A stretch of 64,000 bases of DNA from Candidatus Heimdallarchaeota archaeon (GTDB taxonomy: Archaea; Asgardarchaeota; Heimdallarchaeia; Heimdallarchaeales; Heimdallarchaeaceae). The notes under the pieces are model-generated. The model made no database searches and had not been told where the DNA came from. It was given only the letters and a program-made list of their open reading frames with translations. The stretch is taken from assembly GCA_021399345.1 (NCBI GenBank), contig JAAFKI010000154.1, positions 24,498 to 88,497 of the forward strand, given 5' to 3'. Below are positions 1 to 64,000 of the stretch, one piece after another (the stretch's first letter is position 1; the number at the start of each line of letters is the position of its first letter). The translations under genes and the position numbers were made by a program.

Positions 1-216
1 ATTGATGAGATATTTCTGGTTAAACAAGCTGATGCTTTTGAGATGTGTAGAAAAATGGCATTAATAGAAGGTATTCTAATTGGAATAAGCTCAGGAGCAG
101 TATGTGAGGCAGCAAAACAAATTTCGAAAAGAGTAGAGAATAAGAAAAAGAAAATTGTTGTTGTTTTAGCGGATACAGGACAAAGATACTTGAGTGTGGA
201 AGGATTATTTGTTTGA
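1..216 (+). CDS. cysK: Cysteine synthase, C-terminal fragment (runs off window start)
   Basis: Frame 1 reads IDEIFLVKQADAFEMCRKMALIEGILIGISSGA...VVVLADTGQRYLS, the typical CysK/CysM C-terminus; stop at 214-216. Confidence 0.85.
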   Translation: MDEIFLVKQADAFEMCRKMALIEGILIGISSGAVCEAAKQISKRVENKKKKIVVVLADTGQRYLSVEGLFV

Positions 217-229
217 TTTAAAAGAGGAG

Positions 230-307
230 TGGTGGGGCAGGGCGGATTCGAACCGCCGACTTCCTCCACGTCAAGGAGGTATCATAGCCAGGCTAGATCA
301 CTGCCCC
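230..307 (-). tRNA. tRNA-Val(GAC)
   Basis: Cloverleaf GGGGCAG...CCTCC-TT-GAC-GT-GGAGG...GTTCGAATC...CTGCCCC-ACCA. Confidence 0.96.
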
Positions 308-656
308 CTTTTATTGATAGGTCTTTCTTCGTTCTCTTCTTTCTTGTTTTCTTTAAATATTTTTTGTTACAAATCTTTGTTTCACCAATATTTGATATTT
401 TTTTCTTTTTGGTTCATTAAAATCTTCTTTTTTTTCATTCTAATTATTAATTTGATTTCTTCAAATTTGCTTGTTTTCTTTAATATTTTCTCCTTAAGAT
501 ACCATTTTGTCAAACTTTCGTTTTTTTCCGACTCAAAATCATATTCCAATCCTTGTTTCTTTTTTAAATATCACTAGGTAACATTTATAAAAACTTCAAC
601 AGACAATCTATCAAAGGAACAGTGATAAACTATTCTGTTCACTCGAGTGATTTATT

Positions 657-3272
657 ATGGATAAAAGTGTAGCAATGTCTCTAAAAATTGTTGGTTTTCT
701 CCTTATTCTTACTTCTGCCTGGGCACCTATATATACAATTACATTTGATGCAACAACAACTGAACCTGAACCAATTATTCTTGTTGGTTCTCAGAGCATT
801 ACTGGAGTCCTTAATAATGTATATTACGAAAATAATCTAGCATTTGTAGTAGATTCAGATACAGGGTTAAGTATTGTAAATGTAACTGATGCAACAACAC
901 CTGAGATTATTGGGACATACAATATTGCAAATGGGGCCAATGGTATATTCGTGAAGGATAACTATGCTTACATTGCAGATACGGTCACAGGATTACAGAT
1001 TGTTAATATTACTGACCCTACTTCACCAACACAAGTTGGTACATATAGTATTACAGGAGGGGCCACTGATGTATTTGTATCAGGAAATTATACTTACATT
1101 GTAGATTCAACAATAGGGTTTCAAATACTAAATATTAGTGACCCAACAACACCAACACAAGAGGGTGTATTTAGTATTTCAGGGGAAATAAACGGTTTAA
1201 TTGTAAAAGATGAATTCGCATATATTGTAGATTCAGTAACTGGTTTACGTATTCTAAATGTTACTGACGCAACTTTACCAAGCTTGGTTGCAACCTTCGA
1301 TGTAAACGAACCAGTATATGATGTAGCTGTTTTAGGAAGTTATGCTTACATTGTTGGTGAAAATATTGGCATACAAGTAGTAAATATAAGTAATCCTCAA
1401 TCTCCCGTTCTCACTAGTTCTTATTATATTGAAGGAAATGTCAATGGAATACATATTGAAAATGAACATGCATATATTGTTGATTCGACTGTTGGAATAC
1501 AAATTGTTTCAATTATAAATCCAGAAGAACTAACTATTGTAGGCTCACAGGAAATTACAGGAGAGATATATGGAATATTCGTAAAAGACGGATATGCATA
1601 TGTTGTAGGATCAGATCTAGAAATCTTTAGAGTAAGACCCAGATCTCAGTATGATTCATCAGGTACACTAGTACGAATCTTCGGTTTCAAAATCGATTAT
1701 AAAATGTTAACTTACAGTAGTGCAAACAACATCGCTCAAGAACGATTCCTGGAAGCTGAAATACCTAGTAGTGTTGTTATTCTTGCTGCAGCTTTGTGGT
1801 TTATACTAATCTTTGCCGTAGTTGCTGTTGTTCTAGGTCAGGTTTTCCAAAGTGGTGGCTTTAAATCGAGGGGTACATTTGCAGATATTGCTGCAGGTAT
1901 TCTTTTACTTATGGCCCTGGTAATCGCTATTCTATCAATGAGCCGGACAATGGCTATAGCAGCTGAAAGATATCAAGCTTTAGTAACGGGACAAACTGCA
2001 GCCTCAACGGCGCCTGTTACGTTTAACCCGAATGATACTTCACCATCTTACTTTGACATTGGTTTAACAGGTTTAATTGGACCTGGATTCTACATATTCA
2101 CTATTGGAATATTAATGATGGTAACTGGTATTTTTCTACCAGTCAATTGGCAACAAACAACCAGCTCCAAAATGTCAAGAAGAATTGGTGATACTGGTGT
2201 TCTTAGATGGGTAAAAAACATAGCATCATTAAGATTAACTACTTACGTTACCCGTAGATTATTAACTCTTATTCCTCTCTTCATTGCAATATGTGTGATG
2301 ACGTTTGTAATGGTAAACGGAATGGGTGATCCAGTAGCCTTGTTACTACTTGGAAAACAAAGAGTAACGGAACAAGATAGGATAAATCTTACTAAAAAAC
2401 TTGGTTTAGATCAGCCCGTTTATGTTCAATTCGTGTCCTGGTTTTACAACCTCATACGTGGTGATATGGGTATAAGTTTCCAATCAGGTCAATCAATTAA
2501 TAATATGATTGGTGGATTAATTTGGGAAACTCTAAAGCTTCAATTAGCATCATTTGCACTAGCTTTGATTATTTCGATACCTTTGGGTGTTTTGGCAGCA
2601 AAGAATCAAAACACATGGATTGATTCAGCCGCTAGTTCTTTCGCACTCTTAGGTCTCTCAATGCCAATTTTTGTGTTTGGTTTATTATTGATTTATATAT
2701 TCAGCGGATATGGTTTAGGATGGTTCCCAGCTGCAAAAGCTCACCGAATACCGACGCCGACGCCTGTATTTAGTCAAACGAACTGGCAATTATTCTGGTC
2801 AGGGCAGTGGGGCGGTGTTGGTGGATTTTGGAATAATGTAGGTGTAAGATTAGGGGATTCACTCCTTCATATGGCTTTACCAACTATTACTTTGACATTC
2901 GCTTTCTTAGCCCTATATACTAGATTAGTTAGGTCAACAATGCTTGAAGTTCTTAGACAAGATTATGTCTTATCTGCAAGAGCAAATGGATTATCTGAAA
3001 GAACCATTACATGGAAACATGCATTCAGAAATGTTTTGATCCCTGTAGTAACCTATATTGGGTTGTTTATGGCTACAGCTTTAGCTGGGGCCCCAATTAC
3101 TGAAACACTCTTCACATGGCCTGGCTTAGGATTCAAGTATGTAGGTGCGGTGCTTCTTTTGGACTTCCCAATGGTCTTGGGTACGACGGCAGTCCTAACG
3201 TTACTTATCTTACTAGGTAATTTGATAACAGATGTTGCTTACGTTGCGGTAGATCCTCGTATAGAACTATGA
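657..3272 (+). CDS. Peptide/nickel ABC transporter permease (DppB/OppB) fused to N-terminal LVIVD-repeat domain and extra TM helices
   Basis: About 7 repeats of YAYIVDS..GLQIVNI.DP..P..VG at aa ~45-326; C-terminal DppB with TRLVRSTMLEVLRQDYVLSARANGL (EAA loop) and DPRI end. Confidence 0.9.
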   Translation: MDKSVAMSLKIVGFLLILTSAWAPIYTITFDATTTEPEPIILVGSQSITGVLNNVYYENNLAFVVDSDTGLSIVNVTDATTPEIIGTYNIANGANGIFVKDNYAYIADTVTGLQIVNITDPTSPTQVGTYSITGGATDVFVSGNYTYIVDSTIGFQILNISDPTTPTQEGVFSISGEINGLIVKDEFAYIVDSVTGLRILNVTDATLPSLVATFDVNEPVYDVAVLGSYAYIVGENIGIQVVNISNPQSPVLTSSYYIEGNVNGIHIENEHAYIVDSTVGIQIVSIINPEELTIVGSQEITGEIYGIFVKDGYAYVVGSDLEIFRVRPRSQYDSSGTLVRIFGFKIDYKMLTYSSANNIAQERFLEAEIPSSVVILAAALWFILIFAVVAVVLGQVFQSGGFKSRGTFADIAAGILLLMALVIAILSMSRTMAIAAERYQALVTGQTAASTAPVTFNPNDTSPSYFDIGLTGLIGPGFYIFTIGILMMVTGIFLPVNWQQTTSSKMSRRIGDTGVLRWVKNIASLRLTTYVTRRLLTLIPLFIAICVMTFVMVNGMGDPVALLLLGKQRVTEQDRINLTKKLGLDQPVYVQFVSWFYNLIRGDMGISFQSGQSINNMIGGLIWETLKLQLASFALALIISIPLGVLAAKNQNTWIDSAASSFALLGLSMPIFVFGLLLIYIFSGYGLGWFPAAKAHRIPTPTPVFSQTNWQLFWSGQWGGVGGFWNNVGVRLGDSLLHMALPTITLTFAFLALYTRLVRSTMLEVLRQDYVLSARANGLSERTITWKHAFRNVLIPVVTYIGLFMATALAGAPITETLFTWPGLGFKYVGAVLLLDFPMVLGTTAVLTLLILLGNLITDVAYVAVDPRIEL

Positions 3273-3289
3273 TAAACAGGTGATATGAG

Positions 3290-4567
3290 TTGCAAAAAAC
3301 TAAGAAAACACAAAAAGGGTCTTTTTCTAAAAGACTTAATAATTACTTAGTAGAAAAAAGATTACCAAGATCTATGTCTTGGGCCGGAGCGCTAGCTGTG
3401 CTCTGGCAGCACTACTACCTTAACTATATCGTACAATTCTTAGGTATTTTCTTAATATTTGGAATTGGATTACCATATGGTCTTATGGCATTCGGAGTTT
3501 CCATGAGTGTAGACGGTGTTCGACTAGGACCAATTGGATCTCCATACGCGTATTTCATCTATGTAATAATTGTTGCATTAGTATGGGTTGGTGTAAAGGT
3601 AGGTTGGAGGTATTACAAGAAGGTAACTGGTAAGAAGGAGATGATTATTGCAAAAGATGGAACTCTTCGAGAAAGAAGTCCTTCTCAATGGACACTTGTT
3701 TGGAGAAGATATAGGAAAAACAAAGTTGCAGTCTTATCAGCTACTCTCGTAGTTGGAATTACACTTTTAGCAATTATTTATCCAATCTTGATGCCTTTTA
3801 GTCCTGTAGGAACTACCCCCCTGTTTGATGCATGGAATGGCGGTGGTTCTTTAGCTAATCCAAATCTAAAGTATCCTGGAGGAACAGATATTCTTGGAAG
3901 AGATGAATTCTCAAGGTTACTCGCTGGTAGTGAAGTATCCTTAACTGTAGGACTATTCTCAACTGTCATGTCTGTTTTAATAGGGGTGACATTAGGTGCC
4001 CTTGCTGGATACTATAGAGGATGGACTGAAGAAGTAATTATGAGAATTACAGACATGTTTCTTGCTCTACCATTTCTTGTAATAGCAATTCTAGCAGTTT
4101 CATTCATCAGAAGAGGAAGATTAGTATTTTTGAGACGGATACCACAATCAATAGTTATTATAATTGTACTGGGAATATTTGGTTGGGCAGGATTATGTAG
4201 GTTAGTTACGGCTAACACGAAGCAGATATACAACTTAGATTATGTAAATGCTGCAAGAGTATTAGGAGCAAGTAATCGGAGAATCATTTTGGTTCATATA
4301 CTACCTAACATTTTAGCCCCCATCATCGTTATTGCAACAATATCTATTGCTGGAGGAATTCTCTCAGAAGCAGGATTGACCTTTTTAGGTTTAGGGAGTC
4401 CAACGACGATCTCTTGGGGACAGATGGTTAATGAAGCACAAACGGTTCTGAAAACGAACCCAGAATTAGCGCTTCTACCAGGATTCGCAATATTCTTTGT
4501 TGTACTGGCATTTAACTTGCTAGGAGACGCATTAAGAGATGCGCTAGATCCAAGGTTAAGAGAGTGA
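3290..4567 (+). CDS. Peptide ABC transporter permease (DppC/OppC) with N-terminal extension
   Basis: GTDILGRD, DYVNAARVLGA, HILPN, GDALRDALDPR motifs. Confidence 0.92.
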   Translation: MQKTKKTQKGSFSKRLNNYLVEKRLPRSMSWAGALAVLWQHYYLNYIVQFLGIFLIFGIGLPYGLMAFGVSMSVDGVRLGPIGSPYAYFIYVIIVALVWVGVKVGWRYYKKVTGKKEMIIAKDGTLRERSPSQWTLVWRRYRKNKVAVLSATLVVGITLLAIIYPILMPFSPVGTTPLFDAWNGGGSLANPNLKYPGGTDILGRDEFSRLLAGSEVSLTVGLFSTVMSVLIGVTLGALAGYYRGWTEEVIMRITDMFLALPFLVIAILAVSFIRRGRLVFLRRIPQSIVIIIVLGIFGWAGLCRLVTANTKQIYNLDYVNAARVLGASNRRIILVHILPNILAPIIVIATISIAGGILSEAGLTFLGLGSPTTISWGQMVNEAQTVLKTNPELALLPGFAIFFVVLAFNLLGDALRDALDPRLRE

Positions 4568-4571
4568 TACA

Positions 4572-5609
4572 ATGGCACAAAATAAAAAAATACTAGACTT
4601 ACGAAATATTTACACCTATTTTTACACTGAATCAGGTGTCGTTGAAGCCTTAGATGGTGTTTCCTTCGATGTTAATTATGGTGAACCAGTTGGTATTGTT
4701 GGTGAATCAGGCTGTGGTAAAACTGTCACTGCCCACTCCACTTTGCGTATCTTACCTAAAAATGGTAAAACTGTTGCTGGTGAAATAATTTACAAGGGTG
4801 TAAACCTTCTTGATTTACCTGATCTTCAAATGAGAAGGATACGTGGTAAAGAAATAGCTATGATTTTCCAAGATCCTATGACAAGCTTGAATCCAATCTT
4901 CAAAGTATCTGATCAGATGACTGAAGTCATTGCTTTGCATAGAAGATGTGATAAGAAAGAAGCTCTAGAGATTGCTATTGAAACTCTGGATCTAGTAGGA
5001 ATTTCTGAAGCTGAAAAACGTATTACTGATTATCCTCACCAATTTAGTGGAGGAATGCGTCAGAGAATCCTTATAGCCAGAGCACTTGCTCTTCAACCCA
5101 GTCTTTTGATTGCTGACGAACCTACAACTGCTTTAGATGTTACAATTCAAGCACAGGTTCTTGAAATCATCAAAGAGATGCAACAAAAGCTAGGGTTAGC
5201 TATGATGCTCATTACTCATAATCTTGGAGTTGTTGCAGAAACTACAAAACGAGTTCATATTTTCTATGGTGGTCGTGTGGTTGAATCTGGGCCAACAGAT
5301 GATATATTCCTTGATCCCAAACATCCATACACATATGCACTCTTTGAGAGTATTCCATCTCTGGAAAAAGACAAGACACGTCTTGAAACAATTCCTGGTA
5401 ATGTACCAAGATTGATTAATCCCCCAAAGGGATGTCGTTTCCATCCAAGATGTAAATATGCAACTGAAATTTGTTCTCGTGTTCGACCTCCTGAATTTAA
5501 GTTCGGCAAGGGTCGTCGTGTTGCTTGTCATCATTTCGAGGAACTAGATTTGCATATAGATATGGAATCTATACGTGAAAGTAGAAAAGCTGTAAAGGAG
5601 GAAGCATAA
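4572..5609 (+). CDS. Peptide ABC transporter ATPase (DppD/OppD)
   Basis: GESGCGKT, FSGGMRQR, IADEPTTALD, C-terminal GCRFHPRC. Confidence 0.95.
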   Translation: MAQNKKILDLRNIYTYFYTESGVVEALDGVSFDVNYGEPVGIVGESGCGKTVTAHSTLRILPKNGKTVAGEIIYKGVNLLDLPDLQMRRIRGKEIAMIFQDPMTSLNPIFKVSDQMTEVIALHRRCDKKEALEIAIETLDLVGISEAEKRITDYPHQFSGGMRQRILIARALALQPSLLIADEPTTALDVTIQAQVLEIIKEMQQKLGLAMMLITHNLGVVAETTKRVHIFYGGRVVESGPTDDIFLDPKHPYTYALFESIPSLEKDKTRLETIPGNVPRLINPPKGCRFHPRCKYATEICSRVRPPEFKFGKGRRVACHHFEELDLHIDMESIRESRKAVKEEA

Positions 5610-6647
5610 ATGACTTCACTTGAAGAATATGAAACAATTGATCTCTTCTCCAATTGGGACCAAAAAACACAATCTATATTAACACTTGATAACCTAAAGA
5701 AATGGTTTCCTGTAAGTCAACAGTCAATCCTTTTCTCTCGAGTGGTTGCAAATATTAAGGCTGTTGATGGTGTAAACCTATTTCTTAACAAGGGTGAAAC
5801 TCTGGGTCTAGTTGGTGAATCAGGCTGTGGCAAAAGTACAACAGCCAGAGTTGCTGTCAAGTTAGAAGAACCTACCGAGGGTTCTGTTTATTTCAAAGGA
5901 ATAGACATCTTCCAACCTATGTCTCGTGAAGAAGAACTAGCTGTTAAACGTCAATTACAGATGGTTTTCCAAGATCCTTATTCCAGTTTGAATCCAAGGA
6001 GAATGGTTCTTGATCTAATCAAAGAGCCTTTTGATATACATTATCCAGATATGCTCTATGAAGAAAAAGAATCAAGAGTCCTTGAAATTCTTGCAAAGGT
6101 AGGATTAGAAGATTACCATGCTTTAAGATATCCTCACGAGTTCAGTGGTGGTCAAAGACAAAGATTAGGTATTGCAAGGTCTTTAGCAATTCATCCTGAA
6201 GTAATTTTATTAGATGAACCAGTTTCAGCTCTTGATGTCTCAGTACAGGCACAAATCTTGAATCTTCTACATGATTTGCAAAAGGATTTCGATCTAACTT
6301 TCATGTTTATTGCACATGATCTCAGTGTTATCAAACATGTTTCAGATAGAGTAGCCGTAATGTACCTAGGAAAAATCATGGAAATGTGTCCAACAGGAGA
6401 ATTGTTCCGTAAGACAGCTCATCCCTATTCAGTATCTTTGCTATCAGCTATTCCTCGTCCAGATCCTCGTATAAAGATGGATCGTATAATTCTTGAGGGC
6501 GATGTTCCAAGTGCAATTAATCCTCCTACAGGATGCCCATTTCACCCAAGATGTTACAAGGCTCAAGAGATATGCTCGAAAGTTACTCCTGAATTAGAGG
6601 AAATAGAACCACATCACTACGTTTCATGTCATTTTCCAGAAATTTAA
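5610..6647 (+). CDS. Peptide ABC transporter ATPase (DppF/OppF)
   Basis: [38 protein letters not shown]. Confidence 0.95.
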
Positions 6648-6738
6648 TTTATTACTTTTTTCTTTTCTTTTCTTTTTATTTTTGAATTAACTCTGAACAA
6701 TAGAGAGTCTTTTAACTTTATTCGATAAAAACACCCTA

Positions 6739-7317
6739 ATGCATGGGTCACAATATTTCAAGAAACGAATTTATACTTTCAAAGCATTCAGGCGAGATGC
6801 TTCCAAAATATTCAGAAATAGATCTCAGATTAAAGAATCTAGGAAATCAGAGAGACTGTCTCCACAGTTCAGAGAGCGAATTATGTTAGCTGTAACAGCT
6901 GTTTATGGTTGTAGATATTGTGAATGGGGTCATACAAAATCAGCATTAAATCTTGGGTGTACAGAAGAAGAGATAGAACAGATTATGAGGTACGATTTCG
7001 GCTCTTGTGACCCTGATGAAGTTATAGGTCTTGCTTATGCCCAACACTATGCTGAATCAGGTGGATCACCAGCAGAAGACGCAAAACAGAAATTATTGGA
7101 ATTTTATGGTGAACAAAAGGCTCGAGACATTCAACTATACATAGATATGGTTACAATAGGGAACTTACTTGGAAATACAGTAGATGCTTTTGAAAGTAGA
7201 CTAAAGGGTTTACCACCAGAGAATGGATCGTTTCTATTTGAGTTGTTACTCTATTCCTTAGGTTTTCCTTTTGTTATTATCTTCAATAGAAAAGAGAAAA
7301 AGAAACGTAAAAATTAG
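6739..7317 (+). CDS. AhpD/carboxymuconolactone decarboxylase family protein
   Basis: ERIMLAVTAVYGCRYCEWGH (CxxCxxxH) signature. Confidence 0.8.
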   Translation: MHGSQYFKKRIYTFKAFRRDASKIFRNRSQIKESRKSERLSPQFRERIMLAVTAVYGCRYCEWGHTKSALNLGCTEEEIEQIMRYDFGSCDPDEVIGLAYAQHYAESGGSPAEDAKQKLLEFYGEQKARDIQLYIDMVTIGNLLGNTVDAFESRLKGLPPENGSFLFELLLYSLGFPFVIIFNRKEKKKRKN

Positions 7318-8348
7318 TAGCCTTCTTCAAGATTTACCTCATTCAAGAATTTCTTTTTACCTTTTGCAAATCTACGTATATTTTCTATTTGTTCATCCCA
7401 TCTTTTTAGATCACCCATAGGTGATGCACCTCTATGAGGGGACAAAATGACATTGTCTAGTTCATGAAAAGGATATGAGGAAGGATATTTTTTCCCTTTG
7501 TCATCTTCTTCTGGTTGATAATTATACCAAACATCGATAGCAGCACCAGTTATTTTGCCTTCCTTCAAGGCTTCAAATAAGCTCTTCTCATCAATGATTG
7601 ACCCTCTACCTACATTAACAAGTAAACTATCTTCCCCTAGTAATTCAAGTTCTTTTTCTTGGATTAAACCTTCGGTTACAGATGTTAAAGGTAAGGCAAC
7701 AACTAGAATATCAATTTCTCTCAGGAATTTCGGAAGGTCCTCAAAAGAATACTGCTCTGCAGGAGTGACTAAAGGTTTTATTTGTTTGCTCCAATTATTT
7801 CTTAGAATGGAAAAATCGATATCGAATCCAGACAGAAAAGTGTGTACTAATCTATTAACTGCTCCATATCCTAGTAAACCTACTTTTCTTCCACGTAGAG
7901 GTATAGAAGTAGCAAATGAATCACCTCTTCTCCAATGACCCTCAACCATCCAATTATGGTGAAGAATCACCTTGTTCATTAGAGCCAATAAGATTGCTAC
8001 AACATGTTGTGCAGTAAAGTAGGCATTACCATGTCCATTGACTAAAGTTATCTTTCTATTTGTTGTTACTTCTCTGAAAAGAGGAACAAGATGTTGTACT
8101 CCTGCTCCTGGATTAATGAAAAGTTGAAGCTTGGTAGCTGCATTAAGTAATTCTTTAGAGGGACGCCACCCCATTATTATATCAGCTTCTGGAACAAGTT
8201 CTAGCAAATTTTGTTCAGAAAGATCTTCAGGAAAAACTAGATTGACATTGGGATATACTTTTAGTCCTTCTTCCAGATAATTTCTTAAAATATCGTTTGG
8301 TTTCCAGATACAAAGAACACTTACTTCTTTTTCACTCATTATTGACAT
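7314..8348 (-). CDS. D-isomer-specific 2-hydroxyacid dehydrogenase
   Basis: GLLGYGAV, LPLT, NVGRG, AAIDVW, LSPH motifs. Confidence 0.9.
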   Translation of the reverse strand: MSIMSEKEVSVLCIWKPNDILRNYLEEGLKVYPNVNLVFPEDLSEQNLLELVPEADIIMGWRPSKELLNAATKLQLFINPGAGVQHLVPLFREVTTNRKITLVNGHGNAYFTAQHVVAILLALMNKVILHHNWMVEGHWRRGDSFATSIPLRGRKVGLLGYGAVNRLVHTFLSGFDIDFSILRNNWSKQIKPLVTPAEQYSFEDLPKFLREIDILVVALPLTSVTEGLIQEKELELLGEDSLLVNVGRGSIIDEKSLFEALKEGKITGAAIDVWYNYQPEEDDKGKKYPSSYPFHELDNVILSPHRGASPMGDLKRWDEQIENIRRFAKGKKKFLNEVNLEEGY

Positions 8349-8371
8349 GAAAAGATTACTTGATTTTAACC

Positions 8372-8407
8372 TTTAGTTTATAACTGCCTTTTAGTTTATA
8401 ACTGCCT
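8372..8407. repeat. Perfect 18-bp tandem duplication in a divergent promoter region
   Basis: TTTAGTTTATAACTGCCT at 8372-8389 and 8390-8407. Confidence 0.9.
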
Positions 8408-8486
8408 ATGTATCTTACTAATTGATAACTAGAAGAGTGTATGAAAATGTCAAGGGTAAAGATATCTGTTATTAAAAATAGTTCAG

Positions 8487-9344
8487 GTGATTAAAATGAA
8501 ATTTGGTTATACATTAGAAAACTTTGACATGAATTTAGAAAGAGATTTATTAATTGAAACTGCTAAAATTGCAGAAAAAGCAGGTTTTGAATCTCTTTGG
8601 ACTGTTGATCATATCATGCAATCTGATGAAAAAGGTTTGACAATCTATGGAAATACTACTACTGCACTCTACAATAATATTGCTGAACCCTTAACAACGA
8701 TAGCTTTTCTCGCAGGACATACAAATAAAATTAAATTTGGAGTTTCTACTCTAGTTCTTCCTATAAGGAATCCCATTATTGTTGCTAAACAGTTAGCTAC
8801 TTTAGATTATTTAACTAATGGAAGAATTGTAATGACATTCGGTGCGGGATGGAATGAATCTGAATTTGGCTTTCTTGGAGAAAATTACAAGAAACGAGGA
8901 AGCAAACTTCGAGAATGTCTTCAGATTATAAGAGCCTTATGGAATGGTGAAACTTCATTTGAAGGAAATTATTATCAATTCCAAAACGTATGTTTCCAGC
9001 CTTTAAGACCTGAACTTTCCAAATTACCCTTAATTGTCGCAGGAACATCTGACTATATGATAGAAACAGCAATAGTATATGGTGATGGGTTACATCCAGC
9101 TGGTGCAAGTGGGCAGGAAATCAAACAGATAATTGCACCTTATCAAGATAGATTAAATGGTAGAGATTTCTATTTATCAGTTCATGTTGACATTTACAGA
9201 GATACGAATCTGGAAAAATTAGTTAACGATTATGAAGAAAATGGAATTCATAGAGTCATTTTTGATCTATCCAGAGGAGATATCAAGCCAGAAGAAAGAA
9301 TAGAGTTTCTAGAACGATTAAGTGATTATGTAAGAAACTTTTAA
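8487..9344 (+). CDS. Luciferase-like (LLM class) oxidoreductase, probably F420-dependent
   Basis: AEKAGFESLWTVDH, RNPIIVAKQLATLD..TNGR, GAGWNESEF. Confidence 0.88.
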   Translation: MIKMKFGYTLENFDMNLERDLLIETAKIAEKAGFESLWTVDHIMQSDEKGLTIYGNTTTALYNNIAEPLTTIAFLAGHTNKIKFGVSTLVLPIRNPIIVAKQLATLDYLTNGRIVMTFGAGWNESEFGFLGENYKKRGSKLRECLQIIRALWNGETSFEGNYYQFQNVCFQPLRPELSKLPLIVAGTSDYMIETAIVYGDGLHPAGASGQEIKQIIAPYQDRLNGRDFYLSVHVDIYRDTNLEKLVNDYEENGIHRVIFDLSRGDIKPEERIEFLERLSDYVRNF

Positions 9345-9371
9345 ACTATTTGTGAATCAAATGTCATTTAG

Positions 9372-10667
9372 ATGATGTTTGATAAAGAATTAATTGAGCA
9401 AATTAGAACAGCCTTTCCTAGAGCAGTTTCTGATTTCAATGGACGGAAGCGTGCTTTCTTTGATAATGGTACAGCAACACTTGTTGTTGATAAAGCAGCA
9501 AAAGCTGAAACTGAAGCTCGAATCAATTGGAGTGCTAATGTAGGTGGTATTTTTGACGAGTCCAGAAAAGCAAGTGAAATTATCCTTGCGGGGAGACAAT
9601 CGGTAGCAGATTTCTTAAACACTCCCGACCCATCAACTATCATCTCTGGAGAATCTGCGACTTCATTGCTCTTTAACTTAAGCTACGCTCTTGGCAAAGA
9701 ACTTACTGGTAATGAAAATGTTGTTACAACAGATTATGAGCATTATACTAACGTAGACCCTTGGGTAGAACTGAATAAACGTGGAAAAATCAAGAAGGTT
9801 CGATTTGCCAAGCTGAACATGGAAGAAGGTACACTCAATATGGATCACTTACAAGAATTGATAGATTCTAACACAAAAATTGTTACCATTACAGCTGCTT
9901 CGAACATGCTGGGAACAAAAAGTCCTTTAGAAAAGATTGGAAAATTGGCACGAGAAGTTGGTGCACACTTTATAGTGGATGCAGTACATCACATTCCTCA
10001 TGGCCCAACTGATGTTCAAGCTTTAGACTGTGACTTTCTTGTTTTTTCAGGATACAAACTCTTTACTTCTCATGGTAGTTTTCTCTATGGTAAAAAAGAG
10101 CATCTTGAAAATCTTCAACCTTTCAAGGTAAGAACAGCTCCCAAAACTTCTCCTGGCAAATTCGAGTGGGGAACTAGGAATCAAACAACATTCGCAGCTT
10201 TTAGTGGTGTTATTGATCATTTTCTTTGGTTATCAAAAGAAGTTCAATCCAAGTACGAAAATGAATTCTCGAATTTTGATGAAAATAAGCGTGCATTGAA
10301 GATTGCAATGGATGCAATAGAACAGTACGAAACAGAATTTTCCAAAGCCATCCTTACTGGATTTGATGACATCCCAGGTTTGCTAGACATGCCAAAAGTA
10401 ACAGTATACGGATTGACTGACCTAAACCGATTAGACGAAAGAGACCCAACCTTTTCCTTTGAAGTAGAAAACATTCCTGAAGAAGAAGTAGTTAAACGCC
10501 TTTGGAAGGAAGGAGGGATAGCTGCTCGCGCAGGTCACTATTATTCATATGCTCAAGATATCTATAATAAGCAGAAGATTATCAGAATTAGTTTAGTTCA
10601 CTACAATACAATAGAAGAAATCAGGCTATTCTTGAAAACCTTGGATTCAATATGCAAATCAAGATAA
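9372..10667 (+). CDS. Class V PLP aminotransferase, cysteine desulfurase-like (catalytic Cys absent)
   Basis: FFDNG, VDAVH, FSGYK (PLP Lys), FEWGT; RAGHYY where SufS has RxGHHC. Confidence 0.85.
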   Translation: MMFDKELIEQIRTAFPRAVSDFNGRKRAFFDNGTATLVVDKAAKAETEARINWSANVGGIFDESRKASEIILAGRQSVADFLNTPDPSTIISGESATSLLFNLSYALGKELTGNENVVTTDYEHYTNVDPWVELNKRGKIKKVRFAKLNMEEGTLNMDHLQELIDSNTKIVTITAASNMLGTKSPLEKIGKLAREVGAHFIVDAVHHIPHGPTDVQALDCDFLVFSGYKLFTSHGSFLYGKKEHLENLQPFKVRTAPKTSPGKFEWGTRNQTTFAAFSGVIDHFLWLSKEVQSKYENEFSNFDENKRALKIAMDAIEQYETEFSKAILTGFDDIPGLLDMPKVTVYGLTDLNRLDERDPTFSFEVENIPEEEVVKRLWKEGGIAARAGHYYSYAQDIYNKQKIIRISLVHYNTIEEIRLFLKTLDSICKSR

Positions 10668-10670
10668 CAC

Positions 10671-10786
10671 TCAACTCTAACAGAAATAAGTTAGATGGAA
10701 AAAGGAAGCTAGCGCTACTAAGCTTGCCATATCATTAATAAGAATGCAACGTCTGAACCACCAAGCAGAGTAGGCAAGCTAACTTC
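10671..10786 (-). ncRNA. Candidate small RNA, panhandle family copy A
   Basis: GAAGUUAGC/GCUAGCUUC terminal stem, TTTTTATA box 21 nt upstream, 3' hairpin shared with copy B; homologous to 31932-32007 and 37564-37655. Confidence 0.6.
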
Positions 10787-10857
10787 AGAAGGATATGAAG
10801 AAAAGAGTATAAAAACACAAAAAAATTGAAACAATAATTGTAATTAAGAAGGAAGGA

Positions 10858-10934
10858 TGGCGCCGCTGGTAGGATTTGAACCTACGACCGATCGGTTAAC
10901 AGCCGATTGCTCCACCAGACTGAGCTACAACGGC
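10858..10934 (-). tRNA. tRNA-Asn(GTT)
   Basis: ATCGG-CT-GTT-AA-CCGAT anticodon arm, GTTCAAATC T-loop, CCA end. Confidence 0.96.
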
Positions 10935-11006
10935 ATCCTTTTGGTTACATTCGTTCTACTTCCTTTTTCTTTTTAAACCTTTTTTTCTGTTCTCTAATTT
11001 TATTAA

Positions 11007-12275
11007 CTAAGTTTTTTCTAGAGCATTGTAAACTAAATCAGTAATTCTGAAAGTTTCAATTGGAAGTATCCAATTATTGTCAACTGGGCAGTATTGTGTC
11101 ATAACAACCGTAACCAACTGATTTGTTGGATCTATTCTGAAAAGGACATTTAAAGCTCCAGCCCAACCATATTCACCAATAGCGCATTTATGCATATTTT
11201 CAGCTGTTTTAACTACTACACCTAGACCAAAACCAAATCCTTCATTTCGCTTAATTATCTCAGAATCTTCAGGTTGAAAGAATTGCATTTCTAGATAACT
11301 CTTACCATCAGGTAATTGGTTTGATGACATCAGGTCAATTGTTTTCTTTGAGATGACTTTATTACCATTATACTGTCCGCCATTTAACATCATTATACAA
11401 AATTTAAGATAATCTTCTAAAGTTGAAACCAAACCTGCTCCTCCAGACAAGAATATTGGTTTGTGGTTATAACCCTCTGCTATAGAATCAGTTATTTCAA
11501 TTAAGTTGCTTTCCTGATCTTTTGTATATACTTCCACAAATCTATCTTGTTTTTCAAGAGGAACGTAAAAATCTGTATCCTTCATACCAATCTTATCAAA
11601 AATACGTTCTTTAAGAAATACGTCAAATGCCTTTCCAGAAAACTTTTCGATTAATAAACCCAAGACATCATGGCCAAAAGCATACCAGAAACGTGATCCT
11701 GGTTCTGAAATTAAAGGAAGACTCGCTAAACGTTTGCCAAAATTCTCTAAAGTTCCAATTCTTTGATGTTCTTCTAATACAGACTTTATTCTATTCTCGC
11801 CAGTAAAACCAAACTTCTCCCCATATAGTTTGTCAGCGGGTATACTAGGATAAAAACCATAGCTAAGTCCAGATGTATGTGTGAAAAGCTGTTTTATAGT
11901 TATGGGATTCTTAATATCTTCTAATTCAATTTCACCCGTTTCATGGTTATATGATTTTAGTATTTTCATATTCTTGAACTCAGGAAGATATTTTTCTAAT
12001 GGATCATTTAACTCATATTTTCCCTCTTCGTGTAGTATTAATGCTGCTAAACATGTAATTGGCTTAGTCATAGAATGTATTCGGAAGATATCATCGAAGG
12101 CAATAGAAATTTTATCTCCTTTGTCTTTCCAACCAAATTTGTTACAATAAACCAGATCTCCCTTCTTGTAAACGGCACATAAAATTCCTCCAGTATCATC
12201 ATCATCTATGTATTTTTGAAATTCAGATGTTAAATCTGTGAATGATTCTGGATTTCTTACTTCTATTTTCATCAA
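11007..12275 (-). CDS. Serine hydrolase, beta-lactamase/class C esterase family
   Basis: FRIHSMTK (SxxK), LFTHTSGL, PG..FWY, GGAGLVST, YGWAGA. Confidence 0.9.
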   Translation of the reverse strand: MMKIEVRNPESFTDLTSEFQKYIDDDDTGGILCAVYKKGDLVYCNKFGWKDKGDKISIAFDDIFRIHSMTKPITCLAALILHEEGKYELNDPLEKYLPEFKNMKILKSYNHETGEIELEDIKNPITIKQLFTHTSGLSYGFYPSIPADKLYGEKFGFTGENRIKSVLEEHQRIGTLENFGKRLASLPLISEPGSRFWYAFGHDVLGLLIEKFSGKAFDVFLKERIFDKIGMKDTDFYVPLEKQDRFVEVYTKDQESNLIEITDSIAEGYNHKPIFLSGGAGLVSTLEDYLKFCIMMLNGGQYNGNKVISKKTIDLMSSNQLPDGKSYLEMQFFQPEDSEIIKRNEGFGFGLGVVVKTAENMHKCAIGEYGWAGALNVLFRIDPTNQLVTVVMTQYCPVDNNWILPIETFRITDLVYNALEKT

Positions 12276-12377
12276 AAATAATGTTATTTCTTCTTTTTTA
12301 TATCCTTTTGCCTAATTTTTTAGAATTTCTCATAGGAAGAATTATCAGCAAGGAACCGTCAGTTTACTAGAGTAAAT

Positions 12378-13052
12378 ATGGATATTAGTGCTCAGGAAGA
12401 GTTGTTTGAGAAGAATTGGGAGCATTATAGTAAAATTCTGTTAGAAGATAGAGTACCTCTTTTTGATGATAGTGTAATCTACTCTGGAAAAAAACTCTAT
12501 GATAAAAACAATCCTCCTTTTCTAGCCTCTATTGTTAAGGTTCCTCATTCCCTTTGTGAAAACCTCCAACAAATTCAAGCTGCTTTCGATAGGATTGATC
12601 ACAGACATACTTATTTTCATCCCATATATTTTCACATTACTCTAAAAGAATTTGGCTGGGAGGACCAAGTAGAAATCAAGGAAATCAGTGAAAAAATGAC
12701 AAGGGTTGCAAATAATTTTTCACCTTTTGAATTAGAAATCAAAGGAATTAATTGCTTTGAAAGAATCATTTTTGCACAAGTGTTCGATAAGAATCAGGTT
12801 CTAGAATCTATCTTTAATAAGATTTTTGAAGAGTTTCCACATTTGGAAAAATACTTCCCATTTTATATTCCCCACATATCTTTAGCTAGAATAGAAACAA
12901 CTGAAGCCAGAAATTTAATTCATGTGATAAATGAAAAATATAGAAATATGGAAATTGGATTTATGCGAGTAGAAGATATTCAGATTGTAGCGGCTAGACC
13001 TTATCTAACGGTTGGAAGGATAGATATCCGTGAGAAAATCAGTCTTGGATAA
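12378..13052 (+). CDS. 2H phosphoesterase / 2'-5' RNA ligase family protein
   Basis: Two Hx(T/S) motifs: FHITL and PHISL. Confidence 0.8.
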   Translation: MDISAQEELFEKNWEHYSKILLEDRVPLFDDSVIYSGKKLYDKNNPPFLASIVKVPHSLCENLQQIQAAFDRIDHRHTYFHPIYFHITLKEFGWEDQVEIKEISEKMTRVANNFSPFELEIKGINCFERIIFAQVFDKNQVLESIFNKIFEEFPHLEKYFPFYIPHISLARIETTEARNLIHVINEKYRNMEIGFMRVEDIQIVAARPYLTVGRIDIREKISLG

Positions 13053-13113
13053 AAGATAGTAACAATCAAAATATTTTTTATACGAATATCATCAAAACTC
13101 CTTGCAAAGTATT

Positions 13114-13188
13114 GCCTCGGTAACTCAGTGGTAGAGTGATTGACTTGTAATCAATTAGTCGAGGGTTCAATTCCCTTCCGAGGCTCCA
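13114..13188 (+). tRNA. tRNA-Thr(TGT)
   Basis: ATTGA-CT-TGT-AA-TCAAT anticodon arm, GTTCAATTC, CCA end. Confidence 0.96.
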
Positions 13189-13209
13189 TCTTTTTCTTCT
13201 ATTACTTCA

Positions 13210-13743
13210 TTACAGTTTACTCTTTGCTTTTTCAATTATGTTTTGTATGAAATCTGATTTGCCTTCTGTATATTTTTCTCTATCATTTCCATATTTAAGA
13301 ACTAATTTCTGTTTAAGTTCAGAATATTGTTCTACTTCTTTTGGATGTTTTCTCAAAAAATCTCTAAACAGAATATGTTTATCCCATTCATAATGACCTT
13401 TTAGCATAACATGAAGATGATGGGTTCTATAATTCTCTCCCCCTTTCACAAACATATGTCTATCTGGGATTCCCTGCTCTCCCCTATAGATAAAACCAAC
13501 ATTTTTTAGAGGAATAATGATTTTCTCAATATTATCAAGTGAATCAATAGCAACAGCGATATCTATTATTGGTTTAGCTACAGAGTTTGGAATGGCAGTG
13601 CTTCCAATGTGTTGGATATCAACTAGAAAATCAGCTATCACTGCTGACATTAACTCTTTTTCCTGTTTGAAAAAATCTTTCCACTGTAGATTATATGGTT
13701 TTAACAGAACTGTACCACGTTTTAAACCAATCATCAAACCCAT
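13210..13743 (-). CDS. GrpB family nucleotidyltransferase-fold protein
   Basis: HIGSTAIP..AKPIIDI, HHLHV, LFRDFLR, YTEGKSDFI. Confidence 0.9.
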   Translation of the reverse strand: MGLMIGLKRGTVLLKPYNLQWKDFFKQEKELMSAVIADFLVDIQHIGSTAIPNSVAKPIIDIAVAIDSLDNIEKIIIPLKNVGFIYRGEQGIPDRHMFVKGGENYRTHHLHVMLKGHYEWDKHILFRDFLRKHPKEVEQYSELKQKLVLKYGNDREKYTEGKSDFIQNIIEKAKSKL

Positions 13744-13836
13744 TTTAAAAACAGTTTATTTAGATTTTTTCATCGCTCATAATAGCAAAATGATGATGAC
13801 TCCCTCCCTTCGACAGAGACCTTACTTTGTTTGTTC

Positions 13837-14157
13837 TTATGAACTATCAGCTGTTACTATTTCCATTAATCCTAATATTTCGAGTAACTTTCTTTCTAAA
13901 TCGATTCCTACTACGCCTGCTAATGCTAAAGTACTGAGAAGACTCTCAATTAATTCATCCTCAATAGTTGGATCACATTCTAAACCTTCACAGTCATCTA
14001 ATATTTGGCTAGCAAAAGCATTCAACATTTTTTCTCCCATTATTCTGCTTGGAGTTTTTGGAATATTCATTACATCTAATTGTTTTACACTGTTTCTACT
14101 GTTAATGAGTTCAAGCAGTTTCTTTTGTGCCTCGCTAATTGTTACCATCATCATCAC
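13837..14157 (-). CDS. Hypothetical protein, degenerate MazG-like helical fold
   Basis: TISEAQK start and EDELIESLLSTLALAGVVGIDLE resemble MazG-like proteins; GGTGA RBS upstream. Confidence 0.5.
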   Translation of the reverse strand: MMMMVTISEAQKKLLELINSRNSVKQLDVMNIPKTPSRIMGEKMLNAFASQILDDCEGLECDPTIEDELIESLLSTLALAGVVGIDLERKLLEILGLMEIVTADSS

Positions 14158-14239
14158 CTATTCTTCGGAGTTTTTCCTATTTATACAGAGATAATATTTA
14201 CTTTTAAAATCATCTAATATATTTACTTAATGATTCATT

Positions 14240-14428
14240 GTTCCACAAGAAATCTAATAGAAAAAATTATTTTTTCCTTAGATGTGGATTCGTTAAGAAG
14301 AGGGGCTGAATCTCCGAAGAACCACCATTTCCATTGGAAACTATGGGGCGGGGCTTTAAACGGCTGAAAGACAACTAATCATTAAATTTAGGATTTTTGT
14401 CGGGAGTCTGTAAACTGATTTTTGTCGG
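14240..14428. promoter_or_regulatory. Candidate replication origin: ORB with G-string, mini-ORB, AT-rich tract and 12-bp direct repeats
   Basis: TTTCCATTGGAAAC-TAT-GGGGCGGGG (14328-14353), GTTCCACAAGAAAT (14240-14253), GATTTTTGTCGG x2. Confidence 0.5.
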
Positions 14429-14554
14429 TAAGTGTAATACCAGCCTATTATCAAAAAAAGTAGTTTTCACTTAAATTTTCAAAGGTTTATACTAAAACAA
14501 ATCTTTTCGATATCGAAATGTTAAAAAAAGGAGGAAGGGAAGACAATCCAACAT

Positions 14555-14630
14555 GGGCCAGTAGATCAGTTGGGAGATCGCATCGCTTGCACCGATGAGG
14601 CCTCGGGTTCAAGTCCCGACTGGTCCACCA
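14555..14630 (+). tRNA. tRNA-Ala(TGC)
   Basis: G3:U70 pair, CATCG-CT-TGC-AC-CGATG, CCA end. Confidence 0.96.
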
Positions 14631-14696
14631 CCTTTACCTTTCAGAGTTAATGATTAAAGAAAGGTTTTTGTTTTCAAATAGAATAAGGATTTTGAA

Positions 14697-15422
14697 ATGA
14701 TGGTTTCTGCAATTATTCCAGTCCATAATGAAGAAGGTAACGTTATACCTGTATACCGTGAACTAAAAGAGATATTGCAGAAGGTAACAACTGATTTTGA
14801 GATAATCTTTGTAGACGATGGGTCGAAGGACACTACCTTGGATAAGCTTCTTTCACTTAAATCTAAGGAAGAAAAACTGCGTATTATTCAATTTAAAAAA
14901 AACTATGGTAAAAGTGCAGCTCTTTCAGCTGGATTTGACAATGCAGAAGGAGATTCCATCATCACACTTGATGGAGATGGCCAAGATGACCCAAATAACA
15001 TTCCTAATCTAATCAGTGCCTTAACAGAAGAATATGACTTTGTTTGTGGTTGGAGAGTTAAACGTAATGATAAATTTCTTAAAAAAACTAGCTCGAAAAT
15101 TTACAATTTTCTAAATAGGGTAATTAATCGAAGTAAAATCCATGATAATAATTGTATGCTGAGAATTTACAGAAAAGAAGCTGTTTCGGATTTAAAATTA
15201 ACAAAAGGTGCACATAGATACATCCCAACAATTCTTACCAGTAAAGGTTTCAGAATTGCAGAAATAGAAGTCAATCATAGACCAAGATTAACAGGAAAAT
15301 CAAGTTACGGTTTCAAACGGCTTTTTGTTGGATTCTTTCATTTATTCAGATTTCGTTCTTTTACTAGAATTAAGCAAAAGTCAGTATATGTAATAGAAAA
15401 GAAATATGGTTTTGAGGAATGA
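14697..15422 (+). CDS. Glycosyltransferase family 2 (ArnC/DPM1-like)
   Basis: IIPVHNEE, VDDGSKD, NYGKSAAL, LDGDGQD, HRYIP. Confidence 0.92.
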   Translation: MMVSAIIPVHNEEGNVIPVYRELKEILQKVTTDFEIIFVDDGSKDTTLDKLLSLKSKEEKLRIIQFKKNYGKSAALSAGFDNAEGDSIITLDGDGQDDPNNIPNLISALTEEYDFVCGWRVKRNDKFLKKTSSKIYNFLNRVINRSKIHDNNCMLRIYRKEAVSDLKLTKGAHRYIPTILTSKGFRIAEIEVNHRPRLTGKSSYGFKRLFVGFFHLFRFRSFTRIKQKSVYVIEKKYGFEE

Positions 15423-15433
15423 TATCAAATAAT

Positions 15434-16423
15434 TCATACTAGCTTCTGATCTTTCATCCAGTTAAAGGCATCTTGAAAAGAATCTTTAATAGAATATTCA
15501 GGTTCAAAACCCACTATCTGGTTAATTTTTTCTAAGCTATATACTCTTGTCCTACTGAATTGATTTACTCTTCTACGGGATATTTTTGGAGTTGATTTCT
15601 TTATTTTAGCCATTGTTTCACTAAAAACAGCTGCAGTTATCGCTAGTGGGAAACTTATTTCTTCAAATACAGGTTCTTTTCCAGTAATTTCTCCTGCCAT
15701 TTCAAATAACTCCCGAGCAGTACAAGTTGAACCAATAACATGAAAAGCTTCACCATTAGCTTTTTCTGTAGCTCCACACATAACTAAAGCTCTAGCTACA
15801 TCCTTATGATGAACAAAAGAAACAACAGCTTTACCAGTTCCAACAAGAGGTATCTTTCTTTCCTTCAGGAGGTAATTAAAAATTTTAGGTGCTACTTGTC
15901 TATCCTTGGGGCCAACAATGTAAGGTGGTCTAACTGCTGAAGCAAAAAAACCATGCTCTCGTGCATACTTGAAAACTAATTTCTCGGCTATCCATTTAGT
16001 TTCATGATAAGGGTGATCAGATTTTTTTGGATGATCCTCTTTTATTGGTTGATTTTTTACCTTGTAACCATAAATGCCAACTGTACTTATATGTAAGAAT
16101 TTTTTCCCATTGTTCTCAATAAATGCTTCAAGCAAATTTTTTGTACCTGTCACATTAACATCGTAATATAATCTTGAGGGAATATTATCTCTAGCTTCTC
16201 CAGCAGCATTATAGACATCATCTATTCCACTTAATGCTTTTAGTAGAGATTCTTTGTCCGTTAAATCTCCTTTAACGAAACTGATACCTAACTCTTCTAA
16301 AGCAGGATATTTTTTGTCTGACCGAGTTAATGCTTTGATTTCTGTTTTTGGATATTCTTCTCTTAATTTCTTAGCAATAAAATATCCCACTGCACTAGTA
16401 GCTCCAGTTACCAATATAGTCAT
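15434..16423 (-). CDS. NAD-dependent epimerase/dehydratase (extended SDR)
   Basis: LVTGATSAVG, VNVTGT, YHETK (YxxxK). Confidence 0.88.
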   Translation of the reverse strand: MTILVTGATSAVGYFIAKKLREEYPKTEIKALTRSDKKYPALEELGISFVKGDLTDKESLLKALSGIDDVYNAAGEARDNIPSRLYYDVNVTGTKNLLEAFIENNGKKFLHISTVGIYGYKVKNQPIKEDHPKKSDHPYHETKWIAEKLVFKYAREHGFFASAVRPPYIVGPKDRQVAPKIFNYLLKERKIPLVGTGKAVVSFVHHKDVARALVMCGATEKANGEAFHVIGSTCTARELFEMAGEITGKEPVFEEISFPLAITAAVFSETMAKIKKSTPKISRRRVNQFSRTRVYSLEKINQIVGFEPEYSIKDSFQDAFNWMKDQKLV

Positions 16424-16547
16424 TTTCTTCTATCTAAAATAAAACGGGTTCTATATATTTTTTTAGAGTGAAAAAGGACTAGAAGCTAAATTATTTTAAC
16501 TTCTGTTAAAGCGAAACGCTTTTTTAAGCCGATTTTGTAACTAATTT

Positions 16548-17981
16548 ATGATAAAAATTTATAGCACTCTTACACGTCTACTTGAAGAGTTCAAGACTAT
16601 TAAACCTGGTGTTGTGAAGTGGTATAACTGTGGACCAACAGTTAATGGTCTCATGCATTTAGGCCATGCTAGATCTGCTATAGCCTTTGATACTATTCGA
16701 AGATATCTTGAGTATAAAAAATACAAGGTGGTATATGTAATGAACTTCACAGATATCGAAGATAGAATGATCGAAGTAGCAAATAAAGAAAAACGAGCAG
16801 TATTAGAGGTTGCTGAAGAATATTTAAACTATTTCCGACGAGATATGGCTAATTTAAATCTCAAAACTGCCACAGTACATCCTAGAGCTATGCTCCACAT
16901 TAACCAAATGATTGAGTTCATTGAGGGGTTAATAGAAAAAGGATATGCGTATGAGAGTAATGGGGATGTCTATTTTGATGTCAGAAAGTTCGAAGAATAT
17001 GGAAAACTATCAAATCAGAAGTTAGAAAATGTTCTTCAAGAGGGAACAGAAGATACCAAAAATCCCAATAAAAGGTTTCCTGCAGATTTTGCACTATGGA
17101 AGAATGAAAAACCAGGTGAACCAAGTTGGTCATCACCTTGGGGTAAAGGAAGGCCAGGCTGGAATCTAGAATGCTCTTGCATGTCCAGAATCTATCTTGG
17201 TGACACTTTAGATATCCACAGTGGTGGTCAAGATCTCATCTTTCCTCATCATGAGAATGAAATTGCTCAATCTGAATCACTTACAGGAAAACCATTTGCC
17301 AATTATTGGCTCCATAATGGTTACATCAATATCGATAAGGAAAAAATGAGTAAATCTCTAGGCAATTTTGTTAATATTGTGGATTTACTCCAACATTATT
17401 CTACAGATGCTGTGCGTTTGTTTGTCCTTCAAACCCATTACCGTAGTCCAATCATTTTTACTGAGGATGCAATAGATCAAGCTCAAATAACATCGGACAG
17501 GTTGTTTGATGTTATTTTACTAACCAAGAATTATGCAACCGAAACAACAGTGAATAAAAGTGCTCTATCGGATTTAGATAAAGAGTTACTAGAAAAAATC
17601 ACCAAAGCTAGAGAGGATTTTGTCAAAGCGATGGATGAAGATTTCAACACATCTAATGGTTTTGCTGTAGTCTTTGATTATTCTAGGGAAGTTAATGATT
17701 ATCTTCGAAAAGCAGACCAAATTAATGGAGCTGTTATTAACAAAGCTGATGAACTATTCAATGAATTCAGATCAGTTTTCGGCTTATATGAAGATTTTAA
17801 CAGTTACCTATCAATGGATTTAGTTGAAAAACTAGTTAAACTTCTTGTTGAAATCCGTGGTGAATATAGGAAAGAGAAGAACTGGGAAATGAGTGACAAA
17901 ATAAGAGATGAGCTAAAGCATGCTGGTGTCACCTTAGAAGACAATCCAAAAAGAATTCTCTGGAAACTTAGTGAAAACTAG
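16548..17981 (+). CDS. cysS: Cysteinyl-tRNA synthetase
   Basis: CGPT, HLGH (HIGH), DFALWK, FPHHENE, KMSKSLGN, HYRSP. Confidence 0.96.
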   Translation: MIKIYSTLTRLLEEFKTIKPGVVKWYNCGPTVNGLMHLGHARSAIAFDTIRRYLEYKKYKVVYVMNFTDIEDRMIEVANKEKRAVLEVAEEYLNYFRRDMANLNLKTATVHPRAMLHINQMIEFIEGLIEKGYAYESNGDVYFDVRKFEEYGKLSNQKLENVLQEGTEDTKNPNKRFPADFALWKNEKPGEPSWSSPWGKGRPGWNLECSCMSRIYLGDTLDIHSGGQDLIFPHHENEIAQSESLTGKPFANYWLHNGYINIDKEKMSKSLGNFVNIVDLLQHYSTDAVRLFVLQTHYRSPIIFTEDAIDQAQITSDRLFDVILLTKNYATETTVNKSALSDLDKELLEKITKAREDFVKAMDEDFNTSNGFAVVFDYSREVNDYLRKADQINGAVINKADELFNEFRSVFGLYEDFNSYLSMDLVEKLVKLLVEIRGEYRKEKNWEMSDKIRDELKHAGVTLEDNPKRILWKLSEN

Positions 17982-18060
17982 GTACTTCCTCCTTTTTATT
18001 TTTAATTTCAGACAAAATAATCTAAAATGATTTATAGTCCATACTTAATTAACAAAGTTA

Positions 18061-18480
18061 ATGACTAGGATGTTTGGAACACCTGAAGATTACAAAGTAT
18101 ACATGTACACTGCAGTAGGTATGGTACTTGCTGGTGTTGTAGCTTTTGTTGTTTTTCTGATAATTGGAATTGCAGCTTTGATTTCAGCAAGTATAATTAC
18201 TATCGGATGTGGTTTCACTATAGCTGCAGCAATGGGTTTTGGCTTTCTTAGAAAGAAGAAGAAGGACACTAACGCTGACTTCAAAATTACAATACTAATT
18301 AGAATTCTGTTACTTCTAGCTTTTGCTGTGAGTACCTATTTAATCGTATTCGCAGGTTATTATGTAGAAACTGACCCATTCTCTACTAATATGCTTATCA
18401 CTCTGACAATTGCACTTCCAATAGTTATTATATCACTAATTACTTGTGACCTATTTCTAAATCGAAAGAGGAATAATTAA
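18061..18480 (+). CDS. Hypothetical 4-TM membrane protein
   Basis: ORF with four hydrophobic segments filling the gap between genes. Confidence 0.65.
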   Translation: MTRMFGTPEDYKVYMYTAVGMVLAGVVAFVVFLIIGIAALISASIITIGCGFTIAAAMGFGFLRKKKKDTNADFKITILIRILLLLAFAVSTYLIVFAGYYVETDPFSTNMLITLTIALPIVIISLITCDLFLNRKRNN

Positions 18481-20073
18481 TCATCTGGCCATAAAAATTA
18501 GTTTTTTTCTTCTGAGACTTATAGCAGATACTACAAATAGTGGTATCACTAAATATAATGGCTGAAATCTTGATTTATTTACAGTTTCTGGAGGATTCTC
18601 TGATATTTGTACGTTGATTTGTTCAGTGTTTTGATGCCCACTCTCATCTTTAATAACTATAGTTAGATTGTAATTACCATCTTCTAAGTAGCCTAGATCT
18701 ACACTCAATGAAGTTGGTTGCCAATACTTCTTGAAATCAAGTTCAGATTGTTCTATTAATTCCTCCTCGAAATATAGTTTATAGCTGCCATTCATTGGAT
18801 ATTTATTTCTAAAGTTGTAGAAAGCTTCCCAGTTTATGATTGTTTTTTCACCAGATTTTATCCAATACAATGGATCTATTTGTATTATTGGTGAAAGTGA
18901 TACTCTTTCCATTCTGTAAACTCCTCCTGCAATATCTCCTTCTTTTGGAAAATACATCTCCCAAACAATTTCTGATTCGCTATTTACTTCGACCAATCTT
19001 GCCCCAATTGTAGTTTCTCCTTCATGCCCGTGTGTCCCGAATGTTCCTAATTTATTACCATTGGGTAACAGGTCTGCGTCACCCCACCAAGCAGTATGAT
19101 AATTCTTAGGAGATGAAAATTCATAAGTTGTATTAGCAGTCATTGTATTTTCATCAATAATAATCTCAATAATCCTCGAATGATGATTCAAATTGTCTGT
19201 CTGATTGTGTTCATCATTATCAAAATAGATGAAGGAATTTTCAGATGTTATCTCTAGTGCATGACCATGATAGAAGAGGATGTCTTTTATGTTTCCATAA
19301 ATATCTCTCATTGTAAAGTCTCCATGCTCTCCTAGAGACCAGAGTAGAGAACCTGTTTTATGATCTATCTTGTAAAAAGTGTTAGTATTTCTACAACTGA
19401 CATAAATTACATCTTGATCTTGATCGTAGCTTATTGAATTTGCATGTGTGACATCAGCAACCCCTCCAATTTCTAAGTCCTCATAAGGACACCAATGACT
19501 AAAGGGTATAAAATCGCCCATATTCACACTCCAGACCAAAGTTCCATTAGGAGTATATTCTGCTATTTGATCATACAAATATTCTGTTCCTTGGTTTTCA
19601 ATTATATAAGGATGCAGAGTAAAATAAGTGTCATTTGCTTCATTTCTTTCATATTCATGGTGCCCTTTGAATCCTAATTGTTCGGTCTCATCAGTTTCAA
19701 TATTCCACAAGAAAGCTCCAAAATAATTACCATATAGAAGAGTTGTTGAATTGAGAAATTCAACGCTCATGAAACCATCAAGTCCTATATCTTTTTCTAT
19801 GATGATATTGCCTCCCATATCTGTTAAATAAAGAGTTTTATCCACAGATGTATAGTCAACCATACTCCTTCTTTCAATAATAAAAAGATTATATGCATCA
19901 AAATAATCACCATTAGAAATTATTACAGGATTTCCACGAATACTAGTTGTATCTGTTAATTCTTCTATGCTTCCCTGGCTAATCATTACGTTTGAAGTAA
20001 GGAAAAGCAAGATTAGTACTGATGGATATATTTTGGAGGTTATTGAAGTATTGAGCATAGATAGTATCTCCAT
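18481..20073 (-). CDS. Arylsulfotransferase (ASST)-family secreted, C-terminally anchored protein
   Basis: HHE, THANSI, SCRNTN, LLWSLG, HGHA, WWGDADLLPNGN, YRMER; N-terminal signal and C-terminal TM plus basic tail. Confidence 0.78.
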   Translation of the reverse strand: MEILSMLNTSITSKIYPSVLILLFLTSNVMISQGSIEELTDTTSIRGNPVIISNGDYFDAYNLFIIERRSMVDYTSVDKTLYLTDMGGNIIIEKDIGLDGFMSVEFLNSTTLLYGNYFGAFLWNIETDETEQLGFKGHHEYERNEANDTYFTLHPYIIENQGTEYLYDQIAEYTPNGTLVWSVNMGDFIPFSHWCPYEDLEIGGVADVTHANSISYDQDQDVIYVSCRNTNTFYKIDHKTGSLLWSLGEHGDFTMRDIYGNIKDILFYHGHALEITSENSFIYFDNDEHNQTDNLNHHSRIIEIIIDENTMTANTTYEFSSPKNYHTAWWGDADLLPNGNKLGTFGTHGHEGETTIGARLVEVNSESEIVWEMYFPKEGDIAGGVYRMERVSLSPIIQIDPLYWIKSGEKTIINWEAFYNFRNKYPMNGSYKLYFEEELIEQSELDFKKYWQPTSLSVDLGYLEDGNYNLTIVIKDESGHQNTEQINVQISENPPETVNKSRFQPLYLVIPLFVVSAISLRRKKLIFMAR

Positions 20074-20148
20074 ATATTGTTCTCTTCAATAAATCTATCT
20101 TTATTTCTTAATCGTTAAAACTTATATTAACTTGTGAAGATAAATGGT

Positions 20149-20886
20149 TTAGATTTCTCTTGCCAAAATCATATTCACTAGATAATATGGGACTTTGGTC
20201 TTTCTTCCCTCTTTGTTTCCCAAAGTCATATCTAAATCATAAGAAAGTGACCAGTTCTCTACAATAGCTTCCTCTCTGATTTCAGTAGATATAATCTTCC
20301 ACTGTGTCCCAGGTTTCAACCCTTTTTCCTCTAATTCAATATAAACTTCTTGTAGAGTTGCTTCATGAGGAAAATGTCTAGCAATAGCTCGCTCAATTAT
20401 TTCTACAATTTCTATATTTCTTCCTGAACTAAAAAGAGCTAGTGGTTTATTCGTTTCTGTTTTAGTTTCAGTGCCTTTCTTTTGGGGTATTGTTGCCCCA
20501 TATGGTGTTTTCTCTGGTTTCAATTTTTGTTCGATCATTTCTGCTATTTCATCAGTTAGAACATGTTCCCATTTACATGCTTCTTCATGTATCTTTGACC
20601 ATGGAACACCTAACCATTCAAGAAAACTTTCAGATAGCCTATGCTTTCTCACAACTTTTCTAGCAGTTTCCTCTCCCTCAGAGGTTAACTTGGCACCATA
20701 ATATGGTTTATACTCAATAAATCCCTTTTTTGATAATTTCTTAAACATTGAAGTAACTGTACTCGGATCTACATTCATCATTTCAGCTATTTGGTTGGTT
20801 TTAACGTTTTTAGTACCATATTCAAAAAACCAGAAGAAAGTTTCTAGATACTCCTCTTCTGCAGCTGTTACTTCTGTTTGATTCAT
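20149..20886 (-). CDS. DtxR/MntR-family metal-dependent transcriptional regulator
   Basis: EEYLE, PSTVTSM, LTSEG, RKHRLSE, EACKWEH. Confidence 0.92.
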   Translation of the reverse strand: MNQTEVTAAEEEYLETFFWFFEYGTKNVKTNQIAEMMNVDPSTVTSMFKKLSKKGFIEYKPYYGAKLTSEGEETARKVVRKHRLSESFLEWLGVPWSKIHEEACKWEHVLTDEIAEMIEQKLKPEKTPYGATIPQKKGTETKTETNKPLALFSSGRNIEIVEIIERAIARHFPHEATLQEVYIELEEKGLKPGTQWKIISTEIREEAIVENWSLSYDLDMTLGNKEGRKTKVPYYLVNMILAREI

Positions 20887-20913
20887 GGGAAACCCTATAG
20901 GTTGTTATAGATA

Positions 20914-21705
20914 TCATTCACCTTTGAATTCAGGCTTTCTCTTTTCAAATACAGCTTTTATTCCTTCTCTTATATCTTTAGTCCTAAAACAAGTTCGTGC
21001 TCCCTTCCTTTCAGCACTATAGCCACTGTCTAGAGAAGAGTACAATCCTTTCTTGATTGCTTTCTTAGCTTCTCTTAATCCTATTGGTGCATTTTTAACA
21101 ATTACTTCTGCCTTCTCTATGGCTTTTGCTTTTAATTCTTCTAGAGGAACCTTTTCAATAATCAATCCCATCTCAAGGGCTTCATCAGCTGAGAATTTTC
21201 TTCCAGTCAGAATGAGATCTTTTGCAATACTTAACCCAACAACTTTAGGAAGATGATAAGTACCACCCCAACCTGGATTCAAACCAATCGTTGTTTCAGT
21301 TAATCCAAATAAAGCATTATCTGAAGCTATACGTATATCACAAGAGAGAGCTAATTCCATTCCTCCTCCAATAGCATATCCATTAATAGCTGCAATCACA
21401 GGTGTGGGATGATTTGCAATTTGGGAAAAAACCTTTTGACCTTTCCTAATTACAGTCATAACTCTCCAACCAAGAGACGCAGTCCATTTGAGATCCACAC
21501 CAGCTGACCAGCTTTTGCCTTCAGCATAGAGGATTATCGCTCGAACAGTTTTATTTTCTTTTAATGATTTGAGTAAAGAAGACAATCCATCTAGCATCTT
21601 GTCATTGAAAGCATTCAAAGCTTTTTGACGATTAAATGTAATTAATGCAATGTTGCTTTTTTCACCCACATAATCTAGTAGAAGTATAGAGTTGTTCTCA
21701 GCCAT
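20914..21705 (-). CDS. Enoyl-CoA hydratase/isomerase
   Basis: SAGVDL, IAAINGYAIGGGMELALSCDIR, PGWGG. Confidence 0.93.
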   Translation of the reverse strand: MAENNSILLLDYVGEKSNIALITFNRQKALNAFNDKMLDGLSSLLKSLKENKTVRAIILYAEGKSWSAGVDLKWTASLGWRVMTVIRKGQKVFSQIANHPTPVIAAINGYAIGGGMELALSCDIRIASDNALFGLTETTIGLNPGWGGTYHLPKVVGLSIAKDLILTGRKFSADEALEMGLIIEKVPLEELKAKAIEKAEVIVKNAPIGLREAKKAIKKGLYSSLDSGYSAERKGARTCFRTKDIREGIKAVFEKRKPEFKGE

Positions 21706-21935
21706 GAACTAACTATCCCTAAGTCATATCTAAATTTTATGCAGTGTATTGTTAATATATTTAGTGAAAGTAGAAAAATGCAGTGGAAAATAACTTAGGA
21801 GCTTTAGACTGTACAATTCAAAAGTGAATAATACTAAAATAATACGATAAACATATATTTATCCGGCAAAAAAGGCAGCACTTCAGCTGATGATGGAGAG
21901 AAGTTTCGTGTAGAAATTGTTATGTCACCAAATGG

Positions 21936-23516
21936 TTAATCCACTTCATACCCACCGCCACCTGGAGTCTCAATAATTACTATATCACCCTTCTTAATTT
22001 CCTTGGTGATTTTAGATGGAAGACAAATTGATTCACCATCTTGTCTCAAGATATTGCGACCTTTAGAACCAGTTCCTCCACCCAGTAATCCAAAAGGAGA
22101 ATGCTCTCTTCTTTCACTTTGTATTGATAGTACAGCTTTTTCTGCTAACAACTCAACTGAACGACGGACACCATTACTCCCTTGCCATTTTCCTGAGCCA
22201 CCAGTATTAGGTATAATTGAGTATTCATGTATTCGCAAAGGATAATATCGTTCTAGAACTTCCACTGAAGTATTCCTAGTGTTTGTCATATGGCTGTGTT
22301 TAGCATTTGGAGGGACGTAATCCTTTCCTGCACCAATCCCTCCTGCAATGGTTTCATAGTAAGTAAATTGCACACCTTTAGGATTAATTCCACCAATAAT
22401 TATGTTATTCATCGTTCCACTACTTGCAGCAGGTACTTCTTCTGGGAACAATTGTGCAAATGATCCAATCATAACATCTGTTATTCTCTGACTTGTTTCT
22501 ACATTCCCAGCAGCTACTCCAGCAGGTGGCAAGGGATCCACTAAGGTACCTTTTTTGGTGATTACCTCTAAAGTTTCATAGAGCCCATAGTTTGTTGCAT
22601 AGTCTCTAGAAACTAAACAACGAAGAATGTAATATGTTGCAGAGAGCGTTACTGCATAAGGAGCATTGATGTTTCCATCTACTTGAGGGTCAGTTTTACT
22701 ATAATCAACAATAAGTTTGTCACCCTTTCTTTGCACTTCAGCTGTAATTGCAATTGGTTCTTCCGTCACTCCATCATTATCCATATAATCAGTATAGGTT
22801 ACAATTTCATTCTCAGGAATGGTTTTCACAAGATCCAAAGAAGCACTTCTTGATCTTTTATTCAAGAAATCTATTATTTTCTGAACCCTATCAAGAGAGT
22901 ATTTTTTCAAAAGAGCATGGAATTTTTTCTCACCAATCTTTGTAGAAGCTAATTGAGCTTGTATGTCTCCCTTCCGTTCATTTGGAACGCGAATATTGTC
23001 AAGAAAATAATCAAACCATTCTTGATTTAAAACACCATCTCTTTCCAGTATGGTTGGATCTATGACAAATCCCTCTTCCTCTAAAGTGTACTTTCCACTG
23101 GGCATAGAGCCGGGGACTACACCTCCAACGTCCGCATGATGGCACCTATTTGCAATATAACCTACCAATGTTCTTTCAAAGAAAATAGGTTTAACCACAG
23201 ATATGTCTGGAAGATGTGTTCCACCCAAATAAGGATTATTTGCAATGTAAATATCCCCATCCTTGATGTTATCCTCACCAAAATGTTTGATTAAAGCTTT
23301 AACTCCCTCTGGCATTGCACCAAGATGAACTGGAATGTGCTCTGCTTGAGCAATTAATCTGCCTTTGTGATCCATTATAGCACTTGAAAAGTCTAATCTA
23401 TCTCTGATATTGGGGGAAAAGGCTGACCGTTGAAGAACGATACCTGTTTCTAAAGCTACGTTCTTCAATGACTGATTAATGACTTGTGCCTCAATGAGAC
23501 TAAATTTAGAACTCAT
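21936..23516 (-). CDS. Hydantoinase B / 5-oxoprolinase subunit
   Basis: SPNIRDRLDFS, IPVHLG, GGTHLPD, HHADVGG, ETPGGGGY. Confidence 0.93.
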   Translation of the reverse strand: MSSKFSLIEAQVINQSLKNVALETGIVLQRSAFSPNIRDRLDFSSAIMDHKGRLIAQAEHIPVHLGAMPEGVKALIKHFGEDNIKDGDIYIANNPYLGGTHLPDISVVKPIFFERTLVGYIANRCHHADVGGVVPGSMPSGKYTLEEEGFVIDPTILERDGVLNQEWFDYFLDNIRVPNERKGDIQAQLASTKIGEKKFHALLKKYSLDRVQKIIDFLNKRSRSASLDLVKTIPENEIVTYTDYMDNDGVTEEPIAITAEVQRKGDKLIVDYSKTDPQVDGNINAPYAVTLSATYYILRCLVSRDYATNYGLYETLEVITKKGTLVDPLPPAGVAAGNVETSQRITDVMIGSFAQLFPEEVPAASSGTMNNIIIGGINPKGVQFTYYETIAGGIGAGKDYVPPNAKHSHMTNTRNTSVEVLERYYPLRIHEYSIIPNTGGSGKWQGSNGVRRSVELLAEKAVLSIQSERREHSPFGLLGGGTGSKGRNILRQDGESICLPSKITKEIKKGDIVIIETPGGGGYEVD

Positions 23517-25588
23517 TTTCTCTCCTCCATTATTATGTATCCTAAACTGTTTATCCGCCCAAGTACTGAAGGTGGAATTACAGTAGTGGTATCAAGTTGA
23601 TCAATAATACAAGGTCCGCCTAGAACATTACCTGATAGCAATTTTTGCTTATCATAAACTGGAATATCTATCCATTCTCCATCAAAATTAACCCTTCGGT
23701 TTGTTTTAATCGCATCTTCAGGTGGATTTTCAGAACCCTTAGCTAACTTTGTGAATTCTATTCTTGGTACTTTGCCAACTCCCCTTACAGATAAGTTTAC
23801 TATCTCAACTATGAGTTCTTTATCAAACCAAGAATAATTCTGATTATGTAACAACTGAAATTTTTCAGTTACAGATTCTAGTTGTTTTTTATCAATTGGG
23901 AATGTAACAGATAAGGTTAGAAAGTCAGATTGACCTACATATCTCATATCTAAGGAATAATCAAAGAATTGATCTTCGCTTCCAACCTCTTCACTTGTAA
24001 GAACTTTTTTCAGATCTTCCTCGATTTCCTTAAGTTTTTCATTCATCTCAGTAAAATCTACTTCATCTTTAGTTTGAAGATAGGATTGTGTATGTTCGTG
24101 TTTAATGTCTGAACAGACAAGTCCAAAAGCTGACCAAACACCAGGGAAGGGTGGAATAATAACCCCGTCCATTTCAAGCTCTTGAGCTATTTCCCAAGCT
24201 TGTAGAGGACCAGCTCCACCAAACCCTAGCAGAGCAAAATCTCTTGGGTCTAATCCTCTTTGTATTGTCACAACCCTGATTGCATTAGCAATGTTATTGT
24301 TTAGTATCTTCCTGACAGATAATGCTAGTTCATCTATGGTCACTATTTCAAGAGGGAATGGTGATGACTTGATTTCATTTAATAGATTATTGAGTTGTAG
24401 AGTTGCTTTATCTTTATCTATATTCAAACTCCCTGCAAAATTATCTTGATGAACATAACCCAGATACAGATTTGCATCAGTTAAGGTTACCTTATCTCCT
24501 CCTAGAGAGTAGCACGCTGGACCAGGATTTGCCCCCTGAGACTCTGGTCCAACAGATAATAAACCATCTTTAAAGTCTGCAATTGATCCACCACCACTAC
24601 CTATTGTTTCTACATCCACCATACTTGCAACTAGTGGGAAACCTCTAAATTCTCTTGATCTTAAAACAATTGGACCATTTATTAGAGCTGCAACATCAGT
24701 AGATGTTCCCCCTATATCAAGAGAAACTAAGTGCGTTCTGTTTAAGTGTTTAAGACTATCAGCTGCAGCTAAGACTCCACCCGCAAGCCCAGAATAAAGA
24801 GTTTGTATACCCAATTTACCTATCGAAACAACATCTGCCATTCCAGTATTGGATTGCATAATAAGTAGAGGAGATTCCACTCCTAGATTTATTAGCTTAC
24901 TTTTCAATCTCGATAAGTATGAATTGACCACTGGGCTAACTTTAGCATTAACGATTGTTGTAACAGCCCTTTCATACTCCTTGATTTGAGGACTTATCTC
25001 ATGAGATGTAAAAACATTGTAACCCTTCTCCGAAAAATATTCAGCAACCCTCTTCTCATGTTCTATATTGAGAAAAGAAAAAAGAAAGGAGATGGCTAAG
25101 TTCTTAACTGACTTTGACTCAAACATCTGTAAAGAATTTTCCAACGAACGAAGATCAAGAGATTTGACAATCTTTCCATTACTGTCAACTCTTTCTTCAA
25201 CCTCGTAAAGAACATCTTTTTGAAAATTAACTGGATATTTCTGATTGAATTTAAGATTATAGAGTTCTGACCTTTGTTGTCTTCCAATTTCAACTATGTC
25301 TTTGAATCCTTTTGTAGTTAGGAAAGCAATAGGGGGACATTTGTCCTCTAGAAATGCATTTGTTCCTATTGTTGTCCCATGAACAATCACTTCCACATCA
25401 TTTTTTTGAAAGTGATGCTTTTCCATAATTTCGTTGAAACCAAAGATTATACCCTCACTTGGATCAGTAGGAGTAGTAGGAGTCTTCCATGCAGAAATAT
25501 GTCCGTTAGTTACAATAACATAATCTGTGAAAGTCCCGCCCGTATCAATTCCAATTCTAACTTGTGATGACAGATTGTCCCCGTTCAA
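23513..25588 (-). CDS. Hydantoinase A / 5-oxoprolinase ATP-binding subunit
   Basis: GIDTGGTFTD, HGTTIGTNA, DIGGTSTD, GANPGPACY, FGGAGPL. Confidence 0.93.
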   Translation of the reverse strand: MNGDNLSSQVRIGIDTGGTFTDYVIVTNGHISAWKTPTTPTDPSEGIIFGFNEIMEKHHFQKNDVEVIVHGTTIGTNAFLEDKCPPIAFLTTKGFKDIVEIGRQQRSELYNLKFNQKYPVNFQKDVLYEVEERVDSNGKIVKSLDLRSLENSLQMFESKSVKNLAISFLFSFLNIEHEKRVAEYFSEKGYNVFTSHEISPQIKEYERAVTTIVNAKVSPVVNSYLSRLKSKLINLGVESPLLIMQSNTGMADVVSIGKLGIQTLYSGLAGGVLAAADSLKHLNRTHLVSLDIGGTSTDVAALINGPIVLRSREFRGFPLVASMVDVETIGSGGGSIADFKDGLLSVGPESQGANPGPACYSLGGDKVTLTDANLYLGYVHQDNFAGSLNIDKDKATLQLNNLLNEIKSSPFPLEIVTIDELALSVRKILNNNIANAIRVVTIQRGLDPRDFALLGFGGAGPLQAWEIAQELEMDGVIIPPFPGVWSAFGLVCSDIKHEHTQSYLQTKDEVDFTEMNEKLKEIEEDLKKVLTSEEVGSEDQFFDYSLDMRYVGQSDFLTLSVTFPIDKKQLESVTEKFQLLHNQNYSWFDKELIVEIVNLSVRGVGKVPRIEFTKLAKGSENPPEDAIKTNRRVNFDGEWIDIPVYDKQKLLSGNVLGGPCIIDQLDTTTVIPPSVLGRINSLGYIIMEERK

Positions 25589-25706
25589 AGTTATTCAGAT
25601 TACAGAGAATCTGAACCAATTTAAAGTTTAGCGGAAAACCATTTGACCGTTAGTAACTAAGGAGTGAAAAGTTAGCCAATCTTACCAGAGCACCAGAAAA
25701 AGAACG

Positions 25707-25850
25707 TTTGAGACCAAACTCCTCCCTATCAACCAAGTAGAGCAGCAGTTGGGTGGAAGACAATTGGTGGTAGATATGATTGCCCTCGTTACTTCTTTCG
25801 CAGGAAGGCTACATAGACAACGAAGAGGGAAAGCTCCGATGACGGGATGA
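25707..25850 (+). pseudogene. tnpA: C-terminal remnant of IS607 serine-recombinase TnpA
   Basis: Reads FETKLLPINQVEQQLGGRQLVVDMIALVTSFAGRLHRQRRGKAPMTG*, matching the IS607 helix-E pattern ELVEDL..IV.SF.GRLYG.R; N-terminal HTH and catalytic region missing. Confidence 0.78.
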
Positions 25851-25896
25851 GTTCTTGCCTTTAAATATCATTTTGCGGATTAGATAGTGAGACAAA

Positions 25897-27825
25897 ATGG
25901 TCACACACACAGCAACCAACCTACAAGCTCTCCTTCCCAACACGTCAAAAGGAGTGATGAGAAGTTATCAGGTGGTGCTCAGATGTGCGGACCAAACCCA
26001 ACGAGAAGAGATTAACCAGAGGATAAGAACACTAGAAAACCAGCAAGAACACTTACTCACCCCTCAAATTATCAAGCAAGCTGTGAATCTTTACCGAACT
26101 AATCCGAAAGAAGAATTCTTCACTCGACAACTCTGTAAAACAGTGGGAAAAAGTCCGAATATAGCAGAAAGTGCCTTTCATTGGTTGTACATTGCCATCA
26201 AAGGTAAGATCAACAAGGAGAAGAAAGCACAAGGATTACTCAATTTCTTGTTGAAGAATCCCCAACAGTTAGTAGAATGGGTGATTTTTGGTCGGTCACC
26301 TTATACTGAACGAAGCTTAGAAAATTATTGGAGATTGAAAAGGAGATATATCATTAACCTTCTTACCAGTACGAGAACTCAAACCGATTCTTATTGGAGA
26401 AAGAAGCATAAAACTAATTTTCATGCCCAGATCTTACAACTTAATACTCACCTTCCACACTGTACTCAATGTGAAGTACTTCAAGCTCTAGATGATGCCT
26501 TGTTCTATCATCAGCACGAATTCTCTCTCATCCCACAACTGACCAAGAATCAGCAAGCGTTTCTGAAGAAACTGCAACTTTTGAAAAAGGAACAGCACGT
26601 AGTTGTTCCTTTTCTCACCTCATGGATCAATAGTCCTCAAAATTCTCGATGGAAAAGTCTCAAAGAACTCTCAGAACAACTCACCATAATTATAGGTAAA
26701 CCTTCCCGAAAACTCTTTTCTGTTGTTAGGCAGATAGTCGTTTTCACACTCTTTGATCATTACATGCAGAGTGTCCCTCAGTTAGTTCAGGTACTCCCTA
26801 TATCCAATGTTGTTCCCCCACCATTTAAACGAAAAAAGAAAGGAAGATTGCCAATAAAATTGTTAATGAAGAAAAATTATGTTATCACCCGCCAAGGGAA
26901 TGCCCAAGAAGTAACAGATCAGATCAAGAAGCAAGGCTGGACCGAACTCGGTTTTCCGCAAAAAGGAAAACAAAAGTTAACTGCGCAAGTTCACTTTCCA
27001 CCAAAAGTAGTAGAATATATTAAAAGTGGAGCACACATCAAAGTCCTTCAAGTAAGTAGTGGAAAAGCACCTAGGTTCAAACCTCGGGTGGATGTGGTTC
27101 TTGAAGGAGCACATGCTTGTTTCCATTCCTCTACACTTCTTCATCGTTATCTTAAAAAGATTTCAGCAAAGAAAACCTCTATCCTTGGACTAGATATTAA
27201 CCGCCTAGGCCAATATATGATTGTGTTTAATGTCCCTGTATCACTCCCTCAAGATTTACTCAACTTGACAAAACAATATGAACATCTCAGTACAAAAGTT
27301 ATCGACGAGCTGAACAGAGGGTTTCTCCGAAAACGAAAGGAGTATGATGCTCATGGAAGTTGTAAACTTAAAGGCGAACTCAATCGCGTCTATACTCGTC
27401 GTCATAGACTCCTTAGAGAAATTGTCAGTCTTCTCCCTCACTTTCTCGCAGCAGTGCTGGTGAAAAAGAAATGCACAGTACTCAAGATTGAGCACCTCTC
27501 TACAGACGCTACTGGCACCAAAGGCGCCTTAGCTAAAGCTATTTACACCATGCCCGATAGTTTGCTCATTTACAAGAAAGCGGTTTGGTTAGCTTCCCTA
27601 GAATTAGGCTATGATATTCTCTTAAAAACTGTTCCTCCCTATCACACTAGTACTCGTCACTACAAGTGTGGAGGTACTGTTGTTCGTCAACCAGGACAAT
27701 ATGACATAGCTCTATGTAAGAAGTGTAACCAACAGATTAATACACATAGTAATGCTGCTCACAATATCGCTTCCCTTCCAGGTACTCTCCTTCCTAATGA
27801 TTCCTTCCCCTCACCGCACGTGTAG
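25897..27825 (+). CDS. tnpB: Large TnpB-family RNA-guided RuvC nuclease (642 aa)
   Basis: RuvC-I ILGLDIN, RuvC-II KIEHL, TS..HYKC...CKKC zinc ribbon, RuvC-III-like HSNAAHNIA; directly downstream of tnpA remnant. Confidence 0.85.
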   Translation: MVTHTATNLQALLPNTSKGVMRSYQVVLRCADQTQREEINQRIRTLENQQEHLLTPQIIKQAVNLYRTNPKEEFFTRQLCKTVGKSPNIAESAFHWLYIAIKGKINKEKKAQGLLNFLLKNPQQLVEWVIFGRSPYTERSLENYWRLKRRYIINLLTSTRTQTDSYWRKKHKTNFHAQILQLNTHLPHCTQCEVLQALDDALFYHQHEFSLIPQLTKNQQAFLKKLQLLKKEQHVVVPFLTSWINSPQNSRWKSLKELSEQLTIIIGKPSRKLFSVVRQIVVFTLFDHYMQSVPQLVQVLPISNVVPPPFKRKKKGRLPIKLLMKKNYVITRQGNAQEVTDQIKKQGWTELGFPQKGKQKLTAQVHFPPKVVEYIKSGAHIKVLQVSSGKAPRFKPRVDVVLEGAHACFHSSTLLHRYLKKISAKKTSILGLDINRLGQYMIVFNVPVSLPQDLLNLTKQYEHLSTKVIDELNRGFLRKRKEYDAHGSCKLKGELNRVYTRRHRLLREIVSLLPHFLAAVLVKKKCTVLKIEHLSTDATGTKGALAKAIYTMPDSLLIYKKAVWLASLELGYDILLKTVPPYHTSTRHYKCGGTVVRQPGQYDIALCKKCNQQINTHSNAAHNIASLPGTLLPNDSFPSPHV

Positions 27826-27845
27826 GGGACCCACACAAACGACGG

Positions 27846-27989
27846 TTAAACGCCCCCTGGCAAGTTTAACCAAGTTTCATAACGTGCGTTATAAAATTCA
27901 AATTTCTTCTGCTCTGCTTTATTCTCTAAGGTATACTTCCAATCCTTCTCAACTTTCTCCATTCTTGCTTTAGTCTTATTTTCATTCAT
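27846..27989 (-). CDS. Small hypothetical protein (47 aa), not in ORF track
   Basis: MNENKTKARMEKVEKDWKYTLENKAEQKKFEFYNARYETWLNLPGGV*; GGTGA RBS 6 nt upstream of ATG and TATA box at 28089-28096. Confidence 0.55.
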   Translation of the reverse strand: MNENKTKARMEKVEKDWKYTLENKAEQKKFEFYNARYETWLNLPGGV

Positions 27990-28230
27990 TATCTATCACC
28001 TATACTACTCACTAATTCATCTAATTTCAGATGCTAGGCTCATGTCACCAGCAGTGACTTTCTCCCTGTATCCTACAAGTAAGCTAGATATAAAAACACC
28101 AAAAACAAATTGCGAAGAACTGTTGAAAGTTATACTAGTATTTTCTTAATTCTAGAAATTGTCAAAGAACAAGCATTAAAAATCAAATGTTCCCATTTTT
28201 ACCATCAAAAATAATTCTGAGCTGAAATCG

Positions 28231-29226
28231 ATGCCATACTTTTTACGAAAAATCTGGAATGACTCAATCTTTCAAGGTAAGAACAAAAAACGGAATTACT
28301 TTGAAGGATGGTATTTCAAAATAATAAATTCTACAAAAGATGAGATTTATGCAATTATTCCTGGGATTTCCTATGATAATAATGGAAATGGAATAGCTTT
28401 TGTTCAATTCTTTGATGGAATAAATGCAGAAACTACTTTCTTTGAATTCGATATCTCTGCGTTCAAGTTCTCAAAGAAGGAATTCGCTGTTGAAATCGGA
28501 GAAAACTATTTTAGCTCTGAAAAGATTAAACTCAGTCTATCTTCAGAGGGAAAAAAAGTGGAAGGAGAGATTGGAATAGGAGAATTAGTACCTTGGTCTA
28601 AGAAGAAGTTATCTTTAGGTGTAATGGGTTGGTATAAGCTAGTTCCATTTATGGAATGCTATCACGGCGTTCTAGGTTTTGATCATTCTATTGAAGGAGA
28701 ACTTTCAGTAGATGGAAAGAAAATCGATTTCACAAATGGCAAGGGGTATATGGAAAAAGATTATGGTAAAAGCTTTCCTCACTATTATATCTGGATGCAA
28801 TCAAATACTTTCGATAAAGAAGGTGTTTCTCTCATGGCTTCATATGCAAAAATACCTTGGTTAGGTAATTCTTTTGATGGCTATCTAGTAGGTTTTAGAC
28901 ACAATAAAGAACTATACAGATTTACAAATTATACTGGAGCAGAAGTTACCAAACTTCAACTAAAAGAAAAGGAGATTATACTTCATGTCACTGATAAGAA
29001 GTATAGGGTTGAAATAACGGCTTTTAAATCCAAAGCAGTTAATCTTCATTCTCCAATTGATGGTTCTATGGTCGGAAGAATTTTGGAAAGCAATACTTCT
29101 GAACTTAAAGTTCGTTTAATCAAGCTCAGTAAAAAAGAGGGAGAAAGTATACTTTTTGAGGGAACTGGCAAAAATGCAGGTCTAGACATAGGTGGAAGGG
29201 TTGAAGAAATAAAGGAAATTTATTGA
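28231..29226 (+). CDS. Tocopherol cyclase-family protein
   Basis: NYFEGWYFK, IIPG, PFMECYHG, GYMEKDYGKSFP..YIWMQSN. Confidence 0.82.
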   Translation: MPYFLRKIWNDSIFQGKNKKRNYFEGWYFKIINSTKDEIYAIIPGISYDNNGNGIAFVQFFDGINAETTFFEFDISAFKFSKKEFAVEIGENYFSSEKIKLSLSSEGKKVEGEIGIGELVPWSKKKLSLGVMGWYKLVPFMECYHGVLGFDHSIEGELSVDGKKIDFTNGKGYMEKDYGKSFPHYYIWMQSNTFDKEGVSLMASYAKIPWLGNSFDGYLVGFRHNKELYRFTNYTGAEVTKLQLKEKEIILHVTDKKYRVEITAFKSKAVNLHSPIDGSMVGRILESNTSELKVRLIKLSKKEGESILFEGTGKNAGLDIGGRVEEIKEIY

Positions 29227-29250
29227 AAACCTATCTTTTACCATAGAAAT

Positions 29251-30042
29251 TTAAATAGTTTTTATTGTATAGATAGCAGATAATGCTGCTAGCCAACTCG
29301 TTTTTGGGTTGGTTGGTGAAGGGTTGTTCTCGAAAAGGAAATTATATTTTCCAACTTCAGATTCAATTTCGATTGCATGAATGTTTTTTGAAATCGATGG
29401 ATCAGCGATTATTTCAACTAATGTTTTTTCAGGACCTAATGTTGAGAGAGCTAAGCGTGCAGCAACATTAATACTCCTTGGAAAATATGTAGCGGCTAGT
29501 TTAGCATTTCCTTTGAATATGACCACTGGTGAATGTTCGTTTAATTTGATGTTGTTTGATTCAATATAGCTGTTGTTCCTAAAGGCTCTGTTTGGTTTTC
29601 TAGTTTGGAGCTTAGCAGATTTTATGCCTACTAAGTTAATTGTTTCTACACTATCAAATCCACCAATAGCACCAGAGGGAAGAATAATGTTCTTTTTCTT
29701 TATTTCAGTTAATTTTTGGTATTTAGAAAATAAACCAGGGAAAGATACGAAAGCACCAATACTCATAGGAACGAAATATTTGCCACTTCTTATTATTTCA
29801 TCAAATACTTCAGCTACTACTTGTTGAACTGCACATTCTACAACAATATCACAATCTTGGAAATCAGTTACATGTTGCATTAGTCTGATTGAAGGATGTT
29901 TTTCAGCAACATCTTTCATTTTTACATCGTCAATATCATATACAGCTTGGATGGTCAGATTTTCATTTGCTTCTTCACTTACAGCATTCAGAATAGTAGT
30001 TCCTATGTATCCCAGTCCTATTAATCCTATCTTTTTTGTCAA
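29251..30042 (-). CDS. nadX: L-aspartate dehydrogenase
   Basis: GLGYIG, VVECA, PSGAIGGFD, FP..INVA, NIHAI, NPKTS.LA. Confidence 0.88.
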   Translation of the reverse strand: MTKKIGLIGLGYIGTTILNAVSEEANENLTIQAVYDIDDVKMKDVAEKHPSIRLMQHVTDFQDCDIVVECAVQQVVAEVFDEIIRSGKYFVPMSIGAFVSFPGLFSKYQKLTEIKKKNIILPSGAIGGFDSVETINLVGIKSAKLQTRKPNRAFRNNSYIESNNIKLNEHSPVVIFKGNAKLAATYFPRSINVAARLALSTLGPEKTLVEIIADPSISKNIHAIEIESEVGKYNFLFENNPSPTNPKTSWLAALSAIYTIKTI

Positions 30043-30061
30043 TGAATCATGCTCCTGAACA

Positions 30062-31045
30062 TTATCTAATACTCTCGTAATCAGCTACCCAGTCAGATGC
30101 TTCGTTTAATCTCTTTATTTCGTCTTCATCTAGTTTAACTTCTAAAGAAGCAACATTTTCTTCTAATTGCTCAACTGAATTAGCACCGATAATTGGGGCT
30201 GTTATGAAGTCCTTTGCTAGTATCCAAGCAATTGCAACTTGTGTCATCTTAACTTCCTTGCTCTTAGCAATTTCCTTTACTGTGTCATGTATTTTCCATC
30301 TCTTTTCAGTAAAGTATCTCTTCTGTGCCCCTTCACTTCTTGGAGTATCTGGAAGAGGACCATCAGAAGAATACCTGTCTGTTAGGAAACCACCAGCTAG
30401 AGGACTATAAGGAATGACACCAAGGCCAAATTTCTTGATTACATGTTCCATTTGATGTTCAACAAGCATTCTTCTGACAATACTGTAGGGTGGTTGAACT
30501 GTTTCAAAACGAGCATATCCATTCTTTTCGCTTACCCAGAAGGATTCTACCAACATCCAAGGATGTATATTTGATGCCCCTATGTAGTTTACTATTCCTT
30601 TTTCTACAAGTAGATTCATTGCATGTAATGTTTCTTCAATAGGTGTATCATTATCAAAACTATGAATCTGATAAAGGTCAATCCAATCAGTTTGCAATCT
30701 CTTAAGACTATTAGTAATTGCTTGATGTACGTGTCTTCGTGATAATCCTCGATCATTAATATCGTCAGACATGGCACCTCGAAGTTTAGTTGCAAGAATT
30801 AAATCATCTCTTGTACTCCTATCATTTAACCATCTTCCAATTATTTCTTCAGTTTTACCTGCATGGCTGTTTTCAGCCCAGTAACTGTAAACATCTGCAG
30901 TATCAAAACAATTGATACCTAATTCTAGAGCCCTATCCATTATCTTAAATGACTCTTCTTCGTCTACTCTCCATCCCATTTGCATAGTGCCTAGAACAAT
31001 AGGTGATACTTTTATCCCTGTTGTTCCCAATCTTCTGTATTCCAT
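30062..31045 (-). CDS. Aldo/keto reductase
   Basis: FDTADVY, LATK, SLKRLQTDWIDLYQIH, PYSPLAGG. Confidence 0.94.
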   Translation of the reverse strand: MEYRRLGTTGIKVSPIVLGTMQMGWRVDEEESFKIMDRALELGINCFDTADVYSYWAENSHAGKTEEIIGRWLNDRSTRDDLILATKLRGAMSDDINDRGLSRRHVHQAITNSLKRLQTDWIDLYQIHSFDNDTPIEETLHAMNLLVEKGIVNYIGASNIHPWMLVESFWVSEKNGYARFETVQPPYSIVRRMLVEHQMEHVIKKFGLGVIPYSPLAGGFLTDRYSSDGPLPDTPRSEGAQKRYFTEKRWKIHDTVKEIAKSKEVKMTQVAIAWILAKDFITAPIIGANSVEQLEENVASLEVKLDEDEIKRLNEASDWVADYESIR

Positions 31046-31089
31046 AATGAAAGTTAATACAAGTTAGTTAAAAGAATTGTTTTTCTCTC

Positions 31090-31332
31090 TTAAATAGAGA
31101 ATATTTTTTTAATTGTAACTAGAATCTTTGTTAGAAGAGTTTCTTGCTTTTCTCCTTTTACTGCTTCTTTTGCCCAGTAATCTTGTCTATCGTGAACTAA
31201 TCTGTGTTCACCTTTACAATGTGGGTGTAATGGCATTTTACATTTATTACAGATCGCCCAAGTTGCACCACAGGTCTTCTTTCCAGAATCTAAAGATTTT
31301 CCACAATGCCCACATTTTCCCATTAACGGCAT
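31090..31332 (-). CDS. Small Cys/His zinc-finger protein (start uncertain)
   Basis: CGHC...C...CNKC...HPHC..EH...H pattern; GGTGG upstream of MPLMGK. Confidence 0.55.
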   Translation of the reverse strand: MPLMGKCGHCGKSLDSGKKTCGATWAICNKCKMPLHPHCKGEHRLVHDRQDYWAKEAVKGEKQETLLTKILVTIKKIFSI

Positions 31333-31375
31333 AGGTGGATATGCACAACAAACACTTATCAATATAGCGCAGATA

Positions 31376-31867
31376 TTAGAGGTTTATTATCACATCTTTT
31401 GCTCTCTTTCCGCTCATGTATTCAATATCGATTTTTCCTACAGCAACTCTAGAAATAGATTTCTCAGTTAATTGTGCCTTTTCAACTTCTTCTGGTTTAT
31501 TATCTAGTTTCCTTATCATGGCTTGTAAAGCAGTTTTCTTCTCCTCAAAATCTTCAATGAAAGTAACTTTTCCTTTGAATTGAGTTGTAGCATAAAGATG
31601 ATCACAAGAACCTTGAACGTAGCCTTCATCCATAAGTGCTTGGCCCCAAATATTGTTGTTGTTCTTAAGAATATCAATTTTCTTCCCCTCACTGGCACAA
31701 TGGAAGTAAATACGATGTTGCTCAGGGTCATATCCATGACTTAAGGTCACTAAATAGGGAACATTGTCTTCACACATAGCAATAGTTATGTGTTTAACTG
31801 TTTGGAGAATGTATTTCATCTCTTCAATACTCTCTATTGCTTTTTCTTTACGTCTCATACCTCTCAT
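31376..31867 (-). CDS. Pyridoxamine 5'-phosphate oxidase/NimA-family flavin-binding protein
   Basis: MRRKEK, PYLVTLSHGY, IYFHCASEGKK, SGK. Confidence 0.85.
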   Translation of the reverse strand: MRGMRRKEKAIESIEEMKYILQTVKHITIAMCEDNVPYLVTLSHGYDPEQHRIYFHCASEGKKIDILKNNNNIWGQALMDEGYVQGSCDHLYATTQFKGKVTFIEDFEEKKTALQAMIRKLDNKPEEVEKAQLTEKSISRVAVGKIDIEYMSGKRAKDVIINL

Positions 31868-31931
31868 TTGAGTATCACTTGAAGAAAAAAATCTTCATAC
31901 GTTATATCTTTTTGGTAAAGGAGAAGAAAGT

Positions 31932-32007
31932 GAAGCTAGCAAGAGAAATGAAGGGGTGGAAGCAATGCGGAGGTGAAAATCACCAGGCAGATATATTAGC
32001 TAGCTTC
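31932..32007 (-). ncRNA. Candidate small RNA, panhandle family copy C
   Basis: Perfect GAAGCUAGC/GCUAGCUUC stem, TTTTTAAG box 21 nt upstream, pyrimidine tail; interior homologous to copy A. Confidence 0.6.
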
Positions 32008-32091
32008 AGAATAAATACTGGTTTTATGCTTAAAAACCTAAAAAGAAGAATTGCTAATTAAAGGCAATGAATAATTTGAAGAAAGAAAAAT

Positions 32092-32180
32092 TGGAGCCCA
32101 GAGCGTGACTTGAACACGCGACAACAGGATTTCTGAGAATTCTCTTCAGTCCTGCGCTCTCCCAGCTAAGCTATCTGGGC
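32092..32180 (-). tRNA. tRNA-Phe(GAA) with 13-nt intron at 37/38
   Basis: CAGGA-CT-GAA-G[AGAATTCTCAGAA]A-TCCTG; CUGA/UCAG central BHB helix; CCA end. Confidence 0.93.
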
Positions 32181-32300
32181 ATCCTTGTTATATCCTTTTT
32201 GTTCTTCTTCCCAATAAAAGTTTTTTGTTTCGTTTCTTTGTTTTTTTGTGAATGCTAACATATAATAATACCCAAGATTGACTTGATTTGATGATATATT

Positions 32301-32864
32301 ATGTCACAAGATCGTTATTATTCAAAAAAAGACTATAAAGGAGATTATTCTGCTTTTGGTACTGCTTTGGTTTTTACAATTGTTGGTATTGTGTCACTTG
32401 TTCTGAAGTACGCTGCCCCTGCCCATGATTTTTGGGGAATATCTAACTGGGGGTATTGGATGTTTATACCTGCCTTCTTCATTTTTATTGGAGCAATTAG
32501 TCATGTTGATGCTGATCGAAGGATGAGAAACAACGTTCTTGCATCTGTTCAGAATCGTAGTGGTGCAGTAAAAATAGAAAACTTGGCCTCTGAAGCAGGA
32601 GTCAAACCACAACAAATTCTACGAATTCTAGTTGATTTACGTGTAAGAAATAACATTAAGTATAGTTATGATGCTAATACAGGAGAGATTCTGTTAGGAG
32701 AAACAGTTTCATACGATAAAGCTCTTGAATTTGTTGCTCCCTTACCTAAGAAACAAGCTGAAGTTATCTTTCCCTCTGAAAAGGGAAGTTACTGTCCTTA
32801 CTGTGGTCACAAACCTCCTGAAGGGTCTAAGTTCTGCGAAAGCTGCGGCTCTAACCTTGCTTAA
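32301..32864 (+). CDS. Membrane protein with winged-helix-like region and C-terminal zinc ribbon
   Basis: Two TM helices; CPYCG...FCESCG. Confidence 0.75.
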   Translation: MSQDRYYSKKDYKGDYSAFGTALVFTIVGIVSLVLKYAAPAHDFWGISNWGYWMFIPAFFIFIGAISHVDADRRMRNNVLASVQNRSGAVKIENLASEAGVKPQQILRILVDLRVRNNIKYSYDANTGEILLGETVSYDKALEFVAPLPKKQAEVIFPSEKGSYCPYCGHKPPEGSKFCESCGSNLA

Positions 32865-32886
32865 AACTCCTTTTTCTTCATTTTTT

Positions 32887-33819
32887 TTATTTGTGGAAAG
32901 TTAAATGAACAACATCGTTATCATGTAGTTCGTAAGTTATTCCAACCCTTTTTTTTCTTCCAGTTGGACCACCTTCAAGGATTACAGCATCTTTGAATAT
33001 GTCTATTTTGCTTTTACTTATTTTGTTTACAACATCTTCAACTATCACTGTATCGTTGAAAAACACTACAGGTTGATCTTGAATTTCATTAAATGAGTTC
33101 ATAGTGAATATCCTTATTGGTTTGCTAATTTCAAACATGGTTTTCTTTATTTCATCAAGATTATTAACAAACACATTCTTCAAATTGTTATAGGATATAA
33201 GGCCTAAATTTTCCTTTTTTACCAAAAAAGTTGGAATTCTTCTTGGACTGGTTTGAGCAAAACCATCACCCAACCTTTTCTCGATTAATTCAATATTCTG
33301 CTCCTCTAACTCAGATAACACTATTGTAAAATCTTCAAAAGATTTACCTAGAATTAATAGGCAATCTGTAGAGTGTACTAACGCTAGAGTCGATTTGTCG
33401 TAAATCCAACCTCCTTCGCTTATTGCAGGAAGCTCTACAAGTTGGAATTTTATTCCTTCATATTCTAAGGCACCATATTGTGGTTCTGTTGTAGTGTATT
33501 CATAGTCTCCTACAGGGATTTCAGTGCCGCATAGATTGTTAATCAAAGTACTTTTACCACTATTTGTTGTACCTATTACAAGGATTTGCGGTGTTTCTTT
33601 TTTGGTTTTAGTGCTTTTTCGGGAAGCTTTTTTTGCTTGTTCTACTATCTCGATTTCATTTAATTCGCGTCTTAGTTTATCCTTTATTTTCCTATAGTCT
33701 CCTACATCCCATTGTATTTCCTTTAGTATTTTTCTGATTTCTTTTGCTCTTTCTTCCCCTACTTTTCCTTTTAGAGCATCGTTTATTTCTTCATTAATTA
33801 CGCTATAGGGTTTAGGCAT
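32887..33819 (-). CDS. DRG/OBG-like GTPase with TGS domain, degenerate G3/G4 (start likely MPKPY)
   Basis: GTTNSGKST, YEYTT, QLVELPA, RVGITYELHDNDVV. Confidence 0.78.
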   Translation of the reverse strand: MPKPYSVINEEINDALKGKVGEERAKEIRKILKEIQWDVGDYRKIKDKLRRELNEIEIVEQAKKASRKSTKTKKETPQILVIGTTNSGKSTLINNLCGTEIPVGDYEYTTTEPQYGALEYEGIKFQLVELPAISEGGWIYDKSTLALVHSTDCLLILGKSFEDFTIVLSELEEQNIELIEKRLGDGFAQTSPRRIPTFLVKKENLGLISYNNLKNVFVNNLDEIKKTMFEISKPIRIFTMNSFNEIQDQPVVFFNDTVIVEDVVNKISKSKIDIFKDAVILEGGPTGRKKRVGITYELHDNDVVHLTFHK

Positions 33820-33865
33820 TGTCCACGACCTGTTTTCATTTTGATATGTCTTGTTTGAGTGCTTA

Positions 33866-34738
33866 TTAACTTTCTTTCTCAATAGCTTTTGATACTAATC
33901 TTCCACTCAATTCCCAGAGATAATCTTGATTTTCTATAACTTTAGTCATTTTTGCAGTTTTTGTTTCCTTGCAGTCAGTAAGATATTTTCCAGTTACACC
34001 TTCTAAATCATTTGAAGCAGCTGCATAAACTGAAGTCTCTGCACCTTGTTCAGGAGTTCGACGATTAGGTATTAGATTCGACATTGTATTCATCCATTTT
34101 GGAAGTCCTTCTGTTGTCAATTGTGTCTTAATATGTCCCGGATTTACTGTAAATGCTGATACTCCCGTTCCTTCTAATTCTCTTACTAACTTATTGGTAA
34201 AAAGAACCATAGCTGTTTTAGAATTACTATAGGCTTGTTGTCCACTATATCTTTTTTCCAGTAATGGATCTTTCAATTTTATTTTGAAGAATTTGTGTAT
34301 ATCAGAAGAGAGATTTACAATCCTAGAGGGAGAACTCTTCCTCAACAACGGAAGCAAAAGCTTGGTTAGATAGAAGTGAGCTAAATAATTTACTGCAAAA
34401 GTGAGTTCAAATCCATCCTCAGTTACAGTTCTCTTCATTCGGAAAACTCCCGCATTATTTATCAGAACATGTAAACTTGAGTATTTCTTTAGAAACTCAT
34501 CAGTAAACTGTTTTACTTCATTTAATGATGATAAATCACAGATTAGAAGATCAACATTCTGATTATTAGTTTTTTGAATAATTTCCTTACGAGCTGCTTC
34601 TCCTTTTTCTAGATTACGACAAACCATTACTAAATGAGCTCCTAGAGCAGCTATCTTTCTTGCTGTTTCTTTTCCAATACCTGTATTTGCTCCAGTTATC
34701 ATGCAAGTTTTCCCATTTATCCAAGAGTTATTCGGCAC
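33866..34738 (-). CDS. Short-chain dehydrogenase (retinol dehydrogenase-like)
   Basis: ITGANTGIG, LINNAG, AYSNSK. Confidence 0.92.
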   Translation of the reverse strand: MPNNSWINGKTCMITGANTGIGKETARKIAALGAHLVMVCRNLEKGEAARKEIIQKTNNQNVDLLICDLSSLNEVKQFTDEFLKKYSSLHVLINNAGVFRMKRTVTEDGFELTFAVNYLAHFYLTKLLLPLLRKSSPSRIVNLSSDIHKFFKIKLKDPLLEKRYSGQQAYSNSKTAMVLFTNKLVRELEGTGVSAFTVNPGHIKTQLTTEGLPKWMNTMSNLIPNRRTPEQGAETSVYAAASNDLEGVTGKYLTDCKETKTAKMTKVIENQDYLWELSGRLVSKAIEKES

Positions 34739-34822
34739 AATATCACATCATAAAATGTTTCTGTACATTTATACCTATACGTTCAAGTAAAAACTTTATC
34801 CGAATCTTTTATTAATAACTCA

Positions 34823-36043
34823 ATGTCTACTCTTTTCATGAGTTCAGAAAAATCAAAAGTCTATTTCGGTTCTGTTCAACATGGAAGAAATTCCGCTTTT
34901 GCTTCTTTTGCTGCAAAGGTTGACAAAATCACAGAACTTTTACTTGAAGAAACACCCATTGAGAAGAAGGATAAGGTTGCTGTTAAAATGCACCTTGGTT
35001 TCAACGATGGTTATCAAACTGTTCCTGTTTTTTTTGTTCGTAAAATAGTAGAAGCTGTTAAAAAACGAGGGGGATATCCCTTTGTTACAGATAATCCCAC
35101 TTCTGTTTATAATGCGGTCAACAGAGGGTACACTCAAGAGACATGTGGTTGTCCTATTATTCCAATAGCAGGTGTAAAAGATGGTTATACTACTCCTGTA
35201 GAAGTTAATTACAAAGGAATAGATACACTAGATCTTGCTGGAGCTTTGAAAGACGCAGATGTTTTAGTTGATTTGTCCCATGCTAAAGGTCATGGAGCTT
35301 GTGGTTATGGTGGTGCAATCAAAAATCTAGCCCTTGGTGGTTATTCAGGTCCAACCCGTTGGAGGAAAATCCATGGGGCATCCCACGTTGATGAATATTG
35401 GGACAAAGCTAAAGGCAATCCAGAACTAGCAAAGAAGCTTGTTGAATCATGTCCTTACGGTGCCCTTCGATATGATGAAGAAAAGGATGACCTCAAAAGA
35501 AATTATCACGACTGTCGCCAATGTATGACCTGTTTACAAGTTGATGGAGGTCTAGGAGCCGTTAAACTTCCACGTGAAAGCTATACTGCATTTAATGAAA
35601 TGATGGCAATCGCAACAAATGAAGTATTGAAAACCTTTGATCCTGCCAAAGTAATGTATATCAATTTCTTGACACAAATAACCATTTATTGCGATTGTAT
35701 GGGTTTAGGCCAACCACCATTTATTAATGATATTGGTGTTGTTGGCAGCAAGGATATTGTTGCAGTTGAAACAGCCACACTTGATTTAATCAAAAAGGAA
35801 GAAATAATAGAGAAAAACATTCCTCCTTACTTCAAACATGTCAACCTTAATCCCGATGAAGATCTTCACCCATTCACAAGAGTTCATGGACCATACAAAG
35901 ATCCTTACGAAACAGTTGTTTTCGCAGAAAAACTGGGCTTGGGTACTTCCAAGTATGAATTAATTGAAATCTTATCTGCTGAAGAAACGATAAAGATGAA
36001 ACCTCCAGACAAAGTGTTTGAAGGCGAACCCACCTTCTTTTAA
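34823..36043 (+). CDS. DUF362 Fe-S cluster protein
   Basis: VKMHLG, SHAKGH..GYGGAIKNL, CRQCMTC, CDC, DIVAVE. Confidence 0.82.
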   Translation: MSTLFMSSEKSKVYFGSVQHGRNSAFASFAAKVDKITELLLEETPIEKKDKVAVKMHLGFNDGYQTVPVFFVRKIVEAVKKRGGYPFVTDNPTSVYNAVNRGYTQETCGCPIIPIAGVKDGYTTPVEVNYKGIDTLDLAGALKDADVLVDLSHAKGHGACGYGGAIKNLALGGYSGPTRWRKIHGASHVDEYWDKAKGNPELAKKLVESCPYGALRYDEEKDDLKRNYHDCRQCMTCLQVDGGLGAVKLPRESYTAFNEMMAIATNEVLKTFDPAKVMYINFLTQITIYCDCMGLGQPPFINDIGVVGSKDIVAVETATLDLIKKEEIIEKNIPPYFKHVNLNPDEDLHPFTRVHGPYKDPYETVVFAEKLGLGTSKYELIEILSAEETIKMKPPDKVFEGEPTFF

Positions 36044-36056
36044 TTTTAATCTTTCT

Positions 36057-36440
36057 TTATTTTTCCTTTTTCTTTCCAAGCCATGTTGCAATTAAATCAG
36101 TTATAGGACCATAAGCTATACCTGCCACAAAGGTTGTAAAGCTGAGATGAGGATCCATTAGCAGAACAGCTGCAGAAGTAATTAAACCAAAAATTGTTCC
36201 TCTAATTCCAGCATTTAACCATTTTTGCCATTGTTCTCCTTTGATAATTGTTATTCCATCAGCTAATCCAATGAGCATTCCTAAAACAACTCTCATTGCC
36301 CAAATACCCATAAGGTAAACAATATTTTCAGCATAAGTTCCAGGAATACGTTGTCCCACACCAATTATACAAGCTACTCCTAATATGGCGCCAGTAAGTG
36401 TAGATATCCAAAGACGTTTGTAATTAACCATTTTTCTCAA
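36057..36440 (-). CDS. Hypothetical membrane protein
   Basis: Four Gly-rich hydrophobic helices. Confidence 0.7.
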   Translation of the reverse strand: MRKMVNYKRLWISTLTGAILGVACIIGVGQRIPGTYAENIVYLMGIWAMRVVLGMLIGLADGITIIKGEQWQKWLNAGIRGTIFGLITSAAVLLMDPHLSFTTFVAGIAYGPITDLIATWLGKKKEK

Positions 36441-36550
36441 CTTTACTTTATTGAAAGTAGCATAAAAATTCTACGTATAGACAAGAGTTTACAAAAGAGC
36501 TTGCAAGTCACATCGAATATTTTTTAAATCTTCATTACACTTTTGACCAA

Positions 36551-37489
36551 GTGAGCAAAATGGATTTGAAAGGTAGATCACTTCTATCATTAGAGGATTT
36601 CACAGCAGATGAAATCCGTTTTCTTCTAGATGAATCTAAACGTTTGAAAGCTGATTTTAAGGCTTATAAAAGAACTAAACCACTTTCTGGTTTAACTTTG
36701 GGGATGATTTTCCAGAAACGTTCAACTCGTACTAGAGTTTCAACAGAGGTTGCAATGTATAACCTAGGAGGGCATGCAATTTTCCTGAGTTCAGCAGATA
36801 TTCAACTAGGCGCCGGTGAATCTATTAAGGACACATCCCGTGTTCTTGCAAGAATGGTTAACGGCATACTTGCGCGAGTTTATGCACATGAAGATGTTGC
36901 AGAGTTAGCTAAACATTCTACTGTTCCAGTTATCAATGCACTCTCAGATAAATACCATCCTCTCCAGATTCTTGCTGATCTTCTTACTATTGAAGAACAT
37001 AAAGGCAAACTAGCTGGTTTAAAACTTGCATGGGTTGGTGATGGAAATAATGTTTGTAATTCATTATTAATTGGATGTGCAAAGATGGGTTTAAACATGT
37101 CAGTAGCTACACCAAAAGGTTACGAACCACCTAGTGATATTGTGGGAAATGCTGAACATTATGCAGAGGAAACTGGTGCCGAAATCACAATAACCAATGA
37201 TGCTATTGCAGCAGTAACAAATGCAGATGTTGTTGTAACAGATACATTCATCTCTATGGGAGAAGAAAAGGAAGCAGCAGCTAAGCTCAAGGCTTTTGAG
37301 AACTATGTTATCACCGAGGAACTTTGTGCTAACGCTAAATCTGATTATCTCTTTATGCACTGTTTACCCTACAAACATAAAGAAGCAACAGAAGAAGTTT
37401 TTGAAAGTGGAAATAGTGTAGTTTTTGATGAAGCTGAAAATAGATTACATACAGTTATGGCTGTTCTAAACGCTTTAATGGGAAGTTAA
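36551..37489 (+). CDS. argF: Ornithine carbamoyltransferase
   Basis: STRTR, HPLQ, GDGNNV, SMG, HCLP, AENR. Confidence 0.95.
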   Translation: MSKMDLKGRSLLSLEDFTADEIRFLLDESKRLKADFKAYKRTKPLSGLTLGMIFQKRSTRTRVSTEVAMYNLGGHAIFLSSADIQLGAGESIKDTSRVLARMVNGILARVYAHEDVAELAKHSTVPVINALSDKYHPLQILADLLTIEEHKGKLAGLKLAWVGDGNNVCNSLLIGCAKMGLNMSVATPKGYEPPSDIVGNAEHYAEETGAEITITNDAIAAVTNADVVVTDTFISMGEEKEAAAKLKAFENYVITEELCANAKSDYLFMHCLPYKHKEATEEVFESGNSVVFDEAENRLHTVMAVLNALMGS

Positions 37490-37563
37490 AATTCCTCCTT
37501 TTTTTCATATTTTTAAACCATTTTCATAAACCATAATTAACTCAACTACATTGTTTTATACTG

Positions 37564-37655
37564 TCAACTTCTCAAAACAGAATATAGGTTGAGATGGAGG
37601 AAGCTAGCAAAAAGTGCCTTTATGAGAATTATGTTAACGTTGTCTTGCTAGCCTC
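37564..37655 (-). ncRNA. Candidate small RNA, panhandle family copy B
   Basis: GAGGCUAGCAA/UUGCUAGCUUC 11-bp stem, TTTTTAAA box 22 nt upstream, 3' region homologous to copy A. Confidence 0.6.
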
Positions 37656-37708
37656 AAATATATAATATCGATAATTGTTTAAAAACACAAAAAAAAGTGA
37701 CATATAAA

Positions 37709-37891
37709 TCATCCAAAGAGGTTTTCAAAAGAAACTTGAGTCCAGTCTATTAAACTCATTATAATACCAAAAATAATTGCAAAAATGAGTATAGCTATGC
37801 CAATTAGCAAGATCTCCTCTAAGATAGGGCCACCTTTTTTGTTCTTCAATCTTAAACTTTTCAACATTCGAAAGAGTAACATTTTAGTCAA
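37709..37891 (-). CDS. Small class III signal peptide (pilin-like) protein
   Basis: KNKKG^GPILE (E at +5) followed by a long hydrophobic helix. Confidence 0.6.
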   Translation of the reverse strand: MTKMLLFRMLKSLRLKNKKGGPILEEILLIGIAILIFAIIFGIIMSLIDWTQVSFENLFG

Positions 37892-37967
37892 AGGTAGTAC
37901 TCAAGGTTAATATTTAAACTCAACAAAATATTGAAAGAAAGAAATGAATCTTATAAAGCAACCTTTG

Positions 37968-38852
37968 TCATGAAGTAACAATCTGTAATTCTGTTTCAAC
38001 AACTTCTTTTTCTGATGTAAGTTCTCTATCTGTTACATGTTTCCCCGCAATTATCTGTGATGCAATACCTGAAACAACCTTCTTTTTGATTTTCTTAGAA
38101 CGTTTTGTTATCCAGATTAATGGTCTAAACATCTTTGGTCGTATGAGGTTTTCTTTTGGTTTTAGTATAAGTTTAACAATTTCTTGAGCCAATTTTGCAA
38201 CTTTATATCCTTTGAACGATGTTTTTCCAATATTCGCTACTTGGTTAAATTCAGTATTATAAGGTCCTGGTAAAACAGTTGAAACCAATATTCCATGTCC
38301 TAGCATTTCTTCTCTTATACAATCATCAAATATTTTTACAGCTGATTTGGTGGCAGAGTAAACAGCGAATGGATATGTTGGAAGCATTGCCAAGGTAGAA
38401 GATAAATTGATAATGTGCCCATGCCCTTGTTCTTTCATCACTTTTGCAGCTTTTTGAGTTAGTTTGATTAAAGAAACAATGTTTGTATCTATTAGTTCAT
38501 TAATTTCTTCCTCAGGTTGTTCTAGAAACAGATTTACTTTTCCTAATCCCGCATTATTAATGAAAACATCAATCGAACCAAAGGCTGTTATTGAAAAATC
38601 TATAATTCTATTTCTATCATCACTGTCTCTAACATCAGCTGTTATTGGTAATACTTTCAGACCTAGTCTTCTCAGATCCTTTGCTGTCTGCATTAATTTT
38701 TTCTTTCTTCTTGCAACAATCACTATTTTTGGTTTATGTTCTGCCAAAGCAAGTGATACTGCTTTTCCTATTCCAGAAGAAGCTCCTGTAATAACTACCA
38801 CTTTATCTCGAATAGGAGAATCCTTTACCTCTTTTACCCTAACATTATGCAT
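37968..38852 (-). CDS. Short-chain dehydrogenase/reductase
   Basis: ITGASSGIG, INNAG, YSATK. Confidence 0.92.
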   Translation of the reverse strand: MHNVRVKEVKDSPIRDKVVVITGASSGIGKAVSLALAEHKPKIVIVARRKKKLMQTAKDLRRLGLKVLPITADVRDSDDRNRIIDFSITAFGSIDVFINNAGLGKVNLFLEQPEEEINELIDTNIVSLIKLTQKAAKVMKEQGHGHIINLSSTLAMLPTYPFAVYSATKSAVKIFDDCIREEMLGHGILVSTVLPGPYNTEFNQVANIGKTSFKGYKVAKLAQEIVKLILKPKENLIRPKMFRPLIWITKRSKKIKKKVVSGIASQIIAGKHVTDRELTSEKEVVETELQIVTS

Positions 38853-38945
38853 AATATCAGTAATGTTTCTAAAAAATTCTATAAAAACCCAAAAAATACG
38901 CTTAAGGGGTCAATGGTACAGAAATCGATCTTTGCTTTCAAAAAT

Positions 38946-39800
38946 TTAAATGAGTACGTGCTCTTTTCCTAAATCTTCCAACATTTCAATTGTATTCTTT
39001 CTTTGTTCTGATCTTGCTCCTTTCTTATCTATCAATGCTCCCACAGGTGATTCAATTGTTTTTTCAAACGCCTGTTTTAGAACATCTTTTGTCAAATCAT
39101 CCAAAGAATGTTTAGCTGCTATGTGACTAATAAAGACATCTGGATTTTCCATCAGATATTTGTGAAAGCGGTAAGCATAGTGATTTCCCCCAATTCCAAT
39201 GTAACTTCGATTATCAAAATTTCCTCGCTGTATAAAACCTTGAGCTGTTTCAACTATAGCTTCAGCTACAGCCGTGGCACCTGTTTCATGCACCCAATAT
39301 TCTTCACTACTGCCGAGTTCCATGAAAATAAGAGGGGTTGTTAATTTTGTAGGACCATGATGAGTTACTTCTAGGTCTACCTTAAATTCATCTAGTTTGA
39401 ATTCTTCTTGTTTCTCTTTTAATTTCCTCAACCCGTAGTTCAAAGCCCAGCTTGAAGTGTAGGAAAGCTCAGATTCTCTACCTGCTAAAGTGATTTTTGA
39501 CCAATTTCCGGTAGGATGTATTAATAGTGCTGGTGTTCCAGAAGCTGCTCTATGTCTACTTGCAAATATGTATAAGTCAGCATTCATTCCTTCATCCAGA
39601 TGACTTGATTCTACGCCATCCCTCTTTGTATGGATCAATTTTATGTCAATGGGGTTTTGTTTAAGTGAATAGACAGGATTGCCATCAAAACTTTCATCTG
39701 TTTCTTTGAAGAATGATTGCTGATTCAAAACGTGCCACATTGTTTGAGCTGCTTGATCTTCTTCAGGAACTATTATGGCTACTTTTGTATTTATGGTCAA
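38946..39800 (-). CDS. dtdA: D-aminoacyl-tRNA deacylase (archaeal DTD2)
   Basis: FASRH, HPTGNW, EVTHHGP, FMELGS, GIGGNHY. Confidence 0.9.
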   Translation of the reverse strand: MTINTKVAIIVPEEDQAAQTMWHVLNQQSFFKETDESFDGNPVYSLKQNPIDIKLIHTKRDGVESSHLDEGMNADLYIFASRHRAASGTPALLIHPTGNWSKITLAGRESELSYTSSWALNYGLRKLKEKQEEFKLDEFKVDLEVTHHGPTKLTTPLIFMELGSSEEYWVHETGATAVAEAIVETAQGFIQRGNFDNRSYIGIGGNHYAYRFHKYLMENPDVFISHIAAKHSLDDLTKDVLKQAFEKTIESPVGALIDKKGARSEQRKNTIEMLEDLGKEHVLI

Positions 39801-39870
39801 AAGTCACACTTCTTTCTATGTTAAGCAAAAGCAGTTAATGTGCTATAAAAATTTAGAGTAAGATAGAAAA

Positions 39871-40911
39871 TCATTCATCATAAAATACTTGATAGGTGGA
39901 GTCGTTGGTTTTCTTTACAGCTTTGAGCTCTTCAAGCTTGAAATTAATTTCTTGCTTTGTTTTAACAGGAAAGCCATAAAATTCGTTTCTATATTTAAGT
40001 TCACCATGTTTTTGAGCATGTTCAATCATGTACTCTTTATGTTCTTCTAATCGATTATGATTGTATTCATTAGCATAAATTACTATGTCTTTTATTCTTT
40101 CATCGATTATTTTGTTGAAATTAGTAGCAATTTCAACTCCAATACTATTTCTTTCTAAAGCCATAGCAGCTAGCATGGTGGTTCCTGTTCCTAGAAAAGG
40201 ATCTAACACAATATCATGTTTTAAGGAATACATACTTATTAGACGATAAGCTAACTCAAAAGGAAAAGCTGCACTTCTTTCTCGTGTATTGTTCTGTTTT
40301 AACGCTTGGTGGACTCCTTTGAGATCCCAAACATCAGAGAACCATTTATTCCTCTCTTCCCAAAAATATGAGCTATCAATTCGCTTTTTCTTTTCAATGT
40401 CTGTTTTGAATTCCCTTTTACCACCTTTACGAAGAACAAGAATATATTCGTGTTCTAGGGTTACATATCCTCCAGGGGGTAACATACCCGATCCCATAAA
40501 CTTGTTAGGAGCGTTGGTTAGTTTTGCCCAAATAATGAGCGGAAGACATTGAAAACCTATTTTACAACAGTGAGAAATAATTCTAGAATGAGATGCATAC
40601 AGTTTGAAATCATTTCCAATACTTCGAGTTGTATCTCCAACATTAATACATGCAATTCCATTAGTCTTCAGTATTCTGAAAGCTTCATTCCACACCTTAT
40701 CTAGTTCCTGATGCATTAACTCAAAAGCTAGATTTCCATCTTCTTTTTCCAATGCTACACCTATGTCAGGATTAAGCTGAGAAAAAACATGATCCCATAT
40801 TTGAACAAGCGGATACATTGGGCTTGTAAGAATTAAGTCAACAGATTCATCTTCTAGAGCCCTCAAATTTTGCGCATTCTGGAAGTAAATCTTGTGAGTT
40901 GTTTCTGACAT
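39871..40911 (-). CDS. Orphan N4-C/N6-A DNA methyltransferase (beta order)
   Basis: LILTSPMY catalytic motif before VLDPFLGTGTT SAM-binding motif. Confidence 0.88.
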   Translation of the reverse strand: MSETTHKIYFQNAQNLRALEDESVDLILTSPMYPLVQIWDHVFSQLNPDIGVALEKEDGNLAFELMHQELDKVWNEAFRILKTNGIACINVGDTTRSIGNDFKLYASHSRIISHCCKIGFQCLPLIIWAKLTNAPNKFMGSGMLPPGGYVTLEHEYILVLRKGGKREFKTDIEKKKRIDSSYFWEERNKWFSDVWDLKGVHQALKQNNTRERSAAFPFELAYRLISMYSLKHDIVLDPFLGTGTTMLAAMALERNSIGVEIATNFNKIIDERIKDIVIYANEYNHNRLEEHKEYMIEHAQKHGELKYRNEFYGFPVKTKQEINFKLEELKAVKKTNDSTYQVFYDE

Positions 40912-41095
40912 GCTTTCCCCTTTGTTTATGGTGTAAATATAATATATTAATCAATTGGACACTAAATACTAAAAATATTAGCTAGATTAAAGTTTTGTGT
41001 AAAAAACAATTTTTAGTTGTGAAAAGGATAGCGAAAGATTTTTGTAAAAATTATTTTTAGTAACACAGTCATTATCAAAATAATCATTTAATTAT

Positions 41096-43813
41096 GTGAA
41101 AATCATGGCAAATGGAGAAATTATTAAGATAACAATTGATGGTAAAGAAATTGAATGTCACACGAATGAAACATATCATTCTATTGCTGAAAGGAACGGC
41201 ATTGAAATTCCAACAATATGCCATCATCCTGCTTTAGAACCCGCAGCTAAATGTAGAGTTTGTGTTGTGGAAGAAACTATCGGTGATGCTTCAAAAACAG
41301 TAGCTTCCTGCAAGGAACTTGCTAAACCAAATGCAATAATTAAAACAGATACTGAAAGAATTTTAAGAACAAGAAAAGCGCTAATCACTAAATTTGCAAA
41401 ATTACACACTGGAGAATGTATAGCTTGTGCAACTGGTCAATATTGTAAAATTAAAGCTCTTGAAGAAAAATATCTAGATGAACCTGTAGAAATAGAGGAA
41501 AAGAAAGTAGATTTGCATGAATCGAACGAATTCTTTTCACTTAATTACGAAAACTGCATAAAATGTGGTAATTGTGTTAGAGTTACTAGTGAACTACAAG
41601 TTTGTAACGTATTATCTATCGAGAGAGGAAAATTTGATGGTTACCCCTCTACACCAGATGGTGGAAGTTTTGAGAGTGCAGGGTGTGTAGCTTGTGGTAA
41701 TTGTGTTGTAGTTTGTCCAGCTGGAGCTCTTGTTAATCATCATGTACGGGATGTAGAACATTGTGAAGATTTAACCAGAACCACAACAGTTTGCTCTTAT
41801 TGTGGTGTAGGGTGTAATTTCGACGTTCTAGCAAATCCAAATACTAACACTATCTCTTATGTTGATTCAAATCATGACAATGTTGTTAATGGTGTGGCTT
41901 TGTGTGTAAAGGGCAGATATGGTTGGGACTTTGTCAATCATCCAGAAAGACTGAACGCACCATTAATCAAGAAAGATGGAGAATTTGTAGAAACTTCTTG
42001 GGATGAAGCTTTGGATTTAGTTGAAAAGAAACTAAAGAGTATTCGAGATGAAAGTGGTCCTGGAGCTCTTGCTTTCCTAGCCTCTGCTAAATGCACTAAC
42101 GAAGAAAATTACCTTATGCAGAAGTTCGCTAGAGCAGCTGTTGGAACTAATAATGTGGATCATTGTGCAAGGTTATGTCATGCTTCAACTGTAACAGGAC
42201 TCGCCAAAGCTTTTGGTTCAGGTGCTATGACTAATAGTATTGGTGATTTAACTAACGATGCTGAAGTAATATTTATAATAGGTAGCAATACAACAGAAGC
42301 TCATCCAATTATAGGTATAAAAATTAAACAGGCAGTCAAAAGAGAAGTCACAAAGCTAATTGTTGCAGATCCAAGAAGAATAGAACTTGCTGATTATTCA
42401 GAAATTTATCTGCAACAGAAACCCGGGTCGGATGTTGCTTTAATCAATGCTTTCATGAAAGTTATTCTCGATGAGAATTTACATGATGAAGAATTTATCA
42501 AAAGCAAAACAGAAGGTTTTGAAGAATTTAAAGAAGGCTTAAAGGACACATCGCTGGAATTACTCTGTAAAATCGCAAATGTTAATGTTGAAGAGGTTAA
42601 AGAAGCTGCTAGGCTATATGCAAATGCTAAAACAGCTGCTATAGTTTACTCAATGGGTATAACTCAACATACCACCGGAACAGATAATGTCTTATCTCTA
42701 GCTAATCTTGCCATGATAACTGGAAACATTGGACGTCCTGGTACTGGAGTCAATCCCCTAAGAGGCCAAAACAATGTTCAAGGTTCTTGTGATCTTGGAG
42801 GATTACCTAATGTTTATCCTGGTTATCAACGAGTAACTGATCCAGAAAACAAAGCTAAATTTGAGAAAGCTTGGGGAGTTTCCAATCTTGATGACAAAGT
42901 TGGTTTAACAGTTGTGGAGGTAATGCATGCAGCTCATAGTGGAGACATTCGTGGAATTTACATCATGGGAGAAAATCCTGCATTAAGCGATCCAAATCTA
43001 AATCATGTAAAGGAAGCACTTGAAAACCTTGAATTCCTTGTAGTTCAAGATCTATTCCTCACTGAAACAGCAAAATACGCAGATGTTGTTCTTCCAGGAG
43101 TATCGTTTGCTGAAAAAGATGGTACTTTCACAAATACAGAGAGGAGAGTTCAACGAGTTAGGAAAGCAATTAATCCAATAAGCAACAGAAGAGATGATTG
43201 GGACATACTCCAAGAAATGTTAAATCGTTTTGGAATTGAAGCAAATTATAATAGTCCTAGTGACATCATGGATGAAGTAGCAACTCTATCCCCAATATAT
43301 GGAGGGATAAGTTATGAAAGAATTAAGGAAATTGGTTTACAATGGCCTTGTAAAGACAAGGATCACGAAGGAACTAAAATACTCCATCAAGGAGAGTTTA
43401 CTAGAGGAAAAGGTAAATTCCATGCTATTTCTTACATAGATCCTGCAGAATTACCCGATGAGGAATATCCATACATGCTGACAACTGGTCGTATTTTATA
43501 TCACTTCCATACAGGTGAAATGTCTCGCAGATCTAAAGGATTACACGAACGAAGACCTATAGAAAGAAGTGAGATTAACGTAAAAGATGCTGAAAAACTC
43601 AGTATTAAGAGTGGTGATAAGATTACTATTGAATCAAGAAGAGGTCGTTTAACAACTGTTGCTAGAGTTACGGATAGAATCCAAGAAGGTTTAGTCTTCA
43701 TGTCTTTCCATTACAAAGAATCTGCGGCAAACCTTCTAACTAATGATGCCTTAGATCCTCTAGCAAAAATTCCTGAATTCAAAGTTTGCGCTATTAAAAT
43801 ATCTAAAGAATAG
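41096..43813 (+). CDS. fdhF: Formate dehydrogenase alpha subunit (Cys form) with N-terminal Fe-S domains
   Basis: CSYCGVGC, LCVKG, DHCARLCH, PLRGQNNVQG, AKIPEFK. Confidence 0.93.
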   Translation: MKIMANGEIIKITIDGKEIECHTNETYHSIAERNGIEIPTICHHPALEPAAKCRVCVVEETIGDASKTVASCKELAKPNAIIKTDTERILRTRKALITKFAKLHTGECIACATGQYCKIKALEEKYLDEPVEIEEKKVDLHESNEFFSLNYENCIKCGNCVRVTSELQVCNVLSIERGKFDGYPSTPDGGSFESAGCVACGNCVVVCPAGALVNHHVRDVEHCEDLTRTTTVCSYCGVGCNFDVLANPNTNTISYVDSNHDNVVNGVALCVKGRYGWDFVNHPERLNAPLIKKDGEFVETSWDEALDLVEKKLKSIRDESGPGALAFLASAKCTNEENYLMQKFARAAVGTNNVDHCARLCHASTVTGLAKAFGSGAMTNSIGDLTNDAEVIFIIGSNTTEAHPIIGIKIKQAVKREVTKLIVADPRRIELADYSEIYLQQKPGSDVALINAFMKVILDENLHDEEFIKSKTEGFEEFKEGLKDTSLELLCKIANVNVEEVKEAARLYANAKTAAIVYSMGITQHTTGTDNVLSLANLAMITGNIGRPGTGVNPLRGQNNVQGSCDLGGLPNVYPGYQRVTDPENKAKFEKAWGVSNLDDKVGLTVVEVMHAAHSGDIRGIYIMGENPALSDPNLNHVKEALENLEFLVVQDLFLTETAKYADVVLPGVSFAEKDGTFTNTERRVQRVRKAINPISNRRDDWDILQEMLNRFGIEANYNSPSDIMDEVATLSPIYGGISYERIKEIGLQWPCKDKDHEGTKILHQGEFTRGKGKFHAISYIDPAELPDEEYPYMLTTGRILYHFHTGEMSRRSKGLHERRPIERSEINVKDAEKLSIKSGDKITIESRRGRLTTVARVTDRIQEGLVFMSFHYKESAANLLTNDALDPLAKIPEFKVCAIKISKE

Positions 43814-43824
43814 ACCTAGGAGAT

Positions 43825-44847
43825 TTATTTTATTCTTCTTGGTTCAATCTTCATTTTTTTTCTTAAATGCTTAATTTTAGCATTGATACCTGGTTTTCTC
43901 TCTCCAGGAAAATATCTGACAAGATCATCCAAAGAGTGAAGAGCAAGAAAAGGCATTTCATTTTTAATCCAAAATTCATATTCTTTCTTCAGCGATTTAA
44001 TGCCAAATGCTTTGTATTTTCCAATGGAAATTTTCTTTTGTTTCCAGAAATAAAAGGATGAAAGAAAAGCTGAGTAGTAATTCTCAATTTCAACAAGAGT
44101 CTCAACAATTTCATCTTCTTCATTGTATCTAATATCATCAAATGTAAAATTTGGCTGTTCTCTCTCAATTAGTACTGAATCAGGGATATTAACTGCAGTG
44201 GAATTAGAATGTTCTATTCTTTCATTTTCAATATCTGATTGAATATTTATGTGAGCGAAAATTTTAGAAGATAAACTATTTCTCCCAAGTATTTCACTTA
44301 TACTATAAACTTGAATTTCATTAGAAAATCTAATGGGTACATCTGCTCTTGACAATGGTAGTTGAGAAAAGTTCTCTGGAAAAGATGCTTGTGCCCCGTA
44401 TAGGGAAATTAAAGGTTCAATCATACCATTATCATATCTAAGCAAACTTACTCCTCTTTTCATAACTTTTAAACCTTTTAAAATTCTTAAATCGAGATAG
44501 GGGCGATCTGTAGGGATGAATTGAACTGAAGAGTTTGTTCTTTTTTCAAGAGTAGAGTAAATTCCTTTTAGAACGCCATCTAAAGAGATTTTTCTTAAAT
44601 CGACAGTGAAATCTATATTGACATTTGGTAAATAACTCTTTACAATCTCCTCATAATTGCGCTTCCTAGAATTTGAATTTACAGAGATATTGATACCATC
44701 ATATATTTCGTTTCCTTTATCTAAAAGATGTATCAAAAGAGGTTCATTGTTAATATACAACAAAGCTTTGTCTAACCACTTACCATCCTTTTTCTGAAAT
44801 CTTCTAGAATAGCCTCCTGCAAGAATAGTTAGTGTTCGACTAGACAT
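43825..44847 (-). CDS. MobA-like molybdenum cofactor nucleotidyltransferase with C-terminal extension
   Basis: ILAGGYSRRF, DKAL, D.P, IEPL..Y; adjacent to fdhF. Confidence 0.72.
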   Translation of the reverse strand: MSSRTLTILAGGYSRRFQKKDGKWLDKALLYINNEPLLIHLLDKGNEIYDGINISVNSNSRKRNYEEIVKSYLPNVNIDFTVDLRKISLDGVLKGIYSTLEKRTNSSVQFIPTDRPYLDLRILKGLKVMKRGVSLLRYDNGMIEPLISLYGAQASFPENFSQLPLSRADVPIRFSNEIQVYSISEILGRNSLSSKIFAHINIQSDIENERIEHSNSTAVNIPDSVLIEREQPNFTFDDIRYNEEDEIVETLVEIENYYSAFLSSFYFWKQKKISIGKYKAFGIKSLKKEYEFWIKNEMPFLALHSLDDLVRYFPGERKPGINAKIKHLRKKMKIEPRRIK

Positions 44848-44917
44848 TAAGAAAAATGTCTACTTTCTCTATAAATTACTTTTGAAATGAAAAAATAAAA
44901 TAAAAAAGAGAATAGAA

Positions 44918-46225
44918 TTAGTTAGAATCTTCTGATTCATCTTCTATTTTTGTTTCTACGGCGTCTTCAACGGCTTCAGCGATTTCATCTATTCTTTCAT
45001 CTATTCTTTCTTCGACAGCTTCTTCGACAGCTTCTTCAGTAATTTCATCTACAACCTTCTCAACTACATCTTCAGCTATATGTTCAGCTTTTTCTTCGCT
45101 TATACCTTCAGCTTTTTCAAGAACATCTTCAACGACATCTTCAACGACATCCTCGACGATTTCTTCAATAACTTCAGTGACTTCCTCGACAATTTCTTCG
45201 ACGATTTCTTCGACGATTTCTTCGACAGCTTCAGCAATTGTTTCTTCCTTATCGAGTACTTCTTCAACAGCATCTTCAATTTCTTCTGCTACTTCTTCTA
45301 GTACTTCTTCGGAAACTTCTTCAACTACTTTGTCTACGGTTTCATCGGTTTTTTCTTCAATAGCTTCTTTCACCAATCCAGCTACTTTTTCATCTGATAT
45401 TTCTGCTGCAACGCCCTCAGCCACAGCTTCAGTAACTTGTTCGACAACGTCCTCGACGACGTCTTCAACGACATCTTTTACTGTTTCTTCAACTGTTTTT
45501 ATTATTTCAGCTTCAGGTTCTTCAACAACCTCTGCAGATGGTTCTGGTTCAACAACCGGTTCAACAACTGGTTCAACAAAAGTTTTAGCTGGTGGTTCAA
45601 CAACAGGTTCAGGTTCTGAAAAAACTACAGTTTGTGGTTCTGGTTCAGGTTCTGGTTCAGCTATTGGTTCAATTGCTGGCTCATGTGTTGGTTCAACGAT
45701 AGGTTTTGGTTCATAAACATCCTCGGGATGTGGTAGTTTTTGATCTTGAATCTTTGGAGTTTCATCGAAAACATCTTTAGCAGGTGGTGCGTCTTGTGCA
45801 AACACTTTCTTAGGGAAAGAATCTTGTCTAGAGTCTCCTTGAAAGCCTCCAAGATCTGTATCTATGTACTTCTCTTGTACTGTCTTATGTAAATCACCAA
45901 TATTATCTTCGGTAATTTGTTCCAAACGACATTTTATACCTGTCCTCTCTCCTGATGTAATCAAGAACCCTGATCTACTAATTGTATCAGCCATTCTTCG
46001 ACCTGTTCTTTGAGCAACAAGTCCTAGATGACTACCAAAAATCAAATGCCATTCGTTCTTTTCACGTTGGAAAATTAGAAGACCATCTAAACCTAATGAA
46101 GACAACTGCCTAGATATGTCAGTTAAGTCCCCTTCTATAATGGATTGATATTTAGTTGAATCTGTTAACTCTTGAAAATCGCCTTTGCCATGATCGTATC
46201 CTAGAAAAATATTACTTGGACTCAT
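44918..46225 (-). CDS. Putative gelsolin-like N-terminal domain plus EP-rich linker and long acidic V/E/D repeats
   Basis: LLIF...WHLIFG...LVAQRTGRRMADTI pattern; C-terminal VEDV/VEEI tetrapeptide repeats. Confidence 0.55.
   Translation of the reverse strand: MSPSNIFLGYDHGKGDFQELTDSTKYQSIIEGDLTDISRQLSSLGLDGLLIFQREKNEWHLIFGSHLGLVAQRTGRRMADTISRSGFLITSGERTGIKCRLEQITEDNIGDLHKTVQEKYIDTDLGGFQGDSRQDSFPKKVFAQDAPPAKDVFDETPKIQDQKLPHPEDVYEPKPIVEPTHEPAIEPIAEPEPEPEPQTVVFSEPEPVVEPPAKTFVEPVVEPVVEPEPSAEVVEEPEAEIIKTVEETVKDVVEDVVEDVVEQVTEAVAEGVAAEISDEKVAGLVKEAIEEKTDETVDKVVEEVSEEVLEEVAEEIEDAVEEVLDKEETIAEAVEEIVEEIVEEIVEEVTEVIEEIVEDVVEDVVEDVLEKAEGISEEKAEHIAEDVVEKVVDEITEEAVEEAVEERIDERIDEIAEAVEDAVETKIEDESEDSN
44940..45710. 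repeat. Coding low-complexity 12-bp and 6-bp repeats
   Basis: TTCTTCGACGAT / TCTTCAACGACA units and GGTTCA/GGTTCT units within the acidic ORF. Confidence 0.8.
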
Positions 46226-46355
46226 AGTTTTACCCTACTTACAATTCTAATCTTATAGACGGATTTTTAATAAAAAGTTATTCTCTTTAGGCAATGGTAC
46301 AAAATAGCTTTTTGTCGGAAGAAAATAATAAAAAAAAGGATAGGAAAGAGGCTAT

Positions 46356-48611
46356 CTAAGATAGACTCATAGTTTGGAGTTCTGTATTTACATTTTCAAG
46401 AATTGCAAAGATGTTATTTACACTTGTTACAAATTGAGCTGCTTGAGTGCTTGGATCTGGTAAAGCTAGTATTGCAAAAATGGTGTCCAGTTCTGTGTTT
46501 ACATCTATCAGCGAGTCCCTAATTACAATAAGGGTGTTTCTTGGAGATTCCAGCTGAGTCATACCAGCATCAACTGACTGATTCATGTAGAATATCGATT
46601 GAGTCATATTTGATATTGCATAGTTCAACGACTCGTTTGCAGCTAGGAAGTTATTTTCAGCAGCAACAAAGTTTAAGTTTGTAAAGTTTGTTTCTCCTTC
46701 AGTTATATTTCCATATGTATAGCTCAATTCTTGTAGTGAGTATACCATATAATACATGGCATTTGCGATGTATTTTGTGCTTGCAATAGAGCTAATCATA
46801 TCAAACTGTATCATTGTTTCTGCAAATCCACCTGCAAAATCACTAAGGAAACCATATCCTTGAATCTGAGCTTTATCATATACTACTGTAGCAGAATCAT
46901 TGACTGCAATAGCATCAGCTTCAATGCTAGTTAGGGTTACATTAATAGCCGAAGTATCATCAAGAATTGTCTGATAGTTTGCAACATTCTGATAATCAGT
47001 TGTTTCAAAGATATCTATGATTCCTTCCATATCTGTAAATCCAGTAGCCAGGTTCAAACCTAAACTAGCAAAAGGTATTCCAACTTGAGTGAAGTCGTAT
47101 GCAAAACTTAGAAAGTCTTTTCCAATAGTGATGTTTCCACCAACTCTATTTATGATATCTTGGACTTCAGGAGTACTTAGTTCTGTATCTACAATTGAAA
47201 AGTTACCATATGCATAGTCAAAATTCTCATATGTACCATTAAATGCAGTTATTTCTCCGATTGATGTTCCAGCAAACAGAACGTTTACCCATCCTAGGAA
47301 AAAGTGCACAAGTGTAGCATCACTACTTCCTGCGGGTTTACTTAAGAGAATTGAAATTCCAGCAATAATATCTTTAATATCTTGTAGATATGTTGAAGCA
47401 AGTTCCGCATAAGTAGCAATTGCCACATAAGCTTCGTCTGGCATCCAAGGTATTTTTGAAATATTTCCTGCTAAATCTTCAATTGAAACATTGTCTAAGC
47501 TTTCAAGTGCGTCATCAAGAGAATCTGTGCTGTTACCAATAACATCAACACCAGCTCTAATACCATCTATTGCTTCATCAAACGCTGTTTCATTTATTTC
47601 ATTAATTGAAACAGATTCACTGCCATCTGGAGCTTGTTTTATGGAAAATGATCCATTAAACACATCACCAAACCCATCAATACTTTCCATTACCATAAAT
47701 AATCCTTCTGCAAACGGACCTATTCCTTGCGTTAGTTGTGCAAGAGCTAAAGAAACCCAATAAACATTCGTAAGTATTGATCCCAGAAATGGTATTATAC
47801 CTGCAATTCTTATTAAACCTGCACTTTGTAAGCTTTTCAACGTTTCAGCTGTTTGATTAAAGTACATTGATGCATTATACAAATTATCAAGAGCCTGTTG
47901 TATTTCAGTAGAAGTTGCATTTTGATCGAAAAGTGTTCCGAATCCATCAGCTAGGAGTATTCCTCCTGGAACCGCATCGATTCCTACAGTAACCACACCT
48001 GCTAACATGAGATGTACGAGTGGTGTTAAAATTAATCCAAGAATGATAAACAACGCAGCAAATATTGACTCAAAAATTGATGCAATTTTCAAAGCTGTCG
48101 TGAATATCTGTACTACCCACGTTAAACCTAGTGTTCCAAAAAAGAACAAAGGTAGTGCCAAAGCCAAATCTCCAACGAAGGCAAATTGACTATATTTTTC
48201 AACATTTTCTAAATTAAATTCTCCTGTAAACATTTCAGGCATTGTTTCATTTAACACTGCGAAAGTTTCCAGAATTGGTTCAGTTCTTTCAGAAATAGGA
48301 GCAAATGGATTGTACACTGGGGCTGCTACAACATAATTAAAGAGATATCCTGTCCCAAATACTACTATTAGTAAAACTGGAACGGATAGCATAACTCTTC
48401 CTTTATCTCTTACTAAAATAGCAAAAACTGCAAGTGACACTATACCTAAAACATAAGCAAGGATAGTTGCAGTTAAGCTTTCTCTAGGTTGAATCACAGC
48501 CTCAAGAAGGAACATTAGTCCTATGAAGAATGCTGTGAATATTAGTAGCCCAATCCCCCAATAGCTCCATTTTTTCTTTTCTGTTGGTTCTACATATTCT
48601 TCTTTACTCAT
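46356..48611 (-). CDS. Hypothetical membrane protein with large helical extracellular domain
   Basis: Several N-terminal TM helices, then a long amphipathic-helical region rich in N-x-S/T sequons. Confidence 0.75.
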   Translation of the reverse strand: MSKEEYVEPTEKKKWSYWGIGLLIFTAFFIGLMFLLEAVIQPRESLTATILAYVLGIVSLAVFAILVRDKGRVMLSVPVLLIVVFGTGYLFNYVVAAPVYNPFAPISERTEPILETFAVLNETMPEMFTGEFNLENVEKYSQFAFVGDLALALPLFFFGTLGLTWVVQIFTTALKIASIFESIFAALFIILGLILTPLVHLMLAGVVTVGIDAVPGGILLADGFGTLFDQNATSTEIQQALDNLYNASMYFNQTAETLKSLQSAGLIRIAGIIPFLGSILTNVYWVSLALAQLTQGIGPFAEGLFMVMESIDGFGDVFNGSFSIKQAPDGSESVSINEINETAFDEAIDGIRAGVDVIGNSTDSLDDALESLDNVSIEDLAGNISKIPWMPDEAYVAIATYAELASTYLQDIKDIIAGISILLSKPAGSSDATLVHFFLGWVNVLFAGTSIGEITAFNGTYENFDYAYGNFSIVDTELSTPEVQDIINRVGGNITIGKDFLSFAYDFTQVGIPFASLGLNLATGFTDMEGIIDIFETTDYQNVANYQTILDDTSAINVTLTSIEADAIAVNDSATVVYDKAQIQGYGFLSDFAGGFAETMIQFDMISSIASTKYIANAMYYMVYSLQELSYTYGNITEGETNFTNLNFVAAENNFLAANESLNYAISNMTQSIFYMNQSVDAGMTQLESPRNTLIVIRDSLIDVNTELDTIFAILALPDPSTQAAQFVTSVNNIFAILENVNTELQTMSLS

Positions 48612-48745
48612 AAAATCAACCTTTATGTTACTAACAATTGTATATCCATATGGGTTATTTATAGGTTCTTTTTCACCTAGTTTGAAAAAAGAAAGAAATT
48701 AGGTGATTTTTAGTGATAAAAAAGTGAAATGAAAGTTGAAATATT

Positions 48746-49207
48746 CTAAAGAAGAACATCTTTCACAGAAGCTGCTAAACCAGAACCAAAGTCAGAATTC
48801 ATGTGTGATAAGGTTAAGAAAAATCGTGTCGATTGATACATTGTACTTTCAATTGAGCGAATATTTGACCCTATGAGGGGTAAGGAACTAGTTGGAAAGA
48901 CCAAAAAGACAATAATTGGTGAAAAGTCTCCTTCGTCACTATTATCATCGATAAGTACTAAATCGAAACCATAAACAAAGTACTCTTCTGATAATTGAAG
49001 CAGACCTCTGAAACGTCTGGAATTGTTGTAATTATAAGGAAGACCATTCATCAATGATGAAGTTCCTTTAATCGCTAATCTCAATAACAAATCTTCTGAT
49101 AATGAAGAATGGTTATGCAGAACAACAGGACCCAGCTGTAAATCGAATTTTACAGTAACTACCCCCAGATCTGGTAAGTTTTCTTGCACTAGAGAGCATG
49201 AAGACAT
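48746..49207 (-). CDS. Longin/uDENN-like domain protein
   Basis: GVVTVKFDLQLGPVVL (FD...GP) N-terminal hairpin then helix, three strands and two helices. Confidence 0.55.
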   Translation of the reverse strand: MSSCSLVQENLPDLGVVTVKFDLQLGPVVLHNHSSLSEDLLLRLAIKGTSSLMNGLPYNYNNSRRFRGLLQLSEEYFVYGFDLVLIDDNSDEGDFSPIIVFLVFPTSSLPLIGSNIRSIESTMYQSTRFFLTLSHMNSDFGSGLAASVKDVLL

Positions 49208-49399
49208 GATGACCAGTATAACATAAGTGAATGGTATATTTAAGAAAAGCAGACAGACTTAGTTGAAAGTGAACAAAATGAGGAAAGAGGTTAAGGATGG
49301 TTGTTTTAAGGCGACATAAAATTGCAAGTGAGTTTATGATTTCTTTGTGTCATATAGTCATGTTAAGTGTAATTTTTTAGAGTTCATCATATCAACTGT

Positions 49400-49611
49400 A
49401 AGATGACTAACTTACGGATTCTACTCGTTCTAAGGGATAAATCACGTATCCTCCTACCCCGCCCACACTCATAGAGTGCTTACGGATTGCTTGCTGGTTC
49501 ACCATCCATAAATGGAGTCTTGGTCATGGGTTCCTGCACTCTTGTATCTTGACCACAATCGTTAGTGGGAGGTGGTCCGCAAAGTCTACACGAGCGGCAA
49601 ACCCCTTTCCC
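49400..49611 (-). ncRNA. Unassigned structured RNA (~210 nt)
   Basis: GC-rich island without a long ORF, multiple helices, TTTATATA box 21 nt upstream of a GGG start. Confidence 0.6.
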
Positions 49612-49687
49612 ATATTTTATGTCTGTTTACTCTATATAAACATAACAAAAATTCAAGAGGACTAGATGACAGAATCCCATCATAAAT

Positions 49688-49772
49688 TGGTGCGGGGAGG
49701 GAGATTTGAACTCCCGAACTACTAAAGACTGGATCCTAAGTCCAGCGCCTTTGACCACTCGGCAATCCCCGC
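49688..49772 (-). tRNA. tRNA-Leu(TAG)
   Basis: CTGGA-CT-TAG-GA-TCCAG, long variable arm, CCA end. Confidence 0.96.
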
Positions 49773-49846
49773 CTAAAGTTACGAAAAGGTCTGGTCAATA
49801 AAGTCAATAGCTTTTATTTTTTAAATTTATTCTTGAACGTCTATGT

Positions 49847-50311
49847 TTAAACTAAAAGTAAAACCATTTCACTTTTAGTTTCTACAAAACCTTTTTTCTC
49901 ATATATTGATTTACCAATATCGGTTGTATGTAGCCTAATTTTTCTTATTCCTCTTTTCCTAGCTTCATTTACAGTTCTATCTAGAAGATTCCCTCCTATC
50001 CCCTGTTTTCTGTATTCAGGAAGTGTATACATATTCATGAGATAAGCTTCTTCTCCTGAAGGATTTTCATATGAGGGAGGTACAACATGGAAAGATAAAT
50101 CACTTGTAGCAATAATTTTTCCTTCATCCTCGGCTAACCAAGATACAAATAATTTGTTAGGTATCTTCTCTTTGAAATAGCTATAAAGCGATTTTTTCAA
50201 CTCTTCTACAGAACTTGAAGATCCTACTTCCTCAGCTTCTTGTAAGAATACTATTCTCAATAATACTAGATTATCAACATCCTCCATTGTTGTAAGTCTA
50301 TAATCAACCAT
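49847..50311 (-). CDS. GNAT family N-acetyltransferase
   Basis: NMYTLPEYRKQGIG, YEKKGF. Confidence 0.9.
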   Translation of the reverse strand: MVDYRLTTMEDVDNLVLLRIVFLQEAEEVGSSSSVEELKKSLYSYFKEKIPNKLFVSWLAEDEGKIIATSDLSFHVVPPSYENPSGEEAYLMNMYTLPEYRKQGIGGNLLDRTVNEARKRGIRKIRLHTTDIGKSIYEKKGFVETKSEMVLLLV

Positions 50312-50382
50312 CAGTAGTCGAGAACAGCATACTTGAACTTTAATAAAGTTTAATCTGAAGACTTGAATGGTTTAAGAAAAAT

Positions 50383-50491
50383 TGGTGCCTCAACCGGGAT
50401 TTGAACCCGGGTCTGCGGATATTCCTGCTTAGTCACGCGGACTTTCTCATGTGAAAGTCCGCAATGATTGGCCGAGCTACACCATTGAGGC
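50383..50491 (-). tRNA. tRNA-Glu(TTC) with ~31-nt intron (50421-50451)
   Basis: GCCTCAA acceptor, GCGGA-CT-TTC-A[intron]A-TCCGC, GTTCAAATC, CCA end. Confidence 0.9.
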
Positions 50492-50539
50492 ATTGCTTGT
50501 TATAACGCTTCTTTGCGCTATTCTTTTTAATATTTTTCG

Positions 50540-51322
50540 TTATTTGCTTATTATTAGCTTTTTTATGAATTGTTCTATCTTCTTAAAGGCTTCTTCTCTA
50601 TTTTCATCTACAGTTAGTATATGATCCCCGCTTTGAAGTTGTACCAATTCTTTTTCTGATTTTAAATCTTCATAAATCCATTCTGCACTTTTGGGAGTTA
50701 TTGTCTTATCTTCTTTTGAATGTATGATTAGTGCAGGAATATCAATTTGATTTACTCTTCTATGTAAAACGTTTAGCATCTTTAAAATTTGATAAGCAGC
50801 GTATGTTGAATCATCAGGATAAGCAAACAAATCGTTTTCAACATACCATTTTATCCTATCGATATTTCTAGGTCTATGTATTTTGAAGAAATGCAATAAC
50901 CATATTAAGGGGGTGAGTTTTCTTGAAAATCTATATAATGAATTTATTGTAAAAAAACCTGTAAACTTGAGCTTGGTACATGCATATAGAGTTAAGGCGC
51001 CACCTAGCGAAATACCACCGATATATATGTTTTTGTAATTTTTGGCACACTCATCATATATATTAGCAATATTCTCGTACCAATCCATCCAACTGATTGA
51101 ATCCATATCTTTGGGATCTGTTCCATGGCCAGTTAGGAGAATACCATAAATATCATATCCATTCTTGCACAAATATTTGCCAAGCGGTCTAGTTTCTGTT
51201 GCAGAAGCACCAAAACCATGTACTAGAATAACCAAAGTATTTGTTTCATTCATTTTTTCAGCCTTAAAGAAATATGGTTTTGCTAATTCTTTGAGTTTAT
51301 CAGGAATAATGGTCTCTTGCAT
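50540..51322 (-). CDS. Alpha/beta hydrolase (carboxylesterase/monoacylglycerol lipase-like)
   Basis: VHGF, GHG, GISLGG nucleophile elbow, catalytic D and H. Confidence 0.88.
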   Translation of the reverse strand: MQETIIPDKLKELAKPYFFKAEKMNETNTLVILVHGFGASATETRPLGKYLCKNGYDIYGILLTGHGTDPKDMDSISWMDWYENIANIYDECAKNYKNIYIGGISLGGALTLYACTKLKFTGFFTINSLYRFSRKLTPLIWLLHFFKIHRPRNIDRIKWYVENDLFAYPDDSTYAAYQILKMLNVLHRRVNQIDIPALIIHSKEDKTITPKSAEWIYEDLKSEKELVQLQSGDHILTVDENREEAFKKIEQFIKKLIISK

Positions 51323-51480
51323 TCTAAGTGTTCAAAGATAAAAGCGCTTAAAATTTCGTTGGTTTGACATAAATACTTGAATAGAAAAAACTATTTTTTC
51401 CTTCAAGGTTTCTATATCTATTTAAGCAATTCTGAAAAAAGTTTATTAAACAATAATACATACATTCTGTAGGTGATGTC

Positions 51481-51717
51481 TTGATGGCAATAGCTTTTAT
51501 TCTGATAAATAGTGAGATTGGAGAAGAAAAGGGCGTACTCAACCAACTAATGTCCTTACCCAACGTAAAAGAAGCTCATGTTGTTTATGGTGTTTATGAT
51601 CTAATTGCAAAAATTGAAGCAGATACAATGGATGAGTTAAAGAAAATTGTTACTGAAAATCTAAGAGCTTTAGAGAATGTACGTAGCACCATGACTATGA
51701 TTTGCGTTGAGAAATAA
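51481..51717 (+). CDS. Stand-alone Lrp/AsnC ligand-binding domain protein
   Basis: VYGVYDLIAKIEA...VRSTMTMI. Confidence 0.88.
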   Translation: MMAIAFILINSEIGEEKGVLNQLMSLPNVKEAHVVYGVYDLIAKIEADTMDELKKIVTENLRALENVRSTMTMICVEK

Positions 51718-51816
51718 ACATTTCCATTCTTTTTTATTCTAAATCCATCCTATTTCTTTTTGTGTACTTTTTATCTTCTGGTAAATTTTAAATAAAAGTC
51801 TACAATCTTCTACACT

Positions 51817-52527
51817 ATGGCATATGAGATTCTATATGAGATTCTTTTAGTGGTTGCAGGCTATTTGTTTGGCTCAATACCCTTTGCATATATAGTTGGT
51901 AAAGTTGGTCGTGGAATTGACATAAGGGACTATGGTTCAGGAAATATGGGTGCAACTAATGTAATGAGAGCACTAGGAAAGAAAGCAGGTTTCCTAACAA
52001 TGGGACTTGATATGATAAAGGGGACAATACCAGTACTTCTAGCTAGACTTTATATCTGGTTAGGAAATTATTCAGGATTTGGAACTAAAAGTGGAGGAAC
52101 AGACTTTCCAAAGTTCCTTGATGAAGGATTTCTGTTAACTTTAGTAGCTCTAATGGCAGTAGTAGGTCATGCTTTACCTGTTTGGGTTAAATTCAAAGGA
52201 GGAAAATCTGCAGCTGTAGGATCTGGTGCAATACTGGGAATCAACCCCATTGCTTTTGTGATTATTATTCTATTGTGGATTCCTTTACTAAAATTTACCA
52301 AAATCATGTCACTTTCAAATTTAATAATGGCATTAGTGGCACCTGTTATATATTGGATTTTTGCAGGAACTGATTGGTTTTTCAATGGCAGTCTTTGGGC
52401 ACTAATTGTTGCTTGTATAATGGTTGTATTTATTTTCTGGCGTCATAAGGCGAACCTCAAACGATTACTTACTGGAACAGAAAGGAAAATGGGAGAAAAG
52501 GTAGAAATAGAACCCGAAAAAGTATAA
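51817..52527 (+). CDS. plsY: Glycerol-3-phosphate acyltransferase PlsY
   Basis: YLFGSIP, GSGNMGATN..R, DMIKG, GH..P..FKGGK, RHKANLKRL..GTE. Confidence 0.9.
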   Translation: MAYEILYEILLVVAGYLFGSIPFAYIVGKVGRGIDIRDYGSGNMGATNVMRALGKKAGFLTMGLDMIKGTIPVLLARLYIWLGNYSGFGTKSGGTDFPKFLDEGFLLTLVALMAVVGHALPVWVKFKGGKSAAVGSGAILGINPIAFVIIILLWIPLLKFTKIMSLSNLIMALVAPVIYWIFAGTDWFFNGSLWALIVACIMVVFIFWRHKANLKRLLTGTERKMGEKVEIEPEKV

Positions 52528-52596
52528 TCCTCTTCCTTCTTTACAATCCAAAGAATATATAACAGTTTAACATATTATTCCTTTAGTGAAGGTAGT

Positions 52597-54126
52597 TTGA
52601 AAAAAACCACTCTTATTGCTATATTACTAATTGGTTTAACAGCTGTTGGTGTGAGTGGTTATTTTGTCACTAACACAATTATTACTAATTATTTCTCGGG
52701 AGAAGCTAATTTAGTTTCCTTATTTCATCCAGAAGAAATATTGAAAGGGGATCCTCTAAAGCTAAAATTTGAGTTAGATATCAGTGGAATTAACAAATTA
52801 ACGGTTGAAGCTGTTGAAATAAGAATTAGTTCCACTCTGTACTCCCTTAATGATACAATGCGTTATGATATTAATCAAGAACTTCTACGAGGTACTGAGC
52901 TTATTACCATTGATGTTGGGCCTCTATTAAACACAAGTACGGGATTCTTTGCACTAAATGTTGGAGAATATAAAACAGAGTTTGTTAATTTCGCATTTGA
53001 GGATAAAGCTCCGGATGTTTTAGAAGAATTGTCAATGATTTTCAACGTTGTTAATCCACAAGAAACGGAACAACTATCAAATGAAAAATTTCAGGATGGA
53101 CTAAGTGGTTGGAATATTAATCAAGTGAGCGATAATACATCTGTAGAAATTACCACTCATGGTTCTTTGGATGGAAATAGCCTTCTTATTAGCAATAATC
53201 AAGATGTACAACCAAATAATTCTATCTGGGTTAGTATCTCGCAAACAATCAATATGACTAACAGTCATTTTCTCTCTTTTGAACAAGTTATAGAAAGTAC
53301 TAACAGTAGTATTAACTTTAAGCTGTTCTTAGGTGGCATCGAAGCTAATATGAGCTTGGAACTCAATGTAGGTTCAGTACAAAATCAGATTATACACTAT
53401 GGTGAAGCTTCAGGAATCACCAACGTTACCTTACAGATATCTTTCACCTATGCCGATAATAATACCAATGTCTACCTTGATGATTTATCCATTCTACAAT
53501 ATGAACATCGTGTTTATGTTTTGATGCTTAATGACAATTGGGAAACTATTGTAAACGAGATAGGAAGATCAGATCTCTTTACAACCATTGCAGCAACATC
53601 ATATTTCTTTGAAAAGGAACTTGGAATCAAGCTGATACCTATTCTAGAACTCGAATGGCACCCATCTAATCTTAGCTGGATGGTGGTGGATGATGATGCT
53701 TTAGCTTCAGCAGGTGAGATGTTAGGCTTGGAATCTGAATGGAATGTTGCAACAGGCAGATCTAACCAAAATCATGGTTTTGATCTCTTAACATCATATT
53801 CGAATCAAACATCTGAACACTTTGGATTTGCTTATTATGAAATGAATGCATGTTTTCATTTCGGTCAATCAGAAGAACTAGGTGAGTATAGTTGGTTAAC
53901 AATTGTCGAAGATTGGGCTGAAAATCTTATTCAACACGAAATCAGTCACAACTTTGGTGCTCATGATAGAGATAGAACATTTTTCCCTCCTAGTGTTATG
54001 AGTAAACCATCAAATCCCGATCAAGTTGTTGCAGATTTTCTGATAAACAAACTCTGGTTACAAGTTAACAACTGGTTAACAGAAGATATTTTGATAATGT
54101 TAGCAAATAGAGCAATGTTTGATTAA
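52597..54126 (+). CDS. Membrane-anchored metzincin (M12-like) zinc protease with beta-sandwich domains
   Basis: HEISHNFGAHD plus SVM Met-turn; N-terminal anchor. Confidence 0.72.
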   Translation: MKKTTLIAILLIGLTAVGVSGYFVTNTIITNYFSGEANLVSLFHPEEILKGDPLKLKFELDISGINKLTVEAVEIRISSTLYSLNDTMRYDINQELLRGTELITIDVGPLLNTSTGFFALNVGEYKTEFVNFAFEDKAPDVLEELSMIFNVVNPQETEQLSNEKFQDGLSGWNINQVSDNTSVEITTHGSLDGNSLLISNNQDVQPNNSIWVSISQTINMTNSHFLSFEQVIESTNSSINFKLFLGGIEANMSLELNVGSVQNQIIHYGEASGITNVTLQISFTYADNNTNVYLDDLSILQYEHRVYVLMLNDNWETIVNEIGRSDLFTTIAATSYFFEKELGIKLIPILELEWHPSNLSWMVVDDDALASAGEMLGLESEWNVATGRSNQNHGFDLLTSYSNQTSEHFGFAYYEMNACFHFGQSEELGEYSWLTIVEDWAENLIQHEISHNFGAHDRDRTFFPPSVMSKPSNPDQVVADFLINKLWLQVNNWLTEDILIMLANRAMFD

Positions 54127-54189
54127 GCTAGTATAACAAGAACGAAAAGCTTAATTAGATTAGTTAAACGCAAATAGTGTAGAATTATT

Positions 54190-54266
54190 GGCCGGATGGT
54201 CTAGCTTGGTATGGCCCCTGGTTTGGGACCAGGAGATCCCGTGTTCAAATCACGGTCCGGCCACCA
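54190..54266 (+). tRNA. tRNA-Pro(TGG)
   Basis: CCTGG-TT-TGG-GA-CCAGG, GTTCAAATC, CCA end. Confidence 0.95.
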
Positions 54267-54339
54267 CTTTTCTTCTTATTATTTTTTATTCTCTTGTTTC
54301 AGAGAACTTCTTATAAATTAGGAAATAAAAAGAAAAGCT

Positions 54340-55206
54340 ATGAAGATAGGTTTTGTTACAGATAGTGGTTCAGATATCGATCTTGATTATGCTGACAAAA
54401 TAGGTGTAAAAGTTGTCCCTTTGACTGTAACTTTTAGCGATGCAGATGACGTTGTACATATAGAGGACAGAAGTTTTAATCTTGATTTTTATTATGGCAA
54501 ATATGACTCAGTTGATGATTTCTCCGCGAAAACTGCTCAACCAACCCCTAATGACTTCTTTACAGTGTATGAAGAACTAGCAAAAGAAGGAGTAGAAGAA
54601 ATAATAGTGGTAACTCTAAGTTCAGGTTTAAGTGGAACGATTAATAGTGCACGTTTGGGTGCGAATATGCTTAAAAGAAAAAATGAGAAAATTAAAGTTC
54701 ACCTTGTCGATGCATTAAATGCTTCATATTCTGAGGTAATTTTGATCGAAAAAGGTTTGAAACTACAAGAACAAGGTTTAGATGCTGATGAAATAGCGAA
54801 GAAACTAAGAGAACATGTTAAAAACATCAAAACTTACATACTTCTTCCTTCATTGAAATACTTGCGCAGGGGGGGTAGAATCTCAGTTACGAAATACATT
54901 CTTGGAACACTACTAAGAAAGAAACCAATTACAGTTGTTAATGAAGAAGGTAAAAACGAAGTTGCTGCAACAGTAACAGAAACAGATGAAGGTTTTCAAA
55001 AAATCCTCGAATTAACTTCAGAGAATTTTTCTAGATTTCCAAAACAAGTTATTGTACTTCACGGTAATAATGAGCAATTAGCTGAAAGAATGGAGAAACT
55101 AGTAGAAAAATACTTCAAAGATGTGAAAATAATAAAAAGATGCACAGGAGTTACAATATCTGCACACACAGGTCCAGACATCGTTGCCTTAGTATCAGAA
55201 TTCTAA
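54340..55206 (+). CDS. DegV/FakB fatty-acid-binding protein
   Basis: VTDSGSD, KTAQP, LSSGLSGT, YLRRGGRI, SAHTGP. Confidence 0.92.
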   Translation: MKIGFVTDSGSDIDLDYADKIGVKVVPLTVTFSDADDVVHIEDRSFNLDFYYGKYDSVDDFSAKTAQPTPNDFFTVYEELAKEGVEEIIVVTLSSGLSGTINSARLGANMLKRKNEKIKVHLVDALNASYSEVILIEKGLKLQEQGLDADEIAKKLREHVKNIKTYILLPSLKYLRRGGRISVTKYILGTLLRKKPITVVNEEGKNEVAATVTETDEGFQKILELTSENFSRFPKQVIVLHGNNEQLAERMEKLVEKYFKDVKIIKRCTGVTISAHTGPDIVALVSEF

Positions 55207-55212
55207 TATTTT

Positions 55213-55460
55213 CTATTCGTTCAATCTTTCTGAAGTTATAAGAGCTCTTAGATAATCATTCAACGCATGAAATCGTTCTTCATAGCTCTTCTTCGGACTG
55301 TAAAGAGCTTGGTCTTCAACAGAAACAAGAATTCTTCATAGAAGTGAAACAACATATCTTCTTGTATTGTCTCCCTTATTATAATGGGTGTTGTTAGAAA
55401 GAAGTAAAGTCGTTCTAATAAGGTAGGTCTATTATTCTCTAAGATAATTGTATCTTCTAA
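55213..55460 (-). pseudogene. Possible frameshifted gene remnant
   Basis: Two overlapping open frames (LEDTIILENNRP... and ...SVEDQALYSPKKSYEERFHALNDYLRALITSERLNE*) without a clear start. Confidence 0.25.
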
Positions 55461-55472
55461 TCAACAATAAAT

Positions 55473-56555
55473 CTACATCATTTTTACTGAACCATCAAAA
55501 AATTTGTGAAACTTCCTAGGTAAGTCTTGATAATTAACTTCCTCTATAACAGAAGTCAGATCAGCAGAGCTCTTTGAATTCCAGAAGATAATAATTTCAT
55601 CTTTCTGCAATTTATTTTTTCGAATATAATCTATCAAACCACTAAGGGTTTTACCAGTATATACATATTCCAGTTTGAGCTCATCCTTCTTTGCTATTTT
55701 GATTGCTTCCATTGCTTCCTCTGTTGGAACACCGTATTGCCCCCCAAAATATCTATGATCAACAATTAGTCTTTCTCCAATCACATCAGAAACATCGGGA
55801 ATAGAAGAATCTCTTGTTCTCATCAGTTCTAATGCTTTGACAGCTAAGTCTAGTGTGTTTTTCTTGGAACTCCAAATAGGATCAGTTACACCTATACCGA
55901 TTACCTTTGTTCTTACTTTCGCCAATTCCAAACCTAGAACTAATCCAGCGCAAGTAGCAAGAGAACCAACTGTTACAAATAATTTATCTGGTTCAGGAAT
56001 TAGTTTTGCATCTATCTGTTCTTTAAGTTCAAAAGCAGCATTAACAAACCCTAATGTCCCCAATGGAGAACTTGCACCTGTTGTAACAAAATACGCTTTT
56101 TTATCAATGAATAATCTTGCTTTTATTGCTAATTTTCTTCGAAAGTTGCTCTTCATCAAGTTTAACCTTGCACCAAAATAATGATGACAAAGAAGATTTT
56201 CCCTCACATGTTGAGATAGTTTCTGTTCTACTAAAAATAGATGAGTTTCCAAACCAAACTTTTTTGCATGTACTGTGGTTGCTAAACCATGGTTTGTACC
56301 AATTGCCCCTTGTGTAAGAATCCTTTTCTTATTTTTCTTCAATATATCAGCAAAGACAAATTCATACTTCCTTAGTTTGTTTCCACCATATATGTCGTCT
56401 GTTAAGTCATCTCTTTTAACCCAAATTTCTTTGTGGTTAAGCTCTTTACTTATTTCTTCCATTTTGTGGATTGGAGTGGGGGAGTTAATAGTAGAAACCC
56501 AAGGAATATTTCTCAATTTCGGATATTTTCTGAAAAGGGGTATTTCTTCAGTCAT
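55473..56555 (-). CDS. D-cysteine desulfhydrase / ACC deaminase family PLP enzyme
   Basis: VKRDD, GGNKLRK, TNHG, YTGK. Confidence 0.88.
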   Translation of the reverse strand: MTEEIPLFRKYPKLRNIPWVSTINSPTPIHKMEEISKELNHKEIWVKRDDLTDDIYGGNKLRKYEFVFADILKKNKKRILTQGAIGTNHGLATTVHAKKFGLETHLFLVEQKLSQHVRENLLCHHYFGARLNLMKSNFRRKLAIKARLFIDKKAYFVTTGASSPLGTLGFVNAAFELKEQIDAKLIPEPDKLFVTVGSLATCAGLVLGLELAKVRTKVIGIGVTDPIWSSKKNTLDLAVKALELMRTRDSSIPDVSDVIGERLIVDHRYFGGQYGVPTEEAMEAIKIAKKDELKLEYVYTGKTLSGLIDYIRKNKLQKDEIIIFWNSKSSADLTSVIEEVNYQDLPRKFHKFFDGSVKMM

Positions 56556-56669
56556 CTAGTATCTTGTTTTCTAGACTAAATAGATACTTTAAGTTTATTG
56601 AGCAGATATGCAACAAATATTTTTATTCTACTTACTATTTACTTCTTCTTGTACTAGGAGATATATCAG

Positions 56670-59039
56670 ATGAAATTATTTGAACCGTTTACAATCAATA
56701 ATACAAATCTTAGAAATCGTATTATTATGCCAGGAATGGACACCAATTTTGGTGATGAAGAGGGTAATATTCCCGATAAATTGATTGATTACTATGAATT
56801 AAGAGCAAAAGGTGGAGCTGGTTTAATTATTGTTGAAGGTGCTTTTTTTGATAAGAAAGGTGCTGGAACAGCTACTATGCTTAGTATTGAAAGTAATAAG
56901 AGAATTAACAAGTTCAAGGAATTAGTTAATACAATTAAGAAACACGGGGCTCATGCTTTAATACAGATATATCATGCTGGTGCTCAAGCTTCCTCATATA
57001 TGATAGGTCTTCAAGCAGTAGCACCTTCAGCTATTCCTTTTGAAATGGCGGGTGAAACACCTGAACCACTAACTCAGAAACAAATTTCTAAAATCGTCAA
57101 GGGATATAGTGAAGCTTGTTTAAGAGCAAAAAAAGCTGGTTTTGATGGTGTAGAGATTCATGCGGGACATGGTTATTTGCTCAATCAATTCTTTTCTTTA
57201 AGAACAAACAAACGTGATGATGAATATGGAGGACAATCTTTTGAAAACAGAACTAGAGCTGCTGTTGAAATCATAAGAGAAGTAAGAAAGAAATGTGGCA
57301 ATGATTTCATAATTGGTTTTAGATTAAATGGAAGTGATTATATTCCAGAAGGGTTGGAAGTAGGGGATGTTATTCAAATTGCTCAAATTCTAGAAGATGA
57401 AGGAATTGATCTGATAAACATAACTGGAGGGGTTTTTGATAGTCCTGGATTCCCTATTGTGCCATATATGAACTATCCAAAGGGGTGTTTCAGTTATAAT
57501 GCTCAGCAAGTTAAACAAGCTCTGAAGAAGACACCTATTGCTGTAGTAGGAAGAATTAATACAGCAGAAATTGCAGAAGAGATCTTACAACAGGATAAAG
57601 CTGATTTAGTATCTATAGGAAGAGCACTAATTGCAGATCCTGAGTTTCCAAATAAAATTAAAGCTGGAAAACAAGATACTATACGCACCTGTATAGGCTG
57701 TAATGCTTGTTTAAATCAAATAATGACAGAACAACAAGTGCAATGCGCAATTAATCCAAACTTAACTGGTTCTGATGAAGATATAGAAATTACGAGAGAA
57801 TCAAAGAAAATTTTAGTTGTAGGAACGGGTCCTGCAGGCATGGAGTTTTCTAGAATAGCAAAAATGCGCAATCATGATGTATGTGTTATTGAAAAAAGTG
57901 CATTCATAGGAGGTTCATTGAATTTTGCAAGAATGGCTCCAATGAAGAAAGAAGTTCAGAATCTTATTGATTATTATAATTTCACTTTTGATAATTTGGG
58001 TATTGAAGTTAAACTAAAAACACCATTTTCAGAAGAGATTCTTGCTGAACATAAACCAGATATGCTCGTGCTAGCAACAGGTATTGCTCCTAAAATTCCA
58101 GAAATAAAGGGGATTGAGGAAAGTAAATATCATCTCTATTCTGAAGTTTTAGGTGGAAGAATTCCGAAAGGACAACGAGTGGTTGTGTTAGGTGGAGATA
58201 TGATTGGTATAGAAGTAGCAGAATTCCTTTCGTGTGCAAATAAAGAAGTAACTTTAATCAGTAAACAAAAGAGATTGGGTAGTGATCTTTACTCTCTTGT
58301 TGCAAGAGAGGTGGTTACAGCAATAGAAGAAGATGAAAAAATTGACATATTGCTTGAAACTGAAGTTAAAGAAATAAAAGAAAACAAACTCACTATAGAA
58401 CAAAGTGGTCAGAAGTCTATAATTGATTACGATGATATCGTTATTACAATTGCACAAGCCTCAAATGAAGCGGAAAATCTAGCCAAAGGAAAAATCGATA
58501 AAATCTTCAAAATAGGTGATTGTAAGGAGATTCAACCTCGAAAAATTCTCGATTCTGTACAAGAAGGATATGAATTAGCAATAATCATTGAAACTCCTGA
58601 AGCCGATTTGTTATTTGCAGATGAACTTGAACAAAAAGTTGGGGATTTAAAATCTTTAATGAGAATAAAGATTAAGCGACGTACATTCACTAATGACGAT
58701 ATACTTAACTATCTAGATTTGCTAGCTCAAGTCTGTAATGAGAATGAAAAGATACAGAAGAAGAATAAGAAAGCAAAACTAGAGTTCCAAATATCAATTA
58801 GTGACGAGAAATATTACTACATCAAAGTTAACAACGGAAATTTCACTACAGGTGAAGGTAAACTCGAGCAACCAAGTGTGAGAATTTGGATTGATTCATC
58901 TATTGCCAGTGGAATATTCATGGGGACTGTAAACGCTGCTTCCGCATACATGGCTAAAGAAATTAAGTTTGAAGGTTCAATGATGCTAGGTCTTAAGTTT
59001 AGAAACTTTACAGATGCAGTGGTAAGTGAACTAGAGTAA
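56670..59039 (+). CDS. NADH:flavin oxidoreductase (OYE / 2,4-dienoyl-CoA reductase-like) fused to a C-terminal SCP2 domain
   Basis: RAKGGAGLII, EIHAGHGYLL.QF, CIGCNAC...C, GTGPAG; tail VNAASAYMAKEIKFEGSM. Confidence 0.88.
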   Translation: MKLFEPFTINNTNLRNRIIMPGMDTNFGDEEGNIPDKLIDYYELRAKGGAGLIIVEGAFFDKKGAGTATMLSIESNKRINKFKELVNTIKKHGAHALIQIYHAGAQASSYMIGLQAVAPSAIPFEMAGETPEPLTQKQISKIVKGYSEACLRAKKAGFDGVEIHAGHGYLLNQFFSLRTNKRDDEYGGQSFENRTRAAVEIIREVRKKCGNDFIIGFRLNGSDYIPEGLEVGDVIQIAQILEDEGIDLINITGGVFDSPGFPIVPYMNYPKGCFSYNAQQVKQALKKTPIAVVGRINTAEIAEEILQQDKADLVSIGRALIADPEFPNKIKAGKQDTIRTCIGCNACLNQIMTEQQVQCAINPNLTGSDEDIEITRESKKILVVGTGPAGMEFSRIAKMRNHDVCVIEKSAFIGGSLNFARMAPMKKEVQNLIDYYNFTFDNLGIEVKLKTPFSEEILAEHKPDMLVLATGIAPKIPEIKGIEESKYHLYSEVLGGRIPKGQRVVVLGGDMIGIEVAEFLSCANKEVTLISKQKRLGSDLYSLVAREVVTAIEEDEKIDILLETEVKEIKENKLTIEQSGQKSIIDYDDIVITIAQASNEAENLAKGKIDKIFKIGDCKEIQPRKILDSVQEGYELAIIIETPEADLLFADELEQKVGDLKSLMRIKIKRRTFTNDDILNYLDLLAQVCNENEKIQKKNKKAKLEFQISISDEKYYYIKVNNGNFTTGEGKLEQPSVRIWIDSSIASGIFMGTVNAASAYMAKEIKFEGSMMLGLKFRNFTDAVVSELE

Positions 59040-59127
59040 ATGTGAATGTATTCAAAATGGTATTAAAAAAACTTAAATCATCTATCTAGTGAATTAAATC
59101 AGAAAATCAAAATATAGGGGGTCAGTT

Positions 59128-60171
59128 ATGCCTACACTTTTCAAATATGAGAAAGGAATTAAATTCTTAAAAAAGCCCGAGAATCTAACTTTAATAGCTG
59201 ACCCAACAACTGTTAAAGCTGCTGAAAATTGTGATGTAACTCTTATAACACATTCACATACTGATCATTCTCTAGCGTTTCCAAACGAAGGAATAAAAGT
59301 TTATTCTACAGAAATTGCTAGTCAACTTTTCGAAAGCTTAACAGCAAGAAAAACAAGAAATACAAAATTCGTTGAATTAAATAAAACAATTAACATTAAC
59401 GATGTGGAAGTTAAATTCATTCCTGCAGGTCATTTGCTTGGTGCTGCACAGATTGTATTCTATTTTGATGATTTAACCATCTGTTACACCGGTGACATAA
59501 GTACTGATAAGATGCTAACTGTACCAAAAGCCGCTGTTCCAGAAGACGAAGTAGACATTTTGATTACTGAGGCCACATATGGAAAGGGAGACTTATTTTT
59601 TGATTCTCGTGAAAGAATAAAAGGCTCAATTCTAAAATGGGTAGCGGAAAATCTTCAAGAAAATAAAGTTCCTGTAATCAACATGGGTCATTTAGGACCT
59701 GCACAAGAAATTATAGCTTATCTAAATGACATGTTATCTGTAGACATTTACTGCGACAATAGAACTAGTGAAATAAATAAAATATATCAAAATGAAGGTC
59801 ATAATCTTCAGTGGAATCGTTTTGATCTATTAAACGATAGTGAGTTGAAAGCTGAAAGAAGTGTAGTTCTACTTCCAAGAGCAGCTAAGGAAATTCCTGA
59901 ATTTTTGAAATCCCACAAAATCTCTAGAGGAATAGTTACTGGACAAGCTTCACGATTTGCATATTCGAGCTTTGAACAAGCTTTTCCTTTTTCAATGCAT
60001 GCGAATTGTAATGAATTGCTTGAACATGTTAAAGCTGTAAATCCCCAGAAAGTATATACTCTTTATGGTTTTGATTCAGATTTTGCAGCTATTGTTAGAC
60101 AAAAACTCAAATTATTCGCTAGACCTATAAAAATGTCTAAAAATAGATTAACGTTAGAAGAATTTCTTTAG
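59128..60171 (+). CDS. Metallo-beta-lactamase / beta-CASP nuclease
   Basis: THSHTDH, AGHLLG, YTGD, EATYG, FSMHA. Confidence 0.85.
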   Translation: MPTLFKYEKGIKFLKKPENLTLIADPTTVKAAENCDVTLITHSHTDHSLAFPNEGIKVYSTEIASQLFESLTARKTRNTKFVELNKTININDVEVKFIPAGHLLGAAQIVFYFDDLTICYTGDISTDKMLTVPKAAVPEDEVDILITEATYGKGDLFFDSRERIKGSILKWVAENLQENKVPVINMGHLGPAQEIIAYLNDMLSVDIYCDNRTSEINKIYQNEGHNLQWNRFDLLNDSELKAERSVVLLPRAAKEIPEFLKSHKISRGIVTGQASRFAYSSFEQAFPFSMHANCNELLEHVKAVNPQKVYTLYGFDSDFAAIVRQKLKLFARPIKMSKNRLTLEEFL

Positions 60172-60172
60172 A

Positions 60173-60661
60173 TTATAGGAGATATCCGTCTTCAGGTTCT
60201 TTTTCAACGGCTTTTTCCTTTACTCTAATTGATTCTCCAGAAAGAGTTACTGGAATTTGTAAATCCATTGCAAGAAGTTCTACAGTGACTTCCTCTTTTC
60301 CGACATGGATATCAGTAACTCTTGCTTTGGAACCTTTGAATGGTCCATTTATTACTTCTACAATGTCGTTAATATCCACACCCTCAATGACTGGTCTTGG
60401 CATTAAGAAATGATCTAACTCATCAATAGGGATTTCTTCAGCTCGAGAAGCTCTAGGTCGTTTTCGAACATGTCTTACACCTTCTACAAGGATTTCAACA
60501 TCATCGATGGATTCTGCCTCAACAAAAATGTATCCTTTTAACCCACCTGGCACTAAAACAGAATATATTTTAAGATGGGGTCTGTTTTCTGCTCTACGTG
60601 CTAAATATTCACTCAATGAATGTTCTTGACCTATTGTTGTTCTAAGAGCATAGATTGGCAT
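60173..60661 (-). CDS. spt5: Transcription elongation factor Spt5
   Basis: RTTIGQE, LKGYIFVEA, KOW motif VEVINGPFKG. Confidence 0.94.
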   Translation of the reverse strand: MPIYALRTTIGQEHSLSEYLARRAENRPHLKIYSVLVPGGLKGYIFVEAESIDDVEILVEGVRHVRKRPRASRAEEIPIDELDHFLMPRPVIEGVDINDIVEVINGPFKGSKARVTDIHVGKEEVTVELLAMDLQIPVTLSGESIRVKEKAVEKEPEDGYLL

Positions 60662-60702
60662 GATATCACTTCGTTTGTTATTTTTTATTATCTGAGGTAA
60701 AC

Positions 60703-60903
60703 TTAAGTTGGTGGATTAATTGCATTTATAATTGCATTAAATAGTAAGCTAAGAACATATCCAATCACTCCAATAAGGATTATACCAATTGCACTCATTT
60801 TTACTGTAATGGATAGTTCTCTTCTACTAGGCTTTTTTGCATGTCTAAGTACTTTTCTGCTGTTTATGAAAAAGCCTCGTATCTTATAGATCATTTTACT
60901 CAT
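60703..60903 (-). CDS. secE: Protein translocase SecE / Sec61 gamma
   Basis: RKVLRHAKKPSRRE followed by TM GIILIGVIGY. Confidence 0.92.
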   Translation of the reverse strand: MSKMIYKIRGFFINSRKVLRHAKKPSRRELSITVKMSAIGIILIGVIGYVLSLLFNAIINAINPPT

Positions 60904-60971
60904 AAATTGTGCCTCATTTATCTTTTTTATAATATATTTTTATTTGTTCTGTTGAGTAACAGCCAAAAGAC

Positions 60972-61469
60972 CTATTCCTCTGCAGCAGCTAGAAGCTCTG
61001 CATACTTGCCTGCATCAATTTCCTTTTGCACATCTCTGGGATCTTTATCTTCACAGGTTACACCCATGCATACCATTGTACCTAAAATCTCTTTACATGC
61101 AGCGGATATTGATCCAGCAGCTAAATCTGCCCATTTAGCTTTAGCGGCTTCTATAAGTTGTGGAAAAGTTATATTGCCAACTATCTCTGTATTAGGAGTT
61201 CCAGATGCTTTTGTTAAGTTTGCAGCTTTTAGTACTAATGCTGATGCTGGTGGAATACCAATTTCCAATTCAAACTCACGGGTTTTTTTATCAACTGTAA
61301 CTTTTACGGGAACTTTCATACCCTTGTAAGCTTCGGTTTGTTTGTTTATCTCACTGACAACTTTACCCATATTAACACCGAGTGGTCCTAAAGCAGGTCC
61401 CATAGCTCCACCAGGAGATGCTTGTCCTCCATCTACTAGTAAATCAACAGTCACTAGTTCTTTACTCAT
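60972..61469 (-). CDS. rpl11: 50S ribosomal protein L11 (uL11)
   Basis: GPALGPLG, GMKVPVKV, GIPPASAL, ILGT..MGV. Confidence 0.96.
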   Translation of the reverse strand: MSKELVTVDLLVDGGQASPGGAMGPALGPLGVNMGKVVSEINKQTEAYKGMKVPVKVTVDKKTREFELEIGIPPASALVLKAANLTKASGTPNTEIVGNITFPQLIEAAKAKWADLAAGSISAACKEILGTMVCMGVTCEDKDPRDVQKEIDAGKYAELLAAAEE

Positions 61470-61699
61470 TAGCTTCGCCTCATTTAATAATACTAACTTA
61501 AGACAGAAGCAAGATACTTGCTACTTAAAGGTAACGATTTTTAACTAAAGAGTTTTTCTTTGGAGATTAGGGTTAGTACTTTTAAGAAATATTCAAAGAA
61601 TAGGTTTTCATATCCCTTACACCTATTTTTTTTCTTTAATCAAAATATTTATAATGAAATCTTAGAGTTTCAACTCGTAATGTTTTGGAGTAAAAAACT

Positions 61700-61927
61700 A
61701 TGAGCATAAATAAACCGATGGATATCTTGAATCAAGCAAGAGAAAAAAGAGTATTAATTAGACTTCGAGGTAATCGTCGAATGAGAGGTATTCTCAAAAA
61801 CTACGATATTCATCTTAATCTAACATTAGAAGAAGCAGAAGAGATAGCTTCAGAAGGAGCAATAAAACTTGGAGACGTAATTATACGTGGCGATAACGTA
61901 ATTATGATTAGTCCCCCCCCTAAATAA
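61700..61927 (+). CDS. lsm: Sm/Lsm protein (SmAP1)
   Basis: GILKNYDIHLNLTLEEAEE, IRGDNV; upstream of rpl37e as in many archaea. Confidence 0.94.
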   Translation: MSINKPMDILNQAREKRVLIRLRGNRRMRGILKNYDIHLNLTLEEAEEIASEGAIKLGDVIIRGDNVIMISPPPK

Positions 61928-61947
61928 TTTCAAAAAGGTGAAAAAAA

Positions 61948-62112
61948 ATGACTAAGGGAACACCATCATTTGGAAGACATAACAAAAGATCAACTCACAT
62001 AATTTGTAGAAGATGTGGTCGTCATTCCTATCACAAAAGACATAAAACTTGTGCTTCCTGTGGTTTTGGACGATCTTCAAAAATCCGAAACTATGCATGG
62101 CACAGACACTAA
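61948..62112 (+). CDS. rpl37e: 50S ribosomal protein L37e (not in ORF track)
   Basis: [41 protein letters not shown]; AGGTGA RBS. Confidence 0.96.
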
Positions 62113-62171
62113 AGGGTATGTATAAGTTTACTAGAATGAATTAACCTTTCTTTTTTAACTACTTCTAAAGT

Positions 62172-62248
62172 GGGCCGGTAGATCAGTCTGGAAGATCGCT
62201 TCCTTGGCATGGAAGAGGCCGCGAGTTCGAATCTCGTCCGGTCCACCA
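62172..62248 (+). tRNA. tRNA-Ala(GGC)
   Basis: G3:U70, CTTCC-TT-GGC-AT-GGAAG, CCA end. Confidence 0.96.
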
Positions 62249-62387
62249 CTTAAAATTTCTAAATTTGTATGTTTCTCCCAATGTATGTGAAAGAGACCAT
62301 AAAAAATGTTTAACTTTTCGAGCCTTCTAAACAAGGCTCATTGCGTGCTTAAATAAATTTATATATTGAGATTGTAGCTTAAAATTT

Positions 62388-64000
62388 ATGGAAAAATCTT
62401 ATGACGAGGACCTTGCTATATTAATGTCAGAAGCACGAGATTTGTTTAAAAGTGCTAATTATGCTGACTCTGCAAGGAAGTATTTGGAGGCTGCTAGAAA
62501 TCAGGAAGCAACTAGGGGGTTGGCACAAGCTGAGGACTTGTACCATGAAGCGATTAAGAATTTTATCCGAGCATCAGAAGAAAATAAAGAGAAGAAACAA
62601 TTTCGTATGAGTTCACAAAATATCTACTATGTTTCCTATATCTATAAAAAAATTGGAGCAGTAGATGATTGGAGAGCTGCAACAAATGCTGTGATCGAAG
62701 ATTTGGTTAATGCAGCACAAGAATATCTATTATGGAATGAATATGATAGAGGTATAGTATTAATCTCTACTGCATGCTTTTTCTTCTTCTCCATAGAAGA
62801 ATTTCAGTCTGCTGAACTACTTTATAAACAATACATTGAGCAAATTCAGGATGATCCTGGTTTTACTAGAGCTCAACAAGTTCTGTATGCAGCTGGTCAT
62901 GCCATTAAAGCTGTGAAAGATTCAGATACAACAGCTTTACTTAATGCTCAACAGCTAGTTGGTGGCCACTTAAAACCAGGACTATCACAAATTATGGGTG
63001 AATTATTCTTCCCAGCTATTGACGATGCTATGGATATTGTTGTGAAAAATTTCAGGTCAAAGGTTAAATTACCAAAAATTGTTCCTGAAGTAAAGATTTC
63101 TAGAGATTTAGTACTGGGAGAACCTGTAAACATATCCATAATTATTGAAAATGAAGGTGATGGTGAAGCATTTAATCTTGTTTTCAAACTCGATTTCCCA
63201 GAAGGAATCGATATCATTGATGGTGGAACAGAAATTACAATTGCTAATTTACCCGCTGGCCATTCAACTGAACATAAGCTCTCCATAAGTTGTTCACAAC
63301 CCAATGAAAAAGGAGTTTATGACCTAAGTGCCACAATTACATTCTATGATCAACTGCAAACCAAGCAAACAATGATGATAGGACCATATGATTTGATATT
63401 TAGAGAAAAAAGCTTAACGAAAGGATATGAGGTAGAACTAGCTGAATTATCTTCCAAGGGTTTAGAACTCAAGAATCTCATGAGGACAATAGAAATAATT
63501 CCTGAAATGGCTACAGATTTAGTTATGAAATTTGTTGAAGATTTGATTAAAGAATCAGAAGGGATTCTCAATAATGAAGAATTCGAAACTGCTCAAGCCA
63601 ATATTAACACCATTAATAGGGTTTTTGAAATAATCAACACAGTTTCAGGTGAAGAATTCTTAGATTTGGTTAACACTCAACGAGAGAACTTCATTGAGGA
63701 AAGAATTCTTTCGATTAGCGACAACCTCAAAGAAGAGTTTGAGGTACAGAAAAATCAATTGAAAGAGGATCAGCTCTTAGAAACTGAGAAATTAAAACAG
63801 GGTTTTGAAGAAGAAAAGGCACAATTGGAAGACAAATTCAATATTCAGAAAGAAAACGATCAAAGAGAACTCCTAGAACAATTAAAAGAGCAGCAGGAAA
63901 AGGAAATTGCTGATGTTACAGAAGAACTAAGGATTGAAAAGGAAAAAGCCCTTTCAGAACAAATGGAAAAACTCGATGAGGAGAAAAAACAAGCTTTGCA
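62388..64000 (+). CDS. Large protein, runs off window end: TPR/SNAP-like helical N-terminus, Ig-like domain, long coiled coil
   Basis: Open frame from ATG 62388: MEKSYDEDL...ANYADSARKYLEAA; GEPVNISIIIENEGDGEAFNL; E/K/Q-rich heptads at the end. Confidence 0.8.
   Translation, partial: MEKSYDEDLAILMSEARDLFKSANYADSARKYLEAARNQEATRGLAQAEDLYHEAIKNFIRASEENKEKKQFRMSSQNIYYVSYIYKKIGAVDDWRAATNAVIEDLVNAAQEYLLWNEYDRGIVLISTACFFFFSIEEFQSAELLYKQYIEQIQDDPGFTRAQQVLYAAGHAIKAVKDSDTTALLNAQQLVGGHLKPGLSQIMGELFFPAIDDAMDIVVKNFRSKVKLPKIVPEVKISRDLVLGEPVNISIIIENEGDGEAFNLVFKLDFPEGIDIIDGGTEITIANLPAGHSTEHKLSISCSQPNEKGVYDLSATITFYDQLQTKQTMMIGPYDLIFREKSLTKGYEVELAELSSKGLELKNLMRTIEIIPEMATDLVMKFVEDLIKESEGILNNEEFETAQANINTINRVFEIINTVSGEEFLDLVNTQRENFIEERILSISDNLKEEFEVQKNQLKEDQLLETEKLKQGFEEEKAQLEDKFNIQKENDQRELLEQLKEQQEKEIADVTEELRIEKEKALSEQMEKLDEEKKQAL

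Follow-up and report, generated by a model that had tools for sequence, protein, structure and literature searches.

Three intergenic loci on the minus strand of the analyzed DNA, named copies A, B and C, are genuine members of a previously undescribed family of small RNAs. To judge from the genomes searched, this family is restricted to one genus of the Heimdall group of Asgard archaea, apart from a single copy in a sister genus. Its members are very probably functional RNA genes, and with moderate confidence we regard them as a new, genus-restricted family of independently transcribed antisense sRNAs that act in trans. The family is defined by a searchable signature and predicted transcription starts, and four of its types have concrete predicted targets supported by compensatory changes.

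The window is the whole stretch of 64,000 nucleotides under study (G000:C88:24498-88497) and belongs to an assembly of 3.27 Mb with 33.5% GC, which consists of 199 contigs and is 88.6% complete. An earlier reading of the letters alone (the sequence-only reading) had described three minus-strand intergenic loci with a common layout, and the arms and coordinates of A, B and C were found as claimed. The features are as follows.

10705..10786, minus strand: sRNA gene of copy A, 82 nt from stem to stem, with a 64-nt interior
10786-10778 and 10713-10705, minus strand: 5' arm GAAGUUAGC and 3' arm GCUAGCUUC of copy A
10808..10815, minus strand: TATA box TTTTTATA of copy A, at -29 to -22 from the first G of the stem
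10671..10704, minus strand: 3' tail of copy A, CU-rich, with a T5 run (probable terminator) and then a small hairpin
10858..10934, minus strand: tRNA-Asn upstream of copy A (context)
31932..32007, minus strand: sRNA gene of copy C, 76 nt, with perfect arms GAAGCUAGC/GCUAGCUUC
32029..32036, minus strand: TATA box TTTTTAAG of copy C, at -29 to -22
32092..32180, minus strand: intron-containing tRNA upstream of copy C (context)
37600..37655, minus strand: sRNA gene of copy B, 56 nt, with arms GAGGCUAGC/GCUAGCUUC and a G-U at pair 3
37678..37685, minus strand: TATA box TTTTTAAA of copy B, at -30 to -23
37709..37873, minus strand: paralogue P2, a pilin-like single-pass membrane protein, ending 53 nt before copy B

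Within the window there are four occurrences of the exact 9-mer GCTAGCTTC, all of them inside copies A, B and C. UCUGCYUGGUG and a GCAUU at the same offset are indeed common to A and C, as had been noted before, and UCUGCYUGGUG recurs in related types. The position of A and C on the 3' side of tRNA genes could also be reproduced, with tRNAs located at both loci. As a trait of the family, tRNA adjacency was rejected: it was seen for A in four of six orthologues and for almost no other type. The tRNA at 32092-32180 (minus strand) has its intron in the anticodon loop and was left unnamed by ARAGORN, while it scored 54.6 bits in Rfam. A ninth tRNA of the window (50386-50491, minus strand; 106 nt, 47.1 bits in Rfam), which probably contains an intron as well, was missed by ARAGORN.

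All three loci carry the expected TTTTTA(T/A)(A/G) box at -29/-30 to -22/-23 from the first G. In alignment A1, which comprises 62 sequences representing the non-redundant copies of the genus, a TATA box is present at the same distance in essentially every copy. The genus-wide form of this box is GTTT(A/T)(A/T)A(A/T) at -31 to -22, accompanied by an AT-rich element at about -12 to -5, and the arrangement is found in one direction only. The promoter columns T6, T7 and A10 are invariant in A1, as is most of the stem. On the 3' side of the stem there is a pyrimidine-rich stretch, with T-runs 2-30 nt past the 3' arm. With both promoter and T-runs present at the copies, the loci have the makeup of independent transcription units outside coding sequence. 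Since the TATA box stands at a fixed distance before the stem, the predicted transcript starts at the stem itself; promoter anatomy and conservation likewise suggest that the loci are transcribed and where both RNA ends should lie.

The two arms form an uninterrupted, perfect 9-bp helix. Across the 62 copies 99.5% of the stem cells are paired, and in the direction defined by the promoter 22 cells are G-U pairs versus 3 that are unpaired. The substitutions in the stems of A and B are G-U pairs on the minus strand, in line with the sequence-only reading, and its proposal that the constant stem is under selection at the RNA level gains support because the 22 G-U cells would be A-C mismatches on the opposite strand. 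By count, the G-U cells represent at least 10 independent events, almost all of them in the 5' arm. Double substitutions in the stem were not found among the 62 copies of A1, and classical covariation is limited to a copy on contig C144, in which an A-U pair is replaced by G-C. Therefore, the case for RNA-level selection is built on the wobble asymmetry, one compensatory copy and the conserved pairing arms. The sequence of the stem is invariant over about 10 types and 25 genomes, while the interiors diverge. This exact conservation of GAAGCUAGC/GCUAGCUUC exceeds what end protection requires; end protection would be the minimal explanation and a dedicated binding protein the more interesting one.

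A coding function was considered and rejected, as orthologues do not share the short ORFs of the interiors. A conserved ORF was found on neither strand, and among the orthologues of copy C the frame is lost. The multi-copy class of non-coding RNAs, transcribed from the minus strand, that had been suggested for these loci is supported.

In the 3.27-Mb assembly the paired stem pattern matched only four times, the fourth match being copy D (C192:45105-45168). A looser scan revealed a fifth copy (C144:24422-24502), which is the one with the A-U to G-C exchange and has the arms GGAGCUAGU/GCUAGCUCC; with the covariance model R1, just the four close copies were recovered from the genome, but not this one. 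The genome-wide pattern search, which had been proposed along with the three loci, confirmed that the family is real. The expectation of many more copies genome-wide turned out to be too high, as the assembly has 5 copies and related genomes contain 1-5 each. Of the 25 genomes of the genus, 19 contain the exact pattern GAAGCTAGC-N20-120-GCTAGCTTC, and none has its reversed control. When up to one mismatch was allowed, 22 of the 24 other genomes of the genus contained 1-5 copies each. The same search was positive in one of six genomes of sister genera, where the copy is homologous to a type within the genus, and in about 0 of 52 genomes elsewhere in the class (83 class genomes overall), with one probably spurious match; the reversed-pattern controls gave 0-1 matches. 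The statement that no known Rfam family is involved held as well: only tRNAs matched in the window, in the region of copy A and on the contig of copy D, at gathering thresholds and even at E values up to 10. C/D boxes and an ACA motif had been reported as missing, which fits with the lack of an Rfam match and a 3' flank that is CU-rich and not ACA. A function as rRNA guide was tried and discarded, as complements to 16S and 23S rRNA of the closest relative (G013) were no longer than those of shuffled queries.

Among the positional types, D, D', F and H are orthologues across clades with identical stems and diverged interiors, and the same applies to C and C', all of which are located upstream of a PNPOx-like gene. 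Copy A has orthologues in six further genomes, in which the RNA is 92-98% identical and the 3' flank has diverged, and its 64-nt interior is almost invariant in the seven genomes. A consensus fold of the A group and of the C group contained nothing conserved except the terminal stem; therefore, the interior is best seen as an open loop. All D, D', F and H copies are convergent with a gene of about 100 aa ending in ...PF(I/V)(S/A)GG. The C-terminus of this neighbour (e.g. L034, L053, L071, L036, L040) extends to ...IIPF(I/V)(S/A)GG, and the 3' tail of the D/D'/F/H sRNAs may reach into the end of the gene in antisense orientation. A diglycine C-terminus is typical of ubiquitin-like or ThiS/MoaD-type proteins.

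A genome-wide complement search with the interiors returned two perfect 16-nt matches at gene starts, one for B and one for D. The loop of B has a core (AACGUUAACAUAAUUCUCAU) that is antisense to both the 5' end and the start codon of a stand-alone gene for a 60-61-aa protein, P1 (G000:C115:98955-99137). The exact 16-nt match places the core UUAACAUAAUUCUCAU opposite AUGAGAAUUAUGUUAA, the very start of P1. The TATA box of P1 is located about 22 nt upstream, so the leader of the P1 mRNA should comprise at most a few bases. P1 is the best partner of B among 9,565 candidate start regions (z -6.5); apart from B, RNAduplex energies tell little, as long looped duplexes exaggerate them. In 11 genomes the B-type sRNAs form 13-20 continuous pairs with P1, covering -9 to +10 around the AUG. 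The 5' end of P1, GAGAAUUAUG, is unchanged in 21 of 22 genomes amid variable flanking sequence, and two sets of changes are compensatory. The third base of codon 2 of P1 is A, U or G in three clades, and the sRNA carries U, A or C opposite to it. In G004 the leader has changed from GAGAAUUAUG to GAGAACUAUG, and the type J sRNA of this genome reads UAGUUCUC and not UAAUUCUC. For non-cognate pairs of sRNA and start region, the longest complement is 5-8 nt.

The small proteins of the P1 family have 54-63 aa and are hydrophobic with a single membrane pass. P1 itself starts with a basic N-terminus, and the G(G/S)PILEEILLIG... that comes next is similar to a pilin-type signal. Matches of the family to Pilin_N are below the cut-off (E 0.015-0.035), SecE is sub-threshold too, and Class_IIIsignal and Flp1_like are weak leads from the atlas. 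At 21 of the 70 loci a paralogue of this family ends 45-73 nt before the sRNA on the same strand. None of these 21 sRNAs matches its own neighbour, but each matches another paralogue. Type E lies behind P3 and, in five genomes, forms 15-17 bp with the beginning of P2, and type B lies behind P2 and pairs with P1, the ancestral stand-alone gene. In G004 and G007 type L pairs over 13 and 10 bp with the paralogue adjacent to J, and J pairs with P1; G001 contains a weaker, three-tier version of this relay. In G013 a type-E sRNA and P3 are located 88 nt past the 3' end of the 23S rRNA in convergent orientation (G013:C12:79186-79245, 79333-82910). The assembly of the window has neither rRNA genes nor type E, probably owing to the same assembly gap.

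The idea that the variable interior addresses targets is thus borne out for types B, E, J and L, whose targets are the 5' ends of mRNAs of paralogous small membrane proteins and which show compensatory changes. That these four types act by pairing at mRNA 5' ends is likely in our view. As the pairing is positioned at the start codon, we infer repression as the sign of regulation. A strong archaeal promoter, made up of a TATA box (about -30 to -23) and a proximal AT-rich element, would direct transcription to start at or beside the first G of GAAGCUAGC. The extreme 5' end of the RNA would then close on GCUAGCUUC via the 9-bp stem, and the pyrimidine-rich tail with its T-runs would end the transcript. 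The stem would protect both RNA ends, serve as a handle for a partner, or both, and the largely unstructured interior of 34-70 nt would be the working part. The interiors of B, E, J and L would block the initiation of translation by pairing over 10-20 nt with an mRNA at its 5' end and start codon, and A, C and D may act likewise on other mRNAs. In the proposed relay, an sRNA gene located 45-73 nt behind one paralogue would target a different paralogue (E to P2, B to P1). A constitutive B would permanently silence the conserved P1, which would be odd; therefore, we assume that the sRNA promoters are regulated.

The small-protein family is found in 70 of the 83 class genomes, mostly as a single copy, with extra copies in this genus and a sister genus, and the P1-family genes of sister genera have ordinary leaders with a Shine-Dalgarno site. 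P1 looks like a conserved housekeeping gene, and the cassettes of paralogue and sRNA look like a genus-specific, added layer of control. This bears on the possibility that the cassettes are type I toxin-antitoxin-like modules, in which a hydrophobic membrane toxin and a downstream sRNA antitoxin are wired across paralogues. The anatomy is close: as in the bacterial systems, an sRNA lies beside a gene for a small hydrophobic membrane protein and pairs with the initiation region of such a gene. The size and single membrane pass of the targets, the antisense position at the translation start and the tight linkage at the 21 loci would all suit such modules, and the bacterial systems comprise trans-pairing neighbours, e.g. 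dinQ/agrB (PMC3567139). Despite this close anatomy, the class-wide and housekeeping-like occurrence of P1, mostly stand-alone and without an sRNA, weighs against a plain toxin-antitoxin function. Furthermore, the protein has a weak pilin-type N-terminus, the sRNA pairs with the other paralogue and not with its own neighbour, unlike in the bacterial systems, and most members of the family (A, C, D, I and K) are not located beside such a gene. We therefore consider toxin-antitoxin modules improbable. According to the abstract of a 2025 study (PMC12390103), type I systems had until then been known from three bacterial phyla only; if this is right and the small proteins should prove toxic, the cassettes would be an archaeal type I toxin-antitoxin system.

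For A and C, exact-word, mismatch-tolerant and duplex-energy scans of the 88.6%-complete assembly yielded chance-level matches only. The top complements of A are 11-13-mers at chance level, one of them inside a TnpB-like ORF. At G000:C199 ~22470-22750, the sequence CCACCAAGCAG complements the A motif CUGCUUGGUGG over 11 nt; it is part of a GC-rich stretch that can be read as an 86-codon ORF but has more the look of a structured RNA. Copy A is similar to B in its central stretch (ACGUUGCAUUCU) and in both flanks, which are alike over about 40 nt on either side. Therefore, A probably arose long ago by duplication of a B-like cassette and was then retargeted. A covarying hairpin downstream of A and B, which the sequence-only reading had put forward, is broken in several orthologues of both copies, and the similarity in this region looks like shared ancestry of the flanks rather than conserved structure. 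That A itself works by pairing at mRNA 5' ends is a tentative proposal, with slightly less than an even chance. The interior of C contains a GGUGA/UCACC hairpin, the sequence CACCUCC, which is identical to the 16S rRNA 3' end, and CCACCCC. CACCUCC is partly sequestered in this hairpin, whose pairs co-vary in G006.

Copy D pairs over 16 nt (UAAAAGAUGGGGAUAA) with the GGGGAU ribosome-binding region of gene G000:C169:91663, which encodes a 142-aa protein with no family assigned (region G000:C169:91644-92088; L137:745-1192). The GGGGAU site of this gene is invariant in 23 genomes. The pairing is kept in G009 and G013, with one G-U in G013, and weakened without compensation in G011, G018 and G006. 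Because of these three genomes, we rate the ribosome-binding region of the 142-aa protein gene as a plausible target of D only. A general anti-Shine-Dalgarno sponge based on AUCCCC was ruled out as a candidate function, since the usual ribosome-binding site in this genome is AGGUGAU and GGGGAU occurs at only about 13 candidate start sites. Upstream of copy D, at the end of its contig (G000:C192:45169-45259), the promoter of the orthologues is replaced by partly GC-rich sequence. An Rfam match was not found for the replaced stretch, which may stem from a rearrangement or from a join made in assembly.

Another function has to be weighed as well, namely that of stable RNP RNAs resembling Y RNAs or vault RNAs, in which the stem binds a dedicated protein and the interior, at least that of A, C and D, is not used for base pairing. 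An invariant stem combined with diverging interiors, strong and uniform promoters and the lack of identified targets for A and C would fit this function, and the near-invariance of the A interior in seven genomes is what one would see for a structured or protein-bound RNA. Like eukaryotic Y RNAs and bacterial YrlA, the family has few paralogues per genome, a conserved end stem, a variable pyrimidine-rich interior, its own promoter and a T-run terminator. In contrast to Y RNAs, the stem is free of the bulges by which the Ro site is defined, a tRNA-like module is missing and interiors are antisense to mRNAs. A search for Ro60/TROVE (PF05731) gave no match in the 88.6%-complete assembly G000, while control genomes responded. 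The likeness to Y and vault RNAs raised by the sequence-only reading does not hold as a family membership, with no Ro60 gene, a bulge-free stem and nothing in Rfam. In addition, the consensus fold shows no conserved interior structure, and four types have clear antisense targets, although a protein handle and base pairing are compatible. Taken together, we give RNP RNAs without base pairing little probability, about as little as the toxin-antitoxin modules.

Two further explanations concern the terminal stem itself. It brings the RNA ends together, which raises the possibility of processing or circularization, as in the bulge-helix-bulge substrates of the archaeal splicing endonuclease. But the perfect 9-bp helix does not contain the two 3-nt bulges of this motif, and a stem that begins at the predicted transcription start leaves no leader to be cut off, which makes processing very improbable. 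The inverted-repeat termini with their palindrome GCTAGC and the shared flanks of A and B, suggestive of cassette duplication, could also be taken as signs of DNA-level elements, either MITE-like repeats or paired protein-bound palindromes, but this explanation is largely refuted and scarcely credible, given the low number of 5 copies per genome, their fixed orthologous positions in different species, flanks in which target-site duplications were not seen, a one-directional promoter at every copy, substitutions that are G-U in this direction and interiors under purifying selection.

Antisense sRNAs acting in trans thus remain the preferred explanation, and with its unusual constant clamp and the paralogue relay the family belongs to this kind of RNA. 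sRNA162 of Methanosarcina mazei is an archaeal trans-acting sRNA which masks a ribosome-binding site (PMC3510493). The loci described here are likewise intergenic with their own promoter, and their RNAs pair over a short antisense stretch with the translation start of an mRNA encoded in trans, for which repression is predicted. There is no relation to sRNA162 in sequence or Rfam, and unlike sRNA162 they form a paralogous family with one invariant closing stem made from the RNA ends, have 5'-terminal targets on near-leaderless mRNAs, contain members chained to paralogues of their targets and are known from sequence alone. RsaE/RoxS and LhrC are bacterial families of sibling sRNAs with C-rich seeds, in which the seed is conserved and the scaffold varies. 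The family shares with them the presence of multiple copies in a low-GC genome and C-rich single-stranded stretches (AUCCCC, CACCUCC) that fit G-rich ribosome-binding sites. In contrast to RsaE/RoxS and LhrC, it is the scaffold stem that is invariant here, and the seeds differ between paralogues.

A catalogue of regulatory sRNAs in Asgard archaea was not found in the literature searched. The design of the family, an invariant stem formed by the extreme ends around a free antisense loop, is unusual and suggests a stabilizing clamp or a protein handle. The targets of B, E, J and L further suggest that near-leaderless archaeal mRNAs can be addressed at the 5' end by sRNAs, and the paralogue relay on a conserved pilin-like membrane protein represents a small, testable regulatory circuit. 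A more far-reaching and rather unlikely possibility is that the invariant stem is the handle of a dedicated protein and that exchangeable loops on a constant scaffold allow programmable RNA-guided silencing of translation. If true, such a system would exist in close archaeal relatives of eukaryotes, and one of its uses would be a relay in which each new surface or membrane-protein paralogue brings along an sRNA that silences the previous one, so that expression is mutually exclusive.

A comparable arrangement was observed outside the genus. In a sister genus the small pilin-like gene is followed, about 75-135 nt after the stop codon, by a different fold-back that is preceded by its own TATA box and has arms of approximately AUCAACAUUUCUC/GAGAAAAAUGUGAU (L162, G042:C5:14830-15891; L163, G041:C12:51400-52461). 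This fold-back may be an analogous sRNA with another closing stem.

Follow-up and report, generated by a model that had tools for sequence, protein, structure and literature searches.

A large TnpB in an IS607-type element of a Heimdallarchaeon carries a conserved histidine in place of the third RuvC aspartate

Typical TnpB proteins are ~350-450 aa long, and the TnpB/Cas12 superfamily is recognized by a WED-REC-RuvC-TNB fold with a D-E-D catalytic triad. A published census described the RIIIr-4 clade and five smaller branches with altered RuvC-III residues, some of them archaeal (Altae-Tran et al. 2023, PNAS, PMC10691335). Its authors took conservation as an argument that clades whose catalytic residues are altered stay active, and because the RuvC-III Asp-to-His change is conserved across its clade, they predicted activity there as well. 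DNA cutting by TnpBs with a His for the third RuvC Asp is so far a prediction, and our literature search found no bench experiment on any D-E-H TnpB. The same search found no publication combining TnpB with Heimdallarchaeota, and for the combination of TnpB, Asgard and IS607 it found the PNAS census alone (PMC10691335).

IS607 TnpB-omegaRNA systems, such as ISXfa1, carry a tnpA gene for a MerR-HTH serine recombinase upstream of tnpB (Yoon et al. 2023, PMC10711439). The 3' end of tnpB and the RNA scaffold overlap in these systems, the scaffold stopping at the right end of the element; flanking DNA serves as the guide, and one motif acts both as transposase target and as TAM. The same study gives two signatures of pro-Fanzor proteins, which are D-P-G in RuvC-I and an alternative Glu placed six residues ahead of the zinc finger.

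Our analysis concerned a stretch of 64,000 nucleotides (the window) from a Candidatus Heimdallarchaeota archaeon, and all coordinates refer to it. This Heimdallarchaeon carries a non-autonomous insertion sequence of the IS607 family at ~25653-27888. The TnpB of the element has His at the place of the RuvC-III Asp, and we consider it probable that this 642-aa protein is an active D-E-H RNA-guided nuclease. The gene contains the following features.

25897-27825, plus strand: tnpB coding sequence, 642 aa, TnpB/Cas12 fold
25993-26811, plus strand: enlarged REC-position domain (residues ~33-305), all-helical by DSSP of the models
27193-27195, plus strand: codon of D433 (RuvC-I, motif D-I-N in GLDINRLG)
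27490-27492, plus strand: codon of E532 (RuvC-II, VLKIEHL; canonical position, 56 residues ahead of the zinc ribbon)
27658-27726, plus strand: zinc ribbon H588-x2-C591 ... C607-x2-C610 (HCCC)
27745-27747, plus strand: codon of H617 (NTHSNAAHNI; place of the RuvC-III Asp)

The initial annotation had reported this open reading frame with intact D433 and E532, a His at RuvC-III and an HxxC/CxxC ribbon, all of which we confirmed. HMMER alignments place E532 on the RuvC-II Glu of Cas12f/TnpB chains including 8hr5, and in 8hr5, 9nzp and 9nzq the residue matched by H617 is the Asp of N-A-D-x-N-A-A. The RuvC-I Asp and RuvC-II Glu of the superfamily are present, and H617 stands where the triad would have its last Asp. 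Only the ~130 C-terminal residues show sequence similarity to solved Cas12f/TnpB chains (E 1e-5 to 1e-7). The product scores 25.5 bits against Pfam PF07282 (TNB) with hmmscan, for which the gathering score is 26.3, and 29.0 bits in a six-frame search of the genome; its NCBIfam NF040570 score is 20.7, against a cut-off of 100.

The fold is that of the superfamily. An AF2 model (pLDDT 86.5) matches 8hr5 in Foldseek with an E value of 4e-10, and VIA-align over residues 19-633 gives Z 13.3 for 8dzj and 12.9 for 8iaz. The top structural matches are Cas12f and the ISDra2 and ISFba1 TnpBs (8dzj, 8hr5, 8iaz, 8h1j), at Z 11.7-13.3; 340-370 of the 642 residues superpose, and the order of WED, REC, WED, RuvC and zinc ribbon is the same. 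Compared with them, the Heimdall TnpB has a much larger domain at the REC position and no CRISPR array. D433 is preceded by 432 residues, and DSSP and superposition place the extra length in an all-helical insertion at the REC position, which bears out the expanded REC-like region proposed earlier. Modeled alone, this domain reaches pLDDT 95; a search for solved relatives of the isolated domain returned none that is convincing, the best Z of 6.1 being at noise level for helical proteins. The term "oversized" holds relative to TnpBs of 350-450 aa but not within the protein's own family, in which ~640 aa is the usual length.

Kinship with Fanzor2 had also been suggested, and the IS607 context and above-typical size are indeed common to the Heimdall TnpB and to Fanzor2 and pro-Fanzor IS607 TnpBs. 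However, both pro-Fanzor signatures are absent. RuvC-I reads D-I-N with an invariant N435 rather than D-P-G, and residues 582-587, which read Y-H-T-S-T-R, hold no alternative Glu, Glu532 being at its canonical place 56 residues before H588. Fanzor2 (9b0l) superposes at Z 9.8, and the Heimdall TnpB is no closer to it than to Cas12f. This lineage is not the pro-Fanzor lineage.

A His private to this copy, together with other signs of decay, had been named beforehand as an outcome that would refute the first interpretation. Instead, every full-length close relative that retains the motif has the His, and among 118 distant cluster representatives position 617 is H in 112, Q in 5 and D in 1. D433 and N435 are each invariant (100/100 distant representatives), and at position 532, 104 of 120 representatives have E and 15 have D. 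As an internal control, RuvC-III is (N/D)-A-D-x-N-(A/G)-A in each of 17 other TnpB-like genes of this genome. Family divergence reaches ~25% identity, and D433, E532, H617, N435 and the N-A-A motif are its best-conserved positions. The alignments indicate that the His is an ancestral, conserved third residue of this TnpB family and no private lesion. The median dN/dS between tnpB copies is 0.14 (231 pairs, dS ~0.7 or more), and the RuvC/zinc-ribbon region, with D, E and H, is under purifying selection.

An active nuclease could also be completed by a different acidic residue, for example D603, D554 or E508, with His617 acting as a structural residue or general base. Relocation of the RuvC-II catalytic residue is documented in TnpB and Fanzor (PMC10691335, PMC10711439), and 100 of 118 relatives retain D603, as 86 of 124 retain D554. 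Yet each of the three is less conserved than H617, and an equivalent of D603 also occurs in the canonical D-E-D Cas12f chains 8hr5 and 9nzq, so it represents no compensating novelty. D603 was therefore set aside as a relocated catalytic Asp, and we regard completion by another acidic residue as quite unlikely.

The kind of Asp-to-His variant discussed here is already catalogued (RIIIr-4, PMC10691335), and the Heimdall TnpB adds a member of this kind. Compared by published description, the change is clade-wide in RIIIr-4 and likewise in the Heimdall family. RIIIr-4 was reported to be without the C4 zinc finger (PMC10691335); the Heimdall ribbon, as HCCC, is not C4 either but retains four ligands. 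Position 588 is H in 105 and C in 16 of 121 relatives, and the three ribbon Cys are ~100% conserved. RIIIr-4 includes archaeal TnpBs linked to MazE/RHH (PMC10691335); two giant relatives of the Heimdall TnpB show weak MazE-like matches. Unlike RIIIr-4, the Heimdall family is ~640 aa long and linked to a serine recombinase rather than to MazE.

The element and its features upstream of tnpB are as follows.

~25653-27888, plus strand: IS607-type element, with left end, tnpA remnant, probable promoter, tnpB and 3' RNA
25653-25697, plus strand: left end (LE), including CAATCTTACC at 25677-25686; aligns with the LE upstream of tnpA in intact siblings
25698-25844, plus strand: tnpA remnant, the last ~49 codons of the serine recombinase (147 nt)
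25860-25867, plus strand: TATA-like box TTTAAATA, 37 nt upstream of the tnpB ATG

The AAACTT...CTTGCCA motifs of the LE reappear, inverted, in the right end. Intact sibling elements have a tnpA directly upstream of tnpB whose product matches PF00239 (Resolvase; E 1e-21 to 1e-24) and PF00376 (MerR-HTH), in support of the assignment to IS607. In the window only a remnant is left, which aligns at 61% identity with residues 164-212 of an intact sibling TnpA (L011; E 3.3e-11, tblastn-type match); ~500 bp of tnpA are missing between the LE and the remnant. The decay of tnpA beside an intact tnpB, as originally described, is thus real. A near-full tnpA occurs at 11 of 79 loci, and no intact tnpA was found in this assembly, which is 88.6% complete. 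In each of the four copies in this genome, tnpB has outlasted tnpA. Of the 25 copies with an alignment at the 5' end, essentially all keep the TATA-like box, and tnpA-less copies diverge upstream of it; it is probably the archaeal promoter of tnpB.

The boundaries of the element were defined by comparison with an empty site.

25646-25652, plus strand: target motif ACCGT (25646-25650), a candidate TAM, with the left CGTTA copy (25648-25652)
27887-27891, plus strand: right CGTTA copy, with the right-end crossover inside it, from comparison with empty-site junctions

In the sister genome G009 the site is empty and reads ...TTTGACCGTTATAAAATTC..., with flanks identical at 814 of 814 and 252 of 253 positions. 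The site is empty in six further genomes as well. Both junctions have the 5-nt CGTTA in common, so the filled and empty sites differ by the element and a short shared core, as expected of IS607 mobility. In ~20 independent insertions the consensus left of the LE is N-A-C-Y-G-T, which gives ACYGT as the target consensus. Because the flanks at the sister genome's empty site are near-identical, the element moved recently, and the locus documents recent IS607 transposition in Asgard archaea. Among the five closest genomes, no donor copy more than 81% identical to the element was found. All 24 other genomes of the genus contain 1-14 matches each, many of which are truncated at a contig end or interrupted by stop codons. 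Within the searches made, the family was found only in Heimdall-group and a few other Asgard MAGs, and no relative of this TnpB was found among IMG/VR viral contigs.

The destroyed tnpA next to tnpB, together with several relatives in other genomes that are truncated or carry stop codons, could point to a gene in decay, a relic on the way to a pseudogene in which the His is a disabling mutation. However, the tnpB frame is open over its full length, its dN/dS against every sibling is 0.12-0.17, and the insertion is recent, with the RNA, the promoter and the left and right ends all intact. Because the His is universal in the family and the gene is under purifying selection, we rejected the pseudogene reading as extremely unlikely.

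At its 3' end the element carries a conserved RNA.

27763-27888, plus strand: omegaRNA-like scaffold (core 27804-27888), conserved and with covariation
27815-27821 with 27882-27888, plus strand: pseudoknot-type helix with three compensatory pairs
27837-27840 with 27874-27877, plus strand: scaffold stem
27844-27851 with 27864-27871, plus strand: scaffold hairpin
27889-27911, plus strand: predicted guide, the flanking DNA directly 3' of the scaffold (inferred length ~16-22 nt)

The scaffold straddles the tnpB stop codon and stops at the right transposon end. Its conservation exceeds that of the coding sequence and then ends abruptly, the pattern expected of TnpB/Cas12 3' guide RNAs; beyond ...GTGYGT the sequence is unique to each copy. 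In the scaffold alignment 97.3% of cells are paired, and six pairs show two-sided changes, compared with 1.7 in shuffles (0 of 500 reach 6) and 0-1 in slid controls. G-U pairs assign the scaffold to the plus strand. Covariation supports a structured omegaRNA-like scaffold, which has a defined boundary to the guide. An outer stem proposed by RNAalifold, between the N-A-A codons and the right end, shows one-sided changes only, and the pseudoknot-type helix is preferred. A search of 25500-28300 against Rfam (E<=1) returned no family. In the Cas12f and ISDra2/ISFba1 TnpB complexes, a guide-RNA pseudoknot lies beside the guide, and the predicted pseudoknot adjoining the guide in the Heimdall scaffold resembles this arrangement.

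The predicted guide is identical to the sequence adjoining ACCGT at the empty site of G009. For the guides of the four copies, no second target of 18 nt or more was found in the genome. The element resembles ISXfa1-type IS607 systems (PMC10711439) in its tnpA family, in an RNA scaffold that overlaps the tnpB 3' end and stops at the right end, in the use of flanking DNA as guide and, by prediction, in a transposase target motif that doubles as the TAM. Unlike them, it has D-E-H for D-E-D, D-x-N for D-hydrophobic-G in RuvC-I, ~280 extra helical residues and an Asgard archaeal host.

In the mechanism that we propose, a MerR-HTH serine recombinase from another copy would move the element into ACYGT, with crossover within YGT, as is presumed from the family. 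The 3' part of the tnpB transcript would be cut into an omegaRNA with ~20 nt of flanking DNA as its guide. TnpB-omegaRNA would then recognize ACYG(T), the predicted TAM, plus the flank, which together make up the empty site. Cutting of that site by TnpB might be followed by recombination that restores or spreads the element. The active site most likely consists of D433 in the invariant D-x-N, E532 and H617, with the His participating in metal-dependent cleavage. In active PIWI nucleases, the last position of the site, topologically equivalent to this one, is occupied by either His (D-E-D-H) or Asp.

It is fairly unlikely, in our estimation, that the protein instead only binds its targets, with the His abolishing cleavage and guided DNA binding helping the transposon or the host. 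Such a protein could mark the empty site, recruit the recombinase or repress a gene, as in TldR or Cas12k. The change from Asp to His costs one canonical metal ligand, D-E-H activity is so far predicted from sequence, and survival of tnpB beyond tnpA in 4/4 copies fits a role of this kind. There are established TnpB/Cas12 derivatives that are nuclease-dead and have new roles, but they have usually lost several catalytic residues (PMC10691335). Here, the three proposed catalytic residues, N435 and N-A-A are the best-conserved positions, each guide matches its own flank only, no partner gene is conserved, and tnpB rides an active transposon that is multi-copy and polymorphic. The evidence leans to D-E-H catalysis over a binding-only function.

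The initial annotation had further drawn a link to domesticated, RuvC-dead regulators. As in TldR and other nuclease-dead TnpBs, a RuvC-III residue is altered and no working tnpA is adjacent. This link does not hold up, however. The alteration is limited to one catalytic residue and is conserved, within a RuvC/ribbon region under purifying selection. TldR genes are immobile and single-copy, with a guide against a host promoter, whereas this element occurs with 1-14 matches per genome, is polymorphic between near-identical genomes and has no fixed neighborhood. Its guide is flanking DNA, without a match to a distant promoter.

The locus offers a selected protein, a covariation-supported RNA with an exact boundary, a predicted TAM (ACYGT) and a natural empty-site target. 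It thus permits a clean test of whether a TnpB with His for Asp cuts DNA. Should this enzyme prove active, the range of known RuvC chemistries would widen and engineering would gain a distinct scaffold.

A further part of tnpB is constrained at synonymous sites.

26640-26925, no strand assigned: zone of excess synonymous-site conservation (codons ~250-343)
~26746-26774: invariant hairpin within this zone
26823-26829: TTTAAAC, an internal TATA-like box 37 nt before the Met324 codon (26866)

Codon identity in the zone is 0.71-0.85, compared with an expected 0.33-0.46. The consensus fold has z scores of -4.8 on the plus and -4.1 on the minus strand, with control regions at ~0, and no alternative ORF was found in the zone.

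The family also includes tnpB-less mini-elements. A comparison of their interior with full elements by nhmmer gave nothing significant (E above 2). The 11-mer TGTCCCTCAGT is common to the mini-element interior and full elements, and is a lead only. The mini-elements carry a promoter-driven RNA with the scaffold of the full elements.

One broader reading, unlikely when its parts are taken jointly, holds that D-x-N/E/H is an alternative working RuvC chemistry and that RNA use in the family is more elaborate than in known TnpBs. The chemistry may, for example, involve a different metal or strand preference. The zone at 26640-26925 may be an internal promoter or RNA, perhaps yielding a REC-less 319-aa isoform from Met324, and the separate mini-transposons of ~420 bp may express stand-alone guide RNAs with the 85-nt scaffold that borrow TnpB in trans.

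The element has the following parts (window positions):

25653-25697, left end, present in the window, with CAATCTTACC at 25677
25698-25844, tnpA remnant (last ~49 codons), joined directly to the left end
25860, conserved TATA-like box ahead of tnpB
25897..27825, + strand, tnpB ORF, 642 aa
27815-27821 with 27882-27888, long-range pseudoknot-type helix of the RNA scaffold
27837-27840 with 27874-27877, enclosing stem of the scaffold
27844-27851 with 27864-27871, hairpin of the scaffold
CCCCU/AGGGG, possible hairpin of the scaffold, invariant and hence incapable of a covariation signal

The initial annotation had claimed the tnpB ORF, and it is present at full length. Sequence libraries (Pfam, NCBIfam, PDB chains) recognize only the last ~130 residues of the protein. 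PF07282 matches with an E value of 1.5e-5 (25.5 bits versus the 26.3-bit Pfam cut-off), the NCBIfam Cas12f2/TnpB score is far below cut-off, and the matching PDB chains are 8hr5 (Cas12f) and 9nzp (TnpB). An AlphaFold2 model computed from 96 relatives has high confidence (pLDDT 86.5), and its residues 19-633 superpose on complete Cas12f and TnpB chains (Foldseek E 4e-10; VIA-align Z 13.3 for 8dzj, 12.9 for 8iaz, 11.7 for 8h1j and 9.8 for Fanzor2 9b0l). Only 340-370 residues are superposed; the remainder forms an all-helical block (residues ~33-305) that follows the first WED strand and precedes the other WED strands, at the REC position. The model thus bears out the expanded REC-like region proposed earlier. 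Modeled alone, the block is very confident (pLDDT 95), and no convincing solved relative of it was found, the best Z of 6.1 being at noise level for helical domains.

In PDB-chain alignments and a profile search, H617 (N-T-H-S-N-A-A-H-N-I) aligns with the catalytic Asp of N-A-D-x-N-A-A, and E532 with the RuvC-II Glu. Alignment to Cas12f/TnpB chains therefore confirms the Asp-to-His change in RuvC-III and the retained Glu. As an internal control, A-D-x-N occupies the place of H617 in 17/17 other TnpB-like genes of the same genome. That genome has 21 TnpB-like genes in total; most of the 17 with canonical Asp have no zinc ribbon, and in three it is of the C4 type.

The family is compact (~140 clusters at 90% identity), and 264 of 1.84 billion 50%-cluster representatives match it at E<=1e-3. 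Almost all of these are labelled as Heimdallarchaeota MAGs, apart from isolated Thorarchaeota and other Asgard entries; a search of IMG/VR viral contigs found no relatives. Every full-length close relative that retains the RuvC-III motif has His. Among distant representatives, position 617 is H in 112/118 (Q in 5, D in 1), D433 and N435 are each present in 100/100, and position 532 is E in 104 and D in 15 of 120. Zinc-ribbon ligands are H/C-C-C-C across the family. The median dN/dS between copies is 0.14 over 231 pairs, with dS of ~0.7 or more. Because the His is family-wide and dN/dS is this low, the residue is not a private change accompanied by other signs of decay, and a decaying relic is excluded. 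Another acidic residue, such as D603, might instead complete the active site, which we consider improbable: equivalents of D603 are present in canonical Cas12f, and it is less conserved than H617. RuvC-I reads D-x-N (27193-27201, D433-I-N435) rather than the usual D-hydrophobic-G, and N435 could belong to the altered active site.

Copies resemble one another at the DNA level from a point ahead of the ATG as far as ~65 nt beyond the stop codon; the part ahead of the ATG is, in many of them, the 3' end of tnpA. Where intact (L011, L014, L018 and others), tnpA encodes a ~200-aa protein with the MerR HTH (PF00376) and Resolvase (PF00239) architecture of IS607 TnpA; a further 79 loci include eleven near-full tnpA genes. 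The window element is thus an IS607 element, as first annotated, and this copy has lost tnpA by internal deletion while keeping the full tnpB ORF. In the source genome (88.6% complete), tnpB is intact in four diverged copies and tnpA is left only as three remnants.

The last ~60 nt of the tnpB coding sequence and 63 nt past the stop codon are better conserved than the remaining gene, and synonymous sites in the overlap are nearly frozen. Evaluated on 26 copies, the proposed RNA structure is 97.3% paired, with six pairs changed on both sides; shuffles give 1.7 (0/500) and slid controls 0-1. G-U pairs pin the RNA to the sense strand. No Rfam match was found for this RNA. Roughly half of the scaffold is located past the tnpB stop codon. 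It is established that TnpB generates omegaRNA from its own mRNA (PMC10278001), and by analogy we infer that the window TnpB does likewise.

The two flanks are contiguous in a sister genome, G009 (252/253 and 814/814 identical), and likewise in six other genomes of the genus, so the element has moved recently. Unfilled, the site reads ...GACCGTTATAAAATTC...; the filled site has CGTTA at both of its junctions. At ~20 independent insertions, the element has A-C-Y-G-T on its left flank and ...GTG-Y-G-T as its right end, with the same Y at both ends in 15/18 cases (11 C-C, 4 T-T, 3 exceptions). These patterns place the crossover within YGT and make ACYG(T) a candidate TAM, from which the right end, TGYGT, differs at two positions. 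This Y of the right end covaries, moreover, with the base that it pairs with in the RNA helix, so the choice of target, the recombination core and the structure of the RNA appear to be coupled.

What follows the scaffold, the predicted guide, has a different sequence in every copy and is identical to the DNA flanking the empty site; within the genome, none of the guides finds another long match. Each of the 24 other genomes of the genus has 1-14 matches, often at contig ends. The closest genomes contain no copy >81% identical to the window element, so the donor is unsampled or lost, which is compatible with cut-and-paste movement. Five contigs of the source genome (C119, C109, C27, C104, C107) have an end within the right-end scaffold, and in three of them an 82-nt stretch is identical, which suggests that the assembly was broken by a near-identical repeat subfamily amplified not long ago.

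Strict D-x-N/E/H conservation, purifying selection, the gene's place in a live transposon and the identity of guides with flanks argue that the protein is probably an active D-E-H nuclease, which would act under RNA guidance in transposon retention or homing. We found no assay of any D-E-H TnpB in the literature, so a protein that only binds under RNA guidance is an alternative, though an unlikely one.

TnpBs with Asp-to-His in RuvC-III are already known, and this locus is well suited to an activity experiment on them. Altae-Tran et al. [quoted passage not shown] Compared by published description, the window family fits RIIIr-4 in its His, its HCCC ribbon and weak MazE-like matches in giant relatives. 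These giants (P0175, P0182, P0144, P0157, P0185; 1.2-1.8 kaa) carry the family's C-terminal RuvC/zinc-ribbon module, and the MazE/AbrB-like matches, near residues 650-700 in two of them, recall the MazE-linked His clade of that census. Kinship with Fanzor2 had also been suggested; because both signatures of Yoon et al. 2023 (PMC10711439) are absent, the window TnpB is not a pro-Fanzor. Nor is it TldR-like. A second subfamily (L097, L104, L106, L111-L125), 38-48% identical and also with His, consists of solo genes in the same Heimdall genomes, without the IS607-type tnpA of the first.

Mini-elements of ~420 bp without tnpB occur in the source genome on contigs C41 (~109790-110176, L126/L128) and C16 (~2710-3097, L127/L146), with relatives at L129-L135, L144 and L145. 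Each comprises an ACCGT flank, the same left end, a T-run, its own TATA box, a conserved non-coding interior of ~200 nt with visible compensatory changes, and an 85-nt scaffold identical in kind to that of tnpB elements, followed by unique flank. Copies that are full-length or match at E<=1e-28 (75-98% identity) occur in 9/25 genomes of the genus, the source included. Their make-up resembles that of free-standing guide-RNA genes, for which TnpB could be supplied in trans.

Within tnpB, window positions 26640-26925 (~290 nt, codons ~250-343) show synonymous constraint as strong as that of the omegaRNA overlap, and no alternative or overlapping ORF spans them. This zone contains an invariant hairpin, ACACTCT(15 nt)AGAGTGT, and a TATA-like TTTAAAC 37 nt ahead of Met324, which is near-invariant; for many relatives, the gene call in the database begins exactly at this Met. 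Candidate roles for the zone are those of an internal promoter, an RNA element or a recombinase site.
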